Source of the DNA: Neophaeotheca triangularis
Taxonomy: Eukaryota
Length of the DNA stretch: 42,321 nt
Assembly: GCA_054600435.1 (NCBI GenBank)
Contig: BAAIJX010000048.1
Coordinates: 124,001 to 166,321 of the forward strand
Direction: 5' to 3'
This document shows, in pieces, positions 1 through 42,321 of this stretch. The notes under the pieces are model-generated. The model was not told the origin of the DNA and made no database searches. It saw only the letters and a list, made by a program, of their open reading frames with translations. The translations under genes were made by a program, and so were the position numbers. Within the stretch, counting starts at the first letter, position 1. The number at the start of each line of letters is the position of its first letter.

Positions 1-1029
1 TCCGCTTCCCCGGGTACGGTACTGTCACTACCAGCGTTACTATAGGTAGTACTACCTACACACAGTACATGTACTGTACTCTGTACTGTGTCTAGACCTC
101 GACCTGTATGTCATGTCCCAACTCTTCCAGCCCCTTCTTACCCCGGTATCCCGCTGGGCGAGAGAGAGCATGCCAGTACCGCGAACCCGAGTAGATACCC
201 CGTGTCTCGTAGATACGTACTTTCCTCGGACACTGCAGGTGGACGGTACCTAGCAACTAATAACACGGCCTACCTAGGTACAGACACAGCAGATGCATTT
301 ATCCTAAACAAGCTTCCGAGCTACATGTCGATCGGAGCCTATTCATGGATATATTATTCATCCTCTCGTACCACCCAGACACACAACACAAACACAAATC
401 CCCACGCGAGCTCCACGTTGCACTAGGAGAAGTCTGTTTCGCCTGTTGTACCTCCTATCGCGCTCCTCATTGATTTTGTTCTGTTGGAGCTGGCTGTTTC
501 CCCGAATCCCCGCATATCAGACCGAGCCTAAAGGATCCCTATAGGAGCTAGGTCACATCGCAGCGAGCCGCCTCAATCATGAGAGCCGGACGTTGGTTGG
601 CATCATGCACGAAATGGAGGAGCCTCGCCATGTTTGTCGAGACACACTCCTGTACCACTGGCCCTCACGTCAGCACCTTTCATCTCGCGGCGCCAACGGA
701 ATACAGGATCGATTCCATCATGCAAGACGAGAGCTCAGTCCGCCTAGTTATCTGCCGAGAAGTGTGCTCGACACAAGCGTCCGTACCCGTGTCGAAGCGT
801 CCTAGGCCGCTTGCCCGTGGCCTTTGACATTTAGCCTGAATCCTCGTTGCCTCTAATCCTATGGTCATATGAGCCCTTTACTTGCTTCAAATACCCTTTT
901 CATCGCTTGAAGGAATGCTTGTTTGCTTCATTTGTGCTTCAACGATTAGGACTGAATCTGTTCTGTGATTTCCTCCATACAACCCTCACAGCTTACTGGC
1001 ATTGTATCTGCAAGGCTTCGACTGTCACA

Positions 1030-3420
1030 ATGGCTCCATCAGGCCCAGACATGGGCCTCTCGGCCAAGAGAGCACAGTACGCGGGTCCACCGGGTCTCAA
1101 AGGGCTCCTGCACAATGGCAAGACAACGGTATTCTATCTGTTACTCGTCAGTTATCGATCGATCAGTATTGCTGACCATCAGTCGAGTCCATCGCTTGCT
1201 TCGCTGCGTTGGGCGGATTTGTCTATGGCTGTAGGTGCCCAATCATCCATCACTCTCGACAAGATTAAAGAGCCAGTATTGACGCATGAACCAGACAACC
1301 AAGGGATGTTCGGTCAAATCTTGACCATGAACTCCTTCATCGAACGGGTACGTCGAGCTCCACATTCCGTCAGGGAAGCCGACAATAATGCTGACCAAAC
1401 CGTTAGATCAATCCTTATTACGATGGCAACCCTGGTATCCAACAGGCTATGCTGACGGCAATCCTTGAGCTCGGTGCTTGGGTGGGCACCTTGATCAATG
1501 GTGTCCTCGCCGACTCCTTGGGCCGACGATGGACCGTCGTCGTCGCCTGCGTCGTCTTCACTGTCGGTGTGATCGTTCAAGCGTGCACGCAAAACAAAGA
1601 CTACGTCCTCGGCGGTAGATTCGTCACAGGTCTTGGAGTTGGAGCCTTCAGTATGTTGGTGCCACTCTATAATGCCGAGCTGGCGCCTCCGGAAGTACGC
1701 GGTGCACTGGTCGCCCTACAACAGCTTGCTATTACCTTTGGCATTATGATCTCCTACTGTGAGTGATGCGGCATTTCTACCTTTGCTCATGATTTTTCGC
1801 TTACCATATCCCAGGGATCGGCTACGGAACGAATTTCATAGGAGGCACAGGAGACAGTCAATCCGATGCGTAAGTGTAACAATCCTTGTTTGCCTACCGA
1901 GATAAGCCACTAACATACCACTACGACATATAGTGCCTGGTTGATCCCCATCTGCATCCAGCTCATCCCTTCGACCGTCCTAGCAGCTGGCATGTTACTC
2001 TTCATGCCGCAGAGCCCGCGCCACCTTATGAACAAAGGTCGCGAAGAAGAATGCTTGAACACGCTCGCACGCCTGCGCAGCACCACAACCGACGACATCA
2101 AAGTCCGCATCGAGTACCTCGAGATCAAAGCCCTGCGAGAGTTTGAGCGTCAGCGTCTGGCCGAGAAGTTCCCGCAATACCAGGATGGCACGAGAAAATC
2201 CGCGTTCATGGTTGGAGTTTACGACTACATGTCACTCATCACAGACAAGTCCCTGTTCAAACGGACAGTAGTTGCCGTGTTTACCATGGTGTTCCAACAG
2301 TGAGTGCCACTTCGTTGCCGCTGGTATCAATTAGCTCACCAAAGGTCTCCTAGATGGAACGGTGTCAACGCCATCCTATACTACGCTCCGTTCATTTTCG
2401 ACGGGTTCGGGCTTGACGGCACCACTACTTCTCTTCTGGCCACCGGTGTGGTTGGTGTCGTCATGTTCCTAGCAACAATTCCAGCCGTTCGTAAGTTGCA
2501 GTTAATGAAACACGCCACCAGGAACGGTTTTTGTTAACATTGTAACAGTTTACGTTGACCGTTTTGGACGCAAGACCATTCTGATAATTGGAGGCATCGG
2601 CATGGCCATCTCACACTTCATCGTCGCCGGCATCGTCGGAGCTTACCAAGGCGACTGGGAGAACCATCGTGGGGCAGGATGGGTGGCAGTTGTGTTTGTG
2701 TGGCTCTACGCCATCCACTTCGGGTACTCCTGGGTAGGTTCTTCCTAACATCTCCCCCAAGGACTCATCCCTTGGATAATTTCTGACCTCGAGCTACAGG
2801 GACCCGTAGCCTGGATCATCATCTCGGAGGTCTTCCCTCTCGGAATGCGTGCCAAAGGAGTGAGGTAAGCACACAGATACACACCCACTTGTGTACCACC
2901 CACAGAGCTACACTAACAGCCTGCAACAGCATCGGCGGCTCCAGCAACTGGCTCAACAACTTCGCGGTAGCAACAGCAACCAGCCCCTTCATCTCCGCCT
3001 CCCAATGGGGCGCCTTCCTCTTCTTCGGCGCCATAACCACCATCGGCGTCCTCTGGGTCTTCTTCTTCGTGCCGGAAACAAAAGTAAGCACCCCAAACCA
3101 CACCTCCCCTCCAGCGCCATCACCGCAAACAGAGCCCCCCCCCCCCCTCCTCCCCAAACCAACACCCCCCAAACTAACATTCGCAGGGCCGCACCCTAGA
3201 GGAAATGGACGAGCTCTTCGGCGCCGTCGGGTTCGCGCAAGACGACCTGGCTCGCAAAGAGCGCATCGAGCGCGAAATCGGGCTCACGGCGCTGCTGGAT
3301 GGCGAGGACATTACGGACCCAATTTTCGGCGGCAAAGACACCAAGGGCCTTGGTGGACAGGGCTCAGATTCCGAGGATGGGAAGGTGGAGCAGAATGAGA
3401 AGGCGGAAGTGGTTCGGTGA
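1030..3420 (+). CDS. MFS sugar porter family transporter, 11 exons
   Basis: Manually spliced. Introns are 1129-1187, 1231-1294, 1348-1406, 1759-1814, 1870-1933, 2300-2353, 2491-2548, 2734-2799, 2865-2929 and 3084-3186. The product has sugar-porter motifs: [82 protein letters not shown] and PETKGRTLEEM. Substrate is not determinable. Confidence 0.93.
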
Positions 3421-4304
3421 GGGATGTTGAGTTGGGAGGGTGGTTGGAGAAGGTGGTAGGACAATTTTGAGTTTGCGATGTGATGAATGTTGAGTATAGC
3501 TTGGTCTTGTGTACTTTTGTCTAATGATGGATTCCAGACTGCTTGAGGTTGCTTTCTTTGCACCTTGGAAGCTTCAAAATTTCCTTTGCACTCCCCCGGC
3601 TCAAACTAGGACTTTCATTCCGATCGACAGCTCCAAAACCATAGCCACGCCACCAAACAGCTTCTCCGCTCAAATCTCACAGCCAGCAGATACCGTAACC
3701 ATCTCCCATCGAACCCCCAAAAGCAAGTACTAGTGATTTTTTGGAGTGTTTTATTTATCTCTGGGACGAATCTTGGTGATCTGACCCGCGACGGTGGCGA
3801 CGGAGTGCTACTGTATCTTGCATCGGGCCGAGAGAGATTGTTTTGCGTCGAGGCCGGTATTGTCGGTTCAGAGCACGATTGTGAGATGGATGTAACATGA
3901 TAGGAGGCGGCAATTCATCTATGCGCTACCGTCGGTAACTCGTAGGAGATGTTGGTAGTGTGGAGTAACATAATTGCGGCATGGGAAGCCGAGAGACGGT
4001 TGCGATCTCACTGTTTCGGCTCTTTTACGGCATGCGAATGGTCGTATGATGAAAGGTGGCCGCATCAAGTCTGTTCGTGTCGGTGCTTCGTATTGCTGCG
4101 AACCAGTGCTTGTCTCGTCCTCGAAACTGTCGATCTTGGGATGTCCTCGCAAGGGACAACGAGAACGGAGCCGGTGATCCACCTGCCAGGGATCAGCTCC
4201 CTTTTCCTTGCGACTCTTACGGACGCCAGTCCGGTTTGCCTGCAACCACAAATGCGGCTCGCCGTCTTAGCAGCTAAAGTATCTTGTCTCTTTTCAACCC
4301 CAAA

Positions 4305-4916
4305 TCAAAACTGCCTCCAACCCTCCCCTCCTATCAGCATCTTCGCGGCAATCTGCCTATTTTCCTCACTCGGCTCCACCCAAGCCTTTGTCCCATCCTC
4401 CCACCTTTCCGTCCCGAAACTGTCTTTACACCACTTCACCAAAACCTCAATCTCCCGTTTCGAAACCGCTTCCAGCTCCTCCAAACTCCCCTCCTTCTCC
4501 TTCCTCAACTTCTCAACAGCGCGGATGAACTCCAACCCGCCCTCCAACCCCCCATGCTCACCCCAGACGAACCGAAAACACTCCGACTCGGACACGTTAT
4601 TGTACCAGGCCTCGGCGTTGCGGTAATCGCCTTCGCGCGCGTGCAGGATGCCGTGAATGTACATGCCCTCCCAGGCGGGCTTGTTTTGCATGTGGCGGAG
4701 CAGGAAGTGGGCGCTGGGTAGGTCGTTGTTAAGGATGTGGAGGAGGCATTCGAGTGTGGGGTGGAGGGATAGGGAGGAGATGTTGTGGGTGAGGGAGGGG
4801 TGGTGGGGGTTGGGGGAGGCGGCGGGCAGGACGGGGAAGCCGTGTTGGGTTGTCAGGGAGCTGTAGATGCTGTCGAAGGAGTTGAGGGGGGATTGGTCGT
4901 TGTTGGTAGGGGACAT
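4305..4916 (-). CDS. Conserved hypothetical protein, 203 aa, helical; resembles an uncharacterised family also found in bacteria
   Basis: Single-exon ORF starting ATG in CACC-ATG context. Motif LHILNNDLPSAHFLLRHMQ...GMYIHGILHAREGDYRNAEAWY. The family resemblance is from memory. Confidence 0.8.
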   Translation of the reverse strand: MSPTNNDQSPLNSFDSIYSSLTTQHGFPVLPAASPNPHHPSLTHNISSLSLHPTLECLLHILNNDLPSAHFLLRHMQNKPAWEGMYIHGILHAREGDYRNAEAWYNNVSESECFRFVWGEHGGLEGGLEFIRAVEKLRKEKEGSLEELEAVSKREIEVLVKWCKDSFGTERWEDGTKAWVEPSEENRQIAAKMLIGGEGWRQF

Positions 4917-5815
4917 GGTGGTGGTGTGCTATGACTGCCTAGGTAGTGGTGCTCGTGAATTCGTGCAGCCCGGACGTGAAGGTGATAGAAGGGGAAGCAA
5001 GTCACGGGGGTTTGGAGGCTGTGGTTGTTGCCCTACCTGGTGTTGTCTGTTGATTGCTACAGACGAAAATTTATTAATGGCTCTCAAGCATCATCGATAG
5101 ATACAGTGAGGTTGGTGAGATACCGACAGGGCTAGAAGGAAGTGGAGAGGTTATCGTCGTCGTCACCGTTAAGGCTTACCTAAGCTCTCTGCTCAAGAGA
5201 CCGAGACAGCGAATGCAGACAGCCAATCACACAACAAGGAGTGCTTGCCTCGGGGTATGACTTTAGCGTGAAGCTTGACAGACGACTTCCAAGGAAACGG
5301 GACAAGATGCCGCATCAGATCGTCACCTCTACAGTCTACTAGTAGAGGAGTACAGTGGTACCTCTACCGTACTGTACACCCAATTCTTGGAAGGGAGCTT
5401 GGAAGGGAGCTGGTCATTATTACCTCCTACCAAGCTCACTTTCTTAACTTGCCTCCGTCTTCTCCTGGCACGGATTCGCCTCGTCTTCGCACTCGTCTTC
5501 TCGTTCCCTGCCAAGTGCTGTCTCTTGACATACAATCGCAGCTAGAGCCGGCGGGTCCAATCGAAGCTTCCCCAGACAATTGAGTGGATCCAAATCCCGG
5601 ACCGGCATCAGCTCAATCCATCGCCAGGAACCCGCGGAAGAGACGTCACCCTGTAGCGGCCGTCTCATTTCACAACCAAGACTTGAAGCCAGACAGCAGC
5701 CAGGCCACAAGACGTCAAACCTCTTGCCTTAAGACGTTCCAAAGTTACGCGTTTTGCTGTCCATCGCAGCTACTCCAGCGACTACTCGACAGCTCCAACA
5801 CCAACCCTCGCTCCA

Positions 5816-7234
5816 ATGGTCGGCAAACGCGAGCTCTTCAGCTCCGGCATCTCGCGCTACGGTAAAAACGACGAGGGACGCCCTCGTAGTTCACGGCAAA
5901 GATGGACAGGCCAGGGCAACGATGACATCGAGTCCCAGCAGCTTCTCTCGAATGGTAATGCGAAACCACGTCCCAAGATCTTCGCATTCACCGACGCTGC
6001 GCAAAATGGCAAGCAAGACAAACGACGGGATGAGCTTAAAAAATCACTCCTTCAAAACATCGACCGCGATGCTCTGGAGAAATTCCGCAAGAGCGATGAA
6101 GAGCTCAAAGAGATGAAGAATAAGAAGGTTCGAAAGTTTTACGAAGATCAGAACCAGCGTTTAAACGACTGGCTCGAGGTCGACGCTATAGTGATGGAAG
6201 TCGCCGACGACATCATCGAGTCAATGGACCCCGATCCTGATGGTGACGGTGCTCAAGAGCGTGGAGGAGGGCTACAACGTCAAGGGGGCAACATCCACGA
6301 GTTCCTACCCAAGGAAGAAAAGGAAAAACGCCGTAAAGCAGAAAGAAACGCCAAATGGGCCATCAACATCAACGTCATTGCGAACATCCTCCTCCTCCTC
6401 GCCAAGGTCATCGCAGCCCTCAGCTCCGGTTCCCTCTCCCTCGTCGCTTCTCTCGTAGATTCCGCCCTCGATCTCCTCTGCACCATGATCATCTGGACGA
6501 CAAACAAGATCGTCTCCTGGCGTCTCAGCTCGCTGCAAAAGAAATTCCCCGTGGGCCGCAAACGCCTCGAGCCCCTGGGTATCCTGGTCTTCTCCATCAT
6601 CATGGTCATTTCCTTCCTGCAAATCCTGCAAGAATCGGTGCAGAAAATCATCCCCCTCGAAGGCAAAGCCGAAGAGCTGCCACTAGTAGCCGTGGGCGCT
6701 CTCCTCGGCACCGTCGTCGTAAAGGGCATCATCTGGATCGGTTGTATCCGCATCAAAACTACGCAAGTACAAGCTCTAGCCCAGGACTGCCAAACGGATG
6801 TCATCTTCAACACGTTCTCCCTGCTCTTCCCCTTCATCGGCGCCAAAGCGCACGTCTGGTGGCTGGACCCCGTGGGCGCGGGCCTCCTCTCCCTCTTCAT
6901 CATCTACGACTGGGCAGGCACGTGCTTCGAAAACGTGACCCGCCTGTCCGGCGAATCGGCTTCCGACGCTCTGCAGAAGAAGCTGCTGTACCTGGCGTTT
7001 CGCTTCTCGCCCGTCGTGCAGGGTTTCAAGTCCATTACCAGCTACCACGCAGGTGATGGTATCTGGACGGAGATTGATATCTTGCTGGATGAGGACACGC
7101 AGTTGCATCGTACGCACGATGTGTCGGAGACGCTGCAGTATTGTTGCGAAGGGCTGGATGAGGTCGATAGGGCTTTTGTGACGGTGGATTACTCTACCCA
7201 GGGTCCTACCGGGCACGCGCAGGATGCTGGTTAG
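5816..7234 (+). CDS. Cation diffusion facilitator (CDF), Mn-CDF/MTP8-like metal transporter
   Basis: 472-aa ORF with SLVASLVDSALD (TM2 DxxxD), KFPVGRKRLEPLG, AQDCQTD (TM5 DxxxD), WWLDPVGA and a C-terminal dimerisation domain (HDVSETLQ...VDRAFVTVDY). The DxxxD/DxxxD metal site is typical of Mn-CDFs. Confidence 0.93.
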   Translation: MVGKRELFSSGISRYGKNDEGRPRSSRQRWTGQGNDDIESQQLLSNGNAKPRPKIFAFTDAAQNGKQDKRRDELKKSLLQNIDRDALEKFRKSDEELKEMKNKKVRKFYEDQNQRLNDWLEVDAIVMEVADDIIESMDPDPDGDGAQERGGGLQRQGGNIHEFLPKEEKEKRRKAERNAKWAININVIANILLLLAKVIAALSSGSLSLVASLVDSALDLLCTMIIWTTNKIVSWRLSSLQKKFPVGRKRLEPLGILVFSIIMVISFLQILQESVQKIIPLEGKAEELPLVAVGALLGTVVVKGIIWIGCIRIKTTQVQALAQDCQTDVIFNTFSLLFPFIGAKAHVWWLDPVGAGLLSLFIIYDWAGTCFENVTRLSGESASDALQKKLLYLAFRFSPVVQGFKSITSYHAGDGIWTEIDILLDEDTQLHRTHDVSETLQYCCEGLDEVDRAFVTVDYSTQGPTGHAQDAG

Positions 7235-8591
7235 TGGTGGAGATAGGACGCACTTGGGGAAGGTTGAGGCGTAGAGAGGGCAGAGAATGTCTTTTGACGT
7301 GTGCGGGGGTTGGCTTTCTCGATTTGAAGGTATTGGGAATAGGAAAAAGGAAAGGGGAAACACAGCACGGTGTTGGAATGCATTGCTCGACGACGCGCTA
7401 GGCATCTGGGTTGGGCGCGTCTCGATGGGCTATTGGAAAGATATGTATTTGAAAGGGTCGTTTGTATAGTCTGTATTATCTTGTGGCATGGTGTCTTCTA
7501 GTCTGGAGATGTCATTTCATTACCACTAATTGAGAAGCGATAGGGAAGAACTAAAAGTCGAACTTGTAGAATCTCAGCAAGAGTGAGTCGGAATGGAGAT
7601 GTTGAAATGATCTTGTACTTGAATCATGACTACAACATCTAAAAGAACAACAAAGACAGAGAAACCCACCCAACCCCCCAACCCACAGGCACCAGTGCTG
7701 CCTCGCCAAAAGAACCGGCCTGTGTACTCGACACAACTGTTAGCACCCTCATCCAAACACACTCAAGGCACCAGTGAAAAGCATGCGTCAAAGTCGCAGT
7801 ATCAGAGAAATGCGCTTTCGAAACACTGAAATATGAGGTAAGATTCATATGGGGTTGAAACATTGAAACTGAAATTTTGGCATATTCATCCGTGAGAGGC
7901 TGATGCGATAGGAGGGGAGGGGAGGGGGTCGGCTTACCGAGAGAGAGAGACTACTGACTGAGATGCGGGAGAGACTGCAGGTGAGAGAGAAGAAAGGTGG
8001 TGAAAGAGGGCGACGGGACACGGAGCTGGAAAGTCAAAGATTTTCAAAGCGGACAGCTTGCAGTGCAGGTGGCATTAAAATATTGCGAACACGTTTGGCC
8101 GAGCGCTAAATTTAAAGGCAAGCTTGCATGCATGCATTATTCTTATAATTGTACCCGAAAATAGTACGTCCATGGCCTGAGGCATGAATTTGGTAGAAGC
8201 ATTTCACGAGAACGAGACGCGGACACGACAGCTGGAGCTCATCAATTGTCGCGCAGGGGTTCTTGGGTAACAGCTGAACAACAACCATCCTCTCCTCTTC
8301 TTTCAATTCCCTTCTTCCCTAACACGCCGCTTATCACGGGGTGTGTGATGGTAGTCTTGTAATCATATTCTCCGCAATACTAATACCAAAATTCCCGACG
8401 TTCCTTGCGATAGGGATCCTTGACCGGCCTTGTCCGCAACTGGCCCCTCTCATCCCTTCCCTACCGTCCCAGCTGCAAGGTCAGCGCAGCTCAGCTTGGA
8501 ACGTGGCTTTTTAATCGACCCGACCTTTTGAGAGCTGCCGTTCTCGTCGTCCTTTACCTTGCTCGATTAACCTTCAACATCGTCGCCCATC

Positions 8592-10938
8592 ATGGCTTAT
8601 CAAGACGAGAAATCGCAGGTCAAAGCCACCGGGACCGAGTCCAACGCCGATCAACTGAGAAGGAGGAACGTAGCTCCCGGCCAAGGTCAGCAGAATGGCA
8701 AGACGATACCGAAAGAGACTGAAGAGAAGGCAAAGGATGCGGGCAACTCGTTCTTCCAGACCCTGGACGAGTACGAGTTCCTGATTGCGCCGCTCGTCTT
8801 CACTGCTCTGGCCTTCTTCACGCGCATGTGGAAGATTGGTCTCTCCAACATCGTGACCTGGGATGAGGCACAGTAAGACTCCAAACCATCGTAACGATGC
8901 GATTTTGAATGCTAACGCTCATCAAGTTTCGGCAAATTCGGCTCCCACTACCTCAAACGCGAATTCTACTTCGATGTCCACCCTCCCTTGGGCAAGATGC
9001 TCGTCGGCCTCTCCGGCTACCTCGCGGGCTACAATGGCTCCTTTGAGTTCAAAAGCGGCGAGACCTATCCCGAGAACCTCAACTACACCTTTATGCGCGT
9101 CTTCAACTCTTCCTTTGGAGCGCTCTGCGTGCCATTGGCTTACTACACCGCGCGCGAGCTAAACTTCAAGAGGCCTACCGTTTGGTTGATCACGATGATG
9201 GTCTTGTTTGAGAACAGCTACACAACGATAAGCAGGTTCATCCTTCTGGACAGCATGCTCCTCTTCTTCACCTTTACCACTGTCATGTGCTGGTCCAGAT
9301 TCCATCGGTTGAGGAAGCAGCCCTTCTCGCTTGAGTGGAGCATCTGGTTGGTCTTGCTGGGTATCTCGATCGGTTGCGTCTGCAGTGTCAAGTGGGTTGG
9401 CATGTTCGGTACCGCTTTGGTCGGGCTGTACACTATTGAGGATCTGTGGAACAAATTTGGAGACCTCAAGATGCCCAAGGTAGGTGATGCCGATTACTTC
9501 GAGCTTCTAGCGGAGACTGACGTTTATTTCCCAGACCACTCTGGCCACGCACGTCGTAACTCGTGCTGTTGGATTGATCGCCATCCCCCTTGCGGTGTAC
9601 ATGTTCAGCTTCTTCTTGCATTTCTTGATCCTCGAGAACAGCGGCCCCGGCGACGCCCAAATGTCTTCTCTGTTCCAAGCAAACCTTCGCGGTACCGAAG
9701 TTGGCAAGGACAGTCCACTCGAGATTGCTTTGGGATCACGCGCTACTCTCAAGAACATGGGCTACGGCGGTGGTCTTTTGCACTCTCACGTTCAAACTTT
9801 CCCCGAAGGATCGAAGCAACAGCAGATTACTTGCTACCATCACAAAGATGCCAACAACGACTGGTTTTTCTACCCCATCCGCGGCCAACCTGACTACGAC
9901 CCCGAAGGCGATTTGCGCTACATTGGGAACGGCGATCAGGTCCGCTTCATTCACGCCATGACAGGCCGCAACTTGCACTCTCACCAAGTCGCCGCTCCCG
10001 TCACGAAGGCTGATTGGGAAGTCTCTTGCTACGGTAACCTGACAATCGGCGACACCAAAGACCACTGGACCATCGAAGTTGTCGACGACGCCTCATCTCG
10101 CGACTACTCCAAGATCCGCACACTCACTACTTCGTTCCGTCTCCGACACACTGATCTTGGGTGCTACCTCCGTGCAGGTACTGTCAATCTCCCTCAATGG
10201 GGTTTCAAACAAATCGAGACGACTTGCGTCAAGACCAACAACCCACGCGACCCATACACCCACTGGAATGTTGAGTCTCACTGGAACGACAAGCTTCCCC
10301 CTGGCAACCCCGGCCAGTACAAGTCGCCATTCTTGCGAGACTTTGTCCATCTTAACGTCGCAATGATGACCTCCAACAACGCCCTGGTCCCAGACCCAGA
10401 CAAGCAAGACGATCTCGCATCCAAGCCCTGGCAATGGCCTTTCCTCAACGTCGGACTCCGCATGTGCGGCTGGGATGACCACATTGTCAAATACTTCCTC
10501 CTCGGCAATCCGGCCGTGTACTGGGGAAGCACAGCCTCCATTGGCGTCTTCTTCCTCATCCTCGCGTACCATCTCGTCCGCTGGCAGCGCGGAATGAACA
10601 AGCTGACCTGGAACGACATCGACCACATCCAGTACTCGGGCGTCTACCCCGTCATCGGTTGGTTCCTACACTACCTGCCCTTCGTCGCCATGGCCCGTGT
10701 CACCTACGTGCACCACTACTACCCGGCGCTGTACTTTGCCATCCTATGTTGCGGTTTCTGCCTCGACTGGACCACGCGCGATTTGAAGAAGAGCTTGCAG
10801 TGGGGCCTCTACACCATGCTGTATGCACTGGTCATTGGCTTGTTCATCCTCTTCCGCGCTATCAGCTTCGGTATGGAGGGTAGCCACAAGCAGTGGGCGC
10901 ACTTGAAGTGGTTCGACAAATGGAGAATCACCGATTAG
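8592..10938 (+). CDS. PMT2: Dolichyl-phosphate-mannose:protein O-mannosyltransferase, PMT2 subfamily, 3 exons
   Basis: Introns at 8873-8926 and 9480-9534. The spliced product has [51 protein letters not shown] repeats (LHSH motifs) and [14 protein letters not shown]. Confidence 0.95.
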
Positions 10939-11504
10939 AGTGATTAGAGCCAGTTGAGGAAAGTGAGCGTGAAGGGGCGGCGAAAGTGCGTAGGGAGGGG
11001 GCGTGAATGGAAGGGTTGTCGGGGGTGGATTACGTTTTCTCATAGCGGTTATGATACTTAGTGTACTACCATTTTTTTTTTCCATTGCCAGTGTGATAGG
11101 ATCTACTAGTTGTTAGCAGTGCACAATTAGCTTCACCCCTGCGTGCACGTGAACACGCGAATCCTTATCGGCACGCTTATCGCCGGAGATAAGGTTAGGT
11201 ATGTCCCTGTGGCGTCAGCGTCAACACTGGAACTTGAGGTGTCTTACCAGCCATCGCTATGAGAACTTGACCTGCGACGAAACACCTAAAAGCATAGCTG
11301 ATGCATGCATGTTAGACCTGCTTAAATAGCCTGGCTGGTCAGATAAGTGGCGTCATTTCTCCTTTGGCAACGCTGCGCATCAATCCTTCCGGTCAGGTCA
11401 CTCTCGCTCTTGAGGCCGCCTCTCCTTTTCCCGAGCATACTACACTTTACCCACGAACGCGAACCTCTCTTGGATCGAGTCATCAACCACATCCACCGCC
11501 CGCC

Positions 11505-14500
11505 ATGGCGGATCTCGCAAGGTCTCTGCGCGAGCAGACCATGAACGCCTCGTACGACGACGAGGCAGTTACGGTCAACACCCGCGCTCTGATCGATAAA
11601 GTTCTGGCGCGCTACTCTGGCGAGTGGACGACGCTTCGAGAGCTCATCCAGAATGCCGCAGATGCTCAAGCTTCCACCGTGACGATACGCTTCGAGACCT
11701 CCCCCTCGGCTACAATACCGCTGCCGTCCAGCCAGAAGCCCGGTGAAAGGCTTAAGCACGTTCTACTCCACCACACGCTCAAGACGATGCTTGTTAGCAA
11801 CAATGGCGAGGCATTTGGCGAGAACGATTGGCAGCGGCTCAAGCGGATTGCCGAGGGTAACCCTGATGAGACGAAGATTGGTGCTTTTGGTGTGGGGTTC
11901 TATTCGGTATTTGCGGACTGCGAGAACCCGTTTGCGAGCTCGGGAAATCAGAGCATGGCGTTTTACTGGAAGAAGGACAGCTTGTTCACGAGACGGAGTA
12001 AGTTAGAGGGCGAGAAGAGGGATACGACGTTTTTGCTCGATTCCCGGAGTCAGAGCACGCCTGTGCCGAACCTGCTTTCGCTTTGCCAGTTCCTGGCCAC
12101 GAGCTTGACGTTCGTTGGATTACAGAGGATTGAGCTTTGGTTGGATGATTGGAATGTGCTGCGGTTGGATAAGAAGATGGCGCCGAGTACCAATACGGCT
12201 TTGCCCAAGGATGTGAACCCGAAGACCAAGGATGGTCTTATGAAGATTGTGGGCGTGGATTACCAGAATGCGCAAGTCGATGCGAAGTGGATGAATATCG
12301 TTGGTTGGAACAGGATACCTGCGGTTACGCCTGGGACCAGTCAACCGCCGACGCCTGCGGCACAGGAAGGCGGCCTTCGCGGTTGGTTCAGCAAACTTGC
12401 TAGTAGCACATCGACGACTGGGGTTACGAGGAAGCGGGAACAACAAGCGGAAGATCTACTTCAAGAGACTATCAGAGAGCGAGTCCTCGAATACAGCCAG
12501 GCGACGGCTTTCCTCAGGATATCGACGGTGAACGTGCAGACTTACGTATCGAAGACTCTTTCAGCCGAGCTCGAACGAGCGACAAAAAAACCACCCCCGA
12601 AGCAAACCAAGATTGCCATCCTCACGTCTTCGTACGACGAGACTAGTACATCGGCCTCCACATTGTCGGGCATAACTTCGCAAAAGGCCAGTGACATCTT
12701 TTCGTCCGTCGTTCCGAGCAACAAGAACGGAAAGATTTTCATCGGCTTCCCAACAGCTCAAACTACAGGACTTTTAGCACACATTTCCGCGCCTTCCGTG
12801 ATACCCACAGTTGAGCGAGAGAGCATCGATTTGAACGCACGGTACGTTCGTGACTGGAACGTTGCAATGCTCAGAGTGGCAGGTATCGCCTGTCGAGTGG
12901 CATATACTGGCGAGATGACTGAGTTGAAGGTCAAGATCGAGCGAACGCTTGCTGCGAGCGGCAACAAAAAGCCACAAAAGGAAGATCTTGCTGCTGTTAT
13001 GCCTAGTGCTGTTCACACATTCAATCAGTACAAATACGAAGAATCCACGCCCTCGTCACAAGTGGGACAACACATTGAGGAAGCGTTCTGGACCTGCAAC
13101 GAAAAGGGCACGATCGAGCTACTCAGCACACGTGGTGTGCTCTCTAGCCAAGTTGTCAGAGTGGCTACGGAAGATCTCAGTTTCGTGGAGGGCATCCCCG
13201 TGGTGCCAGAAGAGCTGATGCAAAGATCGCAAGATTTCATCGACCGATTGCGCGGTTATGGCATTCTCTCTGACATTACACACCACGACATCAAAAAGGA
13301 GCTCGAAGCGCAAGCTCTGTCCGAAGCCCAAGTCAGAGAGCTGCTGAAGTGGGCGTGCAAGAAGGTGTATCAGCGCGAGATCGATACCTCAGGTGTGCAA
13401 TGGCTTTTCAGCGGTACCGTCGTGAGCATTGATGAAGAGCATGCCAGAACCTCCAATGCTCCCATCATCTCTCTAGGTGATATCTCAAGTTTTGTGAACG
13501 TCGCAAAGATTCCTGCTGAGCTTCCGGTTCCCCCTACAACTATGCCTTTTAGGCTTACAAAGGGCATAAATCCTCCGCAGCTGTCTGGTCTTGGGTGGGA
13601 AGAGCTTCAGATCATTCCTTGGCTGCGGTGGATTATTGAGTCTGATGGCGTGGGCTTTCCAGTCGGACAATCTTTGACCAATTCGCCCGCTGTCGCTTCG
13701 GTTGTCATGCCTGTGCTGAGCAAGGCTTGGGACGGTTTGAGTGCTTCTTCGAAAGAGACTGTTGCTAATCTATTGGTACCGAGGACTGTCATACCTACTA
13801 AGCTCGGCATGAAGAGACCGCCAGAGTCTTACTTTACTTCTGTCAAGCTCTTTGACGACCTCCCGATCATCACAGGCTTGAACGGCGTCAAAGAGAAGTT
13901 CCTCGCGCCCTTGGGGGTTCGCAAGACGGTCGAACTCAGTGTAGTGTTTGACCGCCTCATGGCCAAATCAAGTGCTTCGCTCCTGGACGAGGATGACTCC
14001 AAGGGTGGAAAATGGAGCCACGTCGATCTTATCAAGTATCTTGTGTCCGTCAAAGATGACATCCCAGCTGATGACATCAAGAGACTTCGAGCCACTCCCA
14101 TCTGCTCAGCCGAGACGGCTTCCGCAGACGACAAGAGGAAGGGCCAGCTTTACAAGCCTTCCGAGCTTTACGAGCCCAATGACGACCTTCGCAGGCTTGG
14201 CTTACCGCTGCTCGAATGGCCTGGCATGTACCGGCCAAACAGCCCCGAAGGACGCTTCTTGCACCATTTGGGTCTCAAGACGTATCCCTCTGCGCTAGAT
14301 ATTGTCGATATTTTAAGCAAAGCACCAACCTCAAGTCTGCTGCAGCGCTCAGCCATCAACTACTTCGTTACGAACCACTTCAAGAACGGCTACAATTCTT
14401 ACCCGATGGAGCAAGTCGACAAAGCTTTTCTACCCGTACAACCGCTTCCGGGGAAAAACGAAGGCGACAACATGATTGCAAAACCGAGGCAATGCTACGC

Positions 14501-16790
14501 CAACCCGCAGGCCGCGGTGCTCAATTTCAGAATTCTCCGAAGCGACCTGATCGACCACTACAAACTCTTTGGAGTCTCACTCGACCCTCCCATCGACGTA
14601 TGCGCCGAGCGGCTGGTTAAGAATCCGCCACAAGACGCGGCGCACGCTAAGTTGCTCTTCAGCTATCTCGCCAGGAGATTGAACGAAATCGGACCGTCTG
14701 GAAACCTGGCCGAAAAGCTGGGCGAGGCCCTGATCGTGCCTATCGTTGCCCGGCCTCAGGAGATGGTCGATAGCAAGCAGCCCGCTATCCGCCGGACCTC
14801 ACCACGGGCTTGCTTCTTGGGCGATAGCAACGCTTACGGCGACATCTTTGACTTTGTTGACTTCGGGCCTGACGCTAATGCTTTTCTGCTGCGCGTGGGC
14901 TCCAAGCACGAACCTAGTTCCCCCGAGTTGGCGAGCATGATCGTCAGACAGCCTGCGCGACTGCTGGAAACGCTGCAAGCGGAGAAGTATCTGCAGCTGC
15001 TGCGCAAGATTGCGGAGAATGTAAGTATCATCAAGCGGGACAAGGCGTTGTGGCAGGAGCTCAAGAGAACTCCTTGCTTGATTGCCAGCCAGGAAGTTGG
15101 TAAGTCGGCGCTTGAGAAGAATTTGTTGGATCAAGACGATGCGGACGATTTCGACGACGAAGCCACTATCAAGGAATATTCTCTCGCGAGAGCTGCGCAG
15201 ATTGTCATCGTGGATGACTTTCCAACTTACCGCATGTTCCAGTCTCAACTGCGCGCGGCTCCCATGGATGACGCATTGGAAGAGCTCTATGCTGCGTTAG
15301 AGACGCCTCTCCTTAGCGGTCTGGTCGACGACGATCAACGCATGGGAGCGGTTCTCGCAGACCAGTCGAGTGCTTTGAAACTGCATGGTCTTATCGTAGA
15401 GCGGTCCAGGCTCTTCCTCCATGACCAGCCAAAGGACAACGTTAGGCACGAGGCCAAATGGCTGGAAAGCAATCTGCAAGTCAAAGCTACCGAGTTCTTA
15501 AAAACGACGCGTAGGTTGAAGGGATATCAGTTGCAGTTCACGGAGAAGAAGACCGCGGCTTTACACAGACAGAGCAAGGAGGAGGCTACGCTTTGGGTCA
15601 CGGCTCGGCATGACTTCTTCGAGGTCAGCAAGGCGTTGATGGTTCTGCTGCTCAGACGTGCGAAACAGCAGGATTATCTGGCGCTGGAGGGTTTGCTGCA
15701 GAGCGATTTGAAGAGACTCAAGATGAAGGGCTATAATGTTGACAGAATCTTGAGGCAGAAGGCGGCGGAGTCTAGGATTGCTGCTGAGAGCGCGAGACAA
15801 AGGCAGGAGGAGCAGAGGCGGATCGATCTCGAGAATCATCCGCAACCTCCTCCGTCCCAAGCTATGGTGAGCACTGCTGCGAAGGAGGCGCCTGGAGCCG
15901 CGAACGAGTCCAACCCCATGATGGATCGCATGCCGAGTATGCCGGGAGCCTTCGGGGACTCGCCGGATCAACCCAAACAACGTAACCTCGGCGGAAAGGG
16001 CTTGTTCGACAGCATCTCTCGCCAGCTCGGCTTCAACCAGAACCAAAGCGGCAGCAGCAACCAGCTGACAAACGGCAAAGAGAGAGCTCCCTCGCCACCT
16101 CCACCTTACGACCAAAATGGCCAGCGGGCTATCGAGCCCACACCCTCGAGCCAAAACACCGACACCAAGCAAGAAATGTCTCCGGCTCAACTCCAACGCA
16201 ACCTCGAAGGCGCCATCAAAGCCGCGCGAGCCTACAACTCCCAAAGTGTCTTCAACCGCCCAGAAACTAAAGAGATTCGCGAAGCGCCCAGCTACTGCGA
16301 CCCACGCCCGGGCCACAATCTCCAATTCATCGCCGACCTTCCCGTCCCCAACGGCAAAACCGGCACAAAACTCTTCCTCGACCGCTCCATCCCAGCCCCC
16401 GAGACCCAAAACTTCCTCCGCATCCACCAGACCTCACTCGCAACCTTCTCAACGCTGCTAACAACGCTCGCCCACATCTTCAACCTCGACCCGACCACAG
16501 TGAGCATCTACCATGACCATTCGGGCGGCTCGATAGCTTTCAATAAAGCCGGCTCGCTGTTCTGCAATTTCCGCTTTTATCTGCAATTGCACGGCAGCGG
16601 CGGTAATGTTTCGGCGGGCGATGCCATGTTGTATTGGTATATTACGCTGTGTCACGAGTTGGCGCATAATTTGGTCGAAGAACATAATTCGCAGCATGGA
16701 TATTACTGCGAGTCATTTGCCGCGGCTTATTTTAGGGGCTTGATGGATTGGATGGTTAGGAATGGGGGTGTTGGTAGGAGGGTGGAGTAG
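11505..16790 (+). CDS. Large GHKL/sacsin-like ATPase-domain protein (DUF3684-type) with C-terminal HExxH motif
   Basis: Intronless ORF. ATG 11505 in GCC-ATG-G context is preferred over TTG 11364. GHKL boxes are LRELIQNAADA, SNNGEAF and KIGAFGVGFYSVF. The C-terminus reads YWYITLCHELAHNLVEEHNSQH. Confidence 0.88.
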   Translation: MADLARSLREQTMNASYDDEAVTVNTRALIDKVLARYSGEWTTLRELIQNAADAQASTVTIRFETSPSATIPLPSSQKPGERLKHVLLHHTLKTMLVSNNGEAFGENDWQRLKRIAEGNPDETKIGAFGVGFYSVFADCENPFASSGNQSMAFYWKKDSLFTRRSKLEGEKRDTTFLLDSRSQSTPVPNLLSLCQFLATSLTFVGLQRIELWLDDWNVLRLDKKMAPSTNTALPKDVNPKTKDGLMKIVGVDYQNAQVDAKWMNIVGWNRIPAVTPGTSQPPTPAAQEGGLRGWFSKLASSTSTTGVTRKREQQAEDLLQETIRERVLEYSQATAFLRISTVNVQTYVSKTLSAELERATKKPPPKQTKIAILTSSYDETSTSASTLSGITSQKASDIFSSVVPSNKNGKIFIGFPTAQTTGLLAHISAPSVIPTVERESIDLNARYVRDWNVAMLRVAGIACRVAYTGEMTELKVKIERTLAASGNKKPQKEDLAAVMPSAVHTFNQYKYEESTPSSQVGQHIEEAFWTCNEKGTIELLSTRGVLSSQVVRVATEDLSFVEGIPVVPEELMQRSQDFIDRLRGYGILSDITHHDIKKELEAQALSEAQVRELLKWACKKVYQREIDTSGVQWLFSGTVVSIDEEHARTSNAPIISLGDISSFVNVAKIPAELPVPPTTMPFRLTKGINPPQLSGLGWEELQIIPWLRWIIESDGVGFPVGQSLTNSPAVASVVMPVLSKAWDGLSASSKETVANLLVPRTVIPTKLGMKRPPESYFTSVKLFDDLPIITGLNGVKEKFLAPLGVRKTVELSVVFDRLMAKSSASLLDEDDSKGGKWSHVDLIKYLVSVKDDIPADDIKRLRATPICSAETASADDKRKGQLYKPSELYEPNDDLRRLGLPLLEWPGMYRPNSPEGRFLHHLGLKTYPSALDIVDILSKAPTSSLLQRSAINYFVTNHFKNGYNSYPMEQVDKAFLPVQPLPGKNEGDNMIAKPRQCYANPQAAVLNFRILRSDLIDHYKLFGVSLDPPIDVCAERLVKNPPQDAAHAKLLFSYLARRLNEIGPSGNLAEKLGEALIVPIVARPQEMVDSKQPAIRRTSPRACFLGDSNAYGDIFDFVDFGPDANAFLLRVGSKHEPSSPELASMIVRQPARLLETLQAEKYLQLLRKIAENVSIIKRDKALWQELKRTPCLIASQEVGKSALEKNLLDQDDADDFDDEATIKEYSLARAAQIVIVDDFPTYRMFQSQLRAAPMDDALEELYAALETPLLSGLVDDDQRMGAVLADQSSALKLHGLIVERSRLFLHDQPKDNVRHEAKWLESNLQVKATEFLKTTRRLKGYQLQFTEKKTAALHRQSKEEATLWVTARHDFFEVSKALMVLLLRRAKQQDYLALEGLLQSDLKRLKMKGYNVDRILRQKAAESRIAAESARQRQEEQRRIDLENHPQPPPSQAMVSTAAKEAPGAANESNPMMDRMPSMPGAFGDSPDQPKQRNLGGKGLFDSISRQLGFNQNQSGSSNQLTNGKERAPSPPPPYDQNGQRAIEPTPSSQNTDTKQEMSPAQLQRNLEGAIKAARAYNSQSVFNRPETKEIREAPSYCDPRPGHNLQFIADLPVPNGKTGTKLFLDRSIPAPETQNFLRIHQTSLATFSTLLTTLAHIFNLDPTTVSIYHDHSGGSIAFNKAGSLFCNFRFYLQLHGSGGNVSAGDAMLYWYITLCHELAHNLVEEHNSQHGYYCESFAAAYFRGLMDWMVRNGGVGRRVE

Positions 16791-17147
16791 AGCGGGTTGA
16801 TGAGGTTTTTTTGGGGGGGGGGATGGGTTTCGGGTGGAATGTATTGTGTTGCATTGCTCGGCGTGGAGATGATGGCATTTTTTCATGGCGTTTGGGTGAG
16901 TTATACCCTAGAGTTAGAGCGATGGTGTTTTCCTTTGACATCGGAAGGCTTCGGCGGGGGTTTCAGTCCAATGTTCATTCGTGAGTGCTATGTACAATCT
17001 GGCGCGGCGACAAATTATGTATGTACCAACCTCCCTGTACCCATTGCGCAACCCACCCAACCCAACCCATGCAGCCTGAACATATGCACGCCAACATGAC
17101 CCTACAAAAAAAGTACCCCTCGCCCAGTAGACGCCTTCCTGTCAACC

Positions 17148-18149
17148 TCACTTATCCTTCCTGTACGCAGTCCACATACTCTGAATCCTCGCCGCCTGCC
17201 CAGGGGTAAAATTATTATAACAAGCATCAGTCGAATAATCCATGTAATTATGAATGGCATCAACGCCGGGCACAGCAGGGCAAGAATTCTTGCTAGGCTT
17301 ACTCGGACAGCCATCGGTGCTCGTGCTCTGCATAGGCGTGTCGTCGATGTTATCGCCCGCGCCGCTGCAGCTGTAGCCCTCAAACGTGTGGAGCAGGCCT
17401 AGCCAGTGCCCCGTCTCGTGGACGGCGGTCATGCCGCGGTTGTAGCCCCGGATGCCGCCCGAGGGCATGGTGCCCGCGTTGATGGTGCAGCCGTCGGAGG
17501 CGTAGGCGGCTTGAGGGGTCGAGGGCCAGGTTTGCGCGGGTAGCGAGCAGGTTCCCAAGATGGCGCCGCCGAGGTCTGTGTGGAAGTAGAGGTTGAGGGT
17601 GCCGTAGGTTCCTTTGCGGAGGGCGGATTTGGCCTGGGAGAGGGTCGCGCCGGAGGCGGTGGCCCAGGCGTCGTTGACGGTGTAGTCGGTGCCGAGGAGG
17701 TTGAAGCTGACGCCGGTGGTGCGGTAGGCGGTGTTGAGGACGGCGAGCTGGGCGTCGATGGTTTCTTGGGTGATGGTGTTGGCTTTGGCGGTGGTGGTGA
17801 TGATGTGGAAGTAGGTAGGGACGACAATGGAGTGGGGGATGACTTTGTTTTGTTTGAGGAAGAAGCGGGGGGAGCGGGTGCCCAAGTGTGCGTCGCCGTG
17901 TTCGAGTAGGGCGGTCTCGTTGAGCGAGACGACGTCCGGACGGGCGTTGTGTTTGGATTTTAGCATTCGTATCCGTCGCACCGTGTCGTTGAAGCTGGCC
18001 GAGGCGTCGCGGGCGCTGGTGCCACATTCGAAGTGGCGGAACGTTTCTACTTTGCCGCCTTCTTCAATGGGAGCGGTGACATCTTCGGCTATGGTGAAGG
18101 AGCCGAGGGTTGCCGTCAGTGCGGCCAGGAGGGTGATGTATTTGAGCAT
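17148..18149 (-). CDS. Secreted metalloprotease, peptidase M43 (pappalysin/ulilysin, MEP1-like)
   Basis: Hydrophobic signal peptide (MLKYITLLAALTATLG), cysteine-switch-like CGT, zinc motif HETGHWLGLLH, DTP motif and Met-turn NYMDYS. Confidence 0.93.
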   Translation of the reverse strand: MLKYITLLAALTATLGSFTIAEDVTAPIEEGGKVETFRHFECGTSARDASASFNDTVRRIRMLKSKHNARPDVVSLNETALLEHGDAHLGTRSPRFFLKQNKVIPHSIVVPTYFHIITTTAKANTITQETIDAQLAVLNTAYRTTGVSFNLLGTDYTVNDAWATASGATLSQAKSALRKGTYGTLNLYFHTDLGGAILGTCSLPAQTWPSTPQAAYASDGCTINAGTMPSGGIRGYNRGMTAVHETGHWLGLLHTFEGYSCSGAGDNIDDTPMQSTSTDGCPSKPSKNSCPAVPGVDAIHNYMDYSTDACYNNFTPGQAARIQSMWTAYRKDK

Positions 18150-18953
18150 CTTCTCGGGAGGCTTTGGCTAGATGGGCTATGTACAGAAAGGCCCAGACCA
18201 GTCACGATCGAACGGAGGGAGGGAGTATGTCTCGCCGTGGAATGTATCGAGATTGTCCGTTGCGGGCGGGCCGTGGAATGCTAGAGTTGGAGATATGTAC
18301 AATATATACAGCTTCGTCCTTGGGAGGCTCCGGGGAAGACGATCTCTCTCTTTTCGGGCTATGAGTCGCCGATCAACCTACTTATGGGTCTGCCTCATGG
18401 GATCTGGAGTCTGGAAGGCCAGCAACGTGGCGCTTGTGGCGTGGCTGTTTGCAGCATCGTCTTACCGGCAATGAACAAAGGATGGATGCTGGAGCCGACT
18501 TGGCCAGCCAGCTGTTTGGTATTCGAGATCTCGCAGCCCTTCTGCTCCTCCCCAGTCTAGACTCGATACAGTCCAATACTCTGCGCCACTATGGAAGGCA
18601 CTGGACAAGTTGGGCAATGGCTGCGGCAGGCGTTCCTTTAGTGTAAGGGACGCGAGAAATACAAGGAAAGGAACAATGCATTGAAACGCCAATGAATAGG
18701 ACCAGCCGTTTGCGCACCTGAGACAGTCGATGTTGTGACTTACCCGGGAAGACGAGAGGCCGACAGCATGGAGAGTAAGAATTGTCCAAAGTACATACAT
18801 ACCAACGTACGCCGAGCCCAGGTCCTCCCAGATATGCTCTTGCCCGCTCGATAGGGGGTCTGAGGCACCGAACGCCTGATCTCCTCGTGATCGTAAAAGG
18901 AATAAATGCCAACAAAGGGCGAGTTCTCAAAATTAACTCCAACGGGTAGAAGC

Positions 18954-20343
18954 TCAAGCTGTGTCGCCAGGTCTCGCAGCGCGCCCGGTTGCAGTTGCTG
19001 AACTCGGTTGGTCGGTGTTCCAGCTCAGGTAAGTGTGGTCGCCCAGTTTCCTGCATTGTTCGAATCAGCCACCTGCGCTTTGTACGTTACTTGGAGCTGC
19101 CAAGGACTTACCTTGGTTTGATCAAGTGAGTGGCGGTGAAGATGGCCCCGAGGATAATGCAAACGCCTCCGACTACGACGTAGGCAATGCCCATGTAGGG
19201 ATTCCGTCCACCCATGACAGTCCGTGTCGAAAGTAAAATGGACTTTGTGCCGTCATAGATGGTGACCGGAAAATCTTGACAGTGGCGTTAGTGCTAACCT
19301 GGATGGTGGGACTTGCTCCAAAGAGGTAGTCAATACTCACTGTCGTAGATGTCTATTTGGTATCTGCCACGCTCCATTGTGTCGTCGTCGTTACGAAGAG
19401 CCAGCTTGCTAAAAGTCGGCAGACCAGCAGTCCTCATCCACACCTGGAAAGGCTCGTCTTCCTTCAGATTGGGAAAAGGAAAAGATTCGTTGTACTCTGG
19501 ATATCGCTTTTGCCAGAAAGGTGGCGGTACCACATCACCGTATTCATATTCCGTCACCCCGTAAAGATCGCTATCACTTTCCCACGCGACAGTCCGGTTC
19601 GTCATCTCGTAAGTTGTGTTCTGCTCGCTCGACCCAGCCTGGTTTAGCGCCGTGATTCGGTTGTACGTGTCGTTAAACATCGAGTTCGCAATGAGGCCGC
19701 AAGGGTAATAGGCCTTTCCGTCGTCATTCACATCTAGCGGCTCGCAATCGCTCGACTCGATGGAGCTGTTATCCCGTGCATTGCCTTCAAGCTGCTGCTG
19801 ATCAAAGGAAGACACATATCGCCGATGATTTTGGTAGAAGTTGGTCAATTGGTAGTAGAGCAGGACAGGCGGTGTCATGTCATCCGGAATATAGAATTGT
19901 ATCCTGCACACCTCGGTTTCGACGCTGTAATCAATGTTCACACCATAGCTCACGGATACGTTTTCCTTGCACCAAGTTGCCGCCTCGGAATCCTCAATGC
20001 TATTGCTGAAGTAGGTCGATACCAGTGAGTTGGGTATGCGCGAATCGTCGGGCGGTACTCCGTCAGTGCAGTCTGGCGCTTCTTGTTGGCATTCCGAATA
20101 ATCGATGTTCAACTCTTTGACTTGGGAGCTCGCCCAAAGCAGGAGTCCACCAATCGGGGCGAAGATGATGCCGACGGCGAAAAAGAGGGGGAGGACGGTT
20201 TTCGGGGTGAGGATGGGTTGCCAGGCCTTCAGGCGCTGCTGACGGAAGGCCGTATTGGCCGGTCGCCGGCTCTTCTGCTTCTTCTTGTCCTCATCCTCGT
20301 GCATGCTAGAGCCCTCGCCTTGCTGTTCCATGGTTTGCGACAT
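18954..20343 (-). CDS. CDC50: CDC50/LEM3 family P4-ATPase (phospholipid flippase) beta subunit, 3 coding exons
   Basis: Introns at 19340-19275 and 19111-19051. Motifs RRPANTAFRQQRLKAWQPILTP, YYQLTNFYQNHRRYV, YYPCGLIANSMFND, VWMRTAGLPTFSKL, MGGRNPYMGIAY and KPRKLGDHTYLSWN. There is a probable 5'UTR intron from about 20444/20439 to 20349. Confidence 0.94.
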
Positions 20344-20845
20344 GGCGACTGGTGTTTTCCGGGATGTGGGTTGGCAGTGTCAGCGCATGTTGCTGATTGT
20401 AGTGGTGGATGTGGATGAGGTGTCGTCGTAGAGGCCTACCTTACTGATCAGCCGCTGCGTCAGCACGGAATCTCGGGATTAAGATGCATGCGCTGCGGTT
20501 CCATTGCTTCAAGGGTCCGAATCTGAGGCAACGCCAAGTCACGTGTTTCACCAGCGTCTCTAAATGCAAAACGAGCCTCATCCGCTGAAGAAAAGAATGT
20601 ACAGCTTTCTAGATAATTATGGAAGATAGAAACAAGCCTCACAAAGATGCTGAAAGAAAACACGCACAGCTTTCTCAACAGAAGATGAAAACAAATAGAT
20701 GGTCCGTCGTCAAGAACGACAGTTGCAGGCTCGCTACAGCTCAAACCAACGCCATAGCTCTATACTCACTACCGGTACAACTCCCAGAAAAAACGAAAGC
20801 TAGCACGCTCAATCGCTTCCAAAAATCTCTCAAAACCCGCACCCC

Positions 20846-23224
20846 TCATCTCGTCCCCTGATCATCACCATCATCATCCTCCTCATCATTGACCCTTCTA
20901 TATCTGCCACTCCCGCTACCCCCATCACCCTTATTCCGATTCACCATATTCGAGATCCACCCGCTGACGCCTTCCTTCTGGCTGTCCCGATCCGACTGGC
21001 TGCGCGAATCCCTACTACCCAGCATGGCCTTGCCGTTCTGAATGTCTACGTGCGGGGGCTCGATGTCTAGATCGGGCACGTTGGAATCTTGGTTAGTGCC
21101 GTCGCCGCCCAAGCGGAAAGAGGGAACGGGCGAACGGTCGCCGCTGAAGAGCGACTCGGCTTCTGCGAGAGTTGCTGGAGTGGCGGCGGTAGTGGTGGCG
21201 TCGCCGAAGAGCGAGTTCATGTCTTCGAGGCGCACGTTTGCCGTTTCGGGGTAGATGAACCAGACTGGGAGATTGGTTAGTGCTGTGCTATGCTGTTGGG
21301 CGTTAGCGGGCTCTTCCTTACCGACTACAAAGCTGACGGCGCAAAAGAAGGCGTGCACGAGATACAAACGCCACTGGATGGCGTCTTGCAGAATCGGTGT
21401 CATCTCGCCGACTAGCCAGTTGAATGCCCAGTTTGATGCTGTGGAAAGACTCGCTCCCTTGGCTCTTATACTCAACGGCAATATTTCTGGTGGATACAGC
21501 CTGAAGACCTGTTAGCTGACGAACTATCTTCCGACCCGTGATCTGAAACCTACCATGGAATAGGTCCCCACGACGCCCCAAACGCGGCGTTGTAGATCAT
21601 GACGAAGGCGACCACCAATTGGGGGGTCCAGTCTATGTTGAGGAAGATAAAGTAAGAAATAGCCGAGAGCGAGATGATCATGGCCACAGCGCCGGAAAGT
21701 AGGATCAAGCGGCGGCCCAGCCTATCAACAAGGTACCATGGAGGGATTGTGGAAAGCAGGTAGGTGATGCCGTTGATACCAGTCATGAGGATGGCTCTCC
21801 TGCCATGCCAACCAGCTTGCTCGAAAACCAGGGGAGCGTAGTATGAGATCACGTTAATGCCGTTCAGCTGTGCTAGAGACTGCGCGGACATGGCGATGAA
21901 GACACGCTTCGAGTAGCGTTTGAACATGTCTCTGTATGTCCTTTCGCCCTCTTGGCGTTGAAGTAGAACGTTCATCTTGATCTCGCGGTATTCGTCCCGG
22001 GCTTTTTGGTTGTGGATGTCTCCTTTGCCGTATAGATTTGCAATGACTACGATGCCTTCTTCGTCATGATCGTTGTCAAGCAGCCATCTGTAAGAAACTA
22101 TCAGCAAGTGTCTAAGACTTTCCTCTGTATGATTACGCTCACCTTGGAGACTCTACAATCAAGAAGCTGCCTCCAGCCAACAGTCCGCCCATGACAACCT
22201 GCATAAGCAAAGGCAGGCGCCACGCCCAGTCATTATCCATGTAGCTGCAGAAGTAATCCACCCAAACACTACACATGTAACCGAAGATGTTGCCAGAAAA
22301 CTCAATGCAAGCCAGCTTTCCTCGATTATGCGGTGGGGAGATTTCGGACTGGTAAACGGGGACGATTGTTGAGAGAGCACCAACTCCGAGACCTGCAACA
22401 ATTCTTCCCAGGAGCATCATGGGCATGCCCGTCGCAAAGGTCTGGCAAGCACCACCGATAACGAAAACTACCGCTCCGTAGAAGATGGTCTTTCTCCGCC
22501 CAATAATGTCTCCGACTCGACCCACGGTAAGCGAGGCTACAAAGGCTCCAATCTCCAAAACGGCAACCATGGTCCCTATCTCGGCGCTTGTGGGTTGATT
22601 GAAGTAGTCCTTGAAATGCGGGCCAGTGATGATACCAGACATGACACCCTGATCATAGCCAAAGAGAAAGACGCCAACAGACACAAATATTGATAGGAAA
22701 TAGATCAGTTTTTTGCCGTGCAGCCCATGCATCCTCGAAGGTCCGTCGGTCGGAGCCATGATTCTTGCGAGCACGATTTGGCCCAAGTTGAGCTTGGGTG
22801 GAGGTGGGCTGGGTATACGGATGTCCTCTTTCTTCTTAGCAACTCCAGCCTGCTGGCGATATCCCTTCTCCTCGCCGTCTTGGCTATCGGCGTACCTCAC
22901 ACGCTTGCCCTGCTGGCTGCGACTTCTGCCTCTTCTCTTTGGGCCGCTGCCTGGATAAACTTCCTCACCGCTACGTCGCAGCCGTATAGCAAGCGGGTCT
23001 TCGGCGTCGGCGAGTTGGTCAACGAGGTCGCCAGTGTCGCTCCAAAGCGAGAATTCGGAGCCGGCGTCGTCGTCGTTGTCGTCGTCCTCGGAGCGCCTGA
23101 GGCGAGCTCTGTCGCCCTTTTCGTCGTATGGGGAGCTACTACGTCTTTGGCCAGAGGAGAGGGTATGGAGGGGGATGTTGGCGGGCTTGCGTGTGTTTTG
23201 ACTTCCTCCTTTGTTGAACGGAAT
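20846..23224 (-). CDS. MFS monosaccharide transporter (sugar porter), 4 exons. First AUG at 22759; probable longer form from about 23224
   Basis: Introns at 22142-22088, 21553-21501 and 21321-21265. Motifs LFGYDQGVMSG, GDIIGRR, PVYQSEISPPHNRG, ESPRWL, AQLNGINVISYYAP, VDRLGRR, SWGPIPWLYPPEI and YPET. The frame stays open upstream of ATG 22759 to the TAG at 23245-23243, so the start coordinate is uncertain (see findings). Confidence 0.9.
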
Positions 23225-24423
23225 TTTGGCGGCGGCGAGGGTCTATCCCTCTAAGAAGTAGAAAGGGTCTAGGGTCAAGGGGAGGATGGGGGGGGTGGGT
23301 GGTAGGGTAGATCAGATGTGGGAGGGTAAAGGCGGTGATGTCGAACTAGCGCAGCGATGAGGTCCAGGCGGGCTGGGCTGGTGATTATTGCCGGGGTTAT
23401 GACACTGGAACTGGTTGGTGCTGGTGGGCCGGACGGATAAGATAGTAGTTAGTGCTGTCTGTCTAGGGGCTTTCACTCGAGTTGGCACGCAATGGGGATG
23501 CACGTGTAGAAGTGACTAAAGCCGGTACTGTGGACCATTGAAGTGCAAGTGACTTTGGGGCTGCAGAGGTCGAGTCTCGAAGTTGCAGGCCTATGTCGAA
23601 GCAGCTTGCATGAGCCTGAAGGTAACTATTCGTTATGTTATGATAGGGCACAGAGGGAGAGAGAATCAGACAAAAAGAACAGAACCTGGAAGAAATGGAA
23701 GATGATCTGCGCCGGTTCAAGGAAGACGTGTAGAGCTACGTAAGGTATATACATGCCAAGACCTAACCGACGACGTCTCTGCGAAGCCGACTTCGAGTAC
23801 GGTAGCTTTTATCTAGGTAGACCACGAGTGTGCCCTGAGCACGTGTCAAACTCTCTTCCAGACTCGGAACTTCAGACTTCATCTGCCAACATCACGTCCA
23901 CAATAGTCCACCTCGTCACTAGCAGCTGCTGCTTTATGTCTGAAGAGGAACCATCACGTTGACTATAACGACAGCAGCACTAGACCTCTCGAGGCGTCTT
24001 CAGTCTTTCAAGAAAAAAATAATTAAAAACCGCCCGCCAAGTCACCGGACTCGTGTAGCGTGAGCTAACTAACGTCCACGTGAGCACCTCTAGCTGCGCC
24101 CAAAATGTTTTGCCGCAGCCGAAAGGCATAGTAGAGGTAGGTCTTCTTTCGTCAGGTGCTTCCTGAGCTCGTTTCGTACTTTATAACATCACGTAATGCG
24201 ACGTTCGCGATATTGGCCGGCCGCCTGTCCCGTGCATACCTAGGTAGGCTTCATTCACAAAGATGGCAGTCCAAGTCATTCACCGAGGAAATATCCGCGT
24301 CCCCGGACCAGGGAGAATCGTGGAAGGGTGTTGACAAAACGATGGCCTCTTATACTCCTCTAGCAAGATATCTCACAGCCCTCACCGAGACAGACCAGCA
24401 CCCAGCAGACTCAGCTCCAACAC

Positions 24424-25087
24424 TCAATCCACAGCCCGCTCTTTTCTCTTGCCCTTGCCACGCGGATCTACAGCCCGCTCTCTTCCATTCCCCTTACCAC
24501 CCGAGTCAACAGCCCGCTCTTTCCCCTTCCTCTTACCCTCATCAACACTCCTTACGTCAGTCCTCGAAACCCTTACCAAACCCCCAAACTCCTCACACTC
24601 CTCCAAGACAGGGTTCGCAACGCCCTCGGGCAACGTGAACCTACAACAACCACACCCATCAGCACCATGCGGCAGAAGCATTCCTCCAAAAGAAGTCTCG
24701 CAACTCACGAGAAAGCACAAGTCTTGGATCCCACACGATCCATTGAATTGCCATCCATCCAATCGAAAAGCCTTTGGCCACCAGCCTCCGCGACCTTCCG
24801 CTCCGCGGCTTCCAGCACCTCGTCCGGGAAACGGTCGTCGTCCTCGAGCTGTGCGGTGTCGATCTCGACCTGCCGTGGACTTTGTTGGCACGGCGGAAGC
24901 ATTTGGCAGGCGAGCTGGGGCTTACCTTGAATGTCTGGGTCGCTGGGGATGCGAAAGGCGCTCCTAAGCGTAGCACGTCTCCTGGAGGCGGTGGGGGTGT
25001 TGGGTTTGCTTTCTTGATTTTCTGATAGAGGAGGTATTTGTTCGTCTCTAGAGCGGGGCTCTCCGAGATGAGGTCGACTGCTTTCAT
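24424..25087 (-). CDS. Small 3-exon protein (~180 aa), possible inhibitor I9/subtilase-propeptide-like domain plus C-terminal basic repeats
   Basis: ATG at 25087. Introns 24925-24870 (GTAAGC..CAG) and 24708-24641 (GTGAGT..GCTGAT..TAG) join three ORF-track fragments in frame: ...QTFK|VEIDTAQ...TCAFS|FTLPEG...ERAVD*. Confidence 0.7.
24427..24540. repeat. Three tandem 39-nt repeats (core ACAGCCCGCTCT) encoding 13-aa xxGKxxxxERAVD units
   Basis: ACAGCCCGCTCT occurs at 24431, 24470 and 24509. The minus-strand translation is EGKRKGKERAVD / SGGKGNGRERAVD / PRGKGKRKERAVD. Confidence 0.85.
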
Positions 25088-26013
25088 GTTGGCGGGTATC
25101 TTGAAGGTTTGCGGATGCTTGGAGGGAATGCTAGAGTCGAGTCTTGGTATGTCTGGACTGACAGGTTCGGTGCTGTGGATGCAAGCGATGGCAACTTGTT
25201 GATGGAAAATGGAAGGAATCGGGAGCATCTCAATGAGGAGGCAGTTTCCCTCACGCGGTCAGCGCGTTTTGCTCTTGCTATCAACATTCAAGCGGGCCGG
25301 AGCCCCTTACTGCATCAAAGGTCGTACTTGCATTCGTGACTCGTCTTGCTGTGCAGCCACGAAAGCCCGTACCCTATACTCTACCTGAAGCGCCAACAGG
25401 CATCCAGACCGCGGCATCTCGCCTCCATTTTGTATGAGAGACGAAATAAAGACTCAAACATTTCGCCATCGTTGGTATGGAGACTTCAAAAACTCATTCA
25501 TACTGAGCGAGAGCCCAAGCCTCGTAAGAGTCACGGCAAAGAGTGGCAAGAAAATGTAACATCAACTAGTATCGCTGCGTGAAGCATGGTATGGAGCTAA
25601 ATCCAGACGCCCTTTGCTCTTGCCGGGCGTCCATGGGATAGCAGACGCTTTCAGTCTGCTCTCTCGTTCCCCCACTCTCTATGTTTCCTTCAATACAGTA
25701 GTAGCTTCCGCTCCCTATGAGATCCAGTTAGCTACGAGCCACCCGTAGTACCCCTTCTCCGTCTGACAGCAGTGCGCATTCTGAGAACGTACTCATCTCT
25801 TGACTCCTCTGACGTTGTGCGTTGCGTACTTGAGAGCGTATTGTGGTGGCTTCGCTTCACTCGTCACCCTTGCCAATGCGATGTTGCCCCACTTGCATGT
25901 GCACCCCTTGGTAGACTCTCCTCCACCTGTCTGGTGCCCCTCGCTGCATTGCCTCTGAGCTGTGTGAAAAGCTGTTCGATTGCTCGCTTCTCGTCAAAAC
26001 GGCCCTAGCAGCT

Positions 26014-26774
26014 CTACGTTGAGTAAACGTCGTAAGCTTGGTATAGAGCAGGCAGGCTTCCGGTCGCCTGCGAAAACCCCACAAGCAGTTCTACCGCGAA
26101 GCTCTGCATCTGGCCCTCCTCGGACAGTCCTTTGACGAAAGCCGCATCGTTACGGAGAAAGTGGAAGTTGTCGAGGACGACATTGCGAAAGCCGATGCGG
26201 ATGGCCTCTTCCTGGTTCGGAGCGTACCGATATACCTCCCTGACCACATCGAAGAAGCCTTGAAAGAAGCCTTGAATCTGTAGACCCTCGCTAGCGCATT
26301 CGATGAATCTCTTGGTCGCCATGTAGCGCAGCGAGGGGATGTCGTAATAGTCGGCGATTGCAAAGGTATGCACGTGGGCGATGAGAGCTTCGCTCTTGCT
26401 CAGCACGCTCGTCTTGCTCGGGACACTGTTCGGCGTCCAATCCGGCATCTCCGCAAGATCAGCTGTGTCCTTTCAAAATACTTTTCGAGGGGCTCAATTA
26501 CCACGGATTCGCCTTCAAGCGAGTAGTCCTGGATGTAGATGAAGGAGAGCATTCGACGAACAGTCGCAGCGTCGAACTGCATGTGCTCAATGATGTTCTC
26601 TTGGCTCTCGCGCATTTTCGCCTTACATAGCGTGGAGAGGACTGGAGACAAAGCGCAGACAATGCCTTTGTGGACAGGAAATTCTTCTCCATCGCATTTG
26701 ATCGTTAGGTCTGAGAAGTCCGAGTTCAGAAACATGTTGGCCATGCCCGAAGCATGAGAGGCCGAGATGGTCAT
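26014..26774 (-). CDS. BTB/POZ domain protein, 2 exons
   Basis: FSDLTIKCDGEEFPVHKGIVCALSPVL...MRESQENII...VRRMLSFIYIQDY, followed by the typical fungal HVHTFAIADYYDIPSL helix. The two parts are joined by a 53-nt intron 26501-26449 (GTAATT..GCTGAT..GAG). Confidence 0.82.
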
Positions 26775-29700
26775 GGTGAGAATTGTTGTGATTGCGCAAA
26801 GTGAGGTGTCCTGCCTAATAATTAGCCAGTGTGAGGTACCTAGAGTTGCGTGAGACAAGTGAATGGTGGAGCGTACCGATCGCGAGCGGGTTGACAGGTT
26901 GGTGAATGTGCCAAGTCTCTCAGTCCAGATCGTGTGGAGGTGTTGTTTTCCTTGGGACACAGTAGGCTCAGAGGAGATGAGCTTGCCGGTGAGTGAAGTG
27001 AAGTGCCCTGTCTTGCTGTTAGTAGCTGCAAACTTGCTAAGATGTCGGAGTTCTGACTGAGTGCTCGTAGTGCATACCGCTAGAAAGAGGGCCCTGAATG
27101 TGGACAAGAAATAGAGCCACGTAGTTGAGACCTTGTTGGCAAGGTTGATGTGGCCAGACAGCGAAGGCTGAAGGTCGTGAGGTAATGGCTGGAGGTCTTG
27201 CAGGTGAGAACTCGAAGGTGAACGCCAGCCGGCCAGACAAGGTGAACTCTTGAGTGAGAAGCTCGAGCCCCCTTTGCGCCAAGATACTTGTTCCACTTCA
27301 CTTCACTTCACAGCGTAGACCTTTCTTGTGGGTCCCCTAGGCAACCACCGCGTTTCCATTAAGGAACATGTGAACGCTGCTTTCTCAGGCTTGGCAGAAG
27401 ATATAAGCTGTATCCAGAATGGCGGCAAATGTCCAAGCCGCCTTCATGCGAGAGCTCGACAACATCATCCGCGGCTTGGCAAATTTCAGAGTGTTTTGGA
27501 CAACTCATTGATCAGGCAGCCAAGAGCACAGCTTAGCCATCGCTTGCATGAGGCGCAGTACCGACTCCAACCTCCCGCAAGTTTTACGCTCCCCGAATCA
27601 CCTACATTGTGTGAGCCATGCCAATACCGAACGATGCATGGGTAGTGGCCGCTTTCGACTTGCTGTTACGTTTTAAATCCCGCCTCGCCATCCATCTGCA
27701 GCGCCAGTTCGACCGCGATCTTGTAGTATGGTGGTTTCCCTTGCTCCTGACCGTTTTAGTTTCAACAGTCCCGGCAAGGCTCCTTGAATCCCTGGAGGCT
27801 GTGGGCAGCCATGGTCTGAGGTGATTAGCGGTAGGCTCACGTGCGATGCCTCGAGACTCCCGGAGAAACAGAGCTAGCTTGTCGAGCTGGTGTTTGAGGC
27901 GGCGCCAATTTCGAGGAGGCAGCTGCGGAAATATCGCCGAAGGATGACCAAGACTGGCCGTGAGGTGTGGTTATCCCATACTCCCTCTCTTGGCGTAAGT
28001 AGGGTAAGCTCGTGACAACGCTAGCCGACAAAACTACGGTGATCGGGCAACAAGGACTCTCGTTTCGAGCTCGTGAGCCGGGGGGTTGTCATCGATGGCG
28101 GCCGAGAAGCTGGTGCCAATGAATGGGGCAGGTCGCGCTGGAGCCACCCAGTAGGTTCGTGGGTGTGGCTGGTCTAGGTTTGTGGCCCGTCGTAGTGATT
28201 GGTGTGTTGTCATGATAGCGGCTCTTGGAGGTATCAACAATATGATCGGGCCACTGGGAATCGCTCTCTCTGATGGGGTCGGTCTGGAGAGGAGTCGCGA
28301 TGATTTGCTCCCCCCCCCCCAGGGATACGATACGTTGGAGAGACAACGGCCGTGGCAAACACACTAGGGTACAAGACTCGCGGTATGCTGGGCGTTGCGC
28401 TATGTCTCCTTTTCCTCGACTGCAAGCCGAAGCTTGAGGCAGGTGTAGATATGGAGGTAAACTCCGGAAGTGGGTGCAAGCAATCGTGCTTTCTTGCCGG
28501 CAACGGCCGCGAATATCGCATGCCATTCCGCCATCGTCGAGCATCAGTGAACGCAACCTAACCGGAAAGACTGGTACAGATTGATATTGTAGTCCTCGTA
28601 TTGAATCAAACAGCCGCAGGTGACGCTTTTAAAGGTTACTGCTCCAGACATCCCAAACTCTGACCCTAAGCGGCTTCACCGACATCCATTGGAAAGTGAT
28701 AATGCCGCAAAATCATCGCTCAAGGCATGTGGAAAGCTACCATGGTTTTGTATAGCCTTAGGATTCCAGTTGAAGAGGATTCCAGTTGAAGAGCCAATGA
28801 TCCCGATTTCTGCTGTCCTACCTGAATTTCTCGGATTGAATGTCAACAAAGCCCGTGGATAGGATCCCCCGTGTTCCGATACTCCTGACCAGCCAAACCA
28901 AGTATTCTGCTCGAAGACTTGGCAATTCAGATGAATACACATCCGGTTGCAGGCCTTGCCATGAGGTGCCTTGGGCTACCCGAGATGTCACACGGCGCGA
29001 GAAGGTCGAGCTTCGATGAAGGACCTCGATGCCTCATTTACTCTGAAGACCGTGCGATGGTCCTCGCCACCTTTAGTGTGCCCCGAGCCGGCGTTCTGGT
29101 GTGCCGAACCCACTGGGAATTCCCCAGTGCGAGGACTTGTGGGAAACGGTGTCTCTCTTCTCACGATTGGGATATCGGCGCGATTTCGCCCTTGATCATA
29201 TCATCCCAGACATCACTGCACCAAATGCAGACCAGATGTCATGCCGAGGAAGGACGAACGACACCTTGGAAGGCCACTGTGCCGCACCACGCGTTGATGG
29301 GTTAGAGCTGATGAGGTCTTTCTCGGCAAAGTCATCCCGCGAGACAATAGATGCACCATGGGTTTGCCGGCGGACCTCACGGCATAGTACCATCACGAGT
29401 CCCCTGCGTCTGTCGAGTGGAAACGCGAAGCAAACAAATGGACGTCGACAAGTAGACGACTGCTGTTCGAAGTCAAACAGCCGTCTCTTCGTCGCGAAAG
29501 GTCAGCACGAGGTCAGCTGACCGCAATCCCTGCAGATTCTGAAACAGCCTTCAGCTCAGTCAGCTCTAGCTTGCATAGCTCTAATTCAACCTCACTCGGC
29601 TGTCTTGACGACCTCATCTCACTACCTAGGTAGGTAGACTTCCATGTTGAATAGCCGTCCTCTCATAGTATCTGCATCGTTCTGGACCACGCAGACCCTC

Positions 29701-31537
29701 ACAAGTCTAGAACCACCACTCGTCCGGGACTGTTCTTCCTGATTAAAGACTGCAAAGAACCTGTCGACACCGCCTTTCGCCGCCGAAAGTTTCTTTGCTA
29801 CCGGACGACCATCCCACGAGCCATCGGAAGCGCACATGTATTGACGCCATGATCGTTGCCGGGGAAGCTGCTTTTAGCATGTAATGGATTCTCAATACTC
29901 TTTGCATCATCTCTCGCCGCATGTATATGCGGAAGACGTTGCTCAAACCAATGCACGGTGAGGTCGTAGGCCACAACCACAGTAGACTCGATATTGTGCC
30001 TTGCCCGTCAACTCGCAACTGCCAGGGGAAGGCATTAAGCTCCGTACTTGCGTTCGCAGAAACCCAGCTTTCTGCGATTCTTTGCTGCTTTGTCCATTAC
30101 CCATCTTATTTTGACTCAATGCGAACATGCAACACACCAAAATGCTCACCGGAGGCTGACGATCAAATCAGTATTTATATGGTTTCTGACCCATGTCGCT
30201 ATGCGGAATGCCAATCACACGACTTACAAAGCCACCGTCGCATGTAGCCAGCAAGATTGCGACCGAACCGCCTGATACCAGCGAGCCGTCGATACAGCAC
30301 AACACCGGACGTATCCTTCGATATAGGACCTTCCTCTCGGCGACGACTTGCACTGTTCTGCTAACCACGGTTGAATCATGTCCAGTGAGCCTGACCGGGT
30401 CGCACAGCAATGGACAAGGAGCGTTGTCGCACGATCATACGACTTGACTCGCCAAGAAGAGCAGGGTTCAGATCTGGAATGTATCTCTGTCTCCCGGGCA
30501 CGGATATTGGAGCACTGCAAGCACGCTGCGACGGACCAGGAGGTGCTACAACGTGTGCCCACTGGCAACCATGCCGCCATGTACGCTCATGGAATCATCT
30601 GATCCACCACCGGAAGCCAGCCGCAGGAAGCCCCATTGCCAGCTCTTTATCTCCCCGGCATAGGACTTGCTGTACTGTAAGAAGGCGACGAGGGTATATG
30701 AGGGCTCTAACGTGTACCTAGTCGCAATCGCATTGCATTGAGGACCCGAGGAAGACAATTCTGACCGCCGGGACATCGCCGAAAAAGCTCTAGACATCCG
30801 GGAACTTGGAATCCTACCTCCCTAGCGTGGCCATCGACTTCCTATGCGGAGGCCACTGGAAATCAAAATGGGCTACAGCATACATGTGGTAGCGACTGAA
30901 GCCGCTATGGAGATTGCAGAGCTGGTGTTGGTGGTCGCTAGAGACAGAACATTACGGCTGTGGGCGACTGGAAGGCATCGTCCCCGGCAGACCAGACTAT
31001 GCGACACACGCCTACACATCTTGAGTGCTCATGATGTGGACACGGTCGCGGTGGCCACAGTACTAGCGCGATCAAGCTCGAAGCACCGAGGGCACACACC
31101 TAGGATAGGTATGCCGAAGGCGACAGCTCCTGGATTCATTGCTCCGGGCATCACTCTCTGTTCTATACCCTACAACACGGCTTTAGAGATTGCAGAACAG
31201 CTCCGGTGAATAGCAACCTCCTTGGATAAGCGGAGCCTTGTTGTTGCATCTTGGCCGCCGGGGACAAATGGACAGAACCGTATTCTGCTGTAGTACCGTC
31301 TCCCCGGCGCAGATGTCTAGACCACAAGGCACCGTTGCCAGGGTCCACAGGTGTCTCGAGACTAACGCGGGGGCTCTAATCACCTGGGTTTAAAGCTGGA
31401 GCACCCCTTTAAATCCGCCCGGAAGCCGGTATCACAGCTGAGGGGTCTGGCACTCGGACCAGCGAGGGTATAAGTACAGGTCCCCGCCGCTTTTTTTTCT
31501 CTCGCTTTCTTCTTTCCTTTCTCCCAAACGAGGCCGC

Positions 31538-31612
31538 CAGCAGCAGCAACAGCAACAACAACAACACTAACAATACTAACAATAACAGCAACAGCAACAC
31601 CACCACCACCAA
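31538..31612 (+). repeat. Imperfect trinucleotide microsatellite (CAG/CAA/TAA/CAC)
   Basis: About 25 triplets, cagcagcagcaacagcaacaac...caccaccacc, immediately upstream of ATG 31622. Confidence 0.85.
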
Positions 31613-31621
31613 GACGCCGCC

Positions 31622-31933
31622 ATGGACTACAATCCTGGCACTGGCCTCTGGATTCGCGGCGACGTGAGGCCAGAGAGATACCTTCCGGACACTAACAGTG
31701 ACCCTTGGCGTTTCTCTGGTCTCCTCGACGCTTGGGGGAGGCCTTACCCGCCACCCGGGGCAATCGCCTCCGATGACAACAACGTTTGTCTCGGAATGCC
31801 GTCCCTTTTGTTTCCCCGGCCCCCGCCAGAAGAGGCGCCTCGCGGCTGGCGCCGGCTTCGATACGAGCTCCGGCTCCATCAAAGCTGGGTCCGCTTCGAG
31901 CGCAAGCTCGGCAAGCTCTTCTGCTTCTCCTAG
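31622..31933 (+). CDS. Candidate orphan small protein (103 aa)
   Basis: GCCGCC-ATG-G context, TATAAGTA at 31469 and a pyrimidine-rich tract at about 31490-31525. No recognisable domain. Confidence 0.4.
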   Translation: MDYNPGTGLWIRGDVRPERYLPDTNSDPWRFSGLLDAWGRPYPPPGAIASDDNNVCLGMPSLLFPRPPPEEAPRGWRRLRYELRLHQSWVRFERKLGKLFCFS

Positions 31934-31970
31934 AGAAGTATTCTGCTTTCCCGCCGAGGACCAGGCCTCA

Positions 31971-32231
31971 CACCGTCGCAAGGCCTTGGCTTATAGCCGG
32001 GCTGCGGTGTCATTGGTACTGCTAATCCGCGGTGTGTAGTGAACCACGCCCAGGGACCGCCTCTGACCTCGCCGTCGCAAGAGCCACGCCTATGGCGGGC
32101 TTTCGGCCCAGGTATTGCAGCAGTCTCTCTTACCACGCCGTCGCAAGTCCACGCCTATGGCGGGATTCGGTGCTGGGAAGCCTGTCCACCTCGTCGCCAT
32201 CGAAACGGTCGAGCTTATAGCTGGCATGTGG
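31971..32231 (+). repeat. Four degenerate ~37-nt direct repeats with unequal spacers
   Basis: Copies at 31971-32007, 32070-32106, 32136-32170 and 32195-32231. Copies 2 and 3 share CGCCGTCGCAAG and CCACGCCTATGGCGGG. Confidence 0.65.
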
Positions 32232-34167
32232 CGCGGTGAGTATCTCCCCATGGCTAATCTTTCTCTTAGGAGTAAGAGGGGGGACCCCATCGAAGACAGA
32301 CTGCCTTGACGTGGCGATGGGGCTTACGCTTTGAGCAAACCAAAAGTCTTGTCACTTGTATATTAGCTGTAGATAGTCAATGTTGTCGCCGTGAAGGTGT
32401 TGTTGCCACCCATGTTTCCTGGCGTCTCAACCCCGTCGTCCTTCACTGCCTACGCACTATAGTCGCCATCCCCATGCCCCGCTGCCTGCCTATCGACCCC
32501 TCACATTTATCACCCTCGCTGTCGCCAACCGCGCCCGGACCACCGCAAGCCCGGCTGCCTTCACGCTCGACCCCCATTCTCGGCTTTACCCCCCTCGCCC
32601 TTACCGCTGACACCGCTGTAAGCCCCGCCCCGCTTCGGCTTATAACCTCACTGTCGCTCCTGCTCCGCGCTACAAACGCTACTGTCGCTGCCGCCGGGAG
32701 CCCGCTTGCACTACCCCCATTCGCCAACTTTGACTGTCATACATTGTTACATTCGCGCTTTACATCTACTGCATCTACAACCTTTGCATACATCAGCAAC
32801 ATTCCATCATCGGATAGGAACACTATGGCCACTGACTTGAGTACATTTATATGTATCTGTACTAATAAAGTAGTTACAATAAGTAACAGTTCGATGAAAC
32901 ACTAACGCCATCTCCCATTCTATCTGTGGCCCTCGCATGTGCATCAAGGGCAGCTCGCTGTCGCATGCAGTCACCGCCCAGTCTACCGTCATTCTACTCA
33001 TCATCGGCGCCTCCTATCTCGACGCAGCGAGCCGCATCGCATCGCATCTACCAGGCCGGCGCCGTCCTCAGTTCTCAGCTATCATCCACAATCGTTGACA
33101 ACACCTGAACCTCTGCAGCGTCCCGCCCTCCGCCTACCGGTCTACAATGCTTCTTTGCTTGAACAAGCCCTGGCACGATGTGGAAGGCTGGTAGATGCTA
33201 CCGAGCGATGCGAACAATGAGCGTCGTCGATACCAATGACATCGCATTGAACAAGGTCAGCATAGATGGCGGCGCATGAGGGCGGCATACTCGACAACAC
33301 CACCCGACCGCAGCAGTCATCGCATCCTTCATCGTCTCGCCCCCGTATTATGATCGAAGACCAATAGTCTAGCGCATTCGTCCATCGTCGACAGCGCGCC
33401 GAAGGTCATGGGATGAACGACGCTCATCACCTACGGCGGTCGCGAATACACTCAGATGGCACGGCATGGAGCCATGCGCTGGCTCGACTGTTGGTAGAGA
33501 GAGATGCACAGAACGTCGAGCTACAAGGCATTCTGTGGCTACTAGGACGCATTCGCTGTCATGGAGCAAAAGCGGATCAAACGAGAAATCGCGACAGCAA
33601 GGCGCCGGCATCGTCAAGAAACAACGCACAATCGGAATCCGGTAAACCGTAAAAGCACCATCGCAAGTAATAATATCCAGAGTAGTGTTGTCAATCGCCC
33701 CAGCGGCCCAGCAGTCTCAAGTCCGGATCGGTGTTACATGTGCCCGCTTCAAAGCTGTCAATCTGAAACACGCACCAGGCCTGAAATCTCGACGTTGGGA
33801 CGAGACAAAGGGGGCAGAACTCCCAAGTACATAAACGTGCAGCGCTGATCCATGGCCCGGCTATGCGCACCGCGTTTGGGCTGACACGCGGTGGCTATAG
33901 TTGAACTTCGACTGTTGGTTTACCTGACGGAGTGGGTGCACGCAAGGCGTGCGCCTCGTTCCGGCCAGTCTCGGTTGACTGACGACGGAGCGTACAATGG
34001 TGTGATTGCTTTTGCACAGGTTCTGGTGCTTTTTCAAAGTGCCGGTACGTCGCAGATGCTTGATAGGTTATAAGCTAGACTTCTCACACCTCTTCTCTCT
34101 ACCTCGCCATTCTCTTCCATTCAATACATTCGCAGTCTGTCATTCACCGGTGTTCATCATCAGAAAC

Positions 34168-34957
34168 ATGCTCGCCTTCACTCTGCTCGCTTCGGCTGCT
34201 CTCACAAGCACCGCCCATTCCGCCGCTCTCACCCGCCGCGCCAACACCGGCGAGGCGACCTTCTATGGTGGCAATGTTCAAGGCGGGATGTGCAGTTTCT
34301 CAACCTACAATCTCCCGAGGGGCCTCTACGGCACCGCTTTGAGCGACAGCAACTGGGACAACAGCGCCAACTGCGGTGGCTGCGTGCGAGTGTCCGGACC
34401 CAACGGCAACGCCATCACGGCGATGGTGAGTACTTTTAGTCCAACTGTTGCCGAGAAGAATACCTCTGACTTGAGTCGTCATGACAGATCGTGGATCAAT
34501 GCCCTGGCTGCGGAACGAACCATCTCGACCTTTTCCAGGATGCTTTCGAAGAGCTAGCGCCCGCTCAAGAAGGCATCATCGACATCAGCTGGGACTATGT
34601 CGAGTGCCCCGTTTCCAGCCCTCTGCAGATTCACATGAAGGAGGGCGTTTCGCCGTACTGGTTCTCGGCGCAGGTCGTGGGCGCGAATATGGTACGCTGC
34701 CTGAAGCACGCGAGGTGGTGATACACGATGCTAATATTGTCGGACAGAGAGTGCAAGACTTGCAGGTTAGCACTGATGGTGGTCGCAGCTGGCAGAGCGG
34801 TTTGAACAGGATGGAGTATAACTTCTTCGAGAACAGTTCGGGTTTCGGCTCGGACACTGTCTCGGTGAAGGCGATTGCTGAAGACGGCTCGACTGTTGTC
34901 GTGAATGATATTGCCGTGCAAGGTGGCAACACGAAGACTGCGGGCAGTAACTTTTGA
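34168..34957 (+). CDS. Secreted expansin-like protein (DPBB + CBM63, EXLX type), 3 exons
   Basis: Introns at 34426-34487 and 34692-34747. Signal peptide, GEATFYGG..GGMCSF, ANCGGCVRV, IVDQCPGCGTNHLDL, ISWDYVECP, and a CBM63-like region KEGVSPYWFSAQV...RMEYNFF. TATAAG at 34069. Confidence 0.93.
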
Positions 34958-35149
34958 ACAGGTTCCTGGGACGCTGCTTTGAGCATAAAGGGCCGAACAG
35001 GTAGCAAAGGTGGTGCATCAGCAGGGTTCTGAGCGGGAAGCCGTCAAGGAGAATGCTCAACGCAGGTCGAAAGAGCCAATTCTCTGCTTGCAAAGCTTGA
35101 GCTACTTAACGTAGCCCTTCGATAGGAACAGAACTAGCGGAATCTTCGT

Positions 35150-35830
35150 CTATTGCAGGCTCCCTAGCCCGTTCACTGACGATTCCTCTTCGAACCACTG
35201 ACGAAAAAGCACCAGCCTCTCCGTCCTTCGCTTCGCCATACACCTACCCGTCTTCGTCTTCATCATTCCCTCAAGTTTCTCGAGCTTGTCGGTGAAATGC
35301 TCAATGGTATTATCCAGGCCAGTGTGTGGCCGACAAGCGCCTCCATAGGTGAAGGTGCGAGCAATACCAACGGCACCAATAGCGTCGAGCCTGTCGGCAT
35401 CTTGGACAATGTCTAGCTCCGGATGCTGCTTTCTGACAATCTGCACGGCCTCGGGGTGTTTGACCTCGTTGCTGTAGGATACGTGCTGAACAATGGCCAC
35501 GACCTTTGTGAGTAAATCTGCCGGGCAACCGTTGCGTTGGAGAAATTCGGTGACGAGATTCTCGGCATCTTCATCTGGCTTTGCGTACTTCTTGTCGCCA
35601 ATGTCATGCATCAGCGCTGCCAGCATCACAGCACGCTCATCGTAAGTAGTTGATCTGCCTTGGGTTGAGGAGCTGCTGTCGGCAGCTTGATTCGACTCTT
35701 CAGCAAGAATATGGAGGGCAAGCTTTTCCACACGCTTTATGTGCTCAAAGTCGTGCGAGCCGTCATATCGGGCCATGTACACTCTCACATACTCCCTCGC
35801 CGCGTGAGAAAGGGCACAAAAAGAGGCCAT
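35150..35830 (-). CDS. HD-domain metal-dependent phosphohydrolase (YpgQ/YedJ-like)
   Basis: SHDFEHIKRV, LMHDIGDKKY, VQDADRLDAIGAVGIARTFTYGG and HFTDKLEKLEGMMKTKTG. The first in-frame ATG is at 35830. Confidence 0.9.
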   Translation of the reverse strand: MASFCALSHAAREYVRVYMARYDGSHDFEHIKRVEKLALHILAEESNQAADSSSSTQGRSTTYDERAVMLAALMHDIGDKKYAKPDEDAENLVTEFLQRNGCPADLLTKVVAIVQHVSYSNEVKHPEAVQIVRKQHPELDIVQDADRLDAIGAVGIARTFTYGGACRPHTGLDNTIEHFTDKLEKLEGMMKTKTGRCMAKRRTERLVLFRQWFEEESSVNGLGSLQ

Positions 35831-36000
35831 GGATTCGGAAAAAATTTGGATGACAGTGTTGACCCTCAAAAACCCAATGGACGGCAACTCCAGAAATCAG
35901 GCTACCGTCTGTCCAAGACGCAGGGAGCGAGTGAGTGTTTACTATGTGAGAATTGAGGTGATGTAGTCTCGAGTCCGTGTACTGCCATAGATCCTTGGAT

Positions 36001-36103
36001 GGAGCTCGCTATATGCCAAGCTTTGACGCCAGTCGGCAACAGCCGCACCTTGCAGCTTGCGAGGCGGCGATTGATGAGCATCAAAGTGTCGACGTTTGGA
36101 GCT
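36001..36103 (+). promoter_or_regulatory. Two GGAGCT motifs upstream of RPN8 (candidate Rpn4-type proteasome control elements)
   Basis: GGAGCT at 36001-36006 and 36098-36103 in the 428-bp divergent intergenic region. From memory, GGAGCT has been reported as enriched upstream of proteasome genes in filamentous ascomycetes. Confidence 0.4.
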
Positions 36104-36258
36104 TCACATCACCTTCCAACCATCTACACTTGTTAACCTTGCCTTCTCGATCCGACCCCTTCGGCCACATAAACCCCATCCAGCGAACCACGTACCATCC
36201 ATCCTCCTCGAGTTGAGCAGCCTTAGAACTCGCCTCTACAACCAACGCCCGCCTCAAT

Positions 36259-37509
36259 ATGCCGGCGACAACAGCGGAAACGCTGAGCATCGTCAACCGA
36301 ACCGTCTCCGTAGCGCCACTCGTTCTCCTCTCAGCAGCAGATCATTACGGTCGCTCAGCAAAAGGCACAAGAAAGCGTGTAGTTGGTGTGCTCCTGGGTC
36401 AGAACGATGGCAAGAGCGTACGAGTGTCGAACAGCTTCGCGGGTAAGTCGGAACACACGGCCAGCAGTAGTAGCAGCAGGGAGACGGGATGCTGATGGAT
36501 CCTTTACAGTACCTTTCGAGGAAGATGAAAAGGACCCATCCGTATGGTTCCTCGACCACAACTACATTGAGGGCATGAACGACATGTTCAAGAAGGTCAA
36601 CGCGCGGGAGAAGCTCATAGGGTGGTACCACTCTGGACCGAAACTGAGGGCGAGCGATCTGGAGATCAACGAGCTGTTCAAGAGATATTGCCCAAACCCG
36701 CTACTGGTCATCGTGGACGTGCAACCGAAGGATGTGGGCGTGCCGACGGATGCGTACTTCGCGGTGGAGGAGATCAAGGATGTGAGTGGATGCAAAGAGG
36801 ACAAACAAAAGATCAAGGGACAACGGCGTGCTAACATCAATACCAGGATGGCACCACAACCTCCAAGACCTTCGTTCACACACCTTCAACCATCGAAGCT
36901 GAGGAGGCAGAAGAGATCGGCGTCGAGCATCTCCTACGCGACATCCGTGACGTTGCGCTCGGCAGCCTCTCTACTCGCATCACATCGCAACTCCAATCTT
37001 TACAAGGCCTGCACTTGCGCCTCCAGGACATCGGCAAGTACTTGCAAAAGGTACTCGACGGTGATCTCCCTGTCAATCACGCCATCCTCGGCAACCTGCA
37101 AGATGTATTCAACCTGCTGCCCAATCTCTCTACACCAAAGGCGACCACCACAGACCTACCGACGCTGAACAGCCAAGTAAACACCGGCTTGGGCGTCAGC
37201 GGAGGCATGGCGGAAAACACAGAGCTCGCGCGCGCGATGTCGGTTAAGACAAATGATCAGCTGCTGTCCATCTACCTCAGCAGTCTGATCAGGGCGATAA
37301 CAGCTTTCCACGACTTGATCGAGAACAAGGTGCAGAATAAGCGCACGCAGGAGGACGAGGATGCGAAAGAGGAGGAGCAGCGGAAAGACGAGCAGGTGAA
37401 GAAAGAGGAGAAGCTCATGGTCAACGGGACTAGTGAGAAGGCCGATAAGGAGTCGAAGGAGGGCGAGAGCAAAGACGAGAGCAAGGAGAAGGGGAAGAAG
37501 AAGGGTTGA
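36259..37509 (+). CDS. RPN8: 26S proteasome regulatory lid subunit Rpn8 (MPN domain), 3 exons
   Basis: Introns at 36443-36509 and 36782-36846. Motifs [73 protein letters not shown] and KTNDQL, plus a KEKE-like tail. Confidence 0.97.
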
Positions 37510-38185
37510 AGAGTGAAGAAAGGGGGGCAGGCCTAGAAGACGGTATTAAAGCTTCGTGGCAAAGGCGGAGCAGCACCGACGAAAGCGTCTACATATGAGC
37601 TACGCACGACAGACTGCTTGCACGGTGACTAGATGGCAGCAGTTCCGGCGGCAAGTAGGCGGTGTAATTGTACTTGACCATATTTGATGTAACGCATCAA
37701 GTTGGCCTGGCTAAGAATACGATGCTCACCAATCTCTTTGGTACCACTTGAAGCACAGATAGTAACTTGTACAGTTGGGTTTCTTCTCGGCGACGTCTTT
37801 GCTACCGTACCAACACTTAATTTACCTCCCGGTGAAGGAATAAAGCTAAACCTTGCTCATGAGACCACCAGATGTGTCGTGTTTCCAGCGGCTGGCACCG
37901 CCAGAATAATTCGTCCGCGAACTAGCGCCAGTCGATGTCACCCAATAAGATCATTGCCTGCTACAGCTTTATCGATACGCAGCTCAAACATCCAATTGTT
38001 TGGAAGCTCGTTGAAGCTCAAGAACAAACATCCCCTCCTTATGACCGCGCGGTTTCAAGAGGCGGACGGCTACCCAACAAGCACTCCGTCTTCGCTCGCT
38101 GATTGATTGCGAAGAAATGCCATATCAAGCGTGACTATTACACGACTCCATACCGGCAAACCTACGGGCCTTCCGCTCTAGCAAA

Positions 38186-41100
38186 ATGGACGAAGTCGAG
38201 AACCCAGCGCTACCACCCGCCGACGGTGCGAGCCCTACAATTCCCACGGCGGGTGAGGAAGCAGGTGATCCTTCGGTCGAGCTCTTGGAAGCCGATCAAC
38301 CACCTCTCGACGTTGTAGAAGCAGAAGGCATTCTAGCTCCAACTCCCGCAGACAGCTCTGAACCCAGCACCGCTCTCAACTCCGATACCGAAAACAACGA
38401 GCCCCCGGCGAACCCCTCGACGGCCCTTCAAGACCCCCCGGCACCACCACCTCAACTTCCCGAGCAGGCTCCCGAGCTTAACCAGGAGGCACCCGACAGC
38501 CTTACCTTGGCAGACCTCCGCCGTTTGCGCGCGACCTTCCCGGAGTCGAAGCTACCACCTACCAAACAGCTTCTTGATTTCGGCCAAATTTACGATTTCG
38601 AGTACCAAGATGCACAGTCTTTTCCCGTGGAGCTCGAGGAGTGGTTCACGTACAGCGAGGATGAGGAGGTCAAGCTGAGGCGGTGTAATCAGTCTTTCAA
38701 TGACGACTGGAGGGCGACTGAAATGGGGAGATCGCGGGACTGGACTGACGCTACTGAGGAGGAAAGGAGGAAGTTTATTGGGGAGTGTTTGGGGAAATTG
38801 AGACCGCTGGGTGGGGGTGATGAGAAGGTCGCGGAGCTGGCGTTGTTGAATTTGACATACATTGCGCTGGGGGCTTGGGAAGAGACGGCTGGAAAGGCAG
38901 GCGCTGTTGAGTTGAAGGAGATGTTTCTTGGTGGGATGGAAGGTGGAGGGCGGTTGGGTGAATTTGAAGCCAGTAGTTTGCAGCTGCAGTGGACCGTGGC
39001 CATGGTGGACTCTATCCGCGCTTGCAATGGGCTCGAGAAGCTCTTCGAGCTATTGCAGAGGGTCTTTGAGGAGGAAACAGCTTTTGTTACTCCCGAACCG
39101 CCGCCTGGACCAGATGGGCAGCAGAGGAAAGAGGATGAAAGTGTCACGCTCTGGTGCCTTCTTACGCTATTTTACATCTTCATCGAAACCGCGCGAACGG
39201 CGACAGGAGAAAGTGGAGAGGCTTTGAGGACTGAATTGCTGGCTCTGGAGCCAGGCATCTTGAAATGCTTCACTAGAATGGTTGCAGATCTCAGATGGGA
39301 CGAATGGGCCCCAGTGCCAGTCACGAAGATGCTGCTCCTGGCATGGAAGACGGTTTTGCTCGCGCTCGGCGGCATCAAAGATGTGGAAAATGTCAAAGCT
39401 TCCCTGCGGAAGGAAGACGAGGAAAAAGACAAGCATGGCCAGCCCATCATTACGGCCTCACCGCTCGATTACAACCTTTTCCGACAGGAGATTAGCTCCA
39501 AGTATCCCGCGTACCAGCCGCCTGCTCCTATCTTTCCCATTGAGCCGGAAAACAACAGCATCTTGCCACCTCTCAAACACCGTCGACCTAGCTATGCGTC
39601 CTCAGACTCCGCTGCAAACAGTGCACCGTCCAATTCGACACAATCCATTCTGCATCAGCCGGTACACATCGCTACTCCGGCACCGTCGCCGCCTCCATCG
39701 CCAGCTGGACCGGGCAAGGCCGGTAAGAAGCAGAACTACCAGACCAACCAGATGTTCCCGTTCCTGTATCCACCTTTAGACTCCTCGAGCAACGATTTGG
39801 GTGGTAAAGGGAGCACGGAACTCCAAGATGCGCTTGTGGGTAGGAAGTGGACAGGCTCAGACATTCCAGCCAGCATACTCGAAGCTGCGGAGCTTTTTGC
39901 GAAACGCATGCGCGCAACCAGGGCGATGAAACAACTTTGGGAGGCGAGAGTCGAGTACATGAAATTTGAACGAGGATGGAAAGGAGCTATTGAAGACGAG
40001 AATGCCGATGTCGATGAAGGCGAAGATGACTTTGAGCTCGTGTCGAAACCACGACCCGAAGAGACTGCTGAGCAAGGCGAGCCAATTGGCCAGACACCAG
40101 AGGAGAAGAAGTTGGCTACTGTCAACGCCTTCTATCGGGACTCTCTACCTTACCTACAGTCGCTGGTCATAGTCCTGCTGAGGCAGGTCTTGCACAATGT
40201 TAGCGATTTAGTAAACAGAACCACTGGTCAAAACGGATTGCAAGCCCCGATCAATTCTAACGACGGACCAAACGGCATGGCCAACGGCTCCACGAAACCG
40301 GTAGAGAATGGCCACACAAACGGAGAGCCGATGGAGCACACTGCCGAAGAGCTCGACAAGCTTCGCTCGCAGGAAATCGCGGGTAAAGCCGTATCAGCGA
40401 CCTTGATTCTACTCCTGAAATGGTTCAAAGTCAGCCACATCCTGCAATACGAATATCTCACGCAACTACTCCTGGACTCCAACTACGTCCCCCTCGTGCT
40501 CAAAACATGGCAATCGCAAGAAATCGGCCGCGCATGTCACTACAGGACCGAACGCGAAGAATTGAACTTCTTCCGCTTCTGCCAAACCAACTCCCGCCAA
40601 GGCCCACCGCAACCACGTCAAAACCCCGCCTCCACCACCGTCCCCCAACCACCGCAACCCGAATCTCCCGACTCCGCCGCACCCCCACCCATCAAACTCT
40701 CCCGCGACTCTCCGCCAGGCTCCCCCCAGTCCCCCTCCGACCCCTTCTCCCAACCCCCAGAGGTCGACGAACTCGGCTACCCACTCAAACCCCCACCCTC
40801 GACCCCACTTACAACCTACTCCCACCGCAACATCTTCACAAGCATAAACTACCTCCGCGTCCTCCAAAAACTCACTCGCCGCAAAACCCACCGCACCCTC
40901 CTGCTGGTATCGTACAAAAGCAGCCAACACCTCAAGAAAACGCTGCGAGTCCCCGTCAATCTCCTCCGCTACTACACGCTCAAACTCTACAAATCCCAAG
41001 TCCCGTTTTGCGGGCGCAAATGGCGGCAATCGAACATGAAAATCATCACGGCCGTCTGGCTGTCGGTTCCGGCCGAGTTGCGGGACGATTGGCTCAGTGG

Positions 41101-41452
41101 CGGGGGCGGCGGGATGGGTGGCCAGGGGACGGGAGACGTCGACGGGACTGTCGAGGACGCTTTGGGCCTGGAACAGGGGATTCGGAGTTTGGCTTTTTGG
41201 TACAATGTTCGGAATTTCGGGCGCGAGATGGGGGTCAAGAGGGACGAGGTTGAGGCTGAGGGGGAGGGGTTTTTTGCTAGGGAGTTGGAGAGGATGGGCG
41301 TGCTGGATCAGGTTGCTGTGCTTAGGGAGGAGTTGGCCGAGGGGGATGTTAGGGAGAGGGGGATGGGGCTGGGGGGGAGACCGAGCGGGGCGGAGGTTGT
41401 CGGGGAGGAAGGATGGGGGGTTGGTGGGGTCGGGGGTGGGGAGGGATATTGA
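38186..41452 (+). CDS. FAR11: STRIPAK subunit Far11/HAM-2/PRO22 (STRIP1/2 homolog)
   Basis: Intronless 1088-aa ORF with ELEEWFTY, PIITASPLDYNLFRQEISSKYPAY, KKQNYQTNQMFPFLYPP, LLLKWFKVSHILQYEYLTQLLLDSNY and YYTLKLYKSQVPFCGRKWRQSNMKIITAV. Confidence 0.94.
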   Translation: MDEVENPALPPADGASPTIPTAGEEAGDPSVELLEADQPPLDVVEAEGILAPTPADSSEPSTALNSDTENNEPPANPSTALQDPPAPPPQLPEQAPELNQEAPDSLTLADLRRLRATFPESKLPPTKQLLDFGQIYDFEYQDAQSFPVELEEWFTYSEDEEVKLRRCNQSFNDDWRATEMGRSRDWTDATEEERRKFIGECLGKLRPLGGGDEKVAELALLNLTYIALGAWEETAGKAGAVELKEMFLGGMEGGGRLGEFEASSLQLQWTVAMVDSIRACNGLEKLFELLQRVFEEETAFVTPEPPPGPDGQQRKEDESVTLWCLLTLFYIFIETARTATGESGEALRTELLALEPGILKCFTRMVADLRWDEWAPVPVTKMLLLAWKTVLLALGGIKDVENVKASLRKEDEEKDKHGQPIITASPLDYNLFRQEISSKYPAYQPPAPIFPIEPENNSILPPLKHRRPSYASSDSAANSAPSNSTQSILHQPVHIATPAPSPPPSPAGPGKAGKKQNYQTNQMFPFLYPPLDSSSNDLGGKGSTELQDALVGRKWTGSDIPASILEAAELFAKRMRATRAMKQLWEARVEYMKFERGWKGAIEDENADVDEGEDDFELVSKPRPEETAEQGEPIGQTPEEKKLATVNAFYRDSLPYLQSLVIVLLRQVLHNVSDLVNRTTGQNGLQAPINSNDGPNGMANGSTKPVENGHTNGEPMEHTAEELDKLRSQEIAGKAVSATLILLLKWFKVSHILQYEYLTQLLLDSNYVPLVLKTWQSQEIGRACHYRTEREELNFFRFCQTNSRQGPPQPRQNPASTTVPQPPQPESPDSAAPPPIKLSRDSPPGSPQSPSDPFSQPPEVDELGYPLKPPPSTPLTTYSHRNIFTSINYLRVLQKLTRRKTHRTLLLVSYKSSQHLKKTLRVPVNLLRYYTLKLYKSQVPFCGRKWRQSNMKIITAVWLSVPAELRDDWLSGGGGGMGGQGTGDVDGTVEDALGLEQGIRSLAFWYNVRNFGREMGVKRDEVEAEGEGFFARELERMGVLDQVAVLREELAEGDVRERGMGLGGRPSGAEVVGEEGWGVGGVGGGEGY

Positions 41453-42213
41453 GTTGTTGGGAGGATTTTTGAGGGTGGCGGAGGAGGTTTGCTTTTCGTC
41501 GTGCATTGTACTATATACCCGTTCCATCACTTTTCCATCCCTATAGAGAGTTCTCGTAGTCGTTGTCCGAACACGATGCAGTAACTGCGACTACCTAGAA
41601 GAGAGGTACATAAAGACCTAGCGCAGTGACCCCCAGCGCCCGCCCCACGCCCTACTAGAATGCAAGCAAACTAGACCTTCCCCCCTCCCCCAACGTACAA
41701 GCGCCTCCATTCATCACATCCCCCGTCCTGCGACCGAACAAGAGACCTTTCCCTGCACCGGGAGCGAGCACCCAAAACCCCCCCGGTCCGTCAAAAACTC
41801 GTCGTTTTTGCCAAGGCAAACGGAAGAGCTACTACTCGGACCTCTGCACATCGTACAGAGGGTACAGCACCCAGGGCTCGCTCCCGCGAACCGAGAACCC
41901 CGGACGGAAACGAAATGGATACGGCGGTCTGTCATCGAGAAGGGCGAGGAGTTGCACCGGGATTTCAGCCGGTTGCGGACGCTGGCGACTGAAAGGCCCC
42001 CCCCCCGTATGTGGGAGGTGGTGCCAGTGGGATGGGAGGTTCTGATGTTTGTTAAGCTATGTGCGGGTGCGACCCTGCATACCTTGCCTTTCATCCCGTC
42101 GTCGGTTCTGCTTTTGACCGCTCGCGAGCAAGCGTGGGATGGGGGGGATTTTCGCTGGAGGATGTGTCGGTTGTACTGTACTTATCTATGGTAGTCTGAG
42201 GAAATCTTGAACC

Positions 42214-42234
42214 GGGGGGGGGGGGGGGGGGGGG
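42214..42234 (+). repeat. Poly-G homopolymer (21 nt)
   Basis: Read directly from the sequence. Shorter poly-C runs are at 3135-3147 (intron) and 28310-28320. Confidence 0.9.
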
Positions 42235-42321
42235 AGAGGGGGAGAAGGCGGGGAAAAAAGACGACAAGTGGTGAAAGACCAGGTGGTACACATGGGGGGA
42301 AAATTTTATTTTGGAAGAAAA

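Follow-up and report, generated by a model that had tools for sequence, protein, structure and literature searches.

The minus strand of the 42,321-nt stretch of Neophaeotheca triangularis DNA analysed here (the window) carries a predicted four-exon gene. In the spliced model, exon 1 (22143..23224), counted from an ATT codon, comprises an N-terminal extension and the N-terminal half of a sugar-porter domain, and is followed by exon 2 (21554..22087), exon 3 (21322..21500) and exon 4 (20846..21264), which ends with the stop codon TGA (20848-20846). The three introns measure 55 nt (22088..22142, GTGAGC...TTACAG), 53 nt (21501..21553, GTAGGT...CTTCAG) and 57 nt (21265..21321, GTAAGG...TCCCAG); the position of the third matches an intron removed in the transcript contig of an orthologue, L007. 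Read from the ATT, the spliced frame encodes 737 aa with no internal stops and shows 74-78% end-to-end identity to its orthologues. The exon-1 open reading frame (ORF) matches the Pfam family PF00083 over residues 184-367 (E = 8.5e-44; 150.6 bits against a cut-off of 22.3), and PF00083 was present in every homologue retrieved by protein searches. Judged by these domain matches, the gene product is a sugar-porter-family membrane transporter of the major facilitator superfamily. An AlphaFold2 model of an orthologue has long helices in series from residue 173 to residue 605. Database names of the homologues conflict, with 'high affinity glucose transporter', 'STL1', 'hexose transporter' and 'Ribulose bisphosphate carboxylase large chain' all in use.

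The porter frame is closed on its 5' side by an in-frame TAG on the minus strand (23243..23245) and is open immediately after it (ORF 23242..22139) through to its first ATG at 22759. The proposed AUU start codon, an ATT at 23222..23224, lies in frame seven codons past this stop and 465 nt (155 codons) before the ATG. Its context is C(-4) A(-3) A A ATT C C, within GCCGCCGCCAAA-ATT-CCG, and none of the six codons that separate it from the TAG (ACC CTC GCC GCC GCC AAA) is a near-cognate start. Consecutive ATGs on the minus strand, counted in any frame, are found at 23538 and 22759, leaving a gap of 779 nt of which 776 nt (22760..23535) are ATG-free. A preliminary description of this DNA had given the same stop, open frame, ATT and ATG-free zone, and the coordinates of all four were confirmed in the sequence. 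No other ATG-free interval in the window is as long, the next measuring 576 nt on the plus strand and 527 nt on the minus strand. The accompanying estimate that roughly a dozen ATGs are missing holds against the window average (12.4 expected at 15.9 per kb) but not against local sequence, where 7.4 are expected from base composition and 4.6 from dinucleotide content. When the 776-nt stretch was shuffled by mononucleotide, 2 of 5,000 shuffles lacked any ATG.

For comparison at the DNA level, we used 80 orthologous loci from metagenomes, giving 81 sequences together with the window, 71 of them unique. Because the search pattern required PANIPL, this set covers fungi outside the Sordariomycetes, for which protein N-termini were the only material seen. 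ATT occupies the start position in 78 of the 80 loci, in agreement with the proposal of a conserved near-cognate codon, and the remaining two carry ATC-GTG. Among the unique sequences, the -3 base is A in 69, the -4 base is C in 67 and the +4 base is C in 65 of 71. Third-base diversity is 0.03 at the start isoleucine, against a mean of 0.547 over 31 near-invariant residues. The invariant isoleucine of PAN-I-PL is encoded by ATC in 54 cases, ATA in 10 and ATT in 7, and the remaining isoleucine codons of the extension (ATC 204, ATA 95, ATT 71) likewise vary freely, unlike the start ATT. In none of the 81 sequences does the frame contain an ATG between the ATT and the first stop met on its 5' side. 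That stop could be located in 80 sequences, at a distance of 4-183 codons, and lies within 10 codons of the ATT in 7 of 70 unique sequences. The ATT is not always the first candidate start, because 42 of the 70 unique loci hold another in-frame near-cognate codon with a purine at -3 between stop and ATT, at positions that are not conserved. The loci are also kin, the 58 complete ones falling into 31 groups at 80% extension identity and 17 groups at 70%, so that there are fewer independent observations than the locus counts suggest.

The 155-codon extension (22760..23224) contains the motifs IP..RKPANIPLHTLSS, DFSLWSDTGDLVDQLADEEDPL, KRVRY and RKEDIxIPxPxP. With the extension alone as query, one protein search (E <= 1e-3) retrieved 111 long porters of fungi and another matched 101 cluster representatives, showing that the 'FSLWSDTGD...EDPL' segment mentioned for such porters in the preliminary description is real. 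A further 166 extension matches at E <= 1e-6 came from Sordariomycetes, Leotiomycetes and Lecanoromycetes. An Ile-x motif stands 5-18 residues ahead of PANIPL in 82/90 and 99/102 proteins with sufficient upstream sequence, and amino-acid conservation starts at Ile-Pro. Diversity at codon positions 1, 2 and 3 of the extension is 0.364, 0.314 and 0.625 (155 columns, 58 loci). This coding-type pattern, sought as a check on the extension, indicates that it is under purifying selection at the protein level. The copy in the window shares 68% protein identity with the nearest locus, L005, and retains every conserved motif. Across the 80 loci, the ATT with its -3 and -4 context, the upstream stops and the substitution pattern support the earlier proposal of a conserved, AUU-initiated extension.

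In the AlphaFold2 model of the orthologue L007, pLDDT is below 50 over residues 1-144, and the extension is predicted to be a mostly disordered cytosolic tail. No targeting or other recognised signal was found within the 155 residues. Our preference is for a tail that acts in regulation or sorting, for example by controlling trafficking or turnover. Yeast Snf3 and Rgt2 are transporter-like glucose receptors, and transceptors of their type have a long, AUG-started C-terminal cytosolic tail that signals, carries a conserved repeat motif and accompanies sensing without transport. The protein described here resembles them in joining a sugar-porter fold to a long, probably disordered cytosolic tail in which short motifs are conserved. 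However, its tail is N-terminal and would be optional, whereas that of Snf3 and Rgt2 is C-terminal, and we found no evidence for the earlier suggestion that the long form is transceptor-like.

The first AUG of the transcript region (22757..22759), in frame and in the context aatcATGg, is the proposed start of a short form. It would give a protein of 582 aa that begins about 23 residues ahead of the first membrane helix. All 60 complete unique loci have an in-frame ATG 381-498 nt past the ATT, and in the 59 scored for context the -3 base is a purine in 51 and the +4 base is G in 38. The corresponding methionine sits in a conserved peptide, (I/V)-M-A-P-x-D-G-P-S-R. Between the ATT and this AUG, 55 of the 60 loci contain no ATG in any frame. 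In total, five ATGs were observed over the 60 loci, compared with 151 expected from codon shuffles and 178 from dinucleotide content, and ATG density is 0.19 per kb in the extension against 29.2 per kb immediately past the conserved AUG. The window has no ATG across the 465 nt from its ATT to 22759. The AUG depletion looked for in orthologues is hence present, and this near-absence of ATGs up to a conserved in-frame AUG supports the idea, already put forward for this locus, that leaky scanning may produce two isoforms.

Upstream of the ATT, the leader carries two further elements. A short upstream ORF (uORF) of 21 codons plus stop (MVHSTGF...; 23473..23538) opens at ATG 23538, starting at -314 and ending at -248 relative to the ATT. 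Relatives have mini-uORFs (ATG-TGA, MVHLLI or MAAD) at -124 to -166, with similar surroundings of the ATG (ttttcATGgtNcac), and the ORF in the window is probably a copy of this conserved short uORF. The second element is a hairpin, GAGGG-AUAGA-CCCUC (23237..23251), whose loop holds the in-frame TAG and whose 3' end lies 12 nt before the ATT; in relatives the hairpin ends 11-16 nt upstream of the ATT. In the window, its minimum free energy of -7.9 kcal/mol shows no excess of stability over shuffles (z = 0.06), and it is a degenerate copy of the conserved hairpin of relatives. The conserved leader element is spread over the three phases with respect to the ATT (30/25/9) and is therefore not coding in the ATT frame. 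Because RNAalifold gave no consensus pairs, whether run on the model-fitted alignment or on 61 unique loci realigned from -44 to -9, support for the hairpin comes from counts of named structures, single-sequence folds and a stem count against controls. A second helix, GGAG/CTCC, which would form a pseudoknot, had 66% of cells paired on an unfitted alignment and was dropped as unproven. No Rfam family matched within 22700-24000 at E <= 1. We suggest that the hairpin and the very short uORF probably tune the choice between starts.

Transcript evidence was available for orthologues and, in part, for the window. The transcript contig L007 is 99% identical to genomic L011, minus a 62-nt intron (GTGAGT..CTAAC..TAG), and is colinear with the genome over all 490 nt 5' of its ATT. 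All that these 490 nt contain is a pair of short uORFs and, 23 codons before the ATT, a stop in its frame. The search for a 5' intron or an upstream AUG exon, carried out in this orthologue, thus found an unspliced leader with no usable AUG. L061 is likewise spliced relative to L053, while L016 and L029 have unbroken frames of 714 and 704 codons starting at the ATT. A search for RNA-seq data from the window organism returned only two metatranscriptome runs, with query-word shares of 0.09 and 0.05. One metatranscriptome contig of 265 nt aligned to 22979-23243 with 1 mismatch and spans the ATT of the window, and 147 nt of a second contig of 155 nt aligned to 22797-22943; both are short, and DNA carry-over is possible in principle. 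Over the parts of the window that they cover, the metatranscriptome pieces showed neither splice joints nor ends that were informative. The 265-nt contig, with a depth of 3.4, stops precisely at 23243, the G of the TAG, which could reflect chance, a transcript end or an assembly-graph branch such as a splice acceptor. The remaining metatranscriptome matches, of about 30 nt and from unrelated organisms, fell on an acidic (GAC)n stretch at 23049-23096.

We propose that one mRNA gives rise to two forms of the transporter, a 737-aa form started at the AUU and a 582-aa form started at the AUG after leaky scanning, and we put the probability of this reading at about 0.72. Scanning ribosomes would first meet the AUU at 23224-23222 in its strong C-A-N-N context, where a minority would initiate with initiator Met-tRNA and make the long form with its 155-residue, mostly disordered cytosolic tail of conserved short motifs. 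The majority would bypass the AUU and scan on to the conserved in-frame AUG at 22759, which they could reach because the 465 nt past the AUU are free of AUGs in all frames. Initiation there would produce the short form, with an ordinary short N-terminus. What comparison among loci establishes is that the AUU is conserved in its context with stops ahead of it, that selection acts on the extension at the protein level, and that AUGs are missing up to a conserved in-frame AUG; from this we infer that the AUU is actually used, how the two forms are balanced and what the tail does.

A rival account would have only the long form, with the AUU (or the whole leader) as sole functional start and the downstream methionine merely a conserved residue. 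The position of that methionine within (I/V)-M-A-P-x-D-G-P-S-R means that protein constraint could retain it. Protein-level selection cannot, however, account for the loss of out-of-frame ATGs, which was measured with amino-acid content kept (5 against 151), and the context of the downstream AUG (-3 purine in 51/59, +4 G in 38/59) also speaks against this account. Moreover, AUU is usually weak as a start codon, and as a lone start it would be expected to give very low output; we therefore regard production of the long form alone as unlikely. The opposite case, in which the organism of the window makes only the AUG form and the extension is an untranslated relic or plain 5' leader, is the least probable of the alternatives. 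It draws on the degenerate hairpin, no more stable than its shuffles, and on the RNA-seq search for this organism, which gave nothing beyond the metatranscriptome runs. Against it, the 155-codon frame is intact, with 68% protein identity to L005 and all motifs kept, the ATT and its context are preserved in the window, and selection across the family acts at the protein level.

Other accounts keep the extension translated but start it elsewhere. Were an upstream exon spliced in, for example from ATG 23538 to an acceptor at the TAG (23245-23243), a conventional AUG would suffice, and many annotated orthologues do have upstream AUG N-termini, some through predicted introns. The window also has a pyrimidine-rich run followed by AG just upstream (ctttctacttcttAG), and a metatranscriptome contig ends at 23243. 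Yet the annotated N-termini upstream of the isoleucine are dissimilar among themselves, the leader of L007 is colinear and unspliced over its 490 nt, stops in the ATT frame come 4-7 codons ahead of it in several lineages, where no AG is conserved, and the distribution of the leader element over phases (30/25/9) shows that it is not coding in the ATT frame. In the window, the sole in-phase donor past ATG 23538, GTCCAC, is poor compared with GTGAGC, GTAGGT and GTAAGG; the implied intron of 293 nt contrasts with 53-57 nt for the gene's own introns; and the good acceptor, cttcttAG, would keep the TAG within the exon. We consider such an exon very improbable. Translation from a different near-cognate codon nearby, by ribosomes that reinitiate beyond the uORF on a codon other than the AUU, or by frameshifting out of an upstream frame is quite improbable as well. 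The further in-frame near-cognates with a -3 purine in 42/70 unique loci, and the two loci in which ATC-GTG replaces ATT, would suit such a route, but in the window no near-cognate separates TAG from ATT, amino-acid conservation begins at Ile-Pro, and conservation at the nucleotide level is confined to the ATT and its -3/-4 context, with upstream frames not conserved.

The two-form reading can be extended, more doubtfully, to a three-part translational switch, conserved across Pezizomycotina, in which the leader would set the ratio of transporter forms. Here, the minimal uORF, often just AUG-stop, would generate subunits that resume scanning, and the hairpin, sitting where mRNA emerges from the small subunit, would hold the complex on the weak AUU as an upstream counterpart of the downstream-hairpin effect. 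The long form would start Met-Pro, and removal of the methionine would expose an N-terminal proline, a candidate GID/Gid4 degradation signal that could subject the long form alone to sugar-dependent turnover. GID/Gid4 is a glucose-responsive degradation pathway that takes N-terminal proline as its signal. As for the hairpin, 11-16 nt behind the P-site codon is about where mRNA leaves the small subunit. Kozak reportedly found in 1990 that scanning complexes stall at structure placed about 14 nt past a weak start codon, which aids its recognition. Hairpins that impede scanning have been described as enhancing recognition of suboptimal starts (PMC8593136), and hairpin-assisted start recognition has been termed 'START' (PMC11165317). 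The present family likewise combines a weak start codon with a small stable hairpin at tightly fixed spacing, although the hairpin lies upstream (3' end 11-16 nt before the AUU), whereas the classical effect is downstream. A helping role, for instance as a backstop against backward sliding, may be envisaged for it, one with no established mechanism.

To our knowledge, conserved non-AUG starts are rare, with only a handful known in fungi, and a literature search found no published report of an AUU-started sugar-porter form. The closest system is cpc-1 of Neurospora crassa, in which AUU and other near-cognates start conserved extensions (Ivanov et al. 2017, PMC5487733). Both cases come from Pezizomycotina and share an AUG-free, conserved in-frame extension, a leader bearing uORFs, conserved near-cognates (an AUU among them) that have A at -3 and, as proposed here, a long and a short form from one mRNA. 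In contrast to the single ATT kept in 78/80 loci here, cpc-1 is described as using several alternative near-cognates, with the AUU kept as AUU in 64/100 species (PMC5487733). That gene encodes a bZIP factor rather than a membrane transporter, and its study names G at +4 as an important base, where the porter has C. The porter leader also has its hairpin at a set distance ahead of the start, a feature not noted for cpc-1 in the parts of that report consulted; near-cognate use was tested there in extracts and in vivo, whereas here it is proposed from sequence comparison.

Fungal 6-phosphogluconate dehydrogenase provides a second parallel, a non-AUG start within a supposed 5' UTR adding a coding extension and giving two forms, one of them peroxisomal (PMC7214817). 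Its extension is a PTS2 targeting signal, whereas the one described here is 155 predicted disordered residues with no recognised signal. In human PTEN, a leader AUU similarly heads a conserved N-terminally extended form, found through phylogenetic signs of coding in the leader (PMC4892431). PTEN belongs to another kingdom and is an unrelated protein, and it is not known to have a conserved 430-nt AUG-free stretch closing at a conserved AUG. Against this background the porter is an unusually clear case, with a single ATT in 78/80 loci and about 430 nt cleared of AUGs. The family spans Pezizomycotina, including the model fungus Neurospora and many plant pathogens (relatives of Zymoseptoria, Fusarium, Colletotrichum and Venturia). 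It offers a testable system for how a leader hairpin and uORF select and tune a weak start, and for the effect of an optional 155-residue tail on a nutrient transporter.

As had been anticipated, annotation misses the start of the extension: database models show ad hoc, unrelated N-termini or fusions to neighbouring genes. The 5' ends of probably hundreds of gene models are in error, through invented N-termini, upstream-gene fusions or truncation to the AUG form. Some database orthologues begin with methionine exactly at the position of the isoleucine (MPPNLSRR-, MPSNST-, MPSHR-, MPFS-). Seen at the protein level, these were considered as evidence that ATT and ATG interchange at this position; they are just a hint, and some are clearly gene-model artefacts (MPIRP... 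in Colletotrichum). For one protein with methionine at this position, P0170, the search gave no close named relative, the best being Venturia-like at 53-54%.

The sugar-porter gene lies on the minus strand of the window at 20.8–23.3 kb. Its exon-1 frame (23242..22139) matches Pfam family PF00083 (E = 8.5e-44) over residues 184–367, and residues 1–183 had no Pfam match. The gene has three short GT..AG introns of 55, 53 and 57 nt, and its spliced frame, which has no internal stop, encodes 737 aa from an ATT at 23224–23222 and 582 aa from the first in-frame ATG at 22759. End to end, the 737-aa porter is 78% and 76% identical to the orthologues P0001 and P0003, respectively, and 74% identical to the transcript-derived ORF of the orthologous locus L007. 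The next open frame downstream (19330–20379, minus strand; 349 aa stop to stop) is, by its look, presumably a CDC50/LEM3-type flippase subunit.

Minus-strand ATGs occur at 23538 and then at 22759, and the 779 nt between them form the longest ATG-free interval on both strands of the window, the runners-up being 576 and 527 nt. The porter frame is closed by a TAG at 23245–23243; the ATT follows seven codons on, in the context GCCGCCGCCAAA-ATT-CCG and 155 codons before ATG 22759, and none of the six codons between TAG and ATT is a near-cognate start. When rechecked in the window, these positions all agreed with the preliminary description, which had proposed an AUU-initiated N-terminal extension with leaky scanning to the AUG. 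Its estimate that roughly a dozen ATGs would be expected by chance in 776 nt holds for the window average (12.4, at 15.9 per kb) but not for local base composition (7.4) or local dinucleotides (4.6); 2 of 5000 shuffles lacked any ATG over this length.

Residues 1–175 of the exon-1 frame matched 111 proteins of 644–1146 aa (E ≤ 1e-3), all of which contain PF00083. The top match was a Zasmidium cellare protein (64% identity), and nearly all named matches were from Dothideomycetes. Searched by itself, the 161-residue extension matched 101 cluster representatives (E ≤ 1e-10 for 45), and the N-terminus of a Chaetomium orthologue retrieved 166 further matches (E ≤ 1e-6) from Sordariomycetes (Neurospora, Fusarium, Colletotrichum, Trichoderma, Xylaria), Leotiomycetes and one lichen fungus. 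A near-invariant (K/T/N)-I-P motif stands about 8–12 residues before PANIPL(H/R)TL, and the annotated N-termini ahead of it are all different; among proteins having enough upstream sequence, the Ile-x motif was found in 82/90 and 99/102. Some annotated N-termini are fusions to a neighbouring gene, with the extra Pfam domains PF03641, PF00443 or PF08610, as in several Hortaea, Venturia and Elasticomyces models that join the porter to an upstream gene, probably because the gene predictor looked upstream for an ATG. Nucleotide diversity at codon positions 1, 2 and 3 was 0.364, 0.314 and 0.625 (155 well-occupied columns, 58 loci), a pattern which argues that the extension is a translated, constrained protein. 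Many database orthologues bear the name ‘Ribulose bisphosphate carboxylase large chain’, plainly a propagated mis-annotation.

Using the extension alignment to scan metagenome contigs, we obtained 92 matching stretches; a relative is encoded by 81 of them, and the 80 best of these were retained. The start Ile codon is ATT in 78 of the 80 loci, which are not independent: when grouped by extension identity, the 58 complete ones collapse into 31 clusters at 80% and 17 at 70%. Among 71 unique sequences, the window included, ATT is present in 69, A at −3 in 69, C at −4 in 67 and C at +4 in 65, and the third base of the following Pro codon is free (CCT 39, CCG 15, CCC 8, CCA 3). As controls, the invariant Ile of PAN-I-PL is encoded by ATC in 54, ATA in 10 and ATT in 7 sequences, and the remaining Ile codons of the extension are distributed as ATC 204, ATA 95 and ATT 71. 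Third-base diversity is 0.03 at the start Ile versus a mean of 0.547 among 31 near-invariant residues, indicating that this base is constrained as a nucleotide, as in a start codon and unlike an ordinary Ile codon.

The two exceptions, L052 and L070, are related to each other and carry ATC-GTG at the ATT site (L052:2483–2488, L070:2431–2436; the replacement reads ctcATCGTGgct). Their GTG is a near-cognate start with A at −3, and the Sporormiaceae proteins P0052 and P0099 have Val at the Ile position. Another locus, L068, has a 60-nt in-frame insertion right after ATT-CC (2420–2484) that ends in a second ATTCC copy; the first copy holds the conserved leader element and the context gtcacaATTcc.

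The first in-frame ATG follows the ATT by 381–498 nt, within the conserved peptide (I/V)-M-A-P-x-D-G-P-S-R, and in 55 of 60 complete unique loci the stretch leading up to it from the ATT is free of ATGs in all frames. The 60 extensions together contain 5 ATGs, versus 151, all of them out of frame, expected from within-extension codon shuffles and 178 from dinucleotide content; the extension has 0.19 ATGs per kb, as against 29.2 per kb in the frame directly following the AUG. The context of this conserved AUG includes a purine at −3 in 51 and a G at +4 in 38 of 59 loci. Selection against out-of-frame ATGs within a coding region is sensible only if many ribosomes scan through it, which in turn implies leaky initiation at the AUU, with the conserved AUG serving as a second start.

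An alternative source for the long form would be an AUG further upstream, in frame or joined by splicing. In none of 81 sequences does an in-frame ATG separate the ATT from the closest in-frame stop before it; the stop itself was found in 80, the remaining one (L028) having just 144 nt upstream. The stop-to-ATT distance is 4–183 codons (median 28) and does not exceed 10 codons in 7 of 70 unique loci, as in TAA-ACC-TTC-ACC-ATT (L061) and TAA-GCC-GCC-GCC-AAA-ATT (L020). Relative to the ATT, the conserved leader sequence just upstream falls in each of the three phases (30, 25 and 9 of 64 rows), so that database translations of it read AAPxQP, GLLPNSP or GCSISA, which shows this stretch to be non-coding in the porter frame. 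Regarding splicing, L007 (2950 nt) is 99% identical to the genomic locus L011 except that it lacks a 62-nt GTGAGT...CTAAC...TAG intron at the position of intron 3 of the window, and it is therefore a spliced transcript. It is colinear with the genome across all 490 nt upstream of its ATT, and the sole uORFs in this leader are two short ones, of 3 and 16 codons, with an in-frame stop 23 codons before the ATT. L061, compared with L053, is spliced too, and frames run uninterrupted from the ATT for 714 codons in L016 and 704 codons in L029. As read from these sequences, an AUG is not supplied by splicing, at least in the orthologue L007.

In the window, the corresponding arrangement would join an upstream exon starting at ATG 23538 to the TAG at 23245–23243 as acceptor. 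This would need a poor donor, GTCCAC, and a 293-nt intron as against 53–57 nt for the introns of the porter itself, and the better acceptor, cttcttAG, leaves the TAG within the exon. A 265-nt metatranscriptome contig from a single run (22979–23243, 1 mismatch) spans the ATT. It is the only long near-identical contig and stops on the G of the in-frame TAG (23243), within a hairpin loop; this end may be fortuitous, mark the end of a transcript or reflect a branch point in the assembly.

That hairpin belongs to a leader element, GGGCUG-(7–8 nt loop)-CAGCCC, found in most loci as such or as pairing-preserving variants (GGACUG/CAGUCC, GAGCUG/CAGCUC, GAGGCAG/CUGCCUC, GGGCUA/UAGCCC, GGGUUC/GAACCC). 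In a model-fitted alignment of 68 rows, which is biased towards the structure, 86.4% of cells pair, with two-sided changes in 6/6 pairs; an unfitted alignment gave 82–86% for the same two half-helices. None of 500 shuffles reached the pairing seen in the fitted alignment, which falls to 5–57% when the partner is slid by 1–3 columns. Of 67 unique loci, 50 have an unbroken stem of 5 bp or more with its end at −20 to −10 (6 bp or more in 41) and 17 lack a clean stem; such stems occur in 17.8% of shuffles and, for a control region 100 nt upstream, in 11/63. The 3′ end of the hairpin is 11–16 nt from the ATT, at 12 nt in 23 and 14 nt in 23 of 64 rows. RNAalifold gave no consensus structure for two alignments, the mean single-sequence z-score was only −1.26, and the hairpin matched no Rfam family. 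The version in the window, GAGGG-AUAGA-CCCUC (23251–23237, minus strand), is short and lies 12 nt from the ATT (−7.9 kcal/mol, z = 0.06).

Many loci also have a very short uORF 124–166 nt upstream of the ATT. Among 26 loci listed, it is ATG-TGA in 10, ATG-TAG in L042, MVHLLI in 4 and MAAD or MAAG in 4. The minimal start-stop form, mostly caATGtgacc, was seen in L010, L012, L013, L014, L018, L022, L025, L029, L030, L042, L048 and L055, and other lineages have uORFs of 4–6 codons (MVHLLI, MAAD) in the same place. The uORF in the window (23538–23473, minus strand) has 21 codons beginning with MVH, in a comparable context, and is located 314 nt before the ATT.

Comparison among orthologues shows a conserved AUU in a C-A-N-N context, upstream stops, protein-level selection, an AUG-free stretch and a conserved downstream AUG. 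Scanning subunits would start at the AUU with low frequency, giving the 737-aa form, and the remainder would scan on to the AUG, giving the 582-aa form. We put the probability of this full two-form model at about 0.72, and that of translation of the extension starting at this AUU somewhat higher. Conservation of the extension as protein, conservation of the near-cognate codon and AUG depletion, which the preliminary description had put forward as checks, are borne out, and the spliced upstream AUG exon it had set against its proposal is not seen in transcript L007; strong comparative evidence supports its reading of an AUU-initiated extension and two isoforms. The leader hairpin is presumably located where mRNA leaves the small subunit with the AUU in the P site. 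Scanning complexes are reported to move in both directions, and weak starts to be better recognized when hairpins impede their progress (PMC8593136). On this basis, we suggest that the hairpin may lengthen dwell on the AUU; the uORF may render start choice sensitive to reinitiation competence.

In the literature searched for non-AUG or AUU starts together with fungal or sugar transporters, this porter family was not reported, and supplements of the precedent papers might list more genes. The nearest precedent is cpc-1, from the same subphylum, whose several conserved near-cognate starts include an AUU (PMC5487733); a fungal 6-phosphogluconate dehydrogenase and human PTEN are other non-AUG examples. 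Given this precedent and the lack of a report for the family, we rate the putatively AUU-started porter as a new case of an already known phenomenon. The upstream hairpin at fixed spacing is possibly a new variant.

In an AlphaFold2 model of the L007 ORF, residues 1–144 of the tail have pLDDT below 50, and the tail is predicted to be disordered, with short helices over the acidic DTGDLVDQL motif, directly following EDPL and directly preceding the Met. This model suggests short binding motifs for trafficking or turnover and not a folded domain. Tail motifs include DFSLWSDTGDLVDQLADEEDPL and PxxPxR, and we take the proline-rich IPxPxPR(K/R) stretch to resemble an SH3-binding site. Pro follows the start (23222–23219 in the window) in 65 of 71 unique sequences, so an AUU-started protein would begin Met-Pro and Met removal would expose an N-terminal proline, which would resemble the degradation signal that the glucose-responsive GID/Gid4 pathway recognizes in yeast. 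At 23049–23096 (minus strand), an acidic (GAC/GAT)n stretch encodes DDDNDDD and draws ~30-nt matches from many unrelated metatranscriptome contigs, which inflate the apparent depth (263 in one bin).
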